Source: an uncultured Verrucomicrobiae bacterium
GTDB taxonomy: Bacteria; Verrucomicrobiota; Verrucomicrobiia; Limisphaerales; Palsa-1400
Reading direction: 5' to 3'
DNA: 64,000 nt
NCBI GenBank assembly: GCA_963707025.1
Contig: CAVPOM010000018.1
Span: forward strand, 352,001-416,000
Position 1 is the stretch's first letter. Each line of letters opens with the position of its first letter. The position numbers and the translations under genes are program-made. The notes under the pieces are model-generated. The model did no database searches and was not told the origin of the DNA. It saw only the letters and a program-made list of their open reading frames with translations. Shown here in pieces: positions 1 to 64,000 of the stretch.

Positions 1-1419
1 CGGCGCCGCCGCCAGCGTGATCACCCCGGCCATCGCTTCGGTGTCCGGCGTGATCAGGTTCAAGCCCAGCCCGCGCAACCGCCCCCGCAGCCAGGCCGAA
101 TCCTCCGCCAGTTGCGCGTACTTCTTGGGCCAATCCACCCGCCGCAACGCCGCATCCAGCGCCTGCACCAAGTTGGACGAATGCGTAAAGGCGATCCCCT
201 GGTGCTCGGCGTACCAACCCAAATCCAAATACCGCGGCAAGCGCGTCGAATGGCTGATGGTGTGATTGTAAAAAACCATGCACAAGCCCGGATAGGCCGC
301 CAATCCCTTCCCGCTCGCCGCCGCGGCCATATACACCCCGGCTAAATTCACCGGACCCATTCCCACCGAACTGATGCAATCCGCGCACAGTTTGATCCGC
401 CGCTTGCCACAGAGCGACTGCAGCGGGGAAAGCGGATTCAACATCCCCGTCGAAGTCTCCCCGTGCGCAAACCAGAGCCATCCCACCGCCGGCGAACGGG
501 ACAAAAACTGCTGGATCGCCGGCATGTCAAACGCCTCCCCCCAGGGAAATTTCAACGTGTCGAACGTCAGCCCAAACCGCCGCGCGTGGTCCACCAGCCG
601 CTCGCCAAACTCCCCGTTGCTCAAGACCAGTCCCGGCTTCTCCTGCAACGACAACTGCGCCGCCACCGTGTCATTGGCCAGCGTCCCGGAACCCAGCAGG
701 ATTTGCGCCTGGCGCGCCCCGGTCAACTGGCAGAGCCGCTGGCGGATCCTTTGAAACTCCGCCACAAAACGATCCGAGCGGTGCGACTCCGCCTGCCGCT
801 CAAAGGCCTTGCGCACCTCCCGGTGGATGCTGACCGGTCCCGGTAAAAAACTGGCCGGCCCGGGCAAATTGACCGGCATGCTGAAGAACTCCTCCGCCTT
901 CTTCTCAAATCCCTCCAGCGTCAAATACATCGGCTGAAACATCGCCTCGCCCTTGCCCACCAGCGGTCCAAAGGGCACAAAGCCCAAATGCCGGTAAAGC
1001 TTCTGCTGGCGCGTCGTGCCCGAAATGATCGCCATGTTAAAGCCCCGCTCCGTCCCATACTGCCACATCAGCGAGATGATGCCACGGAAGACCTGGCTGT
1101 TGCGAAAATCCTTCTCCACCGCCAGCAAGCGCACCTCGCAAGGCCTCCGCCCGGGCGGCAAAAACGAATCCAAATTCGCCAGCTTTTGATCCAGAGAAAA
1201 GGGCCGCCGCCCCCGCGCCGCCAGCATGCCCACCACCCGGTTTCCGGCCACGCAGATCAGGTAAGTGTTCTCCTCGTGGAACTTGTCCACCAGACGCGGC
1301 TGCTCCGCCGGTTGATGCTGCGGAATCTCCTCCACAAATGTCCGGTAATTCAACTCGTGAATCTGCTCAAATTCCCAATCCTCTGTGGCTATCTTGAACT
1401 GTAAAGCGCTCGTGCTCAT
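1..1419 (-). CDS. GNAT-family acyltransferase fused to class V PLP-dependent aminotransferase (3' end runs off the window)
   Basis: Absent from the ORF track (no stop in window). Manual translation from ATG 1419: MSTSALQFKIATEDWEFEQIHELNYRTFVEEIPQH...CEVRLLAVEKDFR...KLYRHLGFVPFG (GNAT), then FLPGPV...GSGTLAN...NGEFGERL...HGETSTG...ADCISS...SGKGL (fold-type I class V motifs, PLP Lys). ATGA overlap with the upstream gene. Confidence 0.85.
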   Translation of the reverse strand, partial: MSTSALQFKIATEDWEFEQIHELNYRTFVEEIPQHQPAEQPRLVDKFHEENTYLICVAGNRVVGMLAARGRRPFSLDQKLANLDSFLPPGRRPCEVRLLAVEKDFRNSQVFRGIISLMWQYGTERGFNMAIISGTTRQQKLYRHLGFVPFGPLVGKGEAMFQPMYLTLEGFEKKAEEFFSMPVNLPGPASFLPGPVSIHREVRKAFERQAESHRSDRFVAEFQRIRQRLCQLTGARQAQILLGSGTLANDTVAAQLSLQEKPGLVLSNGEFGERLVDHARRFGLTFDTLKFPWGEAFDMPAIQQFLSRSPAVGWLWFAHGETSTGMLNPLSPLQSLCGKRRIKLCADCISSVGMGPVNLAGVYMAAAASGKGLAAYPGLCMVFYNHTISHSTRLPRYLDLGWYAEHQGIAFTHSSNLVQALDAALRRVDWPKKYAQLAEDSAWLRGRLRGLGLNLITPDTEAMAGVITLAAAP

Positions 1420-2096
1420 AATTCTTTGACAGATTGATCTGATTGCGGCCCCACACCCCGCCGGGTCCATAGCTCGGCGATTCCGTCCACCACATTGCGA
1501 TGATGCGCCAGGATGATCAATCCGGCAAGAACGGAAATGCCCCAGATTTGCGCCTCGTCCCGGCCCAGCCACCAACCGGCGGCCGGCAACAACGCAAACG
1601 CCCCCAGGCTCGCCGCCACCGGCCGGCGCGTCCCCGCCAGTCCCCCGGCAAAAACAACGCCATAAATCAACGCCAGCCGCCAGTCGTAAATCAACAAACC
1701 CGCCAACGAAGTCGAAACCCCCTTGCCGCCGCGCAACCCCAATTGCGCCGGCCAGATATGTCCGGCCACCACGGCCAGCCAGGCCAGCAACACCAGCCGC
1801 TCGTTGCCCGTCCAGGCCAGCGCCGCCCACACCGCCAGCACGCCCTTGGCCAGATCCCCCGCCAGCGTCCACATAAACCCCCTCCGCCCCAGCACCCGCC
1901 CCGCGTTGCGCGCCCCCGTGCTCCCGCTCCCCAGTTCCCGGATATCCTGGCCCGTCCGCTGGCGCACCACATAATAGCCCGTCGAAAAACACCCCAATGC
2001 ATAACTGCCCCCCGCCACTCCCAGCACCACCAGGGGCGACACTCCTGCGCCGAAAAATGTTTCCATCAATGACATTTGCAGTTGTTCCGCCATCAT
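1416..2096 (-). CDS. plsY: Glycerol-3-phosphate acyltransferase PlsY family
   Basis: DIRELGSGSTGARN, DLAKG, GHIWP..GGKGV and HHRN motifs; hydrophobic. Start uncertain (ATG 2096 chosen). Confidence 0.85.
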   Translation of the reverse strand: MMAEQLQMSLMETFFGAGVSPLVVLGVAGGSYALGCFSTGYYVVRQRTGQDIRELGSGSTGARNAGRVLGRRGFMWTLAGDLAKGVLAVWAALAWTGNERLVLLAWLAVVAGHIWPAQLGLRGGKGVSTSLAGLLIYDWRLALIYGVVFAGGLAGTRRPVAASLGAFALLPAAGWWLGRDEAQIWGISVLAGLIILAHHRNVVDGIAELWTRRGVGPQSDQSVKEL

Positions 2097-2346
2097 GCTG
2101 TCAAATCCCAGTGTATGCTTCCTGGCCAAAGTTGAAAGAATATAATTTACCCTCACCATCATCTTTTCTAAAACCTGCCCGCCCCTGGCAAAACCGCCCC
2201 ATCTCGCATCGCCACAGGCCATGGCTTGGCGGGCGCCGGCAGCCCCGCCCGCCCTGCCCCGCCTCACGCCGGGCGGCCGCTCTTTAATCTCCCCGGCCGC
2301 GGCGCCTGGGCTTGATCCTGCGCCTTATTCTGATACGGTTTTTTCC

Positions 2347-4131
2347 ATGAGCGCCCCCGAAGATTCCAAAGATCATCGTCTCCTTGACACCATTCCGCCG
2401 GGAACCCGCCGCCGGACCGGTTCTCTCTCTTTCTTTTTGCTGTCCGGCATTCTCGTGGCGGCGGCCAATGCCAGGGAGCCGGTTTATGCCACCAATGGGA
2501 TGGTGGTCGCCCAGGAGCCGCTCGCCGCCGAGGCCGGCTTGAAGGTGTTGCAAGACGGCGGCAATGCCATTGACGCCGCCGTGGCCACCGCCTTCGCCCT
2601 GGCCGTGACTTATCCGGCGGCCGGCAACATCGGCGGCGGCGGATTCATGACCCTCCGCATGGCCGATGGACGCACCGCCTTCCTGGATTTCCGCGAGAAA
2701 GCTCCGGGCAAGGCCAGCCATGATATGTACCTGGACCCCGCCGCCGCCACCCAAAGCACCCAGGGTTGGCGCGCCGCCGGCGTTCCGGGCACAGTCCGCG
2801 GACTCCAATTGGCCTGGACCCGCTACGGGAGCAGGACCAAGTCCTGGGCCGCCCTCATCCAGCCTGCCATAAATCTCGCCACCGACGGTTACAAGCTCTC
2901 CGCCGCCAACGCCGCCTCTCTGGCCGCCGGCGCAGCCAGGCTGAAAATGGATCCCGAATCGGAAAAAATCTTCCTGGCCGGCGGCCCTGGTTTTGCCGCC
3001 GGCGCCCTCCTGCGCCAGCCGGACTTGGGACGCACCCTGGCCCGCATCGCGGCCGGCCCCGATGATTTCTACACCGGCCAAACGGCGCGGCTTCTGGCCG
3101 CGGCCATGGCCGCCCACGGCGGCCTCATCACGCTGGATGACCTGCGCGCCTACCAGGCCGTCGAGCGCAAACCTCTGGAAGGCGATTACCACGGCTGCCA
3201 CCTCATTACCGCGCCGCCCCCCAGCTCCGGCGGCGTCTGTCTCCTGCAAATGCTCGGCATGCTCGACGCCACCGCCTACACCAATGCGGGCCAGGGTTCA
3301 GCCCGCAGTTATCACTTCCTGGCCGAAGTCATGCGCCGGGCCTTCGCCGATCGGATGGAATACCTGGGCGACCCCGAATTCATGATGCCCCCCATGGCCA
3401 AACTGCTCAATCCCGCTTACCTGAAAAATCGCGCGGCCAGCATCTCGCCGGACAGCGCCACCCCCACCGCAGCCGTCAAGCCGGGCCTGTTCACAGCCAC
3501 CGAAGGCACCGACACCACCCACTTCGATATCTTTGACAAGGACGGCAATGCCGTCGCCGTCACTTACACCTTGAATCTGGGATTCGGCAGCGGCGTCACC
3601 GTGCCCGGCGCCGGCTTCCTCCTCAACGACGAGATGGACGACTTCGCCACCCGGCCCGGCTTCCCGGATTCCTTCGGCATTATCCAGGGCGAGAAAAATG
3701 CCGTTGCCCCCAACAAACGACCGCTTTCCTCCATGTCCCCGACCATCGTTTTGAAGGACAACAAGCCATTCCTCATCCTCGGCGCTCCCGGCGGCGGCAG
3801 GATCATCACCGCGGTGCTCCAAGTCATTCTCAACGTTATTGACCACGGCATGTCCGCCCAGCAGGCCGTGGATTTTCCGAGAATTCATCACCTGTGGAAC
3901 CCCGTCCCCCAGGACGACTGGCTCCAAGTCGAGGCTTCCCTGCCGCCGGAGACGATCACCCAACTGAAAAACATGGGCTACAAAATCAAGGACCGCTCGC
4001 CGATCGTCGCCGCCCGTGTTGAGGCCATCCTGATCAACCCCAATTTCTGGAAGGAGCGCCCTCCCGTCCAGGCCTGGATTGAAGGCGCGCACGACGCCAC
4101 CCGCGGCGACGGCAAAGCCGCCGGTTACTGA
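2347..4131 (+). CDS. ggt: Gamma-glutamyltransferase
   Basis: GGNAIDAAVA, GNIGGGGF, DFREKAP, catalytic TTHF, LNDEMDDF, PNKRPLSSMSP, GAPGG. Confidence 0.95.
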   Translation: MSAPEDSKDHRLLDTIPPGTRRRTGSLSFFLLSGILVAAANAREPVYATNGMVVAQEPLAAEAGLKVLQDGGNAIDAAVATAFALAVTYPAAGNIGGGGFMTLRMADGRTAFLDFREKAPGKASHDMYLDPAAATQSTQGWRAAGVPGTVRGLQLAWTRYGSRTKSWAALIQPAINLATDGYKLSAANAASLAAGAARLKMDPESEKIFLAGGPGFAAGALLRQPDLGRTLARIAAGPDDFYTGQTARLLAAAMAAHGGLITLDDLRAYQAVERKPLEGDYHGCHLITAPPPSSGGVCLLQMLGMLDATAYTNAGQGSARSYHFLAEVMRRAFADRMEYLGDPEFMMPPMAKLLNPAYLKNRAASISPDSATPTAAVKPGLFTATEGTDTTHFDIFDKDGNAVAVTYTLNLGFGSGVTVPGAGFLLNDEMDDFATRPGFPDSFGIIQGEKNAVAPNKRPLSSMSPTIVLKDNKPFLILGAPGGGRIITAVLQVILNVIDHGMSAQQAVDFPRIHHLWNPVPQDDWLQVEASLPPETITQLKNMGYKIKDRSPIVAARVEAILINPNFWKERPPVQAWIEGAHDATRGDGKAAGY

Positions 4132-4229
4132 CCGCTGTAGCGGCGGTCTATGACCGTCGCATTCCTTTTCATGCGCCTTTGATAAGCAACACGGATTGCC
4201 GCGGTCTGCGCCGTCTGCGAGAAGTACCG

Positions 4230-4387
4230 GAGCGGAAAAAAAAGCCGAAATCACCAGCCGCGTCGCCGCCGACTTCACCGGCTGGGACAAAGACAAGGCC
4301 AAATTTGAGGCGCAGCTTGAAAAGGTCATCCAAGCCCTCCGCGCCTACGCCACCGGCCGCGAACTCCCTCCCAAGCCGCGACTCTGG
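4230..4387 (+). pseudogene. Short C-terminal remnant resembling the tail of TIR-domain proteins
   Basis: [33 protein letters not shown]...PPKPRL resembles a TIR C-terminal 'DF..W....F...+..L' segment; no N-terminal part present. Recognition from memory. Confidence 0.45.
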
Positions 4388-4480
4388 CGCGGTTTAAAGA
4401 AAACTGTGGCCAGACAAGGCAAACCAGCTCATCGCGTCCTGGCGAGGTGTTATGGCTGCAGTTTTATTGAAAATGCTCTA
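4385..4480. repeat. 96-bp MITE-like element, copy 1
   Basis: Direct repeat of 4599-4694; internal inverted arms AAAACTGTGGCCA / TGGCTGCAGTTTT; ends GAAAATGCTCTA. Confidence 0.75.
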
Positions 4481-4495
4481 ATCTGAACAGTCTAA

Positions 4496-4542
4496 AATTT
4501 ATTCTGCCCACATTGAAAGCTGCAATGTGGGCAGAATAAATT
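4496..4542. repeat. Perfect 20-bp inverted repeat with 7-nt loop
   Basis: AATTTATTCTGCCCACATTG-aaagctg-CAATGTGGGCAGAATAAATT. Confidence 0.9.
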
Positions 4543-4598
4543 CAATCTCGTCATTTGTCGAGAAAAATATGGAGTTGGAGGTCATGCGCCCGAATCAT

Positions 4599-4694
4599 TA
4601 AAGCGGTTTCAAGAAAACTGTAGCCACACGAGGTAAACCAGTTCATCGCCTTCTGGCGACGTGTTATGGCTACAGTTCTGTTGAAAATGCTCTA
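4599..4694. repeat. 96-bp MITE-like element, copy 2
   Basis: TAAAGCGGTTTCAAGAAAACTGTAGCCA...TGGCTACAGTTCTGTTGAAAATGCTCTA; colinear with copy 1. Confidence 0.75.
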
Positions 4695-4761
4695 ATCGTT
4701 TTCTCATTTATGATTCTGTCCCGCCATGGTTTCCTGTCCTCCGACTTGTCCTCCGTAAGCC

Positions 4762-4945
4762 CCGTGGAGGAGGAAGGCCATGCGAAGGAGGAAGGCCCGG
4801 CGAAGGAGAATGCCAAAAAGCTCGCATTTGCCGTTGACAATATCTATATAGCCCGTATTGTTGCATAGTGGAGATGGGCCAGGACAGAAAAGTAGGACGG
4901 CGGCGGGACCAGGACGGGTTTCCCGGCGCTCCATGCGACATGCTC
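4762..4945 (+). repeat. Promoter-bearing intergenic element, copy A
   Basis: Near-identical to 8088-8274; TTGACA 4834-4839, 16 nt, TATTGT 4856-4861, then GCATAGTG...GGACGGCGGCGGGACCAGGA. Confidence 0.85.
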
Positions 4946-5258
4946 AAAGCCAACCCCATTTCTGGCTGAGGGCCCTACTCCTAAAATTCAAGTTTTCATT
5001 TCGCTTTGTCGGGTGCTCCAAACATCCTTGCCGGATCATAATCGGTGTCTTGGCTCATCAGAAAACCATAGCTGAAGCTGAAGGGCCGGGTAACCGTCGT
5101 CTGAACCACCTCGGGATCAGGCGCACCGTTGATGATTTGAAGCGTTGTGCTGGAGGTTTGAGCGCAGAGTGGATTTGACGATGCGTCTGACACCTGCTCC
5201 GCAGGCAGTGTTCGCCCGTTCTTTGCTCGACTCGACTGGTTCGCTCTGGCTCTTCAGT

Positions 5259-6368
5259 TCACGGAACTTGGGCCAGCACAACCCGGAACCCAATGGAGTC
5301 AAGCGCTGAGCTTGGGTCTATTCCGCCCCAGCGAGCGGCTGCCCGTTCTCCCACGGCGCCGACGTACCACCAACCGCCGCGGAGGGTGCGGGTCGAGCCC
5401 GTCGCAGACCCCTGCGGGTCGACGACAGTCCCAGTGGGATAAGGCCCGTACCAGTCCTGACACCACTCCAAAACGTTCCCGATCATGTCATACAATCCCC
5501 AGCCGTTCGGGGCATAGCTTCCTACCGCGGTCGTTATCCCAAGGTAGATTCCGCTCGGATCATAGATGTCGCCCACCGAGGCATCGTATCCGTATGTGCC
5601 ATAGAAATTTGCCTGGCCCGAGTATAACCCGCTCCCCAAATAAAACGCCGTCGTCGTGCCGGCGCGAGCCGCATACTCCCACTCCGATTCGGTCGGCAAC
5701 CGATACACATAGTTGGTGGGAATTAAACCTTCCGCTCGCTCCAGTTGCGTCCGCAGCGCGCAATAGTTGGATGCATCATACCAACTCGTTTGCTCTACCG
5801 GTTGAAGTAGTTCGTTGGCAATCGCGCTCCCACTGCCGCCGTTAATTGCGCCGGTTACGCCGTTAAGCATATCGCTCGGGTTGCTTCCCACCACTGCGAG
5901 ATAATCCCCTTCCGTCACCAAAAACTTCTCCATCCAAAAACCCCGGCTGATAATCACGGTGTGCTGAACTTCGTCCGAAGACCGCTCCGCCTCGTTCGTC
6001 GGGCTGCCCATCGTGAACGTCCCCGGCTGGATGAATACCAAGTTGGTGTCCGCTGGTGTAGGAACTGATACGGCACGATAAAACCGCTGGGCCGGCGCGG
6101 GTTGCGATGGGTCAATCCAAACATCGCTGACGCCAGTTATTTGCAGCAGCGTCCGAGCCACCCAAACATTTGTGGAGGAAAGGTCAGAGGCGTATTGGAT
6201 GGAGTAAACACCGCCCACCGTTCCTTTCAGGCTCAGCGTCGGCTGACCGGAGGACAATTCAAGACCAAGATTGGGTCGAGTTTGAGCAGAGACCGGTGGC
6301 GCCACGGCCCAAACGACAAAGAACACGAAAGAGTGGAATCGAACAAGTTTTAAGCATGCCGTCTTCAT
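5259..6368 (-). CDS. Exported FGE-sulfatase (SUMF1/EgtB/PvdO-fold) domain protein
   Basis: Signal peptide; FTMGSP..E..R, YRLPTESEWEYAARAG, PNGWGLYDMIGNVLEWCQDWY, RGG...IGFRVVL. Confidence 0.9.
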   Translation of the reverse strand: MKTACLKLVRFHSFVFFVVWAVAPPVSAQTRPNLGLELSSGQPTLSLKGTVGGVYSIQYASDLSSTNVWVARTLLQITGVSDVWIDPSQPAPAQRFYRAVSVPTPADTNLVFIQPGTFTMGSPTNEAERSSDEVQHTVIISRGFWMEKFLVTEGDYLAVVGSNPSDMLNGVTGAINGGSGSAIANELLQPVEQTSWYDASNYCALRTQLERAEGLIPTNYVYRLPTESEWEYAARAGTTTAFYLGSGLYSGQANFYGTYGYDASVGDIYDPSGIYLGITTAVGSYAPNGWGLYDMIGNVLEWCQDWYGPYPTGTVVDPQGSATGSTRTLRGGWWYVGAVGERAAARWGGIDPSSALDSIGFRVVLAQVP

Positions 6369-6376
6369 AAAAACTT

Positions 6377-7826
6377 CACACCCGTCTCATAAGGGGAAAA
6401 GTCTGGTGCTGACCTGTTCATTTGCAAGGGTTTAATTGGTCTTCGGGGTAAAATGAGATTTTGATTTTTCCGAGTTTGGCTTTTGGGTTTGGTATGCGCC
6501 TGTTTGGGCGCGTGTGCTGTCCCATAGCTTTATTGGAAGCCGGGGAAATACGCCTCCTCGGGCCGCGCCAAGTGGCGAAAGCTGCCGCCTGCTGTCCCAT
6601 AGCACGCCAGCAAATTGAGCAGATCATATTTCTCCCAGAGCGCCGCCCGCAAAATCGTGAACAGCCGGGTGAAGCTGTGCGCCCAGTTGGAGAGGTGACT
6701 GAGGTAGCGCAACAGCACGTAGGTCAACAGCGCCGTCCACACCTGCCAGCGCACGGCGTTGGCGTTGTGGCCCAGAAAATCCGCCAACTGCAAGGTCTGC
6801 TTGATTTGTTTGAAGAAGACTTCGATCTGCCAGCGGCAGCGGTAAAGGTCGGCCACGCTGCGCGGACTCCACTCCAGGTTGTTGGTCAGGAAGGTCATTT
6901 CCCGTTCCTCTCCATCAATCTCGACCAGCGCCACCACCCGGCGCATCAACTCCGGCGCGGGTTTGTTCTCGTTGCTCAGGACGATCACTTCGTCGCGCAA
7001 AATCTTCGGGTCTCTGGAGGCGGGCATTTTCCGCACCACCTCATAGCCCATGTTCTCCTTGGCCCGCGTCACCCAAAAGACCCCGCGCCCGTCCAAATCC
7101 CGCAAGTGGCCGAAGTCCACATAACCCTTGTCGAACAAGGCGATTTCGCCGCTCTTCAAGTCGGCGCACAGTTCCCGCGCCCGTCGGTTGTCGTGCTCGG
7201 CGGCAGTGTCCACAATGACAAAACCGGGCAAAAGATTCTGCAGATTCAACCGCATATGGGTTTTGGCGGCGGCCTTGCGCCGGCGGTGCTTGGCCCAGTC
7301 CAGGCAGTTGGCCACCAGTTCCATGGTCGTGCTATCAATCACATGGATGGGCATCTTGAAACGGAAGGCGGGGCCACGGCGCTGGCCCGCGGCAAAGCCG
7401 GGCGTCTGTGCTTTCAAATGCTCCAGGACCCGCCAGAAGAGTTGTTCGGCCATCTGGGCCGGACGCTCCCGGTTGGCGTGGGAGAGGCCGTTGCGGCTGG
7501 GGGCGCTGGCGCCGCGCAAAGTGGACAGCGGCCCGGAATGCAATTGCAGCGAGTCGCACAGATCGTTGAGTCCGATGCAATGGGTGAGTTGCGCGTCCAG
7601 CAAACTGACCGTGTGACTCCACGGACTGAAGGTGCGCGACTTATCCAGAGCCCGGTCTCCCGCGCTATTTTGGAGACTTCATGCGCAGGAATGAGATTGC
7701 AAATCTGGCGCAAAACGTTAAACCGGGACCGTGTCGGTTTGATTTTTTTGTTTTTCATGCCTGCCTTGTGGCAGGTTCAAATGGTCAAGCCAACACTTTT
7801 TTCCAATTTCCTGTGGGATGGCTGTG
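6377..7826 (-). mobile_element. IS4-family insertion sequence, copy 1 (1450 bp)
   Basis: Imperfect terminal IRs (CACACCCGTCTCATA / CACAGCCATCCCACA); 9-bp target duplication TAAAAACTT at 6368-6376 and 7827-7835; near-identical to 33157-34607. Confidence 0.95.
6530..7758 (-). pseudogene. IS4-family transposase, frameshifted near 7651-7653
   Basis: One G fewer than copy 2 (GACCGGGCTC vs GACCGGGGCTC); DDE motifs IDST, FDKGY, YRCRWQIEVFFK retained downstream. Confidence 0.85.
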
Positions 7827-8087
7827 TAAAAACTTTAAGGCTTGATGGTGTTCATCTGCCCGGCCTTGGCCGGAATCTACGCACGCTGTGCGTTAGTCAA
7901 GTCAGCATCGGATCGGGCACACATTTTCCTTTCTGCTCTGACCGGACCAAATTATCAAGCGGAAAAGGGACGGTCGGTGGGACGGTCGAATCGGGGCGAA
8001 CAATCCAAAAGTTGAAAGTGGCGAATGCACACAGCAAACGGCCGCTTTACCCAGCCGCCGCCTGCTCTTGACTTATTAACGAGGACA

Positions 8088-8700
8088 CCTGTGGAGGAGG
8101 AAGGCCCGGCCAAGGAGCAAGGCCCGGCCAAGGAGAATGCCAAAAAAATATTGCATTTGCCGTTGACAATATCTATGTAACCGTTATTGTTGCATAGTGG
8201 AGATGGGCCAGGACAGAAAAGTAAGACGGCGGCGGGACCAGGACGGGTTTCCCGGCGCTGCTTTCGACATCCTCCAGCGTCCATCCCCTTCGTTCCCTTC
8301 TTTTGCCCCACAGCCGGTCAAACTCGGTCAAACCATTTCTTGGACCTTGACCTATGCCATAACTTCATCACTCCACCACTCCATCGCTCCAATTCCGTCA
8401 CACCGATACCTTGCCAAATCACCAAACTTTACCATTCATGTACGGCAACAGCATCTTACACTGCGCGTTTTTAGCCATTTGGTGGAAAACAAACGGAAGT
8501 GCCTTTCCTTAAACAATTTACATCTCAAATCGAGCGTCATCCAGGCAGGAGCAATTAAGCCCAATCAAGCCAAATCAAGGTGTTTTTTTCCGGGAACGAT
8601 GGCCAAATGGCAGAACTTTCACCCCACCCGGTCATACCCGGTCATACCCGGTCAAACCGGTCAAACCGGTCAAACCAGTCAAACCATAAAAGGGGTGACC
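8088..8700 (+). repeat. Promoter-bearing intergenic element, copy B (long form with tandem repeats)
   Basis: TTGACA 8163-8168, 16 nt, TATTGT 8185-8190; GACGGCGGCGGGACCAGGA; GGTCAAAC repeats; GGAAAACAAA..AAGTGCCT..AACAATTTAC; AATCAAG repeats; T7; CCGGTCATAC/CCGGTCAAA array at ~8628-8686. Confidence 0.8.
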
Positions 8701-8762
8701 CTATCAACCCCATGAACAGGCGCCTGGCAACCAACGATTTGAAGCTTTTCCCGGAATTCGCG

Positions 8763-10001
8763 TCACTTCGCCACAATTGGCGGATCACCCCCGCCGGATT
8801 TGGGCAGGGACAAATATCGGGTGGTGATGCAGGCCGTCGCGAAACAGAGCGCGGCGCAACAGAGATAAGGAATGGGGAGATGATCCTTGCCGAAGATGCC
8901 AATGGTAAAAAAAGGCCCGGCGATCCGGGCCAGACTGCCGATGCCTTGCGCCACCCCGATCGTGCTGCCTTGTTCATGGGCGGGCGTGAGCATCGAAATC
9001 ATCCCGAAGACCGGCGGGCGGGTCAGGCTGGAGCCGGTGGAAAAGACGGCCAGGGCCACAAGGAGCGCGGCCCACGTCGTCAGATATGGCAAAACCGCGA
9101 TGCCAACCGCGGCCAGAAACAAACTGACGGCAATGACTTTGGGTTCGCCCATTTTTTCAACCATCCGCCGCAGCACCCCGCGCTGGGTTATCGCCCCGAT
9201 CAGCCCGCAATAGGCGATCAGCCAGGCAACCTTGCCCAGCACCGAATCCAGCCCCTTTTCCTCCGCCAGGTGGAAATTCTTCTCCACCAGCAACCCGATG
9301 CTCGTTTCAAAACTGCTGAAACAAAAGGTCGCCAGGAAAAAGATGCCGACCAGCAGGTTCAGGCGCGGCATCCGCAAAACGTGCTGCCATTGCTCCAGGT
9401 GCGGCCGCTGGGTTTGGGAGTGCGCGGCCGGCTGCCAGCTTTCCGCCAGCATGAGCGAGGCCCAGATAAAATTAATCGCGCACAGCGCGCCGGCCGTCCA
9501 GCCCGGACCGGTCAGACCGAAACTTATTGTGCTCAAAGCGCCCAGCACCGGCCCAAAAATGAAGCCCAGGCCGAAAGCCATTCCCACCAGTCCCATTTTG
9601 GCCGAACGTTCCTCCGGCGGGGTGATGTCGGCGATGTAGGCCTGGGCCACCGTGATGTTGGCGCCGCAGATTCCGGCGAAGATGCGCGAGCCCAGCATGA
9701 ACCAGAGGGCCAGCCCCCGGCTTTCCATGCCGGAGCCAAGGGCAAAAATCACGTAGGACACGCAGGCGCACCCCGTGCTGGCCAACAAAACCGGCCGCCG
9801 CCCGATGCGGTCGGACAGCCGCCCCCAGAGCGGGGCAAAGAGGAATTGCATCAGCGAATACGATGTAAAGATGGCGGCGATGAAAAAACCGCCGGCCTTG
9901 AAGTGGTCGGCATAAATGGGGATGAGCGGCAGGATCAACCCGAATCCAACCAGGTCAATCAGCACCGTGAAAAATACGATTCCAAGCGATTTCTTTTTCA
10001 T
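8763..10001 (-). CDS. MFS transporter (TetA/DHA1-like)
   Basis: Motif A GRLSDRIGRRPVLL, AQAYIADIT, GFIFGPVLG; about 12 hydrophobic segments. Confidence 0.92.
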   Translation of the reverse strand: MKKKSLGIVFFTVLIDLVGFGLILPLIPIYADHFKAGGFFIAAIFTSYSLMQFLFAPLWGRLSDRIGRRPVLLASTGCACVSYVIFALGSGMESRGLALWFMLGSRIFAGICGANITVAQAYIADITPPEERSAKMGLVGMAFGLGFIFGPVLGALSTISFGLTGPGWTAGALCAINFIWASLMLAESWQPAAHSQTQRPHLEQWQHVLRMPRLNLLVGIFFLATFCFSSFETSIGLLVEKNFHLAEEKGLDSVLGKVAWLIAYCGLIGAITQRGVLRRMVEKMGEPKVIAVSLFLAAVGIAVLPYLTTWAALLVALAVFSTGSSLTRPPVFGMISMLTPAHEQGSTIGVAQGIGSLARIAGPFFTIGIFGKDHLPIPYLCCAALCFATACITTRYLSLPKSGGGDPPIVAK

Positions 10002-10232
10002 GCACAGGCGCCGCGTGCAAACGGCCGCCGCCGCATCCTGCCAAAGTTTTTTAAACATGAAACATCAAACATCAGGGCCGGCGCACTTATTATGTCTCAG
10101 GGGGAGCGCACGCGCCCCGCGTGCGGCGGGCCGCGCCCTCGCGACCCGCATCAGAGCACCGTCAATTTGGAGGCGCCCTCCAACATCAACCACCCAACCT
10201 TTGCCCTGGCCCCATCCGCGTCGGTACCGTCC

Positions 10233-10940
10233 TCAGGGATTCACCCGCGGCGCCGGCGCTTTTTTGAAGGCGGTCTCGCGCAGGTAAATCGGCTCCAGGG
10301 TTTCGCCCGGCGCAAAATCGCCCCGCCCGCAGGCCAGCCGGCCCAGCATGGCGGCCTCGGGATACAGATCCTTCCCGCCGCCAAACCAGCGGCTGATCTC
10401 CGGCCCGAGCAAAGCCTGGCCCGACCCGGCCAGCGCCTGGATCTCCGCCATCGCCGCCAGGCGCAGCGCTTCCGCTTCGCGCCACCCGCCTTCCTCGATT
10501 TGATAACGCGCCAGGTAAAACTCATTCCGCTGTGCGTCAACAATAATATTCACCCGGCCGCGCCGGCCCTCCGCCCGGGCCTGGCCCGCCAGGCATTCCA
10601 CGCTGCTCACCCCCAGCAGCTTGATGCCCCGGCCCAACTGCCAGCCTTGGGCCAGCGCGATGGCCCCGCGGATTCCCGTGTAGGAACCCGGCCCCAGCCC
10701 CACCGCCAGCGCGCCGATCTCCTCCCGCCCGCACTGCGCCTCCGCCAGCGCCTGCTCCACCAGTCCAAGGCTGCGGCGGGATGGAATTGGAGAAGGTTGA
10801 CCGGGGCCTGGCGCCTGATCCGCCCGGGGCTGCGGCGGCTCCAGCGCGCTGCCCAGCAAGGCGGGGGCGGTGTCGCCGCCGCCTTCCCACACCGCCACGC
10901 TGCGTTGCGCCGAGGAAAACTCAACCGCCAAAATCTTCAT
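10233..10940 (-). CDS. tsaB: tRNA t6A biosynthesis protein TsaB
   Basis: MKILAVEFSS, VGLGPGSYTGIR, VDAQRNEFY, EPIYLR; follows tsaE. Confidence 0.92.
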   Translation of the reverse strand: MKILAVEFSSAQRSVAVWEGGGDTAPALLGSALEPPQPRADQAPGPGQPSPIPSRRSLGLVEQALAEAQCGREEIGALAVGLGPGSYTGIRGAIALAQGWQLGRGIKLLGVSSVECLAGQARAEGRRGRVNIIVDAQRNEFYLARYQIEEGGWREAEALRLAAMAEIQALAGSGQALLGPEISRWFGGGKDLYPEAAMLGRLACGRGDFAPGETLEPIYLRETAFKKAPAPRVNP

Positions 10941-11367
10941 AGCAAATCTCGCGGTCCGTTTCGCCCAGGATGTTGAGTTGCGCGCGGCGAAACCGGCCCG
11001 GCCCAAGCCAGGGCGCGCCGGCGCCGTCGTGCCATCGTTCCACCCATTCCACCACCGTGACACCGTGGGGCCGGACCAGATACGGCTCCAGGCCGGCGGC
11101 GATGATTTGTTCGCGCGTGTCCAGGCGGAAGAGGTCCACATGGAACAGCGGCAGGCGGCCGCCGGGATATTCATGCACCAGCGCATAAGTGGGCGAGATG
11201 ACGCGCGCGCCCGCCTGCAAGCCGCGGGCCAGCCCCTTGACCAACTGCGTTTTGCCCGCGCCCAAGCCGCCGCTCAGGCCGATCATCCAGCCGCGGCCGC
11301 ACTCGCGGCCCCAGCCTTCGCCCAGCGCTTCGGTCTGGGACGGGCTATGTGAAATGAACGTAACCAT
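10921..11367 (-). CDS. tsaE: tRNA t6A ATPase TsaE
   Basis: GGLGAGKT, SPTYALVHEY, HVDLFRL, VVEW. Confidence 0.93.
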   Translation of the reverse strand: MVTFISHSPSQTEALGEGWGRECGRGWMIGLSGGLGAGKTQLVKGLARGLQAGARVISPTYALVHEYPGGRLPLFHVDLFRLDTREQIIAAGLEPYLVRPHGVTVVEWVERWHDGAGAPWLGPGRFRRAQLNILGETDREICYEDFGG

Positions 11368-12277
11368 GAGCTTCGAGGGCGCGAAGGCCATTTTCGTCGC
11401 GCAATTTCACGCCGGGCGCGGCCGTCATTTTGCCGATGCAACTGAGGCGGACTTTGGGAAACTGTTGGCGCCAGGCGTCCGCCAGCGGCACGGCGTCGCG
11501 GCCGGCCACGGTGAAGAGCAGTTCATAATCTTCTCCGTCGGTCAGGGCGGCGGCCAGGGGCGGCTTGGCCGGCGCGCCCGTTCTGGCCCGCTGGCGCGCG
11601 GCGCGGCTGATGGGGATGCTGCGCGCGAGCAGCTCCGCTCCCACCTGGCTGCGCTCCATCAGATGGCGCAAGTCCCCCGCCAGGCCGTCGCTCAGATCAA
11701 TCATGGCATGAATGGAAAAATGCTCCGCCAGCCAGCGCCCTTCCGCCAGGCGCGGCTCGAATTCCAAATGCTTTCCCCCCAGTGCGCCGCCCAGTTCCCC
11801 GGTGACAAAGAGCGCGTCCCCGTCCTTGGCCCCGGAACGCAGCACGCATTTGTCGCGCGCCACCTCGCCCAGCAGCGCGACGGAGATGAGCAGCCGCTCC
11901 GGATTGGAGGTGGTTTCCCCGCCGACGATGGCCACGCCGTGGCGGCGGGCCAGCGCGTTCATGCCGGCGTAAATTCTTTGGATGAATCCCGGATCAAAGC
12001 CCTTGGGCAGGGCCAGCGTCACCAGCGCCGCCAGGGGTCGGCCCGCCATCGCCGCAATATCGCTCAGGGGCCGTCCCAGCGCCTTGTGGCCGATGCTCTC
12101 CGGTTCCGCCGCGGGCAAAAAATGGATCCCTTCGACCACGGCGTCCGTCTTGAACAGCAGGGCGTGTCCCGCCCGGCCGCCATCCAGCACGGCGCAATCG
12201 TCCCCCGGTCCCGCGATCACCCCGGCATGGGAGGGCAGCGAGGCGCTCAGGCTGGCGATGAGTTCAAATTCATTCAT
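11345..12277 (-). CDS. thiL: Thiamine-monophosphate kinase
   Basis: MNEFELI, GPGDDCAV, LSDIAAMAG, IVGGET, MIDLSDGL, DGEDYELLFT. Confidence 0.93.
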   Translation of the reverse strand: MNEFELIASLSASLPSHAGVIAGPGDDCAVLDGGRAGHALLFKTDAVVEGIHFLPAAEPESIGHKALGRPLSDIAAMAGRPLAALVTLALPKGFDPGFIQRIYAGMNALARRHGVAIVGGETTSNPERLLISVALLGEVARDKCVLRSGAKDGDALFVTGELGGALGGKHLEFEPRLAEGRWLAEHFSIHAMIDLSDGLAGDLRHLMERSQVGAELLARSIPISRAARQRARTGAPAKPPLAAALTDGEDYELLFTVAGRDAVPLADAWRQQFPKVRLSCIGKMTAAPGVKLRDENGLRALEAHGYVHFT

Positions 12278-13005
12278 TTGACAAGATTTGCGCCGGGCAG
12301 GATCGGCGTCATCATGAGCATGGTAAAACTGGTCAAGTTGAAGAAGCTGTGGGCGGTAATGGACGCCCATAAACTGCCGGTCTTTTCATAGACATAAATC
12401 AGGAGAAGCGACAAAACGGTCAGAGGCACGAAGGCGATCAGGTTGAAGTGGACTGCGCCAAAGAACAACGACGTGGCCCACCAGGCGGTCCGCGGCCAGC
12501 CCGCCTGTTTGATGGTTGGATAAAGTATCCCGCGGAAGATCATTTCCTCCGCCAAGGGCGCGATGAACACAGCCAGCACCCCTGCAACCGCCTTTTCCAC
12601 CAGAGGCATATCAGTCTTCTGCAACTCCTCCACCAGCGGCTGGGCTTGGGGATTTTCCAGCAGGAGTTGCGACAATTCCATCCACACGACCTCCCACGGG
12701 ATGAACATCAACCCCGCCAGCATTCCCAACACAACCGCCCCGGGTTGCCGCGCCTTCGCCAGGCCGAACGCGTCGCTCCAAGACAGGCGGCTCGCGCGCA
12801 GAAAAAATCCGACAAAGACGAGGATTGCGCCATCGAGAAAAACCGAACCCAGCGCCATCTTGGCGAATTGCCGATGTTCGGCAGACAGCTTGATCTTTTC
12901 ACTGTCCAGCACGATGCCCAAAAATTGCGCGAAACAGATGGCCGCCAGGATGCCCAGGCCCAGGCAGGCGACCATTTCAATTCTCCACGGCTTCTCAGAA
13001 ATCAC
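12274..13005 (-). CDS. CPBP (CAAX/Abi) family intramembrane metalloprotease
   Basis: APLAEEMIFRG, FFGAVH, SITAHSFFN. Confidence 0.9.
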   Translation of the reverse strand: MISEKPWRIEMVACLGLGILAAICFAQFLGIVLDSEKIKLSAEHRQFAKMALGSVFLDGAILVFVGFFLRASRLSWSDAFGLAKARQPGAVVLGMLAGLMFIPWEVVWMELSQLLLENPQAQPLVEELQKTDMPLVEKAVAGVLAVFIAPLAEEMIFRGILYPTIKQAGWPRTAWWATSLFFGAVHFNLIAFVPLTVLSLLLIYVYEKTGSLWASITAHSFFNLTSFTMLMMTPILPGANLVK

Positions 13006-13359
13006 CGGCCAAGGCTAAAGTTCCGGCGGCAAAGTTCAAGGTTCAAAGTGGGCGCCCATGGCAGCGGGCGCGTTGCACTTGTTTTGGCGCTTCTCTGACT
13101 CGGTCAGGGTTGAAGCGATTCAAACGATTGAAAACTGGTCATTGGGAATTGCCCACTCATTGAGAATGAGCCGTTTGCCGGGGGCAGGAGAGCGCCGGGC
13201 GATGGCGGGCCAATCTCGGCGACGCCAAAGGATGGGGACAAAATTATTGTGAAATGATTCTCTGCGGCCCGCCTTTGCGCCGCAACCGCCGCCGCATCCA
13301 GAGGAAAACCCGCCTTCGCGGGGAACGGTCCCGACTCCATGCTGGCGGCTGCGGGCGGG

Positions 13360-13524
13360 TTAAAATTCCGGTTCCGTGGTCCAGTCGTTCAGCCGGATGA
13401 TTTCCTTCACCTTGCGGCGTTCGTAGCGGTGTTTTTGGGCCTTGGCCGGCCGTTGCTCGGTCTGGCGGAAGGCGTGTTTCGTGTTGCGGATGGCTTCGTG
13501 AATCAAGTCCAGCGTTTTAGTCAT
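13360..13524 (-). CDS. Small basic hypothetical protein (54 aa)
   Basis: MTKTLDLIHEAIRNTKHAFRQTEQRPAKAQKHRYERRKVKEIIRL; protein-like composition, follows prmA. Confidence 0.6.
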   Translation of the reverse strand: MTKTLDLIHEAIRNTKHAFRQTEQRPAKAQKHRYERRKVKEIIRLNDWTTEPEF

Positions 13525-14518
13525 ACAGCGTTTTTTTTTTGACCACATCGCTATTGACAACAACAGGCGATGCTCTTCTCAATCTGGCCAAAATAAAACA
13601 GCACTCTGCCCTTTCCCCGCGCCGCTTCACTGCGTATCTGCTCAAACAAACAGGACATTCAAATCGTCCTGAATGCCACTCTTCTTTTACTTCATTTCCA
13701 GCCAATGTCAACCCGAAATTTACAAATTTGTTTTGAATTTGGCAAAATTCGGTTCGGAGAATGCCCGCCACGATGAGTTGCCCGCCCGGTTTGAGGCGGG
13801 CGCAGATCTTCTCCGCCTGGCTGGCCAGCACATCGGCCGTCAGATTGGCGCAAATCACATCCCAGCGCCGCCGGCTGCGCGCGGGCAGCCGGGTCAGATC
13901 CTGCCGGCGGGGCCGGACGCGGTCTTGCACGCGGTTGCGGCGGGCATTGGCGCGGCTGACCCGGATGGCTTCGGGATCGAAATCAAAGGCCCGGATGGGC
14001 GCGTAGCCCAGTTTGGCGGCGGCGATGGCGAGGATGCCGCTTCCGGCGCCGATGTCCAAAAAGGACTGGCCGAGGCCGTGGCGGCGGCAGGCGGCCAATT
14101 GTTCGAGGCAAAAGGCAGTGGTGGCGTGATGGCCGGTGCCAAAACTCAGCCCGGGGTCCAGCCGCACCACCCGCTGGCCCGGACGCGGACGGCGCCGGCT
14201 CCAGCCCGGTTTGATGAGCAAGGCATGGCCAATTTCCATCGGCTTGAAATGGCGCTTCCAGGACTCCGCCCAATTCTGGCGCGGCAATTTCCGGATGAGG
14301 AGACCGGCCCGGCCCGGCCACAGCCGGCGCAACGCGCGCCTCAGCCCGGCCCGCGCCTGGGGGGGCGTCGGCCGCAAGGAGGATGGGTAGATGGTGACGG
14401 TCTGCCTGCCGGTGCGGGCGTCGTGATAAACCGCGGCGGAGACGTGAAAGGTTTCCTCCAACCAGCCGACGACCGCCTCTTCCCGTGCGGCGGAGGTGGT
14501 GATGGAGACTTGCCACAT
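13517..14518 (-). CDS. prmA: Ribosomal protein L11 methyltransferase
   Basis: NWAESWKRHFKP, LDPGLSFGTGHHATT, LDIGAGSGILAI, ANL; unusually long C-terminal tail. Confidence 0.9.
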   Translation of the reverse strand: MWQVSITTSAAREEAVVGWLEETFHVSAAVYHDARTGRQTVTIYPSSLRPTPPQARAGLRRALRRLWPGRAGLLIRKLPRQNWAESWKRHFKPMEIGHALLIKPGWSRRRPRPGQRVVRLDPGLSFGTGHHATTAFCLEQLAACRRHGLGQSFLDIGAGSGILAIAAAKLGYAPIRAFDFDPEAIRVSRANARRNRVQDRVRPRRQDLTRLPARSRRRWDVICANLTADVLASQAEKICARLKPGGQLIVAGILRTEFCQIQNKFVNFGLTLAGNEVKEEWHSGRFECPVCLSRYAVKRRGERAECCFILARLRRASPVVVNSDVVKKKTLYD

Positions 14519-14560
14519 GGGTTCGCCCTCCGGCGGCGCGCCACGGCCCGGCCGCGCCGC

Positions 14561-15040
14561 CTAACCAAGCTTGGTCAGCGTTTGCCGGACCGCGTCAAAA
14601 TTCGGCAATTCCTTGGGCGAGGCCGTTTGCTCGGCGTATTGCACGACGCCATGCTTGTCAATTACAAAAGCGGCGCGGGCGGCGGTGTCCCCGATCCCGG
14701 CCAGGTTGGGGAAAACCACGTCGTAATCCTTGATCGTCTTCTTGTTCAAATCGCTGGCCAGCGGGATGCCGATTTTTTCCTGTTTGGCCCAGACTTCCTG
14801 GGCGAAGGGGGTGTCAATGCTGATGCCGATGACGGCGGCATTGAGCCGGGCATACTGGCCCAGACCGGCGCTGATCTCGCACATTTCCTGCGTGCAAACC
14901 CCGGTGAAGGCCGCCGGGAAAAAAAGCAGGACGGTGTTCTTCTTGCCGAAATTGTTGCTCAGTTTGACATCCACCAGTCCGGTGGCGGTTTTGGATTTAA
15001 GCGTGAAGTCCGGGGCTTTGGAACCGACTTTGATAGGCAT
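14561..15040 (-). CDS. Peroxiredoxin (AhpC/TSA, AhpE-like)
   Basis: APDFTL, FFPAAFTGVCTQEMC, LASD, RAAFVID. Confidence 0.9.
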   Translation of the reverse strand: MPIKVGSKAPDFTLKSKTATGLVDVKLSNNFGKKNTVLLFFPAAFTGVCTQEMCEISAGLGQYARLNAAVIGISIDTPFAQEVWAKQEKIGIPLASDLNKKTIKDYDVVFPNLAGIGDTAARAAFVIDKHGVVQYAEQTASPKELPNFDAVRQTLTKLG

Positions 15041-15230
15041 ACAATTATTGTTTGAGTTTACTGGTTACCCTTTCAAAGGTCTTATACGTCGCGCCTCGGG
15101 ACGTGTCAAACAGGATTTTCCGCTCCATCCCGGGCCGCTTTTTTTTCTTGTTTCCCCAGGGTCGCCGCCTACGATGGCAGGGAAAGTTTGCGGAAAATGT
15201 TTTTCACAGCAGCCAGGTTGCAACAATTCT

Positions 15231-16520
15231 ATGGATTTGAAACTGCCTCCGCTCGGAGAAGGTGCTGACTCAGGCAATGTCGTGAGCATCCTGGTCAAAG
15301 AGGGCGATGCCATCGCCAAAGGCCAGGGCCTCATTGAACTGGAAACCGGCAAGGCCGTCGCCCCGGTGCCCGCCTCCGCCTCCGGCATGGTGACAAAGAT
15401 CATCGTGGCGGTGGGCGACAAAATCTCCGTCGGCCAGCCGATTCTTTCCATTGACGCCACCGCCACCGCCACCGCGCCAGGAACCGCGCCCGCCGCCAAA
15501 CCGGCCCCGGCCAGAGCGCCCCACCCCGGGCGCCACCCCGCCGCCGCCCCGCCTCCGCCCGCGGACCAGGACGCCGAACCGCCGCCGGCAGGCCCGGAAA
15601 CGTCCGCCGGCCCGCCGCCGGCCGCTTCGCCATCCCTCCGCCGCATGGCGCGCGAATTGGGCATTGATCTGAGGAAGATTCGCGGCAGCCAATCGGGCGG
15701 ACGAATTGTCCTTGGGGATGTGCGGGCTTACATTGAGCGGCTGCAACGGCTCGCCGCCCAACCCCGCACCGCTGCCGGCGCGCCCGTCCAACCGGCCCCT
15801 GAACCCATTGATTTTTCCAAATGGGGACCCATCGCCAAGCGTCCCCTCACCCCATTGCGCAAGGTGATTGCCGGGCGGCTGGCGCAAAGCTGGCACACCG
15901 TTCCGCGCGTCACCCAGTTTGACCAGGCCGACATCACCGCCCTGAACGAATTGCGCAAAAATCACTCCCAGGCCTACGAACAACAGGGGGCGCGCCTGAC
16001 CCTGACCTCCTTCGCCCTGAAAATTGTGGCCGGGGCGCTGAAAAAGCATCCCATTTTCAACAGCAGCCTGGATGAAGCCGCCGGCGAACTGGTCTGGAAG
16101 GAATACTTTCACATCGGCCTGGCGGTGGACACCGATCAGGGCCTGATCGTCCCGGTGCTGCGCGACGTGGACAAGAAGAACCTGCTCTCGCTCTCCAGGG
16201 AATTGAATGACTTGGCGGCGAAAACCCGCGACCGCAAAGTGTCGTTGGAAGAATTGCAGGGCGGTTCCTTCACCATTTCCAATCAGGGCGGCATTGGCGG
16301 CGGCCATTTCACACCGATTATCAACCACCCGGAAGTCGCCATTCTCGGCCTGGGCCGCGCCGCCCTGCAACCGGTCGTGCGCGCGGGCAAAATCGAGCCG
16401 CGCCTCATGCTGCCCCTGACCCTGGCCTACGATCATCGGGTGATTGACGGCGGCGCGGCCGTCCGCTTCCTGCTCGAGATTGTGCAAGGCTTTGAAGAAT
16501 TTGACGAGAAGGGAATTTAA
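15231..16520 (+). CDS. aceF: Dihydrolipoamide acetyltransferase E2 of pyruvate dehydrogenase
   Basis: Lipoyl domain (ELETGKA), Pro/Ala linker, ASPSLRRMARELGIDL, DHRVIDG; followed by lpdA. Confidence 0.9.
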   Translation: MDLKLPPLGEGADSGNVVSILVKEGDAIAKGQGLIELETGKAVAPVPASASGMVTKIIVAVGDKISVGQPILSIDATATATAPGTAPAAKPAPARAPHPGRHPAAAPPPPADQDAEPPPAGPETSAGPPPAASPSLRRMARELGIDLRKIRGSQSGGRIVLGDVRAYIERLQRLAAQPRTAAGAPVQPAPEPIDFSKWGPIAKRPLTPLRKVIAGRLAQSWHTVPRVTQFDQADITALNELRKNHSQAYEQQGARLTLTSFALKIVAGALKKHPIFNSSLDEAAGELVWKEYFHIGLAVDTDQGLIVPVLRDVDKKNLLSLSRELNDLAAKTRDRKVSLEELQGGSFTISNQGGIGGGHFTPIINHPEVAILGLGRAALQPVVRAGKIEPRLMLPLTLAYDHRVIDGGAAVRFLLEIVQGFEEFDEKGI

Positions 16521-16549
16521 TCCCATCACTCCACCACCCCACCACTCCC

Positions 16550-17992
16550 ATGGAACCGATCAACACGGAAATTGTCGTGCTGGGCGCCGGCCCCGGCGGT
16601 TATGCCGCGGCCTTTTACGCCGCCGACCTTGGCAAAAAAGTGCTGCTCGTCGAGCAGGATAAAAAACTGGGCGGCGTCTGCCTCAACCGCGGTTGCATTC
16701 CGTCCAAAGCCCTGCTCCACGCCGCCAAGATGATTGTCGAGGCGCGCGAATCCGCCCATCGCGGCATCACCTTCGGCCCGCCCCAGATTGAACTGGACAA
16801 ATTGCGCGCCTGGAAAAACGCCGTCGTCGAAAAACTGGCCGGCGGCGTTTCCTTCCTCGCCCGCAAGCGCGGCGTCCAGGTCGTGACCGGGCGCGGCTAT
16901 TTTGAAAACTCGCAAACCCTCCGCATCGAAACAGCCGAAGGCCAGCAATTCGTCAATTTTGAAAAAGCCATCGTGGCCGTCGGCTCCAACGCCGCCCTGC
17001 CCAAGGCCTTCGACCTGGGCAATCCGCGCGTCATGACTTCCACCGAGGCCCTGGAAGTCGAGGAAGTCCCGGAGGATTTGCTCGTGGTGGGCGGCGGCTA
17101 CATCGGCATGGAATTGGGCAGCGTCTATGCCAACCTCGGCAGCAAAGTCGTGGTCGTCGAACTGCTCGACACCATCCTCAGCGGCGCCGACCCCGACCTG
17201 GTGCGGCCCGTTTTGAAATGCGCCCAGGCCAGTTTCCGCGAACTGCGCTTTAAAACCAAGGTCACGAAAATGGCGACCAAAGGCAAAAAAATCCTCGCCG
17301 TCACCGAAGGCCCGGACAAAACGCCCCGGGAGGAACTCTACGACCGCGTGCTCGTCTCCGTCGGGCGCGTGCCCCGCTGCCGCGACCTGGGTTTGGAAAA
17401 CACCAAAGTGGAGCAGGACGACCGCGGCTTCATCAAAGTCAACGACCGCCAGGAAACCGCCGACCCCGCCATTCTGGCCATCGGCGACATCGCCGGCGGC
17501 GTCCTGCTGGCCCACAAGGCGACCAAGGAAGGCCGCATCGCCGTCGAAACCATCGCGGGCGAAGCCAGCACCTCCGCCGGCGTCATCATCCCCGCCGTGG
17601 TCTTCACCGATCCCGAAGTGGCCTGGTGCGGCTTGACCGAGGCCGAAGCCAAGGACCGGGGCATCGCCGTCGAAGTCGCCAAATTCCCCTGGACCGCCTC
17701 CGGTCGCGCCCTGACTTTTGACCACCCCGGCGGCCTGACCAAATTAATTATTGACGCGGAGACCGAGCGCGTGCTGGGCGTCGGCATTGTCGGTTATGGC
17801 GCGGGCGAATTGATTGCCGAAGGCGTCGTCATCGTGGAAATGGGCGGCAGCGCGCGCGACCTGGCCGAATGCGTCCATCCCCATCCCACTTTGTCCGAGA
17901 CGATCATGGAAGCCGCCGAAGCCTTCTACGGCTACGCCACCCACACCTTTTCCCCAAAAAAACCGGAAGAGCAGGGCCATCACGGGTCATAA
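16550..17992 (+). CDS. lpdA: Dihydrolipoyl dehydrogenase E3
   Basis: GAGPGGY, GGVCLNRGCIPSK, GGGYIGME, HPHPTLSE. Confidence 0.96.
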   Translation: MEPINTEIVVLGAGPGGYAAAFYAADLGKKVLLVEQDKKLGGVCLNRGCIPSKALLHAAKMIVEARESAHRGITFGPPQIELDKLRAWKNAVVEKLAGGVSFLARKRGVQVVTGRGYFENSQTLRIETAEGQQFVNFEKAIVAVGSNAALPKAFDLGNPRVMTSTEALEVEEVPEDLLVVGGGYIGMELGSVYANLGSKVVVVELLDTILSGADPDLVRPVLKCAQASFRELRFKTKVTKMATKGKKILAVTEGPDKTPREELYDRVLVSVGRVPRCRDLGLENTKVEQDDRGFIKVNDRQETADPAILAIGDIAGGVLLAHKATKEGRIAVETIAGEASTSAGVIIPAVVFTDPEVAWCGLTEAEAKDRGIAVEVAKFPWTASGRALTFDHPGGLTKLIIDAETERVLGVGIVGYGAGELIAEGVVIVEMGGSARDLAECVHPHPTLSETIMEAAEAFYGYATHTFSPKKPEEQGHHGS

Positions 17993-18129
17993 TCCAACTG
18001 GCGCGCCTTGAATCATGACCCCAAGCGGTGGAGGAGGACCGTGCCAATTTGGCCGGCGTTTGTAATTGACATGAAAGTGTTTTGCTTTAAGCTCGCCCCA
18101 AACAGCCCAATCGGCCAACTATCTATTAT

Positions 18130-18972
18130 ATGCGCGCCAAATCCCTGGCCACTCTCATCGGGGTCGCCATCATTATTTTCGTGGTGGTTATCCTGGCCTC
18201 CACCGGAACCTATGTCGTCGATCCCGGCAGCCGCGGGGTGGAGGTGACCCTGGGCAAGGTCTCGCCCGTCTTTAAGCCGGAAGGCTTCGGCTACAAAACG
18301 CCGTTGATCACCAGCATCGTTCCCGTCACTGTCCGCCAGCAAACCAAGGAACTCCAGGCCGAGTGTTACTCCTCCGATTTGCAGCAGGTCAAGACCGAAT
18401 TGCGCGTGCTCTATCGCGTCCCGGAAAGCTCGGTGGTCAAGATTTACCAGGATTTCGCGGGCGACCCCTTCGACAGCCTGATCGCCCCCCGGGTGCAGGA
18501 GGCCTTGAAGGAGGTCACGGCCATGCAAACCGCCGAGCAAATTGTCAAAAACCGCGAGGAGGTCAAATCCAAAACCCTGGCCGCGGTGCGGACCAAGGTG
18601 GGCACGCTCCTGGTGGTCGAAGACGTCGTCATACAGAACATAGACTTGACGAAGGAATTGGAGGCCGCCATCGAAGCCAAGATGGTGCAGGAACAGGAGG
18701 CGGCCAAGGCCAAGTTCACGCAGCAGAAGGCGGAAATCGAAGCGGCCACCGTCATCATCAAGGCCAAGGGCGATGCCGAATCCATTCGCATCCGCGGCGA
18801 GGCGCTCAAGGCCGACCCCACCTTCATTGATCTGCAGATTGTCGAAAAATGGGACGGCAAGGCCCCGCTGGTCATCGGCAGCGGGGGCGAGGGCGCCAAC
18901 ATGCTCCTGCCGCTGACCGATTTGCAAAAGTTGCGCAGCACGGCCACGGCGCCGGCGCCGGCGCCGCGCTGA
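18130..18972 (+). CDS. SPFH/prohibitin family membrane protein
   Basis: N-terminal TM, VVDPGSRGV, coiled AIEAK..EQEA..A region, KWDGK.P end. Confidence 0.9.
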   Translation: MRAKSLATLIGVAIIIFVVVILASTGTYVVDPGSRGVEVTLGKVSPVFKPEGFGYKTPLITSIVPVTVRQQTKELQAECYSSDLQQVKTELRVLYRVPESSVVKIYQDFAGDPFDSLIAPRVQEALKEVTAMQTAEQIVKNREEVKSKTLAAVRTKVGTLLVVEDVVIQNIDLTKELEAAIEAKMVQEQEAAKAKFTQQKAEIEAATVIIKAKGDAESIRIRGEALKADPTFIDLQIVEKWDGKAPLVIGSGGEGANMLLPLTDLQKLRSTATAPAPAPR

Positions 18973-18981
18973 TTTGCCGCC

Positions 18982-19179
18982 ATGAAACGCTGGCTCATCG
19001 TGCTGCTGAAAATGGCTGTGTTGCTGGGCGTGCTGGCCGGGTTGGTCCTCCTTTTTCCCGGGGCGATGAAATTTGTCGAAATGGCGGCGCGCGAACTGCG
19101 CTATTTTTGGTGGGTGATTTTTCTGCTGGCCCTGGCCGCCTGGCTGATCTGGGGGTTGGGCGGGAAAAAAAAGGAATAA
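18982..19179 (+). CDS. Small two-TM membrane protein
   Basis: 65 aa, two hydrophobic helices, 9 nt after the SPFH gene. Confidence 0.7.
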   Translation: MKRWLIVLLKMAVLLGVLAGLVLLFPGAMKFVEMAARELRYFWWVIFLLALAAWLIWGLGGKKKE

Positions 19180-19268
19180 GCCCGCAGGAAAATGCTGGCG
19201 CAAAACCGGCCGCCCTGTTACCCTTGCCGCAATCAATTCATCCATGAATTGAGGCAGCCGATCTGTTT

Positions 19269-19742
19269 ATGCCAAAAGTCAAAGAACTTTATGTGAACGG
19301 CAAAACCGTTCCGGTGAATGTGGACGGCGAACGCTCCCTGTTGAGCGTCCTGCGCGACGATCTCGACCTAACCGGCAGCAAATACGGCTGCGGCGAAGGC
19401 CAATGCGGCGCCTGCACCGTGCTGCTCGACGGCAACCCCGTCCGCTCCTGCCGCACCACCGCCGCCGAAGCCGGCAAACGCAAAATCACCACCATCGAAA
19501 GCCTGGAAAAGGACGGCCAGTTGCACCCGTTGCAGGAGGCTTTTCTCAAACACGACGCCATGCAGTGCGGCTATTGCACCTCCGGCATGATCATGTCCGG
19601 CTACGCCTTGCTCCAGAAAAGCCGCGATCCCTCGGAAGCTGAAATCATCCGTTCCATGACCGGCAACATCTGCCGCTGCGGCGTTTACCAACGCATCATG
19701 GCGGCCATCAAGGACGGCGCCAAAGCGCTGCAAAACAAATGA
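19269..19742 (+). CDS. (2Fe-2S) small subunit of xanthine-oxidase-family molybdoenzyme (CoxS/IorA-like)
   Basis: GCGEGQCGACTV, QCGYCTSG, GNICRCG. Confidence 0.95.
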   Translation: MPKVKELYVNGKTVPVNVDGERSLLSVLRDDLDLTGSKYGCGEGQCGACTVLLDGNPVRSCRTTAAEAGKRKITTIESLEKDGQLHPLQEAFLKHDAMQCGYCTSGMIMSGYALLQKSRDPSEAEIIRSMTGNICRCGVYQRIMAAIKDGAKALQNK

Positions 19743-21949
19743 ACCCAGACGACACGCAAATTTTAGAGCCGGAACAATACGGGCTGGAAAGGCCCGCCCC
19801 GGCGCATTTGGAGGTCAGCCGCCGCGACTTTTTCAAGACTCTCGGCTGCGGAGTGATGGTGCTCTTTGTCGTTCCCGCCGCGCTGGCGCGCGGCGGCGGA
19901 GGCGCCGGCCGGGGCGGACGCGGCGGAGCAGCCCCACCGGCCGAAATCAGCGCCTGGATCCATATCGGCGAGGACGGCACGGTGACGGTTTACACGGGCA
20001 AAGCGGAAGTCGGCCAGAACATCCGCACCTCCCTGACCCAGGCGGTGGCCGAGGAACTGCCCGTGCCCGTTTCCTCCATCAAGATTTTGATGGCCGACAC
20101 GGACCTGGTTCCCTACGACGCGGGCACTTTCGGCAGCATGACCACGCCGCGGATGGCGCCGACCTTGCATCGCGCGGCGGCGGCGGCGCGCGGCGTGTTG
20201 CTCGACATGGCCGCGGAACATTTCCAGGTGGATCGCGCTGCTCTCACCGTGGCCGACGGCAAGATTTCCAAAACGGGCGGCACTGAATCCGTCACCTTCG
20301 GCCAGTTGACCAAGGGCCAGAAATTCACCAAGACGATTGACAATGCCACGCCCATTACGCCCGCCAGCGAATGGAAAATCGCCGGCACCTCCCTCCCCAA
20401 AGTGGACGGACGGGACTTTGTCACCGGCCAACACAAGTACTCGTCCGACCTGAAATTGCCCGGCATGTTGTTTGGCCGGGTCCTGCGCGGCCCGACGCTG
20501 GATGCGAAGATTGTTTCCGTTGACACCACGGCGGCCGAAGCGATGGAAGGAGTGAAAGTGGTGCGCGAAGAGACGCGCAATGGGACTTTTGTCGGGGTGG
20601 TGGCGCCGGACTCCCTGCTGGCCGAGTATGCGCTCAACGCCATCACCGCCCAATGGTCCGCTCCCACCGAGCAGCCCACGGACAAGACGATTTTCGAGTA
20701 TTTGAAAAACAACGTGGCCGCGGGCGGCGGACGCGGCGGCGGTGGCGGACGGGGTGGCGAAGGCGCCCCATTCGTCGAGGAGGCCGTCGCACAGGAGGCG
20801 CCTGCCGCGGGTGCGACCGCGGCGGCCGATCACACGCTCCAGCAAACCTACCACATCGCCTACATTGCCCACACCGCGCTGGAACCGCGCGCCGCCGTGG
20901 CGGATTGGAAGGAAGACAAACTGACCGTTTGGGCGGGATCGCAAAGCCCCTTTGGCGTGCGCGGTGGCGTGGCCCAAGCCTTGGGCATCCCGCAGGAGCG
21001 CGTGCGCGTCATCGTGCCGGACACAGGCTCCGGCTACGGCGGAAAACACAACAGCGAAGCAGCCCCTGAAGCCGCGCGTTTATCCAGGGCGGTCGGCAAA
21101 CCGGTCAAGCTGGTCTGGACGCGCGAGGAGGAATTTGCCTGGGCGGCCTTCCGTCCGGCGGGCGTCATTGAAGTGACCAGCGGCGTGCGCAACGACGGCA
21201 CCCTGGTCTCCTGGGACTTTACCAATTACAATTCAGGCAATGCCGGTCTGAGCAGCCCTTACCTGCAAAATCAAACCTCCGTCTTTCGTTCCACCCGTCT
21301 GGTGCTCCGGCAGACTTCCTATCGCGCGCTGGCGGCCACCGCCAACAACTTTGCCCGTGAAGTCCACATGGACGAACTGGCGCGGCTCTTGAAGATGGAC
21401 CCGCTGGAGTTTCGCCTCAAGAACTTGACCAACTCCCGCCTCCGCGCCGTCTTTGAAGCCGCCGCCAAAGCCTTCGGCTGGGGCACGGTCAAGGCCTCGG
21501 GCGGACGCGGCTTCGGGATTGCGGGCGGGACGGAAAAGGGTTCCTACATCGCGACTTGCGCCGAAGTTTTGGCCGACACCGCCAGCGGAACGGTCAAAGT
21601 GGTGCGGGCCGTGACCGCGTTTGATTGCGGCGCGGTCGTCAACCCCAACCATCTCAAAAACCAGATCGAAGGCGCCATGGTGATGGGCCTGGGCGGCGCT
21701 CTTTTTGAGGCCGTGGAATTTGAGAAGGGGATGATCACCAATCCGCATCTGGCCGATTACCGCGTGCCCCGCTTCACCGACGCTCCCAAAATTGAAATCG
21801 TTCTTATTGACAGAAAGGACATGGCTTCCGCCGGCGCGGGCGAAACCCCCATCATCAGCATCGGCCCCGCCGTGGGCAACGCGATTTTTGACGCCACCAA
21901 CATCCGCCTGCGCAACATGCCCATGATTCCCGACGGCCTGAAGGCGTAG
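19739..21949 (+). CDS. Molybdopterin-binding large subunit (IorB-like), Tat-exported
   Basis: SRRDFFK twin-arginine motif, GKAEVGQNIRT, GTFGS, GSGYGGK, QIEG, GAGETP; ATGA overlap with small subunit. Confidence 0.92.
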   Translation: MNPDDTQILEPEQYGLERPAPAHLEVSRRDFFKTLGCGVMVLFVVPAALARGGGGAGRGGRGGAAPPAEISAWIHIGEDGTVTVYTGKAEVGQNIRTSLTQAVAEELPVPVSSIKILMADTDLVPYDAGTFGSMTTPRMAPTLHRAAAAARGVLLDMAAEHFQVDRAALTVADGKISKTGGTESVTFGQLTKGQKFTKTIDNATPITPASEWKIAGTSLPKVDGRDFVTGQHKYSSDLKLPGMLFGRVLRGPTLDAKIVSVDTTAAEAMEGVKVVREETRNGTFVGVVAPDSLLAEYALNAITAQWSAPTEQPTDKTIFEYLKNNVAAGGGRGGGGGRGGEGAPFVEEAVAQEAPAAGATAAADHTLQQTYHIAYIAHTALEPRAAVADWKEDKLTVWAGSQSPFGVRGGVAQALGIPQERVRVIVPDTGSGYGGKHNSEAAPEAARLSRAVGKPVKLVWTREEEFAWAAFRPAGVIEVTSGVRNDGTLVSWDFTNYNSGNAGLSSPYLQNQTSVFRSTRLVLRQTSYRALAATANNFAREVHMDELARLLKMDPLEFRLKNLTNSRLRAVFEAAAKAFGWGTVKASGGRGFGIAGGTEKGSYIATCAEVLADTASGTVKVVRAVTAFDCGAVVNPNHLKNQIEGAMVMGLGGALFEAVEFEKGMITNPHLADYRVPRFTDAPKIEIVLIDRKDMASAGAGETPIISIGPAVGNAIFDATNIRLRNMPMIPDGLKA

Positions 21950-21965
21950 CTTGTTCTTTTTCTTC

Positions 21966-22018
21966 ATGGGTGGCACGGGCGACTCGCCCGTCCCGCCGGG
22001 CCACTGGCCCGGCGGAAG
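21966..22018. repeat. REP-like double hairpin
   Basis: ACGGGCGAcTCGCCCGT then CCGCCGGGCCAcTGGCCCGGCGG; partial relative at ~48131-48158. Confidence 0.6.
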
Positions 22019-22213
22019 CTCGACTGGGACTCTTGGCAAAAGCATCGAAATCAAGCCCGGAACAACTTAATCTATGACATACGGGGCGACGGAGTAATCC
22101 TCGCTTTGCTTGCAAGTCCGCCACTCCACCACTCCACCACTCCGGCCCTCCATTCCAATGCAGGTTCATTTTGCATTTTTCATTTTGCATTTTTCATTTC
22201 ATAATCTCCGCCC

Positions 22214-23335
22214 GTGAAAGAACTCGCCGCCATCCTCAGCGCCCAGGCCCGCCAGGCGGATAAAACCGCCGCCCTGGCCACGCTGGTGCAGGCTTCCGGC
22301 TCGACTTACCGCCGCCCCGGCGCCCGCATGTGGATTTCCGCGGACGGCGAATCGGTGGGTTCCATCAGCGGCGGTTGTCTGGAGCGCGACGTCATCGAAA
22401 AGGCGCAGGGCGTCATGCAACAAGGCCAAACCCTCCTGCTGACCTATGACACCACGGCGGAAGAGGACCTGGTTTTTGGCGCGGGACTGGGCTGCCAGGG
22501 CGCGGTCCATATTCTGGTCGAACCGGTCCGGCCCGGATCCCCCGCGGCCGGGTTGATCCAGTTTGTCAACCATCTTTTCCAACTGCGGCAAAGCGGCGTG
22601 GCCGCCACGGTTTTTCGATTGCAGGGCCTCATCCAGGCGCGGCTGGGCGACCGCCTGATGCTGGACCCCGGCGGCACCGTGGCCGGGGAAGTCCAGGACC
22701 CGGCGCTCAAAAGCAAAATGCTCCTGGCCGCCCGCGAAACCCTCCCGGCCAACCGTTCCAAGACCGTGGAATTCGAGCTGGCCGCCGGCACGGCCGAAGT
22801 CTTCGTGGAGGTGATCCAGGCGCCCGTGCCCCTGGTGATTTTCGGGGCCGGCTACGACGCCGCCCCCATGGTGCGCCTGGCCAAGGAGCTGGGTTTTCAT
22901 GTCACCGTGGCCGATGTGCGCCCGGCTTACGCCCGGCCAGACCGCTTTCCCGAGGCCGATGCCGTCGTGGTGGTGCGCCCGGAGGAGGCCACCCGCCTGG
23001 CGCTCAACGAAAAAACCGCGGCGGTCATCATGTCGCACAATTATTTGACAGACCGCGCCTTCCTCAAGGCGCTGCTGCCGCTCCCCTTGCGCTACCTCGG
23101 TTTGATGGGGCCAAAAGCCCGCGCCCAGAAAATGCTCCAGGAATTGCGCCAGGATGACGGGGGGCCCAGCGAGGCCATGCTCCGCCAAATTCATAATCCC
23201 GTGGGGCTGGACATTGGCGCGGAGAATCCGGAACAAATCGCCCTGGCCATCCTGGCCGAAATCCAGGCCGTCCTCTCCGGCCATGCCGGCGGCTTGCTCC
23301 GCGAAAAGACCAGCTCCATCCATGCCCCTGCCTGA
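22214..23335 (+). CDS. xdhC: XdhC/CoxI family Moco insertion chaperone
   Basis: GSTYRRPGARM, GSISGGCLE, GLGCQG, FGAG.DA, YLGLMGP, PVGLDIGAENPEQIALAI. Confidence 0.92.
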   Translation: MKELAAILSAQARQADKTAALATLVQASGSTYRRPGARMWISADGESVGSISGGCLERDVIEKAQGVMQQGQTLLLTYDTTAEEDLVFGAGLGCQGAVHILVEPVRPGSPAAGLIQFVNHLFQLRQSGVAATVFRLQGLIQARLGDRLMLDPGGTVAGEVQDPALKSKMLLAARETLPANRSKTVEFELAAGTAEVFVEVIQAPVPLVIFGAGYDAAPMVRLAKELGFHVTVADVRPAYARPDRFPEADAVVVVRPEEATRLALNEKTAAVIMSHNYLTDRAFLKALLPLPLRYLGLMGPKARAQKMLQELRQDDGGPSEAMLRQIHNPVGLDIGAENPEQIALAILAEIQAVLSGHAGGLLREKTSSIHAPA

Positions 23336-23340
23336 GGCTT

Positions 23341-24015
23341 ATGAACAGCGTGGCGCCAAACCTCTTCACCTCCCGCGGCGGCGCGGCCAGCGCCTTGATG
23401 ATTTTGGCCGCCGGCGCCTCCACCCGCCTGGGCCGTCCCAAGCAGTTGCTGCCGTTCCGGGGGCGCAGTCTCCTGCGACACGCCGCCGAAACCGCCCTGG
23501 CTTCCTCTTGCCGCCCGGTCGTCGTCGTGCTCGGCGCCTTGGCCGACAGGCTGAAGGGCGAATTGCGCGGCTTGCCCGTCACCGTGGCCATCAATCCCCA
23601 ATGGAATGAGGGCATCAGTTCGTCCATTCGCGCCGGCCTCAAGGCCCTGGCGCCGGAGGGGGCGGGGCCGAACGCCGTCCTCATTATGTTGTGCGACCAG
23701 CCTCTCATTTCAGCCCAATTCCTGGACCGCCTGGTCGCCGTCCACCAGTCCAGCGGCAGCGGCATCGTCGCGGCCGAATATGAGGGAGGAGCCGGTGTGC
23801 CGGCGCTGTTCAGCCGGGCCTATTATTCGGAGTTGGCGGCGTTGAGCGGCAACCGGGGCGCCAAACCAGTCATTGTCAAACATGCGAAACACGCGGAGCG
23901 AATTCCCTTGCCGGAGGCCGCCATGGACATTGACCGGCCGGAAGATATCCAACGGCTCGGTCGTCTGGCTGGGGCCTCATTGCCGGACGCAGTTGCCAAC
24001 GGCCAGGGCGGCTGA
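23341..24015 (+). CDS. mocA: Molybdenum cofactor cytidylyltransferase (MocA-like)
   Basis: ILAAGASTRLGRPKQLL, GISSSIRAG, LCDQP, DIDRPED; follows xdhC. Confidence 0.85.
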   Translation: MNSVAPNLFTSRGGAASALMILAAGASTRLGRPKQLLPFRGRSLLRHAAETALASSCRPVVVVLGALADRLKGELRGLPVTVAINPQWNEGISSSIRAGLKALAPEGAGPNAVLIMLCDQPLISAQFLDRLVAVHQSSGSGIVAAEYEGGAGVPALFSRAYYSELAALSGNRGAKPVIVKHAKHAERIPLPEAAMDIDRPEDIQRLGRLAGASLPDAVANGQGG

Positions 24016-24087
24016 AAACAGGAGGTATCATTGGACAAAACGGTTCTGATTTGATATCTTGGCAATGGAGGAGGTTGTCCCAATTGC

Positions 24088-25098
24088 ATGAATTTGAATC
24101 GCCTGAGAAGTATTGTTGCTTTGCTGATAGCGGCCCAGGGTTTGGCGGCCAAAGCGGATGTCACCCTGGCTTGGAACCCCGTGCCAGGGGCCGCCATCAC
24201 CAATTATACCTTGCTCTGGGGCACCAACAGCGGAGTTTACATTTTCGAAGCCTATACCGGCACTCAAACCAGCCTGACAGTGACCAGTTTGTCGCCCAAC
24301 ACAGTCTATTATTTCGCGGTCACGGCCACCGCGCAAGATGGCACCCAAAGCCTCGATTCCGGCGAAATTTGTTTCACCAACGCCCCGGAAATCCTGTCCA
24401 CCGGTCCTCCCGGGACCGGCGGCGGGATCGGTTTCACGAGTGAGGTTTCTGTTCCGGGGGTGCCGCCGGTGCTGACTTTGAGCTTTACCAACCATCACCC
24501 ATTATTGGCCATTTCCGGCACGCTGGCATCCACTCTGATGATCCAAAGCACCACCAACCCCGCCAATCTGAACAGTTGGACCACGATCACCAACCTGACC
24601 ATGACCAACCCGGCCGCGGCTGCCCCAACCAATCAAGGGTCGCCATCCGCCATCAACCTCGCCTTCGTTCCGGCCGCGCAAAACTACGAGGTGATTGACA
24701 GGACGCCCCCCACCTGCGAATTCTACCAGGTGGTGATGCCCTACGATTACATGGTGCTGGCCGATTATGTCTTGGCCCGCCAGGGATACACCAACCGCCT
24801 CCTGCTCGTGCGTATGCCGGGCATCTCCTCCGACGACGTTTGCTATGTCACCAACCAGAACAGCTTTCTTTTCTATGACGGGGCCAACCGCGCCTTCGCC
24901 CTGGCGCCTGCCGGTTCGACCATCCGCCAAATCGCCACCGCCTTGTCCACCTCGCTCGGCCAAAACTGGACCTCCGCCTCCGAGTTTACCTATTCCAACG
25001 GCGTCACCACCATCCTGGCTACCGTGGTTGAAACCGAGCCGGCCAGCTCGGACCCGGTGGCCGGCGCCGCCACCCCCAGCATCCAGATTGATTTTTAA
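24088..25098 (+). CDS. Exported fibronectin type III domain protein
   Basis: Signal peptide; VTLAWNP...YTLLWGT...LSPNTVYYFAVTA. Confidence 0.85.
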   Translation: MNLNRLRSIVALLIAAQGLAAKADVTLAWNPVPGAAITNYTLLWGTNSGVYIFEAYTGTQTSLTVTSLSPNTVYYFAVTATAQDGTQSLDSGEICFTNAPEILSTGPPGTGGGIGFTSEVSVPGVPPVLTLSFTNHHPLLAISGTLASTLMIQSTTNPANLNSWTTITNLTMTNPAAAAPTNQGSPSAINLAFVPAAQNYEVIDRTPPTCEFYQVVMPYDYMVLADYVLARQGYTNRLLLVRMPGISSDDVCYVTNQNSFLFYDGANRAFALAPAGSTIRQIATALSTSLGQNWTSASEFTYSNGVTTILATVVETEPASSDPVAGAATPSIQIDF

Positions 25099-25116
25099 AA
25101 AATCCATATCCGGATA

Positions 25117-26256
25117 ATGAAAGACCATGTTGAAAAACGGGTCGCCGCCCTCTTTTTTTTGATGCTGGTGATCCTGGCCGCCGTCGCCTGGGCTGCTGTC
25201 AACAATATCCAGAACTCCAAGGACAAGTCCGACTGGGTCAACCACACCCACGCCGTCCTGCAGCGTGCCACCGACATCTCCGGCTACCTTCACGCCGGCG
25301 ATGCTTTTATGAACGCCTACCTCCTGAGCGGCGCCCAACGCGATCAGGACAATTATCGCCGCGATGGCTACTACGCCATGCTCGAGGCTCTGACAGATGC
25401 CAAGGCCCTGACCCGCCGCGACCGCACCGAGGAAGCCCAGCACGGCGAGTTTTTGCAATTGGAAAAGCTCCTCCTCCAGCACTTGGCCGCTTGCAAAGCC
25501 CTGGTCCTGGCTCGTGAACAAGGAGGAGTGGACGGCGCCCGCCAAGCCGCCCTGGCCCATCCGGAGGCGGAGTCCACCGACGAGATTGACCGCCTGATTG
25601 CAAACCTCAAGCAGTTGGAAAACAGGCTCCTCAGCCAGCGCGACCAAGAGGCCAAAAAACAGGCCGACGATACCACCCATCTCATTTATGCCGGTGTCGT
25701 GGTCAACTTCGCCCTGCTCCTCTTCGCCAGTATGCTCATTCGCGACGACCTCCATGCCCGGCGCCTGGCCGCCACCGCCATGGCGCAAGCCAATGCCCAA
25801 CTCGAGGCCAAAGTCCAAGAACGCACCGCCCAACTCGTCCAGAGCAACCAAGCCCTCAAAAAGGAGAACCTGGAACGCCGCTGGTCCTACCAGGCGCTCG
25901 ATCACCAATTCCGTTACAATCAACTCATCGTCAATGCCATCAGCGAAATGGTCTTTGTCGTCAGCAAAGCTCTCAATGTCAGCCGCGTCAACCCCTCCGT
26001 CACCCATCTCACCCAATGGGAGGAGCAGGACCTCATTTCCCAATCCATCGGGCGCGTGCTGCAACTGCCGCCCGACGGCCCGGCCAACCCCATTCTCGCC
26101 GCCTTGAACGAAGGCCGCGAACTCCAGGAACGCCCGGCCGTGGTGCTCACCAAATCCGGTGCCACCATCCCGGTTCGCTTCAACCTCGTCCCGTTGCGCG
26201 ATGACAACAAAGTCGTGGGCGGCGTCCTGACCGTCAGGCCCACCGCACATCCATGA
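25117..26256 (+). CDS. Membrane sensor with CHASE3 and PAS domains, no kinase domain
   Basis: TM, WVNHTHAV (CHASE3), TM, LEAKVQERTAQL coiled coil, PAS ending VVGGVLTVR then stop. Confidence 0.8.
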   Translation: MKDHVEKRVAALFFLMLVILAAVAWAAVNNIQNSKDKSDWVNHTHAVLQRATDISGYLHAGDAFMNAYLLSGAQRDQDNYRRDGYYAMLEALTDAKALTRRDRTEEAQHGEFLQLEKLLLQHLAACKALVLAREQGGVDGARQAALAHPEAESTDEIDRLIANLKQLENRLLSQRDQEAKKQADDTTHLIYAGVVVNFALLLFASMLIRDDLHARRLAATAMAQANAQLEAKVQERTAQLVQSNQALKKENLERRWSYQALDHQFRYNQLIVNAISEMVFVVSKALNVSRVNPSVTHLTQWEEQDLISQSIGRVLQLPPDGPANPILAALNEGRELQERPAVVLTKSGATIPVRFNLVPLRDDNKVVGGVLTVRPTAHP

Positions 26257-26642
26257 AAAAGCACATTCTTTCAGTTGATGACGAAAAGGACATCCGCGAA
26301 CTGCTCCAGGAAAGCCTGGGCATGCAGGGCTACCGCGTCTCCACCGCCGCCACCCCCGGCGAAGCCCGCACAATCGCCAAGGCCGACCGCCCTGACTTGA
26401 TCATCCTTGACTTTCAAATCGAGGAAGGCGACGGCTTTGTCTTGATTGACGAATTCCGCAACCTCTATCCCGGCATCCCGCTCATGCTCCTGACCGGCGC
26501 TGTCTTCGCCAAGGGCGCCGTCCGCGAAGTCATCGAGAAGAAAGTCGCCAGCTACCTGGACAAAACCGCTTCCCTCTCCCAGATCACTGCCGAAATCCAT
26601 CGTCTCATCGGCGATCCCGAAGCCGGGGGGGCGAAGGAATAA
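26253..26642 (+). CDS. Single-domain response regulator
   Basis: ILSVDDE, PDLIILD, LLTG, YLDK. Confidence 0.9.
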   Translation: MKKHILSVDDEKDIRELLQESLGMQGYRVSTAATPGEARTIAKADRPDLIILDFQIEEGDGFVLIDEFRNLYPGIPLMLLTGAVFAKGAVREVIEKKVASYLDKTASLSQITAEIHRLIGDPEAGGAKE

Positions 26643-26697
26643 TCCCCGCCCTGCTCTCCCCAGCCGCAGGGAATGGAGAGAACCGGGGTTGGAATGG

Positions 26698-27678
26698 CTA
26701 CAAACCCCGCGGCTTCAAGCCCGCCCTCGCATAAACCGCGTCAATCACCCGCAGATTCGCCACCGCGTCCGCCGCCGTGGTCAGGATGGGCCCCTCGCCT
26801 CGCACCGCCGCGGCGAAGGCCCGCAACTGCCAGGCATAACTTCGCTCCGGCGAAAACCGTTCCACCCGTGTCCCGCCCTCACTCCGCACCTTCAGCCGGT
26901 GGAAAAGATGCGGCTGGAACGGAAACCAGACCCGCAATTCCCCCTTCGTTCCCCGGACCAGCGCCCAGGTCCGCAGCAAAACCCGCGACCACAAGGAGCA
27001 GGTCATGCGGGCTGTTGCGCCCGCCGGGAACCGGAAATCCGCCTCCATAAAGCGGTCAATTTGCGGCGAAGCCAGCAGCGCCCGCGCCCCGGTCACCTCC
27101 GGCTCCGCCCCCGCCAGGAAGCGAATCACATTAATGCAATAACAGCCCACGTCCATCGTCGCTCCGCCACCCAACTCATACCGGTAGCGGATGTCGGAAC
27201 GATTCCAGAGCGGCGCGCAAAAATGCGCTTCCATCCGCTGCAACCCGCCCAATTCCCCGCCCGCCACAATCTCCTTCATCCGCAACACCAGCGGATGACA
27301 GCGGTAATGAAATGCCTCCGCCAAAATCCGCCCGGCCCTGGCCGCCGCCTCCTGCATCCGTTGCGCTTCCGGCGCATTGCAGCCCAGGGGCTTCTCGCAA
27401 AGCACATGTTTGCCCGCCTGCAGGGCGCGGATGCTCCACTCCGCGTGCAAACTATTGGGCAGCGCATTGTAAACCGCGTCAATCCCCGCATCCTCCGTCA
27501 ACTCCTGGTAACTTCCCAGCGCCCTCGGTATCCCGAACCGCCGGGCAAATTCGCCCGCCCGCGCCGGGTCCCGCGCGGCCACCGCCTCGACCCGCACCTG
27601 CCCGGCCAGCGCTTGGGCGGGTCGGACCATGGCCGCCGGTCCAATCCGCCCCGCCCCCAACATGCCGATTCTGATCAT
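26698..27678 (-). CDS. Gfo/Idh/MocA family oxidoreductase
   Basis: GMLGAGRIG, ALPNSLH, GKHVLCEKP, GGGATMDVGCY. Confidence 0.92.
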   Translation of the reverse strand: MIRIGMLGAGRIGPAAMVRPAQALAGQVRVEAVAARDPARAGEFARRFGIPRALGSYQELTEDAGIDAVYNALPNSLHAEWSIRALQAGKHVLCEKPLGCNAPEAQRMQEAAARAGRILAEAFHYRCHPLVLRMKEIVAGGELGGLQRMEAHFCAPLWNRSDIRYRYELGGGATMDVGCYCINVIRFLAGAEPEVTGARALLASPQIDRFMEADFRFPAGATARMTCSLWSRVLLRTWALVRGTKGELRVWFPFQPHLFHRLKVRSEGGTRVERFSPERSYAWQLRAFAAAVRGEGPILTTAADAVANLRVIDAVYARAGLKPRGL

Positions 27679-27938
27679 CTCGCCAATTTATTATCGTCTT
27701 GGGCCATGCCAAACAACTGCATCGGCCGCGTGAGGCGCCAAGGAAATCTGCCCATCTTCATAAGGTGACCGCAGCCGGCGACGGGCCGGATCGCCTGCTC
27801 CCGGCGGAACGCGCTCCGCCATGAGTATCGCCTTGTCAACATAATAAAAAATCACATGGCCCTGGCAGGGACGCTCGACGCGCCCGGAACGCAGTCCGGT
27901 CAATTCCCTGCCATTGGCCGAACATTGGGCAAACCTGT

Positions 27939-30677
27939 TTAGAACGCCACGATCTTGGGGAAGTTTTTTTCGGGGTCAATGTTCATGTCCCGCATGGCCT
28001 GGGCGACGATCTCGGGGCGGATGGCGCCGCGTTGGGCCAGGGCGTGCAGCGTCGCCAGCACGGTGCTTTCGGCGTCGATTTCGAAAAAGCGGCGCAAGTG
28101 TTCGCGGGTTTCGCTGCGGCCAAAACCATCGGTGCCCAGGGTGGTCAAACCGCCCGGAACCCATCGGGCGATCTGGTCGGGAACGATTTTCATGTAGTCG
28201 GAAACGGCGATGAAAGGACCGGTTTCTCTTTCGAGCAGTTGCTGGAGGTAGGGCTTGCGGGCGGGCTGGGTCGGGTGCAGCATGTTCCAGCGCGCGGCCA
28301 GCAGGGCTTCGTTGCGCAGATTCTTGTAGGAGGTGGCGCTCCAAACGTCGGCCGAGACTTCGTAGCGCGCCGCCAGAATTTCCTGGGCGCGCAGGGCGGA
28401 ATGGATGAGGCTGCCGCTGCCGAGGAGGTGGGCCCGGTGTGGCTGGCCCTGCGGGCCGGGCTTGAATTTGTAGAGGCCCTTGATGATCCCCTCGGCGCAA
28501 TCCGGCGGCATGGCCGGCTGGGGATAGGCTTCGTTGTAAAGGCAAAGGTAATACATGATTTCCTCGCCGTCCTCGAACATCCGTTTCATGCCCTCGCAGA
28601 TAATGGCCGCCACTTCGTAGGCGAAGGCCGGATCATACACGTAAAGAGTCGGAATGGTGGAGGCGCTGAGCGGGGAATGGCCGTCCTGGTGTTGCAGCCC
28701 CTCGCCGTTGAGGGTGGTCCGGCCGGAAGTGGCGCCGAGCAAAAAACCCTTGGCCCGGCTGTCGCCCGCCAGCCAGAATTCATCGCCCACCCGCTGCGGG
28801 CCGAACATGGAGTAGTAAATATAGAAGGGAATCAGGTTGACGGCGTGGTTGGCGTAGGCCGTGCCCGCCGCGACAAAGGAGGCCATCGCGCCGGCTTCGG
28901 TGATGCCTTCTTCCAGAATCTGCCCGTCCTTGGCTTCGTGGTAGTAGCTGAAGCCGGCCTCCTTGTCCACCGGCTCGTAAAGCTGTCCCTTGGAGGAGTA
29001 GATGCCGATCTGGCTGAAGAGCGGATCCATGCCGAAGGTGCGCGCTTCGTCGGGTATGATCGGCACGACCCGCCGGCCCACCTGCGGGTCCCGCGCCAGA
29101 ATGGTGAGGAGGCGGACAAAACTCTTGGTGGTGGAGGCCTCCCTCGCGCCGGAACCCTCGAGCAATTCCGGGAACGCCTCCAGACGCGGCGTTTTGAGCG
29201 GCGCGGCCTTGACCTCGCGCTTGGGGACGAATCCGCCCAGCTTCCGGCGCCGTTCCAACAAGTACTTCGTTTCGGCCGAATCCCGGGCCGGGCGAAAGAA
29301 GGGCGTGTCAACAATATCTTCATCGCCAATCGGCACGTCGAAGCGCGCCCGGAACTCGCGCAGCTCCTTTTCGTTCATTTTCTTCTGCTGGTGGGAAATA
29401 TTGCGGCCTTCGCCCGCTTCCCCCAGGCCGTAGCCCTTGACCGTCTTGGCCAGAATGGCGGTGGGGCCGCCCGGGTGTTCCACGGCGGCCTTGTAGGCGG
29501 CATAAACTTTGACCGGATCGTGGCCGCCGCGCACCAGGCGGGTCAGGTCGTCGTCGCTCAGATGGTCCACCAGCCGGAGGAGCTGGGGATATTTGCCGAA
29601 GAAATGGCGGCGGATGTAGCTGCCGGGGGCGACGGTGTATTTTTGGAAATCTCCGTCCACCGCCTCATCCATGCGCTTGAGCAACTGGCCCGATTCGTCC
29701 CGGGCGAAGAGGTCATCCCAGGCCGAGCCCCAGATGACTTTGATGACATGCCAGCCCGCGCCGCGAAAAACGCCCTCCAGTTCCTGGATGATCTTGCCGT
29801 TGCCGCGCACCGGGCCGTCCAGGCGCTGTAAATTGCAGTTGACAACCCAGGTGAGGTTGTCCAGCCCCTCCCGCGCCGCCAGGCTCAGGGCCCCGAGGGT
29901 TTCCGGCTCATCGGCTTCGCCATCGCCCACGAAGGCCCAAACCCGCGGTTCCTGCTCCGTTTGCAGCAGGCCGCGCGCCTTGAGGTAGCGGACAAAGCGC
30001 GCCTGGTAGATGGACATGATGGGGCCCAGACCCATGGAGACGGTGGGAAATTGCCAGAAATCAGGCATCAAATAGGGATGCGGGTAGGAAGACAGCCCGC
30101 CGCCCTCGCCCAGTTCGCGCCGGAAATTGTGCAGTTGGCGCTCGTCCAGGCGGTACTCCAAATAGGCGCGGGCGTAATTGCCCGGCGAGGTGTGCCCCTG
30201 AAAATAAACAAGGTCGGCGGGCCATTTATGATGGTCGCCGCCGCGGAAGAAATGGTTGTAGGCCACTTCGTAAAGCGTGGCCATGGAGGCATAGCTGGAA
30301 ATATGGCCGCCCACCTCGGCTCCCTCCCGCTGGGCGTTGACCACCATGGCCATGGCGTTCCAGCGGGCCAGGCTCTTGATGCGCCGCTCCACTTCCCGGT
30401 TGCCGGGATAATGCGGCTCGGCTCCGGGCGGGATGGTGTTGATGTAGGGCGTCCTGACCGGCTGCGCCGCCGCCGACCCCGCCGAGCGCAGGCGCAGAAT
30501 CAGGTCGTTGCGCAACAAACGGGCCACTTCCGCGTCCAGGTTTCCAAGCCCCGCCTCAATGGTCCCCTCCAGCGCGCTGACCAAACTGTGATCGGACGGG
30601 CCGGGCGCCCTGGGCGGCGGGGCCGGCCGGACCGCGGCGGCGGGCCGGCGGGATTTAGGTCTGCTTTGCAAGTTCAA
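27939..30677 (-). CDS. aceE: Pyruvate dehydrogenase E1, homodimeric type
   Basis: TPYINTIP, GGHISS, FPTVSMGLGP, GDGE, NCNLQRLDGPVRGNGKIIQELE, GRTTLNGEGLQHQDG. Confidence 0.96.
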   Translation of the reverse strand: MNLQSRPKSRRPAAAVRPAPPPRAPGPSDHSLVSALEGTIEAGLGNLDAEVARLLRNDLILRLRSAGSAAAQPVRTPYINTIPPGAEPHYPGNREVERRIKSLARWNAMAMVVNAQREGAEVGGHISSYASMATLYEVAYNHFFRGGDHHKWPADLVYFQGHTSPGNYARAYLEYRLDERQLHNFRRELGEGGGLSSYPHPYLMPDFWQFPTVSMGLGPIMSIYQARFVRYLKARGLLQTEQEPRVWAFVGDGEADEPETLGALSLAAREGLDNLTWVVNCNLQRLDGPVRGNGKIIQELEGVFRGAGWHVIKVIWGSAWDDLFARDESGQLLKRMDEAVDGDFQKYTVAPGSYIRRHFFGKYPQLLRLVDHLSDDDLTRLVRGGHDPVKVYAAYKAAVEHPGGPTAILAKTVKGYGLGEAGEGRNISHQQKKMNEKELREFRARFDVPIGDEDIVDTPFFRPARDSAETKYLLERRRKLGGFVPKREVKAAPLKTPRLEAFPELLEGSGAREASTTKSFVRLLTILARDPQVGRRVVPIIPDEARTFGMDPLFSQIGIYSSKGQLYEPVDKEAGFSYYHEAKDGQILEEGITEAGAMASFVAAGTAYANHAVNLIPFYIYYSMFGPQRVGDEFWLAGDSRAKGFLLGATSGRTTLNGEGLQHQDGHSPLSASTIPTLYVYDPAFAYEVAAIICEGMKRMFEDGEEIMYYLCLYNEAYPQPAMPPDCAEGIIKGLYKFKPGPQGQPHRAHLLGSGSLIHSALRAQEILAARYEVSADVWSATSYKNLRNEALLAARWNMLHPTQPARKPYLQQLLERETGPFIAVSDYMKIVPDQIARWVPGGLTTLGTDGFGRSETREHLRRFFEIDAESTVLATLHALAQRGAIRPEIVAQAMRDMNIDPEKNFPKIVAF

Positions 30678-31064
30678 TGTTTACGGTTTAAAGTCCGGGC
30701 ATGCGCTGCGCTCATACCCTGGTTGGATTCTAAAGTTCCTTGTTCAAAGTTCAAAGTTTTTTTTGACAAGTTTCTTTTGGCGGTCGTAACACGACACCTG
30801 CGCCTTCGGGCCGGCTTCCAGCCTGCCGGTTCCGGGGGCATCCCTGCCCCCGGTGCGATTAAGATTAGGAAGAGTGTTCAAGATTGGATGCACGGCAGGC
30901 CCCCCTGGGGTCGGGAAGTGAAATTAGGTGAAATTGAGTGAAAACAAGCGGCATGGTTTGAACCGCCAAATACTGCAAATACGCGAACCCCGAACTCCAG
31001 TGGTTCCGCCGTCGCCCGGCGTGGCCGAGCTTCCGCCGTCGTTAAAACTTTGGCGCACGAGATG

Positions 31065-31390
31065 GCGGACAACGGAGTGATGGAGTGATGGGTGCGGTGG
31101 TTCAAAAAAAAGGTGCTTTGATTTACCTTGATTAGCTTTGTGGGTCTTAATTTTGAAAACTCATTTCGCAGCGTAAATTGTTCATGCACAGGCACTTGGC
31201 TTTGTTTTCCGACAATGGTTTGACGGGGTTTGACCGGGGTTTGACCGGGGTTTGACCGGCTGGGGGTCGCAGGCAGAAGGCAGCGTGCCAGGAATCCTGG
31301 TCCCGCCGCCGTCCCATGCCGCTGTGGCCGTTCCCCTTTTCACTATGCAAATTTTAGCATATAAATCAGGGCCGTCAACGGAAATATGTG
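31065..31390 (-). repeat. Promoter-bearing intergenic element, copy C (diverged, inverted)
   Basis: Minus strand: TTGACG (31378-31373), 16 nt, TAAAAT (31356-31351), TTGCATAGTG, GGACGGCGGCGGGACCAGGA, CCGGTCAAACC tandem units, GGAAAACAAAGCCAAGTGCCTGTGCATGAACAATTTAC, AATCAAGGTAAATCAAAG, T8. Confidence 0.8.
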
Positions 31391-31681
31391 GATTTTCGCA
31401 AGGCGCTGAGCATTAGATACTGAGGCCTGGAAATTATGGAGGATAAACTATCCATGGAAGACGGCAGGGCGAGACTCGTTCGAGCCGTGGCTTTCTCTTA
31501 AGAAATCGAATATCGGCTCGATCCCGATGAATCGGGACCCTGCCACCCAGGACGGACGCATTGCACTGCACGGGGGATGGAGGATGGCGGCTGAGTTGGG
31601 GCGGCCGGCCGCAAGGCTCCGAGCGGCGAATTGCTTCCCAATAGGTCGGTGTCCTCTGCGCCTAATCTCCTTGCGGCCGCC

Positions 31682-32884
31682 TCATTGGGAGCTGATGCGG
31701 TAAAAGCGAGGCGCAGTGCCCGGCTGAAAGGGTTCGCTGAAATAATACGCGCCGTTGGTCAGGGCGAGGCTTTGCAGTGGCGTCCAAACGGGGCCGGCGA
31801 GATTGGTGCAGGCTTGCACCACGATGGGGATATTGGTGGTGCCGGTGATGTTGAACCCAAATAGACCGTTCCGCACGCCAAAGCTGCCGTCGCCGGTTTG
31901 AATCAGCGGGTTCCAGAGCACGGCCGGCCAACCGTCGAAGGAATTGCTCCAACCAGTGGTGCCTGGCAGATAATAGAACGTTACGGGGCCAGGCACGAAC
32001 ACGGCGTCGCCAAGCGTGGGGGCGCTGCCGTCGAAATAGACGCTGGTTAGGCGGATACAGTCGTAATACGCCAAATCGCCGATGCTGGTGACGCTGGCGG
32101 GTATCGTGATGATAGTGAGGTTGGAGCAGCCATTGAAGGCAAAAGAACCGATGCTGGGCACGCCGTTGGCGATCGTGGCGTTTGTCAGGCTCGGGCAGTA
32201 AGCGACCGCATAACCTCCAAAGTTAGTGATCGTGCCCGGAATCGTCAGACTGTTCACAAGGGTTCCACAGAACGCCCCTGCCCAAAGAGTGGTGACGGTG
32301 CCTGGAATGGTGTAGCTGCCAGCGATTCCACCCGGGTATTGAACGAGTGTGGACCCACTCTTGTCATATAGAACGCCATTTATACTGCTGTAAAACGAAT
32401 TCTGTGAATCCACGTTTATCGCTGTCAGGCTGGAGCACCCACCCGACACACCGGGACCGCCCATGTTGGGGGCTGCTCCGAACGCCACGCTCCCGATGTC
32501 GGTGACACTGGCCGGAATCATGACGTTCGTCAGGCTGGAGCAGTCACAGAACGCCCCCTCACCAATGCTCGTGACGCCATTGGCGATCGTCGCGTTGGTC
32601 AGGCTGACGCACGATTCGAAGGCATAATCCCCGATGTCAGCGACGCTGCCGGGAATGGTGACGCTGGTCAAGTTGGAGCAGCCAGCGAACGCCCACTCCG
32701 CGATGCTGGTGACCGGCAGGCCGGATATGTTGTTCGAGATGATGACAGCCCCGCCGGGGCCGACGTAAGCTCTGATGGTGATTTCCCCGCCATTGGTCAT
32801 GTAAACGAATTGGGCTTGCACCGCCGGCACCTCCAACAGCGCGCCCATTAAAGCAATCATGCCGCCAAGAATCATGTTTTCCAT
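31682..32884 (-). CDS. Exported BspA-type leucine-rich repeat protein
   Basis: Repeats of VTSIGxxAFxxCxxLTxVTIP; signal peptide; C-terminal ...RFYRISSQ module. Confidence 0.92.
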   Translation of the reverse strand: MENMILGGMIALMGALLEVPAVQAQFVYMTNGGEITIRAYVGPGGAVIISNNISGLPVTSIAEWAFAGCSNLTSVTIPGSVADIGDYAFESCVSLTNATIANGVTSIGEGAFCDCSSLTNVMIPASVTDIGSVAFGAAPNMGGPGVSGGCSSLTAINVDSQNSFYSSINGVLYDKSGSTLVQYPGGIAGSYTIPGTVTTLWAGAFCGTLVNSLTIPGTITNFGGYAVAYCPSLTNATIANGVPSIGSFAFNGCSNLTIITIPASVTSIGDLAYYDCIRLTSVYFDGSAPTLGDAVFVPGPVTFYYLPGTTGWSNSFDGWPAVLWNPLIQTGDGSFGVRNGLFGFNITGTTNIPIVVQACTNLAGPVWTPLQSLALTNGAYYFSEPFQPGTAPRFYRISSQ

Positions 32885-33156
32885 TTAAACCTCTTGTCTG
32901 TTCATTTCACTTCTTCACCCTGCCTTGTCTACCGAAAACTGGTGAGGCCGCCAATATACCCGTAGGCGTCGCAAAACCCAAATCCATAAACCTGGAGTTC
33001 AAAAGGCTCGGCACTTGTGACCTTATGCGTACCCCAAGCCACCGGGACGCGGGCTCCGGAATAGACACTGCTCCCAACCTGTAGGAAATTTGTCCCTGCC
33101 ACGTTCGTGCTATCCAAGTCGGTCGCTGATATCGCTGATTGTGGCACAATGAGATT

Positions 33157-34607
33157 CACAGCCATCCCACAGGAAATTGGAAAAAAGTGTTGGCTTGACC
33201 ATTTGAACCTGCCACAAGGCAGGCATGAAAAACAAAAAAATCAAACCAACACGGTCCCGGTTTAACGTTTTGCGCCAGATTTGCAATCTCATTCCTGCGC
33301 ATGAAGTCTCCAAAATAGCGCGGGAGACCGGGGCTCTGGATAAGTCGCGCACCTTCAGTCCGTGGAGTCACACGGTCAGTTTGCTGGACGCGCAACTCAC
33401 CCATTGCATCGGACTCAACGATCTGTGCGACTCGCTGCAATTGCATTCCGGGCCGCTGTCCACTTTGCGCGGCGCCAGCGCCCCCAGCCGCAACGGCCTC
33501 TCCCACGCCAACCGGGAGCGTCCGGCCCAGATGGCCGAACAACTCTTCTGGCGGGTCCTGGAGCATTTGAAAGCACAGACGCCCGGCTTTGCCGCGGGCC
33601 AGCGCCGTGGCCCCGCCTTCCGTTTCAAGATGCCCATCCATGTGATTGATAGCACGACCATGGAACTGGTGGCCAACTGCCTGGACTGGGCCAAGCACCG
33701 CCGGCGCAAGGCCGCCGCCAAAACCCATATGCGGTTGAATCTGCAGAATCTTTTGCCCGGTTTTGTCATTGTGGACACTGCCGCCGAGCACGACAACCGA
33801 CGGGCGCGGGAACTGTGCGCCGACTTGAAGAGCGGCGAAATCGCCTTGTTCGACAAGGGTTATGTGGACTTCGGCCACTTGCGGGATTTGGACGGGCGCG
33901 GGGTCTTTTGGGTGACGCGGGCCAAGGAGAACATGGGCTATGAGGTGGTGCGGAAAATGCCCGCCTCCAGAGACCCGAAGATTTTGCGCGACGAAGTGAT
34001 CGTCCTGAGCAACGAGAACAAACCCGCGCCGGAGTTGATGCGCCGGGTGGTGGCGCTGGTCGAGATTGATGGAGAGGAACGGGAAATGACCTTCCTGACC
34101 AACAACCTGGAGTGGAGTCCGCGCAGCGTGGCCGACCTTTACCGCTGCCGCTGGCAGATCGAAGTCTTCTTCAAACAAATCAAGCAGACCTTGCAGTTGG
34201 CGGATTTTCTGGGCCACAACGCCAACGCCGTGCGCTGGCAGGTGTGGACGGCGCTGTTGACCTACGTGCTGTTGCGCTACCTCAGTCACCTCTCCAACTG
34301 GGCGCACAGCTTCACCCGGCTGTTCACGATTTTGCGGGCGGCGCTCTGGGAGAAATATGATCTGCTCAATTTGCTGGCGTGCTATGGGACAGCAGGCGGC
34401 AGCTTTCGCCACTTGGCGCGGCCCGAGCAGGCGTATTTCCCCGGCTTCCAATAAAGCTATGGGACAGCACACGCGCCCAAACAGGCGCATACCAAACCCA
34501 AAAGCCAAACTCGGAAAAATCAAAATCTCATTTTACCCCGAAGACCAATTAAACCCTTGCAAATGAACAGGTCAGCACCAGACTTTTCCCCTTATGAGAC
34601 GGGTGTG
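33157..34607 (+). mobile_element. IS4-family insertion sequence, copy 2 (1451 bp)
   Basis: Same IRs as copy 1; 9-bp target duplication AATGAGATT at 33148-33156 and 34608-34616. Confidence 0.96.
33225..34454 (+). CDS. IS4-family transposase (intact, 409 aa)
   Basis: DST, DKGY, Y-x2-R-W-x2-E-x3-K signature. Confidence 0.95.
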   Translation: MKNKKIKPTRSRFNVLRQICNLIPAHEVSKIARETGALDKSRTFSPWSHTVSLLDAQLTHCIGLNDLCDSLQLHSGPLSTLRGASAPSRNGLSHANRERPAQMAEQLFWRVLEHLKAQTPGFAAGQRRGPAFRFKMPIHVIDSTTMELVANCLDWAKHRRRKAAAKTHMRLNLQNLLPGFVIVDTAAEHDNRRARELCADLKSGEIALFDKGYVDFGHLRDLDGRGVFWVTRAKENMGYEVVRKMPASRDPKILRDEVIVLSNENKPAPELMRRVVALVEIDGEEREMTFLTNNLEWSPRSVADLYRCRWQIEVFFKQIKQTLQLADFLGHNANAVRWQVWTALLTYVLLRYLSHLSNWAHSFTRLFTILRAALWEKYDLLNLLACYGTAGGSFRHLARPEQAYFPGFQ

Positions 34608-36617
34608 AATGAGATTCAAAAAAGTTTCGTATGGAAATCCGTTCGCGTCGAGATAGGCTGGAATAACGATTGTGTAAGAGCTCAAATAATGACCTGCTGG
34701 CGGCAACAACATCTCCAGAGGATCTCCTTACGTGTTGTCATTCGTACTCTCGAAGAGAGCGCCATTGGCGAATTGGGCCACTTGGATGCGATTGTTGGCC
34801 TGAAATTCAACCCACCCATCCAGGATCGTGTCAAAGAATTGCGCCGCTCCAAGGTTGTTGGTAACCGCGCCGTTTTTGGTCGTTACGATCACGACTGTTT
34901 CATCATTAGCAGCGAGGACGCGAAAACTGTCCCCGTTGGTGCGACCAGCGAAGGAAAGAGCCAACGCTTGTGTTCCCCACGAAGCGACAGGGAGCTGCTC
35001 CTGCACAAGGGGATTCTCATACTGAGTGTTGGTATCAGGCACATAGGCAGCATTCGCACCGGCGAATACTGCAATTGGATTCGTCGAAGTGATCACGGTG
35101 CCGGTCACATCGTTTGTACAGGTCGTGCTGTTGATTTCATAGGCTTGTCCTTGGTTCAGGTTTATGCTGTACCTGTTCGTTCCAGAGGAGACCGCCAGAT
35201 TGGCGTTCGTTGAAGGTGTGATCCAGACGGTCGTATTGTCCGCAGTTGCTAAAATTGCAAACTGGGAATAATAATCATAGGGGCTGTTGTCCAAACCGTA
35301 TTCGTAGGAAGGATGGGCCATGAGACAGTAATTTGTTCCCATCATCGGCGTCGGATAAGCGGTAAAGGCCCAGCTTTCTTCATCATAATAGCACACCGCG
35401 TATGCGCTCACTGGCAGGTCAGACGTGATATGAATGCCATAGTTTGTAGAAGAATCATAGCCGTAATTGTAAATAATATCGCCAATCGAAATGCCAAAGT
35501 TAGTCACCGTCCCGGCGGCAAGCGGGAAGGATTGGGCTCCGTAACCAGCAGTTGTTACCGTTATCGTATTTGTGACCTGAGTCGAAATATAAAGAGACCA
35601 TTGAGCGCCGGTATGCAAATAGTCAGGAACCACTGTCGCCATAAACGCGACCCAGAAGTCGGTTCCGGCGGACGGAAAACCGATGGTGTAAAAGCCTTGG
35701 GCGTTGGTCGCGTTGGTCACGTACAGGGTGGTCAGCCCCGGCGCGTTGGTCAAAACCCATTGCCAGGAGATCGGCGGCGCCAGATTGGTCGTGTAAAAAA
35801 CATCCCACATGCCGTTCGTGGCGGTAATGTTGGAAGGCTGATGAATCACGAACTCAGCCGTCGTCCCGTTGGCCAGCGCGAAGTTCGTCAGGTACAAATC
35901 ATCCGGCAAGTACAACGGCAATCCGTAACTGGACACGCCGCCGCCCGAGGAATTGGTCCAGCCATTTGTCGGCAGCGGCGGCGGGTCACCGGCAATCATT
36001 GCGCCCATCCCGCCGTTGTTTGTGGCAGTCGCCGCCACGGAGGCCCAATACGAGGGGTAATCCCAATTCCGGTCGTCAATGACAAACATTTGGTTGCTGG
36101 CCGGTCCATACCCATAGACCGGCAATTGCGGAAGCCAGTCCACCGGCCACGGCGGCATGTTCAGTTGCGCGCTCCAAAACGTTCCGCTGGCGGGCACCGT
36201 GGAAAGTGGCGCCAGCGTGTCCGATTGGTTGGTGAATCCGCCGACCAGGATTTGGGCGCGGCAAACCTGGAGTGGGCCGGGCAACAAGCCTGCCAGAATG
36301 AGAATGCCAACGCCGAATGAAGCGTTTAAAGTTTGCGTCTTTACCTTCCTTGGATTGCGATTTCTTGAAACCATGATTCGTAACCCAGTTGATAATATCG
36401 CCCAGGCATCGTGTGGAAAGCTCCCCTATTCTTGGCAATTACTGCCCGTTTGTTGGCCTTTTCGCCATCGGGGCCAGGGCGGTTTGGCGGGCGCAGATGT
36501 TCAGAGGCATCTGAATCTTCGAGGGTGGATGAGACGGGCCGCATGGCGCGGCCCACGGCACACGGGCGCGGCTGGCTCTTGCAGGGTCAATTGGAAAGAA
36601 TTAGCGCTACGCGGAGC

Positions 36618-36745
36618 TAGAGCAATTTCATGAAAACTGTAGCCGCGTGGAAGCCGACCGAACGGCCTCCTCTCCCCGGCCCTCTCCTCCTGAGGAGGAG
36701 AGGGAGGAGCTTCGTTGTGGCTACATGATTTTTTGATCCGCTCTA
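36618..36745. repeat. MITE-like element, copy 3, with an internal REP-like hairpin
   Basis: TAGAGCAATTTCATGAAAACTGTAGCC...GGCTACATGATTTTTTGATCCGCTCTA; same termini as 4599-4694. Confidence 0.7.
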
Positions 36746-36747
36746 AG

Positions 36748-36790
36748 AAAGCTCGACCTCACCCCGGCCCTCTCCTCCCAGGAGAGGGAG
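36748..36790. repeat. REP-like element CCTCACCCCGGCCCTCTCC...GGAGAGGG
   Basis: Near-identical copy at ~37848-37888; relatives at ~36669-36705 and inverted at ~37972-38004. Confidence 0.75.
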
Positions 36791-36886
36791 AACACACGGG
36801 AAGTTGCCCTTCATGAGCCAGCCGCGGCATCCCGATTCGGAATCGGGACGTGCGCTCCCCGGAATCGCCGTCGGGCGATGGGGTGG

Positions 36887-37789
36887 TCAGAGTTGGGTGA
36901 CTTTGAGGCCTTTTTTCTTGAGGAGTTCCACCACGCCCTCAGCACCCACCAGATGGGCGGCGCCAACAATGACGATGGCGTCTTTGCCGCCGCGCAGCAG
37001 TTCCTCGATCCTGGGCACCCAAGTTTTATTGCGATCGGCCACCAGCCGCTTGTAGATGGCCGGGGCCTCGAACAGCGCCTCGTTCAACAGTTTTTCGATG
37101 GCGGCGCTGTCTCCGGCTTGCCAGGCTGCAATGATGTCGCCGTACATCTGCCGGGTCTTGTCCAGGTCCTTGAGCGAGGTTTTCATGACCAACTCGTCCT
37201 CGTCCGGCGCAAAGCCGGTGATAAGGTCAATCTGGAAATCCACCGTTTCCAGGCCGATGAGCTGCTTGCCCTCCTTGACCGCGCGATGGGCGAAATATTG
37301 GTCCACCCCGTTGGCCGGATCGGCCCCCAGCTTGGTCAGTTCGACGATTTCCAACATCATGGCGGCCATGGCCGGTTTCATGGATTGGAGCAGTTCCAAG
37401 GGCAGGCCGCTCTGCCGGGCGTGGTTGGTGAAGGCGGCATAGGTCTGGGCGGAGAGGTGCTGCTGGAGCGTTTCGCCCGCGGGCAGTTGGGCCTTGCTCA
37501 TGAGCTGGATTTGAACTTGCGGCTCTTCCAGCTTGATAACGTCGGTTTCAAAGACGGCGACTTGCGCGTTGCTGAAGGCCGCTTCGAGCGGCGCGGCCAG
37601 CGGAAAATTTTCCGGCTTCAACACATGAACGGAACCCAGCAAGTAAACGACGTTGCTGTGGCCCTGGATCCTCCATAACGAATGGTGGTTGGTGGTGGTG
37701 GAAGGGTTGTCCTGCGCGGCCAGCGGCTGCAACGCGAAAAAGGCCAGGAGCAGATTTGCCGCGATGAATTTGATGCTGCGTTCCTGCAT
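36887..37789 (-). CDS. TraB/GumN family exported protein
   Basis: SLWRI, YLLGSVHVL, GVD, GLET..Q, DRN..W, VGAAHL.G. Confidence 0.9.
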   Translation of the reverse strand: MQERSIKFIAANLLLAFFALQPLAAQDNPSTTTNHHSLWRIQGHSNVVYLLGSVHVLKPENFPLAAPLEAAFSNAQVAVFETDVIKLEEPQVQIQLMSKAQLPAGETLQQHLSAQTYAAFTNHARQSGLPLELLQSMKPAMAAMMLEIVELTKLGADPANGVDQYFAHRAVKEGKQLIGLETVDFQIDLITGFAPDEDELVMKTSLKDLDKTRQMYGDIIAAWQAGDSAAIEKLLNEALFEAPAIYKRLVADRNKTWVPRIEELLRGGKDAIVIVGAAHLVGAEGVVELLKKKGLKVTQL

Positions 37790-38112
37790 GGCGCCAAGGC
37801 TAAACGCCCGCCGGGTTGGTGGCGAGCAAAAAGCCAAGTCAGTGGAGAAGCTCGACCTCACCCCGGCCCTCTCCTCCAGGAGAGGGGGAAATATCCGCCG
37901 CCCTCGCCAAAGGCCCGCGCTGGGATTTGCCGGACATGCATCAGCCCAACCCGAGGCGGGCGAGGTCCGTTCCTTCTCCCAGGGGGAGAAGGTTAGGATG
38001 AGGGCGAGCCGCCAAGAATTCTGTGCTGCGCCCGCAGAGGGCTTGATGTGGGGGAAAGGTTTGTTTTGCCAATCCAAACCGGCACACTGACGAAAGATTT
38101 GAATGGCCGGCC

Positions 38113-38826
38113 ATGAAATGCCTTGATTTAACCCTGCCCGGCGCGTCGGCCAATTTGGCGTGCGACGAGGCGTTGCTGGAGGCGTGCGAGGACAGCCCCG
38201 ATGCGGAGATGCTGCGTTTTTGGGAGCCGCGCCATTACTTCGTCGTGCTGGGTTACGCCAATCGGGCGGAGGCGGAAGTCAATCTGGCCGCGTGCCGGGA
38301 AGAGAAGGTGGGGATTTACCGGCGGTGCAGCGGCGGGGGCGCGGTGTTGCAGGGGCCGGGCTGCCTGAACTATGCGCTGATTTGCAATCTGGCCGCCCGT
38401 CCGGAGCTGCACAGCATCCCCGGCGCCAACGGCCATATCATGGCGCGGCAGCGCCAGGCCATGGCGGGCGTTTTGGGGCGGACGGTGCGGGTGGAAGGCA
38501 TCACGGATTTGGCGGTGGACGGCCGGAAATTTTCCGGCAACGCGCAACGGCGCAAACGGCAGGCGCTGATTTTTCACGGCACATTTCTGCTGCACTTCAA
38601 CCTGGCCATGATGGAAAAGTTCTTGCCCATGCCGTCGCGCCGGCCGGAGTACCGGCAGGAGCGGCCGCACGCGCAATTTCTGACCAACCTGGAGGTGCCG
38701 GCCGGGCTGATCAAAGGCGCCTTGCGGCAAGCCTGGTCGGCCGCCCAATCCTGCGAGCTGCCGCCGGTCATCCCGCCCCGCCTGGAGCAGAAATACGCGG
38801 CGGAGGAGTGGAACAGGAAGTTCTAG
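38113..38826 (+). CDS. Lipoate-protein ligase A family protein
   Basis: NLACDEALL, RRCSGGGAV, KFSGNAQ, HGTFL. Confidence 0.9.
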   Translation: MKCLDLTLPGASANLACDEALLEACEDSPDAEMLRFWEPRHYFVVLGYANRAEAEVNLAACREEKVGIYRRCSGGGAVLQGPGCLNYALICNLAARPELHSIPGANGHIMARQRQAMAGVLGRTVRVEGITDLAVDGRKFSGNAQRRKRQALIFHGTFLLHFNLAMMEKFLPMPSRRPEYRQERPHAQFLTNLEVPAGLIKGALRQAWSAAQSCELPPVIPPRLEQKYAAEEWNRKF

Positions 38827-38842
38827 TTGACGCTACAGTTGC

Positions 38843-38870
38843 TTGTCAAAACCTCCTGAATTGTTACGCT
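38843..38870 (+). promoter_or_regulatory. Putative sigma70 promoter of the tRNA gene
   Basis: TTGTCA, 16 nt, TACGCT with TG extended -10; 18 nt upstream of the tRNA. Confidence 0.55.
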
Positions 38871-38888
38871 GAACTCGAACGACGGCTC

Positions 38889-38964
38889 GCTTCCGCAGCT
38901 CAATTGGATGGAGCTACCGCCTCCCAAGCGGTAGATCCCGGTTCAATTCCGGGCGGGGGCGCCA
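38889..38964 (+). tRNA. tRNA with CCC anticodon (nominally Gly), atypical Arg-like body, CCA encoded
   Basis: Acceptor GCTTCCG/CGGGGGC, D stem GCTC/GAGC, anticodon stem ACCGC/GCGGT with loop CTCCCAA, T stem CCCGG/CCGGG with loop TTCAATT, G73-CCA; 76 nt. Confidence 0.88.
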
Positions 38965-39037
38965 TCTTTTTCCTGGTTTTCCGATGTCCGGTGGAAATAC
39001 GATTCGGGCCAACGGAAAACGCAGTTCGGAGAATACT

Positions 39038-41437
39038 ATGATTGCCGAAGAATTGAGGAAGACTTGTCCCGTCATGCCACGAGCGCTGCGAACTCAGGGT
39101 CTGAAAACCTCACTGGCCCATTCCAGCCCTGGTTCAGCTCGCTTATTCAGTTTGGCCGGCGGTTTCGCGCTGACGGTTGTTCGGGCTGTCGGCGTCCTGA
39201 TGTTGGCAGGGATGCCGGCGTTGAGAGCGGGAACGACCGTCGAGTGGAAAGGCGGCGCGGGCAATTGGGAAGAGGCAACGAGGTGGGGCGGAGCGCTGCC
39301 GTCGCGAACGTCTGAGGCGCGGATCAACGGCACGCCCGAGCAACCGAGCCAGGTGACGTTGTCCGCCACCGATGCGCTGCTGAGCCGGTTGGGTGTTGGC
39401 GATGGCGGCAACAGCCGGGCGTCGTTGGTCCTGGATGGTCCTTCCCTGGCGATTACTGCAGGCTGCGATGTCGGCAAATACGACGGCTCGGAAGGCCGCC
39501 TCTTGCTCAAGTCGGGACGTCTTTTTGTCAATACCATCTTCGTTTCCGGCGGCGGCGGCCCCGGGATGAGAGGACGGGGGGTTGTCGAAATTCAAAACGG
39601 CAGCATGGTCACCAAGTCCATCTTAATGGGGCTGTCTTCCGGCAGCCACTGCACGCTGCGGATGGTCGGTTCAAAAGCCTCGGGGGTGCTGGTGGAAGAC
39701 GGTTTACGCGTGGGCGTTTATAATTACTTGAGCCTGGAAAGCAATCCCCCGCCGAGCACGAGTGAATTGGATTTCGAGCTGGATGCCGATGGCGTCACAC
39801 CCGTCTTCACGTGGGGCAAGACCGAGGGGCGCGTTTATTTTCCTGTTCCCGATGGCAAAGGCAATGGCGTGGGAACATGCCAATTGCGAATCGGCCTGCT
39901 CGCCGCGCCGCCATCGGGCGACATTCTTCTGGTCGGTTCGGCCAACCCGTGCGAGGGCGGGTTCACCGGATTGGCAGGGGGCGCGCCGGTGCGGGCGGAG
40001 TTTGCGGGCAAAGCTTACGAGTGGACACTTACCTATCGAGGTGGCCCAAAGAAATGCGATATCCTGTTGACGAATGCGCGTGTCGCCGATGCCGGAGGCA
40101 GAATGACTCCTTACGTGACAGGAAAACCCGCAAAGACTTTCCGCATTGACCCGGCCCTTGTGCAATCCAGCTACCGGGAGTTTTACCGGCAGTGGGATGC
40201 GCAGTCACCTCCGCTGGGCAGCGGCACGTTGGCGTTTCCCGGAGCCGAAGGCTATGGAGCGTATTCTAAAGGCGGACGCGGCGGGAAAATCTTCATCGTA
40301 ACCAATCTCAGCGACTCCGGACCAGGCAGCCTGAGAGAAGCCATCGAGGCGAAGGGACCGCGCACGGTGGTTTTCGGAGTGGGCGGCATCATCGAGACGA
40401 CTGGCCTCGACGTTCGCGAACCATACCTCACCGTCGCCGGCCAGACGGCTCCCGGCGATGGAATTTGCATCAAGAAAGGCGCGGGCAACGCCAACGCATT
40501 CGATGTCTCGCGGACGCACGATGTGGTCCTGCGCTATCTGCGTTTTCGCGCCGGCAACAACACCGGCGACGTGCGCTGCGAATCCTTCCGCATCTCCGAC
40601 AGCGAGAATGTCATCGTTGACCACTGTTCGAGCAGCTGGGGCAATCCGGAAACATTCTCCGCCGCCGGGGCGGTGGACCGTTGCACGGTGCAATGGTGCA
40701 TCATGTCCGAAGGGAATAACGCCCAGGATCACGCCTTTTCAACCATCATAGCGGGAGACCGCAGCACGTGGCATCACAATCTATTCGCACACATGCGCAG
40801 TCGCGTTCCGCGCTGGGGAGACATCACGGTGCAATGCGACTTTCGTAATAATGTCATCTATGACTGGGGCAGTACTTGCGGTTATGGAGACATCCGCACC
40901 CTGGATTACGTCAGCAACTACCTTCGCGCAGGCCCCTCAACCACGCAACGTCCGCCGTACTTCATCATTGACCCGAAAGTCGCCCTGCCAGCCTCCTTAT
41001 ATTTGGACGGAAACATCATGACCGGAATGCCCAACGTCACCAGCGACAATTGGAAAGGTGTAAATGGACCACGAGTATTGCAAGCGTCGTCGCCGTTCTC
41101 CGCGCCCCCGGTGCGGACGCAATCGGCGCAGGAAGCCTTTGAACTGGTGCTTCAAAACGCCGGAGCGACTTTGCCCAAACGCGATGCTGTGGACGCGCGA
41201 GCCGTTTCCGATGCGCGCAACGGCACCGGCAAGATCATCAATAACGAGAGTGAGGTTGGCGGCTGGCCCGAATATAAGTCAGGCAATCCTCCGGTCTGTA
41301 GCGCCAACGACGGCATTCCGGATGAATGGAAGAAGGCGCACGCGCTCCCGTTGAACGATCTGAATGTGGCCAATGCGGTGAACGCCGAGGGATACACGGA
41401 GGTGGAGGTGTATTTGAATTCGCTGGTAGGAGATTGA
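39038..41437 (+). CDS. Pectate lyase-like (PL1-type) protein with N-terminal Gly-rich beta-repeat region
   Basis: LAFPGAEGYG, GGRGG..VTNL.DSGPGSLREA, AGQTAPGDG, IVDHCSSSW, HHNLFAH..SRVPR, DGIPDEW. Start uncertain. Confidence 0.85.
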   Translation: MIAEELRKTCPVMPRALRTQGLKTSLAHSSPGSARLFSLAGGFALTVVRAVGVLMLAGMPALRAGTTVEWKGGAGNWEEATRWGGALPSRTSEARINGTPEQPSQVTLSATDALLSRLGVGDGGNSRASLVLDGPSLAITAGCDVGKYDGSEGRLLLKSGRLFVNTIFVSGGGGPGMRGRGVVEIQNGSMVTKSILMGLSSGSHCTLRMVGSKASGVLVEDGLRVGVYNYLSLESNPPPSTSELDFELDADGVTPVFTWGKTEGRVYFPVPDGKGNGVGTCQLRIGLLAAPPSGDILLVGSANPCEGGFTGLAGGAPVRAEFAGKAYEWTLTYRGGPKKCDILLTNARVADAGGRMTPYVTGKPAKTFRIDPALVQSSYREFYRQWDAQSPPLGSGTLAFPGAEGYGAYSKGGRGGKIFIVTNLSDSGPGSLREAIEAKGPRTVVFGVGGIIETTGLDVREPYLTVAGQTAPGDGICIKKGAGNANAFDVSRTHDVVLRYLRFRAGNNTGDVRCESFRISDSENVIVDHCSSSWGNPETFSAAGAVDRCTVQWCIMSEGNNAQDHAFSTIIAGDRSTWHHNLFAHMRSRVPRWGDITVQCDFRNNVIYDWGSTCGYGDIRTLDYVSNYLRAGPSTTQRPPYFIIDPKVALPASLYLDGNIMTGMPNVTSDNWKGVNGPRVLQASSPFSAPPVRTQSAQEAFELVLQNAGATLPKRDAVDARAVSDARNGTGKIINNESEVGGWPEYKSGNPPVCSANDGIPDEWKKAHALPLNDLNVANAVNAEGYTEVEVYLNSLVGD

Positions 41438-41799
41438 GCCTCGGCTTAATGCGCTCGGTGCTTGAATTCAACTGTCCTTCCCTCGTTCGTGTAACAGCAA
41501 GGCTCTCCACATGCCCCGACACCAATTGGGTCATCTCCAACATGCGGACTTGTTTTTTCGGACATCACTTATGATAATCGAAGAACTGATGGCTATTTTA
41601 TACCTCATCATGAACTAATAAGGGGGAAGGAGCTGGTTATTAGCACCAAGTAGCGTATTCGATGAGCAGGGCAGACTTTGCCTGAATGAGAGGATCATGA
41701 CAGCTTCTGGATGGATAGGCTTGTGCCACAGGAAATGATGGCACAACAGTTATGAAATGGCACCAGCAGGGACATCATGCAAACCTTGCGACGGCCATG

Positions 41800-41915
41800 T
41801 TTTGCCCAAAACCTCCTGGAGGAAGGCCCCGCCTCCGCCTTCTTCGATGCTCCCGGCCCGGCCACGTTGAGCACCTTGATGCCGTGATCCTGGATAAAAC
41901 GGCGCAGTTCGATTT
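41800..41915 (-). pseudogene. Remnant of putative molybdenum-carrier / SLOG-family gene
   Basis: LRRFIQDHGIKVLNVAGPGASK resembles the LNVAGPRxS motif; surrounding sequence non-coding. Confidence 0.45.
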
Positions 41916-41988
41916 CAGGGGATAATTGCCTGAGAATGACCTGTTTTGTCATTGACTGCAAATCCCTGCCTGCCTTACAAATTCCGCC

Positions 41989-42366
41989 ATGACAAATATC
42001 ACAAGTTTAACCTCAACCCAACTCAACCAAATTATCGCCATCAAGCAGAAGATTGAGGCTCTCCAAGGCCAAATCGAATCAATCGCTGGTGGCGGAGGCG
42101 AAATTCCAATCCCGTCAGCCGAAGAGGCGGCCGCTCCCGCCAGGCGCAAATATCACATGACCGCCGCCCACAAGCGTAAACTCATTAAAGCCCTGGTGCG
42201 GGCGCGGAAAATACGCTGGGCAAAGGTCAAAGGGAAGGCGAAGGGCAACTCAAAGCCGGCCAGGATGAAATATCGGCGCGCCAGTCCGGCGTTGAGGGCC
42301 AAACTCTCTGCCGCAGCCAAAGCGAGATGGGCCAGGGTGAAGGCGGAAGGGAAGAAGACGCTTTAG
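41989..42366 (+). CDS. Small basic protein, putative DNA-binding
   Basis: N-terminal heptad segment, Gly/Pro/Ala linker, two Lys/Arg-rich repeats ending RWAKVK / RWARVK. Confidence 0.75.
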   Translation: MTNITSLTSTQLNQIIAIKQKIEALQGQIESIAGGGGEIPIPSAEEAAAPARRKYHMTAAHKRKLIKALVRARKIRWAKVKGKAKGNSKPARMKYRRASPALRAKLSAAAKARWARVKAEGKKTL

Positions 42367-42452
42367 CCGAAATCAAGGACGAGTTGGATGCTGGCCGGCC
42401 ATGATGTGCAGCACAGGCGGGAGGAATTACTGTAGAGGAAGTTCCAGCGGGG

Positions 42453-42486
42453 CAAGAGAACGGGCGGAACCCGATGGATTCCGCCC
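42453..42486 (-). terminator. Probable intrinsic terminator between converging genes
   Basis: GGGCGGAA...TTCCGCCC hairpin followed on the minus strand by GTTCTCTT. Confidence 0.5.
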
Positions 42487-42533
42487 TGGCATTTCCGCGA
42501 AATGTGATTCGGGAAAAGTTGGCTCGCGAAGGA

Positions 42534-42866
42534 TTATCGCGAATACTGACGGCCGCGTCCGCCGCCGCCGCCGCCGCCGTAACCGCCGCGGGAACCGCCG
42601 CCGCCGCCGGAACGCTCTTCGCGGGGACGGGCTTCGTTGACGGTCAGATCACGGCCCTGGATGTTCTTGCCATTGACCTGGGCGATGGCGGCCTGGGCGC
42701 CTTCCGGGGTGGCCATGGTGACAAAGGCGAAGCCGCGGGGACGGTTGGTGGAACGATCCATCACCAGGTTGACTTCCGAGACGGGGCCGCAGGCGGCAAA
42801 AAGGTCCTGCAAGTCGTTTTCGGTGGTGTCAAATGAAAGGTTCCCGACATATAGTTTGGTATTCAT
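42534..42866 (-). CDS. RRM RNA-binding protein with Gly-rich tail
   Basis: KLYVGNL (RNP2), RGFAFVTM (RNP1), VNEARPRE. Confidence 0.95.
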
Positions 42867-43203
42867 ACTTCTAATTTCAATTACTTTACTTCAGATAGAT
42901 TAAGATTACTGCGCTTCCAACGGTTCCCGACGATCGGGTCTCAATCACCACTGAACAAAGTTCACTTGGAGAATTCCCATAGCGGATTCGTAGAATGATC
43001 TAATCTGCCCATCAACATGACAGATGGCGGGCCGAATGCAAGCAAAAAATTGACCCGAATGGGATGGCCGCGCATAACACGCTCCGCGCCAATGGCTTGC
43101 GCGCGAATTAAAGGCGGCTGAAATCAGCCCCGGCCGGCTGCGCTCACACTCTTTATTGATTCTCCTGCTGACAAAGGGAGGGGGGAGCGGGTAGTTTGGG
43201 GGC

Positions 43204-44052
43204 ATGGCGCAACTAATCACATTGGGACATTCGCCAGACCCGGATGACGCCTTCATGTTTTACGGGCTGGCCAGGGAGTTGATTCCGAGGCACGGGCTGG
43301 AGTTCCAGCTTATTCTCCAGGACATCCAAACCTTGAATGAGCGGGCGACGCGCGGGGAACTGGATGTTTCGGCCATCAGCTTTCACGCCTACGCTTACGT
43401 CAGCGGGCAATACGCCCTGCTGCCCAGCGGGGCCAGCATGGGGGACGGCTACGGGCCCCTGCTGGTGGCGCGACGCGCGTTGGGGAAGACGGAACTGGCC
43501 GGCAAAAAGATCGCCGTGCCCGGCACGATGACGAGCGCGTTCCTGGCCCTGCAGCTCTGGCTGGAACGTCCGGCGGCCGGGCTGAATTATGTGGTGGTGC
43601 CGTTCGACCAGATTTTTCAGGCGGTGCGCAGCGGCCAGGCGGAGGCCGGGCTGATCATCCACGAGGGCCAGTTGACTTACCAGAGCCAGGGGCTGGAGTT
43701 GTGCCAGGATTTAGGGGCGTGGTGGAAGGAGGCGCAGGAGGGGCTGCCCTTGCCGCTGGGGGGCAACGTGGTGCATAAGCGGCTGGAGCCGGCGACGCGG
43801 CGGGTCATCGCGGAGATTTTAAAGGCCAGCATCCAATTCGGCCTGGAACACCGGGCCGAAGCGGTCGGGCACGCCTTGCCCTACGCGCGGGACATGGGCC
43901 GGGAGCGGGCGGAGCAGTTTGTCGGGATGTATGTCAATCATTGGACGCTGGATTACGGGGAGAAAGGGCGGGAGGCGATCCGGCGGTTTCTGCGTCTGGC
44001 GCACGAGCGGGGGCTGGTGCCGCGGGCGCCGGAGCCGGAGTTCGTGGTTTAA
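43204..44052 (+). CDS. mqnD: 1,4-dihydroxy-6-naphthoate synthase (futalosine pathway)
   Basis: GHSPDPDDAFMFY, DIQTLN, GASMGDGYGP, IIHEGQLTY, LPLPLG, MYVN. Confidence 0.88.
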   Translation: MAQLITLGHSPDPDDAFMFYGLARELIPRHGLEFQLILQDIQTLNERATRGELDVSAISFHAYAYVSGQYALLPSGASMGDGYGPLLVARRALGKTELAGKKIAVPGTMTSAFLALQLWLERPAAGLNYVVVPFDQIFQAVRSGQAEAGLIIHEGQLTYQSQGLELCQDLGAWWKEAQEGLPLPLGGNVVHKRLEPATRRVIAEILKASIQFGLEHRAEAVGHALPYARDMGRERAEQFVGMYVNHWTLDYGEKGREAIRRFLRLAHERGLVPRAPEPEFVV

Positions 44053-44065
44053 AGCCGGCGCGGCG

Positions 44066-44569
44066 TCAGGTTTCCCCGGGCAGGCTCCGGGCCGCCAGGG
44101 CCTGGAGCGCCTGGCCGGTCAGCCGATGCACCGTCCAATCCGCCATCGGCAGCGCGCCCAGGGAATGGTAGAAGTCAAGCGAAGGTTTGTTCCAATCCAG
44201 CACCCACCATTCAAACCGTCCGCAATCCCGCTGCCGGGCCAGGCGCGCCAGATATATCATCAGCGCCTTGCCGCAGCCCCGTCCCCGAAACCGCGGACGC
44301 ACATACAAATCCTCCAGGTAAATCCCCGGCTTGCCCACGAAGGTGGAGAAATTATGGAAAAAAACGGCAAACCCGGCCGCCTCCCGCCCCAGGCGCGCCA
44401 GAATGACTTCGGCGGTGGGACGCCGGCCAAAAAGATGGCGCCGCAGCAACTTTTCCGTGGCGGTGACTTCATGGGCCAGCTTTTCGTAGGCGGCCAATTC
44501 GCGGATGAACTGCAGGATCAGCGGCACATCAGCCGGCCTGGCGGCGCGGATGCTAATTTTTCCTTTCAT
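44066..44569 (-). CDS. GNAT N-acetyltransferase (diamine acetyltransferase-like)
   Basis: IRELAAYEK, NFSTF, YLEDLYV, RGRGCGK, VLDWN, FY..LGA. Confidence 0.92.
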   Translation of the reverse strand: MKGKISIRAARPADVPLILQFIRELAAYEKLAHEVTATEKLLRRHLFGRRPTAEVILARLGREAAGFAVFFHNFSTFVGKPGIYLEDLYVRPRFRGRGCGKALMIYLARLARQRDCGRFEWWVLDWNKPSLDFYHSLGALPMADWTVHRLTGQALQALAARSLPGET

Positions 44570-44869
44570 GACTTGGGACGACTTGATTGAGAATTTGTCA
44601 TGGAAGATTTGTTATTGGTTATCGGAAGACGTTGTAAATGACAAATGACCAATTCGCAATGACCAGTTTTCAATCGTTTGCATCGCTTAAACCCTGCCCG
44701 GGTCAGAGCAGCGCCAAAACAAGTGAAATGGGCCCCTTGGCGGGACCAAGCCGCAAAAAACTCTTGCAAATTCCGGCCCGCCGGTTCAAGTTAGTGCCGT
44801 GCTGGTTTTGGGATGACAATTTCTTGAATCAAAGGAGAATGGCGCCGTTAATCGCGCCCGCTAATTTGC

Positions 44870-47800
44870 ATGAGAATGACTGCCGTTCTGCGGAGGATGA
44901 TGAGGCCGGCTGGTTGGCCGCTGTTGCCTGTTTTTGCGGCGGCCCTGGTCCGCCGCCGCCGTCTGGCGCTGCTGGCCGCGGCCGTGGTGCTGCCCTGCCT
45001 GTCCAGCCGTGCGGCGGCCGGATCGGGGGTCACGCTGGTTCACACTTTTTCCGCGCCCGAGTTGGCCTTCCCTTCGCCCGTAATGACCGCCGACGGGGCC
45101 AGTCCGGGAGCCAGGATGATCCTCGGCAACGGCGGGACCTTATATGGAACCACCACCACCGGCGGCCTCTATGGGGCGGGCATAATTTTTAGCCTGTCCA
45201 CGTCCGGCAATTTGACGGATTTATACGATTTCCAGGGAATCGTGGACAGCGACGGCCTGGCATATTACGACCTCGGCTTGAACGAACTGACGCCCGGGCC
45301 CCGGAACTTCTTCTATGGCACAACCCAGCGCGGCGGGACCAACCGCAATGGCACCGTCTTTGAGATGGCGACCTCAGGACAAGAACTGGACCTTTATGTT
45401 TTCAGCGCGGAAGGGACCAATGCTTCCGGCAATATTTCCGGTTCCAACCCCGACGGCATGATTCCGACCGGCGCCCTGGTGGAGGGGACGAACGGCATTT
45501 TTTACGGGACGACCCAATACGGCGGGGCCAACGGCACCGGGACGATCTTTCAAATCACGCCCAACGGGGCCTTCACCAGCGTCTATTCGTTCAGCGCCTT
45601 GGGCGGCGCTAACTTCGACGCCAATGCCGACGGCGCCACGCCCAACAGTCTGACGCTGGGAACGGATGGCAATTTCTACGGCACCACCCAGGCGGGCGGC
45701 GCCAATGGATGGGGCACGTTTTTTCAGTTCACCACCGCCGGCGCGCTCACCCCGCTTTATTCCTTTGCCGCCACGGACAGTGATGCCGCCTCCCCGCAAG
45801 CCGCCCTGGTGCAGGGCGCCAATGGCAGTTTTTATGGCACGAGCACCTTCGGCGGTTCCGGTCTGAGCGGGACAATTTTTGCAATGACACCCTCCGGAGC
45901 GGAGAAGGTGCTTTATTCCTTTTCGGGCGGCAACGACGGCGGGCTTCCCAACGCCGCGCTGACCCTGGGATCGGACGGCAATTTCTATGGCACCACTGCC
46001 GGCGCGGGCGTGAACGGCAACGGCACGCTTTTTAAAATCTCCCCGGCGGGCGCGTTCAGCTCCATCTATTCCTTCGCGGCGTTGAATGCGAATTCTGAGA
46101 ATCCAATCGGGGCAAATCCATCCGCCGCCCTGACCCAGGGCCGGGATGGCAATTTGTACCGGCAGTTGCCTGGCCGGCGGCGCCAATGGCACCGGCACGA
46201 TCTTTTCTTACACCAATGCCGCTTTTGCCTCCCCTTACCAGCCGCCCTCGATCACAGCCCAGCCTCCGGCCAAATTGAGCGGGGTGGCCGGGATGTGGGT
46301 CACGTTGAACGTGGCGGCCAAAGGGGCACCGCCGTTGGGCTATCAATGGTTGGAGAATAAAACCAACCTGTTGAGCGACGGCGGCGACATCGCCGGTTCG
46401 GCGACCAGCGCCCTGGTCGTCGGCCCTCTCCAGGCCGGCGATGCCGGAAGCTATGCGGTGATCGTCACCAATGATTACGGCGCGACCAACAGTGCGACCG
46501 CGATTTTGACGGTGACGCCCGACACCAAGCCGCCCACCGTGGCCATCGCCTCGCCGGTGGCCAAGGCACGCACCAATGCGCCCGTCTTCAACGGAACCGC
46601 CTCGGACAACTCCCGGGTCACCAATGTGGCCTGGTGGCTGACCAATCTTAATGGCGGCCCAGTCCTGAGCAACACGGCCGCGCTGACGCGCGGGGGGTCC
46701 AACTGGTCCATCGCCGTGACGCCATTTCCCGGCACCAATGTTTTGGCGGTGCAAAGCGTGGATTCGTCGGGGCTGAAATCAAAAACCGCCGTCCAGACTT
46801 TCTTTTACAAAGTGACCAACTCATTGGGCCTCTGGGCGGGCGGCGACGGCCTCGGCTCCTTCAGCAGCCCGGCGGCTTCGGTGAAAAACGACCCGGTCCC
46901 GGCCAATGGCGCGGTCTTGAATATTGGGGAGGGGTATTCGATCACGGCGGTGGCGGACAAAAATTCCCTGTTCAGCAACTGGGTCGGCTCCTCGGACCTG
47001 GCCGGCTTCACCAACACCGGCGCCGTTTTGCACTTTGTCATGCAATCCAACCTGGTGTTGACAGCCAATTTCGCCACCAATTTCTTCCTGGCCGCGCACG
47101 GAACCTACAACGGCCTTTTCTTCAACACCAACGCCGTCGCGGCGGAATCCTCCGGCATGCTCAGGAGCCTGTTGCTGGGGACCAACGGCACCTTCAGCGG
47201 ACATTTGTTGAAAGCGGGAACGACTTACACTCTCACGGGCCGCTTCGATGTTTCCGGGCGCTTCTCTGCCAGCTTCGGCCCCGCCTCCGCGCCCGGCGGG
47301 GTCTTGCAGGCCAACTGGACGGTGGACCGGGTGGCGCAGCAAATCGTGGGGACGGTTTCCAACACCCAATGGAATGCCAATTTGACGGCGGAGCTGGCCG
47401 GAACCAATCTGCCCTCAGCGGAGTACACCCTGCTGCTGGCGCCATCCGCCAGCGCGCCCGCCAATACGCCGCCGGGCGACGGCTATGCCGCGGTCACCAA
47501 TCACCTCGGCAACGTAACCTTCCTCGGCCATCTGGCTGACGGAGCCTCGATCACTCCCTCCGCGGCTGAATCCCAGAACGGGGATCTGCCGGTCTATGCC
47601 AGCCTCTACGGAAACACCGGGCTGCTGCTGGGTTGGATCAACCTGGCCAATCTGGAGGCCGCTCCGCCGGGCAACACGCTGGCTTGGATTAAGAAGGCAT
47701 CGCGCAGCTACCCTCCTTACACCAACGGGTTCACCAATACCTTGATCGTGCAGGGCGCGCCTTGGACCAATCCGCCGGCCAAAACGCCCGCCATCGCCTT

Positions 47801-48080
47801 GTCGGCAGGGCAGTTGGTCATTTCCAACGCCAACCTTTTCCTCCTCTTTACCAACGTGTCGGTCAGCACCAGCAACACCCTGGTCAAAGTTGGCGCTCAG
47901 CCGACCAATTCATTGACAGGTTCGATTGCGCCCAAGACCGGCCTGCTGACCTTGGCCTTTGGCAACGGCAAGACCACCACGCCGGGATTGGGCGCCGTCT
48001 TGCAGAATCAGACCAATGGCGGGGGATTTTTCCTTGGAACGACCAACGCCGGCATCATTTCCCTCCTGCCGCCGCAGTAA
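44870..48080 (+). CDS. Large exported protein with GloVer-type tandem repeats and Ig-like domains; one gene split by a +1 frameshift at 46159-46160
   Basis: Repeats L..G.DGNFYGTT..GG....GT.F.I...G....LYSF; the last repeat NLY|GSCLAGGANGTGTIF spans the two ORFs and is restored by removing one C from TACCGGC. Confidence 0.85.
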
Positions 48081-48233
48081 GACACAGGCCATTCCATACC
48101 GCCCGGGTGGAATCCCGATCCAATTCGGACTCGTCCCGCCAGGCCACTGGCCCGAAAGAAGTTCCGGCTTCGCCCCAATTCGCAGATTGCCCTCTTTGTT
48201 GAGGCCGATACACTCGGCGCTGTCCGCCATGTT

Positions 48234-50513
48234 ATGAGCAAATTCTTTCATCAGTCTTTAGCCGCTGCCGCGGGCGCGTTGTTGACCTTGCTTGCCGGAT
48301 GCCAGCACGAGCCTGTCCGCGATCCGGTTGCCGTTGTGCCGGCCGATTTAACGCTCTGGTATGATCATCCGGCCGGCAATAACAAGCCCATGGAGGAAGC
48401 CCTGGCCATCGGCAATGGCCGGATGGGCGGCTTGATCTTCGGCGCCCCGGCCCGGGAGCGCATCTCCATTAACGAGGACAGCCTTTGGACGGGAGACGAA
48501 AATCCGTCGGGCAACGACAACACGATGGGGGCCTATCAGGTCTTCGGCAATCTGTATGTCAACCTGCCGGGCCACACCAACGCCGGCGCCTATCGCCGCG
48601 ACCTGGACCTGGCCACGGCGCGGGCGCATGTCAGCTATCAGGCCGGCGGCGTCCAATACCGGCGCGAGTTTTTTTGCAGCCATCCGGCCGGCGTGCTGGT
48701 GGCCCGGTTCAGCGCCGATCAACCGCAGCGCTACGCCGGCGCCATCGAACTGGCGGATGCCCATCGCGGAGTGGCTGTCGTGGACGGCGACCGGCTGATC
48801 GTTTCGGGCCAGCTCAACAACGGTCTCAAATATGAATGGCAGGCGCGGGTGCTGCACGAGGGCGGCTCGCTCCAGGCTCGCGGCGCCACTCTGGAGTTCC
48901 AAGATTGCGACAGTCTCACCCTCCTCGTGGCCGCGGGCACGGACTATGCCATGGACCATGCCAAAAACTACCGCGGCGAGGACCCGCATGGGCGGCTGAC
49001 GGCGGCCTTGGAGGCGGCGTCGCGCCAAAGCTATGGCGCGCTTGCGGCCGGGCAGGAGAAGGATTTTCAAAGCCTCTTCAGCCGCGTCGCGGCGGACTTC
49101 GGACGGTCCACGCCCGCGCAACTGGCCGAGCCGACCGACCGGCGCAAACTGGCCGCCGCGCAGACGGTGGACCCCGGACTGGAGCAACTGCTTTTCCAAT
49201 ACGGGCGCTATCTGCTGATCTCGTGCTCGCGCCCCGGCGGGCTGCCGGCCAATTTGCAGGGGCTGTGGAACGACAACAACAGCCCGCCCTGGCACTCCGA
49301 TTATCACGCCAACATCAATGTCGAGATGAATTATTGGCCGGCGGAAACGGCCAACCTGGGCGAGTGCCACCTGCCGTTCTTCGACCTGATGCAAAGCCAG
49401 TTGCCAGCGTGGCGCAAGACCAGCGCGCTCTCCCCCGACTTGAAGACGCCCGCCGGCGCCCTGACCGCGCGCGGCTTCGCCCTGCGCACCTCCCACAACA
49501 TCATGGGCGGGATGGGCTGGAAATGGGACAAAACCGCCAATGCCTGGTACTGCCACCATCTCTGGGAGCACTACGCTTTCAGCCAGGACCAAAACTTCCT
49601 CCGCCACACGGCTTATCCCATCATGAAAGAAGTCTGCCAGTTCTGGGAGGATCATTTGAAGGAACTGCCCGATGGCCGGCTGGTGGTCCCCAACGGCTGG
49701 TCGCCCGAGCACGGCCCGGAGGAGGACGGGGTGAGTTACAACCAGGAAATGGTCTGGGACCTGTTCGACAACTATGTCCGGGCTTGCGATGTTCTTAGTA
49801 TTGACGATGATTATCGCGGCAAAATCGCCGGGATGCGCGACCGGCTGGCCGCCCCCGGCATCGGCAGTTGGGGACAGTTGCTCGAATGGCTGACGGAGAA
49901 GAAGGACCGCCGCTATCCCGAACTGGACACGACCAACGACCACCACCGGCACACCTCCCATCTGTTCGCCGTTTTTCCCGGACACCAGATCACCCTGGCC
50001 CAAACGCCCGCGCTGGCGGCGGCGGCGAGAGTCTCGCTGGAGGCGCGCGGGACCGATCCCGGCAGCGACGTGCGCGAATGGTCCTTTGCCTGGCGCACCG
50101 CCCTCTACGCGCGGCTCCATGACGGGGAGAGCGCGCATCGCATGCTCCAGCAATTATTGTCCGCGCGCAACAGCGCGCCCAATCTTTTTGGCCTGCACCC
50201 GCCCGTGCAGTTGGACGGCAATTTCGGCGTCACGGCGGGAATCGCCGAGATGCTGCTGCAAAGCCACGAGGGGGAAATCCATCTCCTGCCGGCGCTGCCC
50301 GCCGCCTGGCCCGATGGCTCGGTCAAAGGCTTGCGCGCCCGCGGCGGATTCGAGGTGGGCCTGTTTTGGCGTGGCGGTCAATTGACTGCCGCCACCATCC
50401 GCAGCTTGGACGGCCAGCCCTGCAAAATTCGCTACGGAGTCAAGACGATTGATCTCAACTTGCACAAGGGCAAAACCACCCGGCTGGATGCGGACTTGAA
50501 CGGATTGATTTAG
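48234..50513 (+). CDS. GH95 family glycoside hydrolase (alpha-L-fucosidase-like), lipoprotein
   Basis: LLAGC lipobox; [57 protein letters not shown]. Confidence 0.93.
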
Positions 50514-51121
50514 CTGCGGTGAATTTCCACTTGCGCTCCCGGCTCCATTTTCAATCCCGCATCCCCGCCCCGCCACTGCCGGGTGAAGTCATGCAAATAC
50601 AACAGTCCCGAGACCACGGTGAAGAGGCCCGCGCCGGCGGTGATAAAAGGCAGGGGCGCGGCGGGAAATTGGAGCAGCGTCCAGAGGACCGCGGTCATTT
50701 GCAGGACGGTGGCCAGCTTGCCGGGGAGGCGGGGCCGGGCCGTGAATTTGCCCCAGGCGCAACGGATGGCCACCATGCCGCCCAGCAGGATCAGTTCGCG
50801 GGTCACCACAATCGCGGCCAGCCACCAGGGAATTTGCGCAAAGCGCTGGCGGCTGTCAACACTCAGGATGACCAGGGCCGAAACGAGCAGCAATTTATCC
50901 GCCAGCGGATCGAGAATGGCGCCCAGCTCGCTTCTCTGGTTGTAGCGGCGGGCGATGTATCCATCCAGCGCGTCGCCCAGGGCGGCGAGGGCGAAGCAGC
51001 CGATGGCCGCCAGGCGATGGCCTTCGTTTCCAGTGTTGACATAGCTGATAATCTGGGCAACAAAAAGCGGCACGAATATAATTCGCGCGAGGGTGACTTT
51101 GTTGGCCGTCGTCAGGGTCAT
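50510..51121 (-). CDS. CDP-alcohol phosphatidyltransferase (PgsA-like)
   Basis: [19 protein letters not shown]...[16 protein letters not shown]. Confidence 0.9.
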
Positions 51122-51180
51122 AATTGTTGCCATTGTCGCAATGCAGTTTAAGTTTACACCATAACGCATCCCATTTAAAG

Positions 51181-51834
51181 TTGAAAACATTCTTCATATT
51201 GACGGCGATTTCGGCCCTGGCCCTGGCGGGGTGTGTAGCCCTGAACGTTCCGGGATTCCTGGCTTCGCAAAATTTTGATGAGGTCAAACCGGGCGAACTG
51301 CCCCCCGCCTGGCTGGCGGGTGTCACGGGTCCCGGCCAGGCCCAATGGGCGGTGGTGGCGGACCCCGGCGCGCCGAGCGGTCCGAACGTCCTCCAACAAT
51401 CGGGCCGGGCCAGGTTTTGCTGGTGTGTGCAGACCCATCTTTTGCTCCGGGACGGTTTTGTGGCCGTGAAGTTCAAGCCGGTTTCGGGCCAGGAAGACCA
51501 GGCCGGCGGGCTGATCTGGCGCTGGCAGGACGGCGACAATTACTACGTGGCGCGCGCCAACGCGCTGGAGAACAATGTCACCATTTATCACACGATCCAT
51601 GGGATCCGGACGGAGAAGGGCCGCGCCTCCTTCGATGTCGCCTCCGGCCAGTGGCACGATTTGCGCCTGGATTTTCACGGGCCGCACTTCATCGTGACGT
51701 TTGACGGCAGGAAGGCGCTGACTTGGGACGACGAGACGTTCAAAAATGCCGGGGCGGTGGGCGTCTGGACCAAGGCGGACAGCGTGACGCAGTTTGACAA
51801 TTTCCAATGGGGGACTGGCGGAGATTCGCCTTAG
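51181..51834 (+). CDS. Exported beta-sandwich (concanavalin/LamG-like) hypothetical lipoprotein
   Basis: LAGC lipobox; DQAGGLIWR..D.DNYYV.RANALENN; G.VGVWTKADSVT.FD. TTG start inferred. Confidence 0.75.
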   Translation: MKTFFILTAISALALAGCVALNVPGFLASQNFDEVKPGELPPAWLAGVTGPGQAQWAVVADPGAPSGPNVLQQSGRARFCWCVQTHLLLRDGFVAVKFKPVSGQEDQAGGLIWRWQDGDNYYVARANALENNVTIYHTIHGIRTEKGRASFDVASGQWHDLRLDFHGPHFIVTFDGRKALTWDDETFKNAGAVGVWTKADSVTQFDNFQWGTGGDSP

Positions 51835-52631
51835 GAGAGGAGAGGCGCTTCGCTGTGCCGGCGTTGGGAGAAGCGGCGGTAATGGGTATAACCGACGGAG
51901 CGCGCCAGGGCCACGGCCTGGCCGAAGGCGTGGCCCACTTCACCCGGCGCGTGGGCATCGGAGCCGAAGGTGACGGGCACTTTTTTTTGCGCGGCCAGTT
52001 GGAGCAAGGCGCGGCTGGGATAGATTTCCCGGCAATCCTTGCGCAGGCCGGCGGTGTTGAGTTCGATGGCGATATTGTTTTTGTGGACGGCATCAAGGAA
52101 CCGGAGGTAGAGCGGGGCGCAATCCTGCCGCGGGCGGATGTTGAATTTTTTCGGCAGATCGGCGTGGCCGATGATCTCAAACAGGCCCGAGGCGGCCGCC
52201 TGGGTCAGCCGCTCAAAATAAATGGACCAAACCTCGAAGGCATCGGCCTGCTGCCAGCGGGAAAGATGCTCCGGGTTGTCCACCGCCCAGGTGTCCGAGA
52301 TGTAATGAACCGAGCCGATGAAATAGTCCCAGGGATGACGGGCCGCCAGGTCCCGAATCCAATCTTCGTGGCCCGGCAGAAAGTCCACCTCCAGTGCCAG
52401 CTTGATGCGCAGGGCGGGATGGTCCTTTTGCGCCTGCCGCACTTTTTCCACATACTCGCCCAATTGATCCAGGCGCATCCGCCAGTTGTCAAAATCATCC
52501 TGCCGCATGGGCGAGTGATCACTGAAGCCGATCTCGCTCAAACCGGCGGCCAGGGCCTGCGCCGCGTATTCCGCCGGCTCGCCCGTGGCATGGCGGCAAA
52601 GCGGCGTGTGCATGTGATAATCGGGAGGCAT
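51831..52631 (-). CDS. Histidinol-phosphatase, PHP/HisJ family
   Basis: DYHMHT, GFSDH, IGSVH, GHADL, ELNT.G, FGSDAH. Confidence 0.88.
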   Translation of the reverse strand: MPPDYHMHTPLCRHATGEPAEYAAQALAAGLSEIGFSDHSPMRQDDFDNWRMRLDQLGEYVEKVRQAQKDHPALRIKLALEVDFLPGHEDWIRDLAARHPWDYFIGSVHYISDTWAVDNPEHLSRWQQADAFEVWSIYFERLTQAAASGLFEIIGHADLPKKFNIRPRQDCAPLYLRFLDAVHKNNIAIELNTAGLRKDCREIYPSRALLQLAAQKKVPVTFGSDAHAPGEVGHAFGQAVALARSVGYTHYRRFSQRRHSEAPLLS

Positions 52632-52632
52632 G

Positions 52633-52665
52633 AGGAATGGTGAATGGTGAATGGTGAATGGTGAA
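52633..52665. repeat. GAATGGT heptamer tandem repeat
   Basis: About four consecutive units between the metF remnant and the phosphatase gene. Confidence 0.8.
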
Positions 52666-52694
52666 AGGGAAACGGCCGGTCAAGCGGGGGGGGG

Positions 52695-53108
52695 TCACCG
52701 GCCCAGGGAGAGGTTGCGCACGACCGCGGCGGCGGAACGGGCTTTGTTCAAGGTGTAAAAGTGCAGGCCCGGCACGCCCCGGCGCAGCAATTCGGCGCAT
52801 TGTTGGGTGGCGTATTCGATGCCGAATTCCGCGCAGCCCTGGTCGTCATCCCTGTATTTTTCCAGGCTGGCCAGCAAAAGGGCGGGCAGGGCCGCGCCGC
52901 CCAGGGCGGTGAAGCGTTGGATCTGATGCGCGCTCAGGATCGGGATGATGCCGGGGCAATAATCCGGCTGCACGGCCTTGAGGGCCGGGAGGGTGTTTTC
53001 CAGGAGGGTGCGGCCGCCCTCGTCTGTTTTGGGCGGAAAGAACTCAAAGGAGACGACCGGTTGCCCGGCGGCGGCCTTCCTGGCATGAATATCGCGGATG
53101 AATTCCAT
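52695..53108 (-). pseudogene. metF: Internally deleted methylenetetrahydrofolate reductase
   Basis: N-terminal SFEFFPPKT...PDYC joined in frame to C-terminal PGIIPI...GIEYATQQC..L...GLHFYTLN; only 137 aa, central motifs (SVTYGAGG, AHLTC, ITQ) missing. Confidence 0.85.
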
Positions 53109-53726
53109 CCGGCCGATGATGGAGATGGTGCCCGCCCCTGCGCCAGCGCAAAATGCCAGGCCTGTCGGAAGCAGGCGGTGGCTTTGCCACACCCGACAGC
53201 GTATTTCAGGAACCAACCCCGGTCGCCCTTCCCGTCCACTTCGTCCAGTTCGTCCACGCTGTCTGCGCGGTCCCATCTTCTTCAAGATCGCGATTACTGC
53301 TGCTCTCTTAATGAGGGCCATGCAGTCAAAACCGGCCCTGCCGGGGAGGTGCCTTTGGGAACTAGGTGGCGCTCCGGCTGCCCCGCCCCGCAAATCCAAA
53401 CAAGGCGACCCCTTTTCCAGGGCAAGAATCTGCTTCGCTTGTAACTGGTTACCCGCTGCCATATGGCATTCTCGTCTGGAAACGACTCAGGATTGCCGCT
53501 GACATGGTTCTGCTCGATTTACCCTGCCATCGTTCGGACAATAAAGGCAACGCGCTGTGGGCCACACTGGCGGCGCTGGCCATGGCCATCGGCGGAAGAA
53601 ATCCGCCCGATCTGCTGGACGCCTGATCGGGCAGGGAGACTGGTTTCACACCCGTGGCTCAAGGGCCAAGCAAGCCACTCAGAGTCTGGTGCAAGCCAGC
53701 CTTCAACCGCAGTTCTTCGCAATGCG

Positions 53727-53760
53727 AAACCCCGCGCCGGAAGAACCGGCACGGGGTTTT
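53727..53760 (-). terminator. Intrinsic terminator of the PEP-CTERM gene
   Basis: AAACCCCG.GCCGG-loop-CCGGC.CGGGGTTT hairpin, T runs on both strands. Confidence 0.7.
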
Positions 53761-53811
53761 AACAAAAGCGGATAGGAACGATTCGCGAACGCCTTGCTGT
53801 GGCGGGCAACG

Positions 53812-54644
53812 TTACGCCGCCCGTCGGCCGCCCGATCTACGGGCAAAAACCGACAGACCGGCCAGACCCAAGCCCAGCAGCGCCAGCGTCGCGCCGCCAT
53901 CCGGCACCGGAGGATTCTGATTGCCGTATCCTGTTCCCCCCCGAACCAAACCAATTGGTTTTGGGCTGAACCGCTGCTGTCTGATAAATTGAGAATTCCC
54001 ACGTTATAAAGGCCGTAGCTGGCGGCCGTTACGCTGGCGTCTGCAAGGGCCAAAGAACCGCCAAACTCATTCAATGCGTCTGCGTAGAAAATGTTGTTTG
54101 CGGCGGTCGGCGTAACATACTTCCCATCGCCGTAAACGGCCTCGCCCATCAGCGCCCAGATGGCGGCCTGCAATGCGCCAGCGTCGGTCTGCCTCGTGGC
54201 ACTGAGGCCAGCGGTGGTTGTGCCGGTGCCGGAGTTAGCGTAATCGTAACCATTCAACTTGCCTTGGGCGAACTCCCCGTAAAGCCATGCCACACCCGCC
54301 GACAGAGGGATACCGTTTTGGGGTGAGCCTACGGTGTTCAAGCTCGCGGCGAGGTAATTGTAGGTATTACCCGGATAAAAATCCACCGACGTTTGCAGGC
54401 AGAATGTCTGGAAGCCTACATTGCCACCGACGGTTTGCACCACCTGAGAGCCAGTGTACATGTAAGCAGCATCCAAGCCCGGAGTGCTTACAGCGGTGAA
54501 CTCGCCACCAACATCATAACTATACGGCCCTTGGAACAATTGAAGAGTCCCGGTTATACTCGGTGGTTGCGCCATCACGACAGGAGAAAGCACGCCAGCC
54601 GCCAGAACCAAACCCGCCAATCCGATGCTTTTAATTCTAATCAT
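53812..54644 (-). CDS. VPDSG/PEP-CTERM-type surface protein; sorting signal out of frame at a G7 run (53936-53942)
   Basis: Signal peptide, TFC.Q, LQAAIW, QNQL; shifted frame gives GTGYGNQNPPVPDGGATLALLGLGLAGLSVFARRSGGRRAA-stop. Confidence 0.85.
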
Positions 54645-55115
54645 AATATCTCAGCTTTTCACTGCGCAATCGCCGCTCAACAACGCGCGTTTTAATACAA
54701 TCCGGCTAGATTCAGCACTTCCCATGCCTAATTCCATTGCGGGCGGAGTCAGCGCAGGATTGGTCTCGTCCCACAGACCGAGAGTGTATGTGCAAAGTGC
54801 TTATAATAAGTATGTTACAACACTTTACAATATTCAAAAAACCAAGGAATTAACCCCGAATGCCCCCGTTCCATACCGCGCTTTTACCTGCAAAAGTGTA
54901 TTTTTGTCAGGAATCACTACACTTTTTGGCTGCTGCCGGGCAACCCTGACCTGACGGAAACCTCAGGACCCAATGCCGGACGCCGCGCAGGATCAGGCTC
55001 GCCCCATCACTGCCCGGAGGCACACCAGTGACGCCTCATTTGCCGCAAAAGTTTACTTTGATTCCGTGCCATGCCCCTTTAGCATCGCCAAAAATGGCCA
55101 GCATGAACCATCCAT

Positions 55116-56309
55116 TTGTACTTCCCAATCCCGTCGAGAATCATTTCGCCGATCCAATCGAGCTCCCGGGTCCACCCCCCTCCTCCGCTCTTGAACCGGG
55201 ACAGGTGGTCCATTGGCCCGGCGCTTCTGCTCGTCGTCATCCTTCTTGCCGTCGCCACCAGCTCTGGCGCCCTGGTCATCATTCCGGTTTGGGACAGTTC
55301 GATCACCAGCGACCCCAACGCCGCCACCATCACGAACACCATCAAAATGGCGATTCAGTTTTACGAGGCGCGTTTCGCCGACCCGATCACAGTGTCCATC
55401 GAGTTCCAGGAAACGAACGTTAGCCTGGGCGTGCAGACTTTCTATTACTACCCCATCACCTACAACGAATTCATCAGCAGTCTCCATCACGATGCCACCA
55501 CGACGAATGACGCCTATGCCTTGGCTCATCTTCCTTATGGCCTAAGCAACACGGTCCCTGTTGACCTGACCAATCCGGTCACCGGCAGCCCGACCATCGA
55601 AGTCCATACCGCCAACCTCAAAGCGATCGGCATCACCGGCTACAACTCCGAACTGCCCGGCGGGGTTGACGGCATAGTCAGTCTGAACACCTCCATCATG
55701 AATCTCACCCGCGGCTCCGTTGATCCGTCCAAATACGATCTCCTGTCCGTCGCCGAGCACGAGATAGATGAAGTCCTCGGCTTGGGATCAGGCCTCCAGG
55801 ACGGCGTTGGCCCCTTTCCCCAGGATCTCTTCCGCTACACTTCCGCCGGGACCCGAACGTTCACTACCAACGGGGATGACGCCTGGTTCTCCCTGGATGG
55901 CACGAATCTCCTGGTGCAATTCAACCAGCAATCCGACGGCGACTATGGCGATTGGCACACATCAAGCACGCCGAGGGTGCAGGACGCTTTCGGCACACCC
56001 GGTGCGACGCCCAACATGGGTGTCGAACTCATCGCTCTCGATGTCCAGGGCTACAACCTCCTGCCTCCGCCGCAGCCTGGCATCGTCAGCATCGCCCTGT
56101 CCGGGACCAATCTGGTGGTCAGCGGGACCAACGGCCTGGCCACCGGCACCTATTACCTGTTGGCGAGCACGAACATGGCGCTGGCCTTGAACCAGTGGCC
56201 GCGGGTGGCGACCAATTTCATGACCAACAATGGAAATTTCACCTTCACCGCCACCAACACCGTCAACCCCCAATCGGCCCAGCAGTTCTATATCCTCCAA
56301 TTGCAATGA
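55116..56309 (+). CDS. Exported zinc metalloprotease-like protein (NF038122-like)
   Basis: YDLLSVAEHEIDEVLG, DLFRY, FSLDG, GDYGDW, VQDAF, ALDV.GY; C-terminal ...QQFYILQ module. Start uncertain. Confidence 0.8.
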   Translation: MYFPIPSRIISPIQSSSRVHPPPPLLNRDRWSIGPALLLVVILLAVATSSGALVIIPVWDSSITSDPNAATITNTIKMAIQFYEARFADPITVSIEFQETNVSLGVQTFYYYPITYNEFISSLHHDATTTNDAYALAHLPYGLSNTVPVDLTNPVTGSPTIEVHTANLKAIGITGYNSELPGGVDGIVSLNTSIMNLTRGSVDPSKYDLLSVAEHEIDEVLGLGSGLQDGVGPFPQDLFRYTSAGTRTFTTNGDDAWFSLDGTNLLVQFNQQSDGDYGDWHTSSTPRVQDAFGTPGATPNMGVELIALDVQGYNLLPPPQPGIVSIALSGTNLVVSGTNGLATGTYYLLASTNMALALNQWPRVATNFMTNNGNFTFTATNTVNPQSAQQFYILQLQ

Positions 56310-56363
56310 GCCGACGTTTCTCCTCTGAAGGCCAGGGAGGGCTGGATGGAAAGAAAACTTCCG

Positions 56364-56852
56364 TCAGATCAGTTCCAGATTTGTGGCCTCCATTTTCAGC
56401 GCCGCGGCCTGGCCGATAAAATCCAACCGCAGCAGGACGGTGTTCATGCCGTAGCGTTGTTCGACCCAGCCCCCGATTCCTTGCAGCGGTCCATGTTTGA
56501 TTTTGACGCGCATGCCCTCTCCTATCGCGGGCGCCAGGCGTATCTCCAGGCCCGTCTCTAACGCACAGAGAATCTCTGTCAGTTGCCGGCGGAAGAGTTT
56601 CTGGTCAATCACCTCCAACAGGTTCGCCAAACAATCACTTTGGTAAATCTTCCCGCGCTGGTTGTTCGAAATCTGGAGAAAGACGTAACCAGGAAACAAC
56701 GGTTTGTCAAACACCACCGTTTTCCCGCGATATTTGTGAGAGGCCCGGTAGCACGGCAGAGTGACGGATAGATCTTCTCGCTGGCAAAACCGAACCAGCT
56801 TTTTCTCACAGCGTGGCTTAGTGTGGGCCACGAACCAGGGTAAATCATCCAT
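56364..56852 (-). CDS. NusG-paralogue transcription antiterminator (RfaH/UpxY/LoaP-like)
   Basis: WFVAHTKPRCEKK, PLFPGYVF, KOW G..V.I..GPLQG..G. Confidence 0.9.
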   Translation of the reverse strand: MDDLPWFVAHTKPRCEKKLVRFCQREDLSVTLPCYRASHKYRGKTVVFDKPLFPGYVFLQISNNQRGKIYQSDCLANLLEVIDQKLFRRQLTEILCALETGLEIRLAPAIGEGMRVKIKHGPLQGIGGWVEQRYGMNTVLLRLDFIGQAAALKMEATNLELI

Positions 56853-57111
56853 GAACTCAGATTGATCATTTGCGGCCGGGAAGCAAGCCTGCATTAAGCG
56901 ATGCCAATGGTGAAAAACTTCCTTCATCAAGCCGGCGCGAGCCTGGGTCGTGTGTGATTGTAATCACGCACGACCCGAACCTGTGCTAATGTTAGGGCGT
57001 TTGTCTGAACTTAACACAGTCCGGGAAATTATGAATGAATTTTTAAGGAACATAATATCGGCTTGCGGATCAAATCTCGATTTGCGTGATCGCGTTACGG
57101 AGTATTGGCGC

Positions 57112-58839
57112 TTGAAACGTCTGAACTCCCGCTTGTCCGTCGTCGTGCAAGGCTGCATTTTGGTCATGCTGAGTGCGGTCTTTCGGGCGAATGGCGCCGT
57201 CAATGTCACCCAATACCATAACCACCTTTCGCGCGACGGTTTTTATGTGGATCCCGCGTTCACGACCGCGCTGGCCGCCGGTCTGGCGCGGGACACGGCG
57301 TTTGTCGGAAGCATTACAGGCAATGTTTACGCCCAACCACTCTACATTGAAGGCGGGCCGAGGGGCCGGGCGGTCATCATCGCCGTGACTGAGTCAAACA
57401 ATGTTTTCGCGCTCAACGCCGTCAACGGGAGCGTCGTCTGGCAAACCAATGTGGCTCCGCCGGTGGCCTCCAACGCCCTCCCCTGCGGCAACCTTTCCCC
57501 GTTTGGCATTTCGGGCACGCCCGTGGTGGACCTGCCGTCGCGCGCGCTCTTCTTTGACGCGATGACCAAGGATCCGGTCACCGCCACGGTCAAACACCTT
57601 ATTTTCTCGTTGAACGTGGATACTGGGGACATCAACCCCGGCTGGCCGGTTGACGTTAATAGCACGGCAAAATTCGGAACGACGGTCTTCACCTCGACGG
57701 CCCAGGGCCAGCGCGGCGCCCTGGCCATCGTTGGCACCAATCTTTACGTGCCCTACGGCGGCCTTTACGGCGATTGCGGGACTTATTACGGCTGGGTGGT
57801 TGGCGTGCCGCTCAACAATCCCGGCACGGTCATGGCGTGGGCCACCCAGGCGCGTGGAGGCGGCGCCTGGGCGGTGGGCGGTGTGGCCAGCGACGGGGTG
57901 AATCCGTTGGTGGCCACCGGCAACACATTCAGCGCCAGTTCGTGGGGCGGTGGCGAGGCGGTGCTGCGTCTCCAGCCCAGCCTGGTCCTGACCAACGGCA
58001 TAACCAACTACTGGGCGCCGACCAACTGGCGCACGCTGGACACGAATGACCTTGATCTCGGCGGCTCCGGCCCGTTGCTGGTGGACGTGCCCGGGGCCAC
58101 GCCTTCAAATCTGGTGGTTGCGCTTGGCAAAGATGGAAATGCCTATCTCCTCAATCGCACCAACCTGGGCGGGATCAGCCTGCCGCTGGCGCAAGCGCAT
58201 GTGGCCGGCGGCAGCATCATCCAGGCGGCCGCCACCTACCGGACAGCGCTCGGCAGCTACGTTTTTTTTGCCAATGCCAATCAGCTCATTGCCCTCCGTA
58301 TCGGAGCCAGCAATCCGCCCACCATCACGACCGTTTGGACTGCGACGGAAAATGGGCGCGGCTCCCCGTTTGTCACCTCAACGGACGGCTCGAACAATGT
58401 AATCGTTTGGGGCATCGGCTCCGAAGGCGACCAGCGGCTGCACGGGTTCGATGGCGACACCGGGACGAATGTTTTCACCGGCGGCGGCGCGAGCGAGCTG
58501 ATGACCGGCACCAGGCGTTTCAGCACAGGCATTGTGGCGCGCGGGCGCATTTATATCGCCAACGACAACATGGTTTACGCTTTCAGCGTGCCGGGACGGA
58601 CCGTGACATCCATCACTCTGACTAATCTGAGCTTGCTGAAAGGAGGCGCTTTTCAATTCTCCTTCACCAACCTGCCGGGCGCTAACTTCGATGTGTTTGG
58701 CACCACGAATCTGACTGATCCATTGACCAACTGGGACTGGCTGGGCGGGGTTACGGAAGTTTCTTCCGGCCAGTTCCAGTTCACCGACACGCCGGCGACC
58801 AACTACCCGAAACGCTTCTATCGTGTCGTCTCCCCTTAA
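57112..58839 (+). CDS. Exported PQQ-like beta-propeller repeat protein
   Basis: VTQYHNHLSRDG, VYAQPLY, ALNA..G..VW, GISGTPVVD, DLDLGGSG, GKDG.AYLL; C-terminal ...KRFYRVVSP module. TTG start with GGAG upstream inferred. Confidence 0.8.
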   Translation: MKRLNSRLSVVVQGCILVMLSAVFRANGAVNVTQYHNHLSRDGFYVDPAFTTALAAGLARDTAFVGSITGNVYAQPLYIEGGPRGRAVIIAVTESNNVFALNAVNGSVVWQTNVAPPVASNALPCGNLSPFGISGTPVVDLPSRALFFDAMTKDPVTATVKHLIFSLNVDTGDINPGWPVDVNSTAKFGTTVFTSTAQGQRGALAIVGTNLYVPYGGLYGDCGTYYGWVVGVPLNNPGTVMAWATQARGGGAWAVGGVASDGVNPLVATGNTFSASSWGGGEAVLRLQPSLVLTNGITNYWAPTNWRTLDTNDLDLGGSGPLLVDVPGATPSNLVVALGKDGNAYLLNRTNLGGISLPLAQAHVAGGSIIQAAATYRTALGSYVFFANANQLIALRIGASNPPTITTVWTATENGRGSPFVTSTDGSNNVIVWGIGSEGDQRLHGFDGDTGTNVFTGGGASELMTGTRRFSTGIVARGRIYIANDNMVYAFSVPGRTVTSITLTNLSLLKGGAFQFSFTNLPGANFDVFGTTNLTDPLTNWDWLGGVTEVSSGQFQFTDTPATNYPKRFYRVVSP

Positions 58840-58984
58840 GAGTTTATCCGTAAATTATAGTTCCAATATTCCCACATTCCGGTTCCCCGACGTTTTCGGT
58901 GGGTTCTACTTTTTGGAAAGACGACAGGAGAAGGCGCCTGCCGGCAAAGACCTTTCCATGAATGTGCCGCATCGAACAAACCTC

Positions 58985-59375
58985 TTACCCACTGAAAACG
59001 CCGGGGAACCTTTTTTTTGCGCCCGCCGCCCGTTCGGCGCGGGTTTTTTCCACCAGGAGTTGAAAGTACTGCGCCATCAGTGCTTGAACCCGATGGCCGC
59101 CGGCGATGGCGGCCTGGAGGCCGGGCACTTGATCGGCAGGCACGTAGCGGGAGACATTGCGGCCCTTTTCATAGCATTGGTGATTGTAGTAGGGGCCTTG
59201 CGGGCCTTGGCGCAGGACGCTGACGGTGCCGCGCTCCAGACGCTGAATTCGGGCGATGTCGCGCAGGAGCGATTGGGGAGTGGGTTTGGCATTCATGGAT
59301 GGAAGTATATGTGTATAACATATACACGGCCACAAAAAAAAGAAAAACTAAACTTGAAGAATTATCTCCTGCACC
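58985..59375 (-). mobile_element. Truncated IS remnant: accessory ORF (59296-58985) of the type preceding ISKra4-like transposases; transposase absent
   Basis: IARIQRLERGTVS...GPYYNHQ....GRNVSRYVP..Q resembles DUF6788-like IS accessory ORFs; ends at an A8 run; possible end GGTGCAGGAGATAA near 59375. Recognition from memory. Confidence 0.55.
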
Positions 59376-59589
59376 AAAAAGGGGACGGAGCCAGGCTTTT
59401 CCGCCTGTTGCGCCCGATGCTGTTGCAGGCCATCGGAAGAATGCCGAACCGAACTCGCTACCAACTTGCGGCCGGCCTGAGGGCGGGCGCTGGAATCAGC
59501 GTGCGCGACGCGATGTTGGCGCGATAACGAGCGAGCCCGCGAATGGCGCCGAGGCGATGAGCCACCGCGGCCCGTGCCGGCCGCCAGAC

Positions 59590-60242
59590 TCAACGCGCGT
59601 CCCCCAGGACCAGCTTCCGGCAGTGGAAGGCCTCGGCGTAGCGGGTGGGCGACGCCATTTCCATGCCCCGCAGGCGCATCAGGCCCTGAAACAAATCCGC
59701 CGAAAACCAATGCTTGTTCCGTTGCGTTCCAAAATAGCGCATCAGCCGCTGCGCCTTCTTGCGACGAATAGCGTCGGACAACGGGACAAAAAAGTTTGGC
59801 GCAGCCAAATCACCGTCGTATTTTGGGATCTCATATTCGAGGATCAGGTGGTGGCGAAAGGTGTTCCAGGTCAGCTCGCAAACCAGGCGATGGTCCTGAT
59901 GAAGGTCATGCCGGAAGTGGGTGAAAATCAGGTCCGGCGAAAACGATTTCTTCAGTTCCTCGAAACACTCCTTGACGGGCGGGCCGAGGTAGGGAAGGAA
60001 ACCGTCGCGGAAGGATTTCACCGCCACGGTCTTTTTGCGCGCGCGTTTTAAAAAAGAGTTGGCGCTGCGGCGCGCTTCGCCGGCCCGCTCCGGATCGGAA
60101 CACAACACCAGCCAGTAGAACTCGATCCGGTCTGAGCCGGCGATGAGGCGCAGGACGGTTCCGCCGCACCCGATTTCGATGTCGTCGCCGTGGGCCCCAG
60201 ACACAGGACCCGTCTGACGCTGTCGAGATGGCAAGTGATCAT
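59590..60242 (-). CDS. PIG-L/LmbE family deacetylase; -1 frameshift at G4 run 60195-60198
   Basis: MITCHLDSVRRVLCLG joins AHGDDIEIGCGGT if one G is added; R..E, HQDHR, YEIPKYDGDL. Confidence 0.85.
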
Positions 60243-60381
60243 GGCCGGCTATTCCGGAAGAGTTGGCTGGCACAGAGCCGGAGAATCCCGGCCCATGCCA
60301 GGAATTTCATCGGGTCGCAGCGCCGGTTTCCACGGGTCCCCGCACAGCCCCGGGTCCATCACGCGGCGCCAGAGGTTCATG

Positions 60382-61647
60382 CTAAAGGACGGTGGCTTCT
60401 GGGATGGGAACCACAAACTTCCCGCCCCATTGGCGAATGTAAGCGAGTTGCTTGACGATTTCATCTTTCAGGTTCCACGGCAGGATCAAGACGTAGTCGG
60501 GCCTGGTCCGGGCAATGTGCTCCGGAGCGTAAATGGGGATATGCGTTCCCGGCAAGAACTTCCCCTGCTTGTATGGATTCCGATCCACCGTGTAGTCGAG
60601 AAAGTCCGTCCTGATGCCGCAGTAATTCAACAAAGTGTTGCCCTTGCCGGGCGCGCCGTAACCGGCCACGGTCTTGCCGGCGCGCCGCGCCGCAATCAGG
60701 AACTCCAGGAGCTTTCGCTTGGTTTCCTTCACTTGTCCGTCGAAGGCGGTGTAGCTCTCCAAATGTGCAAAGCCCAGCTTCTGTTCCTGCTGGCGCAATG
60801 CCGCCACGCGCGGGGTCGCCGGTTTGCCTTCATCCTCGGAATGCCGGGCATAGATGCGGAGGGAGCCGCCATGCGTGGCCAATTCCTCGACGTCGAACAT
60901 CGTCAGTCCGTGACGGGCAAAGGTTTTCTCGGCGGTGAGAAACGAAAAATAGCTGAAATGCTCGTGATAAATCGTGTCGAACTGGTTGGCCTCCATCAGG
61001 CGCAACAGGTGGGGAAATTCCATCGTGATCACGCCGCCGGGCTTGAGCAGCAGCTTCATACCCGCGACAAAATCGTTCAAAGCGGGGACATGGGCCAGGA
61101 CGTTGTTGCCGAGCAGAAGATCGGCCTGCTTGCCTTGGGCCAGCACTTCCCGCGCCGTTTCGACTCCAAAAAACCGCACCAGGGTTGGCACGCCTTTCTT
61201 GATCGCGTGGGGCGCGATGTTGGCGGCCGGATCAATGCCCAGCACCGGGATGGATTTTTGCACGAAATACTGAAGCAGGTAGCCGTCATTGCTGGCCAGT
61301 TCGACCACCAGGCTTTGCGGCCCCAAGCCGAGGCGCCGGGTGATCATGTCCGCATACTCCCGCGCGTGCCGCAGCCACGAGTCGGAGTAGGAGGAAAAAT
61401 AGGCGTACTCGGAATAGATGTGGCTGGCGTTGACGTAATCGCCGAGTTGCACGAGAAAGCATTTTTCGCAGACGAGGGCGTGCAGCGGATAAAACGGCTC
61501 CATCTGGTTGAGTTGTTCCTGGGCGACATAGCTCTCGCACAGCGGTGACATCCCCAAATCTACAAAAGTTCGCCGCAAGGGCGCGCCGCAGAGCCGGCAT
61601 TTGCCCAGTTCAGGTTCGCTTTGGATGGTTGCATTGACCGCGGTCAT
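60382..61647 (-). CDS. NDP-hexose C-methyltransferase-like SAM-dependent methyltransferase
   Basis: CRLCG...C..CFLVQL zinc motif, ELASNDGYLL, NNVLAHV, FDTIYHEH, HGGSLR, GYGAPGKG. Confidence 0.9.
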   Translation of the reverse strand: MTAVNATIQSEPELGKCRLCGAPLRRTFVDLGMSPLCESYVAQEQLNQMEPFYPLHALVCEKCFLVQLGDYVNASHIYSEYAYFSSYSDSWLRHAREYADMITRRLGLGPQSLVVELASNDGYLLQYFVQKSIPVLGIDPAANIAPHAIKKGVPTLVRFFGVETAREVLAQGKQADLLLGNNVLAHVPALNDFVAGMKLLLKPGGVITMEFPHLLRLMEANQFDTIYHEHFSYFSFLTAEKTFARHGLTMFDVEELATHGGSLRIYARHSEDEGKPATPRVAALRQQEQKLGFAHLESYTAFDGQVKETKRKLLEFLIAARRAGKTVAGYGAPGKGNTLLNYCGIRTDFLDYTVDRNPYKQGKFLPGTHIPIYAPEHIARTRPDYVLILPWNLKDEIVKQLAYIRQWGGKFVVPIPEATVL

Positions 61648-61659
61648 GGGAGGCCGGCC

Positions 61660-62973
61660 TTAATTGAGCCGGCGGTAAACGGGCTTGACGGGCCGGCCGG
61701 CGAGAAATTTTCCGACGCCGTCCTCCAGCGCCTTGCGATAGACAACCAGCGCCGCCTGCACGGCCTCGACGGTGCGCTGAAGGTCGCGGTCGGAATGCGA
61801 ATAGCTGACGATGAAGGAAGGCGCCAGGATGCCGCGTTTGAGTATTTCCTGCAAAAACAACGTGCGGAATTCCTGGGACGGGCGCTGCTCCGCATCGCGG
61901 GTTCCATAGGTCAGGCAGCAGGGTTTGCCGGCGAGGGAGAAGAAGCCCTGCAGCTTGGCGTCGGCAATGGCCTGCGCGATTCCGGCGGCCAGTTTTCGGC
62001 CTTGCTCCCAGAGCGTCGGCACGACCGGTTCCCGCTGGTAGATGCGCATCACCTCCAGGGCGGCAGCCAGAGAATGGGTCTCGGCTCCATGCGTCGTGGA
62101 GAGAAGGAAAACGCGCGGCTGGTCGTGGTCCAGTCCCCCAAGCCGCATGATCTCCCGCAGGCCGGCCAGGGCCGAGATCGAAAAGCCGTTGCCCAGCGCC
62201 TTGCCGAAGGTGGAAAGATCGGGGACAACATTGTAATAAGCCTGCGCGCCCCCATTGTGCCAACGAAAGCCCGTGATCATTTCGTCCAGGATCAAAAGTG
62301 CGCCCTCCCGGAGGCAAAGGTCGCGCAGCCCAGTCAGGAAGCCCTCCGCCGGCGGCGTGTCCTTTTCCACCTCCAGCATGGCCGCGGCAATCCGCCCGGG
62401 ATGGCGGCGGAACAAGTCTTCGGCGCTGGCGAGATCGTTGTAACGAAATCCCACCGTGAGATCCTTCACCGCCTGCGGGATGCCGGCATTGATGGCCGTC
62501 GTGCCAATGAACCAGTCACCGACGGAAAAGAACGGTTGGTCCCGGCATATCGCAATCAGGTCGCGGCCGGTGTGGGCCCGCGCCAGCTTGACCGCCCCAT
62601 CGTTGGCGTCGGAGCCATTCTTGGCGAATTTGACCATGTCGGCGCCGGGCACCAGTTCCAGCAGTTTCTCGGCGCATTCCAGCTCGATGGGAGAGGGGCG
62701 GTTGAAGTTGCTGCCCTGGCTCAACTGGCGGGAGGCCGCCTCCACCACCGCTTGGTAAGCGTGTCCAAGAGTGACCGTCCGCAGCCCCATCGCGTACTCA
62801 ATGTATTCGTTCCCCTCAATGTCCCATACATGGCAGCCCTTGCCATGGGTGATGTAGATCGGCGGCGTTTCCGGATATTGGTCATCACCTTTTGCGTAGG
62901 TGTGGCCGCCCCCGGGGATGACCTGGTGGAACCGGCTTTGGAGCTGGCGCGATCTGTTGGCGTTGGCATCCAT
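61660..62973 (-). CDS. Class III aminotransferase, glutamate-1-semialdehyde aminomutase-like (polysaccharide-locus type)
   Basis: IPGGGHTYAKG, KFAKNGSDA, LDEMITGFR, TFGKALGNG, STTHG. Confidence 0.88.
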   Translation of the reverse strand: MDANANRSRQLQSRFHQVIPGGGHTYAKGDDQYPETPPIYITHGKGCHVWDIEGNEYIEYAMGLRTVTLGHAYQAVVEAASRQLSQGSNFNRPSPIELECAEKLLELVPGADMVKFAKNGSDANDGAVKLARAHTGRDLIAICRDQPFFSVGDWFIGTTAINAGIPQAVKDLTVGFRYNDLASAEDLFRRHPGRIAAAMLEVEKDTPPAEGFLTGLRDLCLREGALLILDEMITGFRWHNGGAQAYYNVVPDLSTFGKALGNGFSISALAGLREIMRLGGLDHDQPRVFLLSTTHGAETHSLAAALEVMRIYQREPVVPTLWEQGRKLAAGIAQAIADAKLQGFFSLAGKPCCLTYGTRDAEQRPSQEFRTLFLQEILKRGILAPSFIVSYSHSDRDLQRTVEAVQAALVVYRKALEDGVGKFLAGRPVKPVYRRLN

Positions 62974-62982
62974 CGCAGTGTG

Positions 62983-63768
62983 TCAGCGATTGGCCTTGCG
63001 CTTCCAGACTTCCCAGGGCGCATCGCCGGCCGCGCAAAGGTCGGACAATTCCTGCTGCTCCTTGAAGGTGTCCATTGACCAAAACCGGCCGTATTTGTAT
63101 CCCATGACCAGGTTTTTCTTGATCAACCGGTCGAAGGGCGGGCCGACCAGATCCTCCCCTTCCCGGATGTAATCAAAAATCTCCCGGCGGAAGGTGAAGA
63201 AGCCGGCGTTGACCAGCAGGCCCGCCGCGCTCACCGGCTCGATGCGGCTGACATGGCAGCCGCCCCGCAATCTGACGGTGTGGAAGGTCTGGGAGGGCGG
63301 GGCGCAGACAAACGCGGCCACCTTGCCGCTGCGTTTGAATTTTTGCAGCATCCTGGGCAGGGGCATATCGGTCAGGCCGTCGCTGTAATTGGCGAGGAAG
63401 TATTCGTCGTTCCCCAGGAGATGGCGCACTTTCATGAGGCGCTGGCCGATGCAGGTGCTCAGCCCCGTGTCCACAAAGGTGATGTTCCAATCCTGGGTGT
63501 CGCTCGTGATCAAAGACACGGCCTTGCCTCCGCCCGACAGCACGAAGTCGTTCGAGATGCACTCGTCGTAGTGCAGAAAGTAGTCCTTGATCTTGTCCGC
63601 CCTGTACCCGAGGCAGATGATGAAGTCCTTGTGCCCGAAGTGGGCGTAATATTTCATCACATGCCAGAGCACCGGACGATAACCGATGGGCACAAGGGGC
63701 TTGGGGATATTGTCGCCGTACTCGCGCAACCTTGTCCCCAGCCCTCCGCAAAACAGAACTACTTTCAT
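62983..63768 (-). CDS. rfbF: Glucose-1-phosphate cytidylyltransferase-like nucleotidyltransferase
   Basis: LFCGGLGTRL, PKPLVPIG, CLGY, VDTG, NYSDGL, VNAGFF, FWSMDT, APWEVW. Confidence 0.88.
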   Translation of the reverse strand: MKVVLFCGGLGTRLREYGDNIPKPLVPIGYRPVLWHVMKYYAHFGHKDFIICLGYRADKIKDYFLHYDECISNDFVLSGGGKAVSLITSDTQDWNITFVDTGLSTCIGQRLMKVRHLLGNDEYFLANYSDGLTDMPLPRMLQKFKRSGKVAAFVCAPPSQTFHTVRLRGGCHVSRIEPVSAAGLLVNAGFFTFRREIFDYIREGEDLVGPPFDRLIKKNLVMGYKYGRFWSMDTFKEQQELSDLCAAGDAPWEVWKRKANR

Positions 63769-64000
63769 GTTGGTTTGATCTCCTCTCTGCTTTCACCGCC
63801 GCCCCGCCATCGCGCCTAAGAGAACCTGCAACGCAATCACTATTGCGAGGAGCGATAGAACCTGGCCGATGACGTTGCGGTGACATCAAGCAAAAATGTT
63901 CCCGAACTATCCGGCGTGCCGGTCTGCAATGTGTGCCATGGAGCGCTCAGGTTTGTTGTGAATTGGATGGTGTACGTCTGGCCGGGGACGCCTAAAACAC

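What the first reader, a model, noticed from the sequence alone, without database searches (positions are those of the whole stretch)
38889..38964. Identity-conflict tRNA: Gly anticodon (CCC) on an Arg-like body with C8/G21
Seen: all four stems pair, CCA is encoded and a plausible promoter precedes it, yet it has A20, G73, U3-G70 and U4-G69 wobbles, and C8 and G21 in place of the near-invariant U8 and A21. Established: bacterial tRNA-Gly uses U73 and G3-C70; A20, C35 and a purine at 73 are ArgRS determinants, which also wants U/G36. GGG still encodes Gly in this window (rfbF GGLGT uses GGG at conserved glycines), so wholesale recoding is unlikely. Inference: an anticodon-shifted tRNA-Arg(CCU/CCG) that could be edited, mistranslate GGG, act as a non-ribosomal aminoacyl donor or regulator, or be decaying.
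Basis: partly seen in the sequence, partly recalled or inferred. Interest (0 to 1): 0.7.

Follow-up and report, generated by a model that had tools for sequence, protein, structure and literature searches.

The report
Decaying spare arginine tRNA gene
An extra copy of an arginine tRNA gene, carried in on a small inserted piece of DNA, has picked up several damaging mutations, one of which makes its anticodon read as glycine; it is most likely an ordinary dying gene rather than a tRNA that bends the genetic code.

Summary
In detail: 38889-38964 is a tRNA-shaped gene with anticodon CCC, A20, G73, C8 and G21. It is a tRNA-Arg(CCU) of a subtype found in related genomes, 71 of 76 bases identical to intact copies. 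The five private changes (C4U, U8C, A16U, A21G, U36C) all hit positions nearly invariant in 57 metagenome copies, none of which has C36. A20, G73 and U3-G70 are inherited Arg features; no Gly determinant was gained. The genome keeps a canonical Gly(CCC) and a canonical Arg(CCU). GGG still aligns with Gly. One ArgRS and no THUMP-domain editor were found. The gene sits at the edge of a 3.6-kb insertion, bounded by a 12-bp repeat and missing from four congeners. Base-call error is unlikely to explain five changes, though no read covers the gene. Best reading: a redundant passenger tRNA decaying under relaxed selection (0.8). Residual Arg-for-Gly mistranslation is not excluded (0.06). Similar one-off Arg-body/CCC genes occur in a few unrelated genomes, and the scan noted one on other DNA earlier with the same verdict.

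The parts
38889..38964 (+). Degenerate tRNA-Arg(CCU)-derived gene with anticodon now CCC (38923-38925); private changes at 38892 (C4U), 38896 (U8C), 38904 (A16U), 38910 (A21G), 38925 (U36C)
   Evidence: Arg-CCU model 85.1 bits against Gly-CCC model 48.9 bits
38843..38870 (+). Probable promoter of the tRNA gene: TTGTCA, 16-nt spacer, TG-extended TACGCT
   Evidence: read; shared with loci bearing intact copies; below the scanner's threshold; activity inferred
38815..38826 (+). Left copy of a 12-bp direct repeat, the last bases of the lipoate-ligase-family gene
   Evidence: 0 of 100 shuffles gave two matches
42436..42447 (+). Right copy of the 12-bp direct repeat (one mismatch), closing the insertion
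38827..42447 (.). 3.6-kb lineage-specific insertion that carries the tRNA gene; no integrase or synthetase gene recognised in it
   Evidence: G001 joins 38826 to 42452, G003 joins 38827 to 42450 with about 125 other bases; G002 and G004 also put the RRM gene next to the ligase gene
39038..41437 (+). Pectate-lyase-like cargo gene downstream of the tRNA on the same strand (start codon inferred; ORF open from 38984)
   Evidence: PF00544 below cut-off; PelZ model below cut-off; 8 of 150 other genomes of the order match
38113..38826 (+). Lipoate-protein-ligase-family gene, the chromosomal neighbour at whose 3' end the insertion lies; not functionally linked
   Evidence: PF21948, E 1.3e-35

Best explanation
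The gene is a second, redundant tRNA-Arg(CCU) that arrived with its own promoter on a 3.6-kb insertion at the 3' end of the lipoate ligase gene (shown by comparison). Because the genome already had its own Arg(CCU), selection on the newcomer relaxed (inferred) and it accumulated five point changes, three of them at positions that tRNAs and this subtype keep fixed (shown). U36C is one of these and merely relabels it as Gly. The transcript, if made, probably folds poorly (loss of the U8-A14-A21 triple, established tRNA structure; alternative D/T-arm pairing predicted) and is a poor substrate for both synthetases: no U73 or G3-C70 for GlyRS, no U/G36 for ArgRS (inferred from published identity rules). 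It is a young pseudogene; the promoter may still read through into the cargo gene.
For: 71/76 identity to intact Arg(CCU) in G023 and G007, 42 identical positions to family Gly(CCC). In 57 full-length metagenome copies: U36 57, A21 57, C4 57, U8 56, A16 56, the one exception being a row offset by an insertion. Rfam score 53.3 against 63.6 for the intact copies. Canonical Arg(CCU) on C9, same type as in G003 and G005; canonical Gly(CCC) at the cut end of C12. Insertion absent from 4 of 5 congeners and bounded by a 12-bp repeat that has itself drifted at 1 of 12 positions. Other damaged copies of the same subtype in G012 and G026. Two distant CCC variants lie within 1 kb of a near-identical intact Arg(CCU), and carry further damage (L132, L133). 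D and T arms have predicted pairing probability 0.0 against 0.88 and 0.92 in the intact copy. One ArgRS, no THUMP match.
Against: All four stems can still pair, CCA and the promoter are intact, and there is no indel, so decay is early and not proven. The folding result is weak: 10 of 57 of the genome's own tRNAs also have T-arm probability under 0.1, among them housekeeping genes. All five changes fall in bases 1-37 and none in 38-76 (about 0.05 two-sided by my arithmetic), which plain random decay does not predict. A few distant Arg-body/CCC genes look fully intact (70.2 and 66.5 bits). tRNA-ProX, a functional mistranslator family, also has G21 (PMC11415595 passage). No second strain of this species was available to show polymorphism.
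Confidence: 0.8

Rival explanations
1. Active mistranslator: the gene is transcribed, ArgRS charges it through A20, C35 and G73 despite C36, and it inserts Arg at a fraction of GGG codons in competition with the canonical Gly(CCC).
For: A20 is the strongest bacterial ArgRS determinant and is retained with C35 and G73 (PMC9976931 passages; that review's table gives U/G36 but its text reads U/C36). Promoter and CCA intact. Arg-body/CCC genes recur in unrelated genomes, some with intact bodies. The alignment test excludes recoding, not low-level misreading.
Against: C36 is in 0 of 57 subtype copies, 0 of 400 other genomes of the phylum and 0 of 60 relatives of the best distant case. U8 and A21 are lost, which a maintained decoder would be expected to keep. 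No dedicated synthetase as in tRNA-ProX/ProRSx: one ArgRS only. Position 36 accepts G or U in cytoplasmic tRNA-Arg (PMC4615739 passage).
Confidence: 0.06
2. The decoding role is lost but the promoter-plus-tRNA-like leader is kept because it serves the downstream cargo gene or another non-ribosomal role (processing site, aminoacyl donor, regulatory RNA).
For: The cargo ORF starts about 75 bases behind the CCA on the same strand with no terminator-like site between. The same subtype lies 12 bases ahead of a cas9-like gene in G026 and five metagenome loci, so it often heads a transcript. The 3' half is unchanged.
Against: The closest homologue of the cargo gene (72%, G084) has no such tRNA ahead of it, only a divergently oriented Arg(UCU). 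No aminoacyl-transferase-like gene was recognised among the eleven neighbouring ORFs scanned. The allele is not conserved anywhere searched.
Confidence: 0.07
3. Assembly artefact: the real gene reads CCU and some or all of the odd bases are base-call errors.
For: The assembly is error-prone for indels: 18 of 192 genes shared with G003 and 5 of 79 shared with G007 are split by frameshifts, and the only Arg(ACG) gene has an extra base that its G003 twin and its own downstream repeat lack. No contig covers the tRNA. Four of five changes are transitions.
Against: Substitution differences between 83 IS copies are 55 in 116,137 bases, at most about 5 in 10,000, so 0.04 errors are expected in 76 bases; five is not credible, and a single site is about 100 times likelier to be a real change in a gene already carrying four others (my arithmetic). 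The same local contexts are read normally in the genome's other Arg tRNAs. Three contigs of run X1 match 553 flanking bases without a difference (may be the source sample).
Confidence: 0.04
4. C-to-U editing restores U8 (as in Methanopyrus kandleri) and perhaps U36, giving a normal Arg(CCU).
For: Two of the changes are T-to-C and C8-to-U8 editing exists in one archaeon (PMC3695527, search listing and start of abstract).
Against: Only 1 of 68 CCA-ending tRNA genes in this genome has C8, against 30 species in M. kandleri; no THUMP domain found in the genome (88% complete); editing would not repair G21.
Confidence: 0.02
5. A tRNA being recruited as a new tRNA-Gly(CCC) (alloacceptor shift in progress).
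For: C35 and C36, G1-C72 and C2-G71 match bacterial Gly identity; anticodon shifts are a known route of tRNA evolution (PMC3923123, listing only).
Against: No U73, no G3-C70, A20 kept; Gly model 48.9 bits, lower than the intact Arg copy scores with the same model (52.1); a canonical Gly(CCC) already exists.
Confidence: 0.01

Closest known systems
Bacterial tRNA-Arg(CCU), subtype of genomes G023, G007, G021, G026, G018 and 57 metagenome copies
   Same: 71 of 76 bases, D loop with A20-U20a, anticodon stem, 4-nt variable loop, T arm, upstream promoter
   Different: U4, C8, U16, G21 and anticodon base C36, none seen in register in any other copy
High-scoring tRNA pseudogenes with mutated anticodons (isotype/anticodon mismatch of tRNAscan-SE 2.0, PMC8450103, passages read)
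   Same: Body scores as one isotype, anticodon names another; reduced general score; redundant copy. [quoted passage not shown]
   Different: tRNAscan-SE itself could not be run; its pseudogene flag needs sub-scores not computed here; stems and CCA are still intact
tRNA-ProX / ProRSx dual-identity mistranslators of Streptomyces and Kitasatospora (PMC11415595, passages read)
   Same: Body of one amino acid with the anticodon of another; G21 in place of A21; coexists with canonical tRNAs
   Different: ProX is a conserved family co-encoded with its own synthetase and keeps A33/A34 features; this gene is a singleton, has no partner synthetase, and has lost U8
C8 tRNAs edited by CDAT8 in Methanopyrus kandleri (PMC3695527, listing and start of abstract; enzyme name and THUMP domain recalled)
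   Same: C at position 8
   Different: There 30 tRNA species carry C8; here 1 of 68, in a bacterium with no THUMP match

Membership tests
Bacterial tRNA-Arg (descent) | Body closest to Arg(CCU) genes | tested here: met
   71/76 to G023/G007; model R1 85.1 bits against R2 48.9
Bacterial tRNA-Arg (function) | A20, C35, A/G73 | tested here: met
   read; rules from PMC9976931 table
Bacterial tRNA-Arg (function) | U or G at 36 | tested here: not met
   C36 (38925); 57 of 57 subtype copies have U36
Bacterial tRNA-Arg (function) | Charged with Arg by ArgRS | not testable with these tools
   needs an aminoacylation assay
Bacterial tRNA-Gly | C35, C36, G1-C72, C2-G71 | tested here: met
Bacterial tRNA-Gly | U73 and G3-C70 | tested here: not met
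   G73 and U3-G70; all 10 family Gly(CCC) rows aligned have G3-C70 and U73
Canonical elongator tRNA core | U8 and A21 (U8-A14-A21 triple; recalled structure) | tested here: not met
   C8, G21; U8 and A21 invariant in 22 Arg(CCU) rows
tRNA pseudogene / redundant decaying copy | A functional copy of the parent gene and of the nominal anticodon elsewhere in the genome | tested here: met
   Arg(CCU) C9:109110-109185; Gly(CCC) C12:1-60, 3' end cut by the contig end
tRNA pseudogene / redundant decaying copy | Private changes at conserved positions, not shared with relatives | tested here: met
tRNA pseudogene / redundant decaying copy | No mature, charged product | not testable with these tools
   no RNA run listed
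Dual-identity mistranslator (tRNA-ProX type) | Conserved across related genomes | tested here: not met
   0 of 57 copies, 0 of 400 phylum genomes
Dual-identity mistranslator (tRNA-ProX type) | Co-encoded dedicated synthetase | tested here: not met
   one PF00750 match, on another contig; none among neighbours; genome 88% complete
Sense-codon reassignment (GGG to Arg) | Codon aligns with the new amino acid and the old tRNA is lost | tested here: not met
   GGG opposite Gly 1358 of 1570, Arg 58, like other Gly codons; Gly(CCC) present
C8-edited tRNAs | Many C8 tRNA genes and a deaminase-THUMP enzyme | tested here: not met
   1 of 68; no PF02926 match

The most novel reading that the evidence does not exclude
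The gene is still transcribed from its conserved promoter, a fraction matures and is arginylated through A20, C35 and G73, and it puts Arg at GGG codons: a natural Gly-to-Arg mistranslator needing no partner enzyme. The intact-looking Arg-body/CCC genes in unrelated bacteria (for example L130, L141) would be independent origins of the same short-lived or tolerated state.
Probability: 0.06. Interest if true: 0.6.

Novelty: new member of a known kind. Interest (0 to 1): 0.12.

Why it matters
As a pseudogene it matters little: it is a clean example of why anticodon-only annotation mislabels spare tRNA copies (ARAGORN reports this as the genome's only Gly-CCC while the real one is cut by a contig end). 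If it were charged with Arg it would be a natural test of how much bacterial ArgRS depends on base 36 and of how much Gly-to-Arg misreading a cell tolerates.

Tried and rejected
Read check: the look-up of sequencing runs listed 3 DNA runs of one study and no RNA holder (no evidence on expression); laid contigs covered flanks but gave no matching piece across the tRNA. Link to the lipoate ligase gene: 0 of 29 relatives' loci have a tRNA behind it and 0 of 58 metagenome loci of the subtype hold a ligase homologue within 1.2 kb. Phage origin: 0 matches for the subtype in viral contigs. Relaxed ARAGORN thresholds gave mostly noise and were replaced by the default run. Promoter scanner found nothing. 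The first codon table kept shadow frames; it was repeated with a coding filter, some shadow frames remain. Folding as proof of non-function was downgraded after the control. Gene conversion from the genome's Arg(UCG) would explain U4 and U16 (3 mismatches against 4 over bases 1-27) but this is too small a difference to claim. A control for whether CCC is enriched over other wrong anticodons on Arg bodies could not be run, the one genome-wide scan having been used. Paper searches listed no paper on a bacterial Arg-body tRNA with a CCC anticodon; the library lacks most subscription journals, so this is not proof that none exists. No supplements were opened.

Full report
Observation. ARAGORN finds one tRNA in the window, 38889-38964 (+), anticodon CCC; Rfam RF00005 scores it 53.3 bits over the whole model.

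Descent. A search of the 30 other genomes of the family with the gene and its upstream region matched 6 of 30, none of the 5 congeners. The best matches are all tRNA-Arg(CCU). The copies in G023 and G007 differ from the window gene at five positions only: C4U, U8C, A16U, A21G, U36C. A model built from 22 Arg(CCU) genes scores the window gene 85.1 bits (an intact copy identical to a training row: 99.6); a model from 10 Gly(CCC) genes scores it 48.9, below the 52.1 it gives the intact Arg copy. A metagenome scan with base 36 left free returned 58 loci, 57 full-length, 17 distinct sequences, many from related samples and so not independent: U36 in 57, A21 in 57, C4 in 57, U8 in 56, A16 in 56; the odd row is offset by a one-base insertion. 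U3-G70 is in 22 of the 57 and G73 in 1 of 57 plus G023 and G007, so these and A20 are inherited Arg features. No Gly determinant was gained: bacterial Gly identity needs U73 and G3-C70, Arg identity A20, C35, U/G36, A/G73 (PMC9976931, passages; its running text prints U/C36 where its table prints U/G36; PMC4615739, passages, says G or U).

Redundancy. The genome (6.96 Mb, 18 contigs, 88% complete) has 77 ARAGORN calls, including a normal Arg(CCU) on C9 of the type found in G003 and G005. A canonical Gly(CCC) lies at the cut end of C12 and was missed by ARAGORN; it scores 77.4 bits on 60 of 74 model positions. GGG is not recoded: in 192 genes aligned with G003 it faces Gly 1358 of 1570 times and Arg 58, against 780 and 54 of 897 for GGA; in 79 genes aligned with G007, 366 and 8 of 480 (40 regions of at most 20 kb from two genomes were used). 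This excludes reassignment, not low-level misreading. There is one ArgRS match, no THUMP match, and this is the only C8 gene among 68 ending in CCA.

Context. None of 29 relatives' loci has a tRNA behind the lipoate ligase gene. In G001 the ligase stop codon joins directly to what is 42452 in the window; G003, G002 and G004 show the same gene order, G005 another neighbour. The 3.6 kb between is bounded by a 12-bp direct repeat of the ligase gene's end, 38815-38826 and 42436-42447, one mismatch, not seen twice in any of 100 shuffles. It holds the promoter and tRNA, a pectate-lyase-like gene, a YpsA-like fragment and a small basic ORF, with no integrase or synthetase recognised. The subtype has no fixed neighbourhood in relatives, is followed by a recombinase gene in G021, and is damaged in G012 and G026 as well. 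About 50 bases of upstream sequence with TTGTCA-16-TACGCT are shared with loci of intact copies, so transcription is plausible; the scanner did not list it.

Artefact? The assembly has indel errors: 18 of 192 and 5 of 79 shared genes are frameshift-split, and the single Arg(ACG) carries an extra base absent from its G003 twin. Substitutions are rarer: 55 in 116,137 bases over 83 copies of two IS elements, an upper bound. That predicts 0.04 errors in 76 bases. Run X1 matched 553 flanking bases exactly but no matching contig crosses the tRNA, so the letters remain unconfirmed by reads.

Structure. The intact copy folds as a cloverleaf (D 0.88, T 0.92); the window gene's minimum-energy fold is a rod with D and T arms at 0.0, the cloverleaf 6.3 kcal/mol higher, driven jointly by U16, G21 and C8. 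The control weakens this: 10 of 57 of the genome's tRNAs, some housekeeping, also have T-arm probability under 0.1, though 16 of 17 subtype sequences are above 0.9. The Rfam score is 10 bits below the intact copies (53.3 against 63.6).

Is there a family of such tRNAs? An exact-pattern scan of 185,579 species genomes for an Arg-type D loop with CCC gave 14 loci in scattered phyla; a few are expected by chance (my estimate, about 4), and ARAGORN called 8 as tRNA. Two sit within 1 kb of a near-identical intact Arg(CCU) and carry further damage, one with G21; another has C8. Scores of the 8 that passed Rfam's cut-off run from 29.5 to 70.2 among the 9 such loci submitted. All 5 genomes checked have canonical Gly(CCC) and Arg(CCU). 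The best one (L130) has no CCC counterpart in 60 relatives, 21 of which match the pattern with UCU. Within the window's phylum only this genome of 401 matches. The pattern is one of repeated one-off accidents in spare copies, not a conserved family.

Verdict. Shown: descent from Arg(CCU), private changes at conserved sites, redundancy, location on an insertion, no recoding. Inferred: relaxed selection, poor folding and charging. Unexplained: all five changes lie in the 5' half. Decaying passenger 0.8; leader or other non-ribosomal role 0.07; Arg-at-GGG mistranslator 0.06; base-call error 0.04; editing 0.02; recruitment to Gly 0.01. Interest 0.12.

Noticed in passing
L044:3054-6201 (G026:C3); metagenome loci L147, L161, L173, L192, L197: The same tRNA-Arg(CCU) subtype lies 12 bases upstream of the start codon of a cas9-like gene (RuvC_III and HNH_4 matches in L044, over 1019 aa). 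In the five metagenome loci the frame closes after 48-56 codons; in L044 the tRNA has a damaged 5' end and no CCA. Suggests cas9 transcribed from a tRNA promoter, often decaying.
   Followed up: partly
G000 contig ends C1, C4, C6, C7, C8, C12, C13, C18: Many contigs break inside tRNA-Gly or tRNA-Ser genes or their 3' repeats, which hides the canonical Gly(CCC), Gly(UCC) and two Ser genes from ARAGORN and points to several islands integrated at these tRNAs.
   Followed up: partly
G000:C18:489930-490004 (-): A second degenerate spare tRNA, Gly(UCC), with a D loop lacking G18-G19 and an extra base in the T stem; the canonical Gly(UCC) is at the cut start of C18.
   Followed up: partly
G000:C2:106000-112600, C4:150700-153900, C8:72400-81800: Three arrays of atypical tRNA genes, partly homologous to each other, including anticodons rare in bacteria such as Arg(GCG) and a long-armed UAU gene.
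   Followed up: no
window 33150-34560 and G000:C18:581400-582800: Two insertion sequences with 47 and 36 near-identical copies in the genome, a recent expansion.
   Followed up: partly
G000:C4:650336-650410 (-): The only tRNA-Arg(ACG) has one extra base in the acceptor stem, absent from the G003 gene and from its own repeat about 60 kb downstream; probably an assembly indel.
   Followed up: yes
L130:1483-1558 (-), L141:1485-1560 (+): Two Dehalococcoidia genomes each hold an intact-looking Arg-type body with CCC anticodon (70.2 and 66.5 bits); L141 has U73. Better candidates than the window gene for a charging test; L130's is not shared by 60 relatives searched.
   Followed up: partly
window 41989-42366 (+): Small lysine/arginine-rich ORF of 125 aa inside the insertion, with no Pfam or NCBIfam match.
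   Followed up: no
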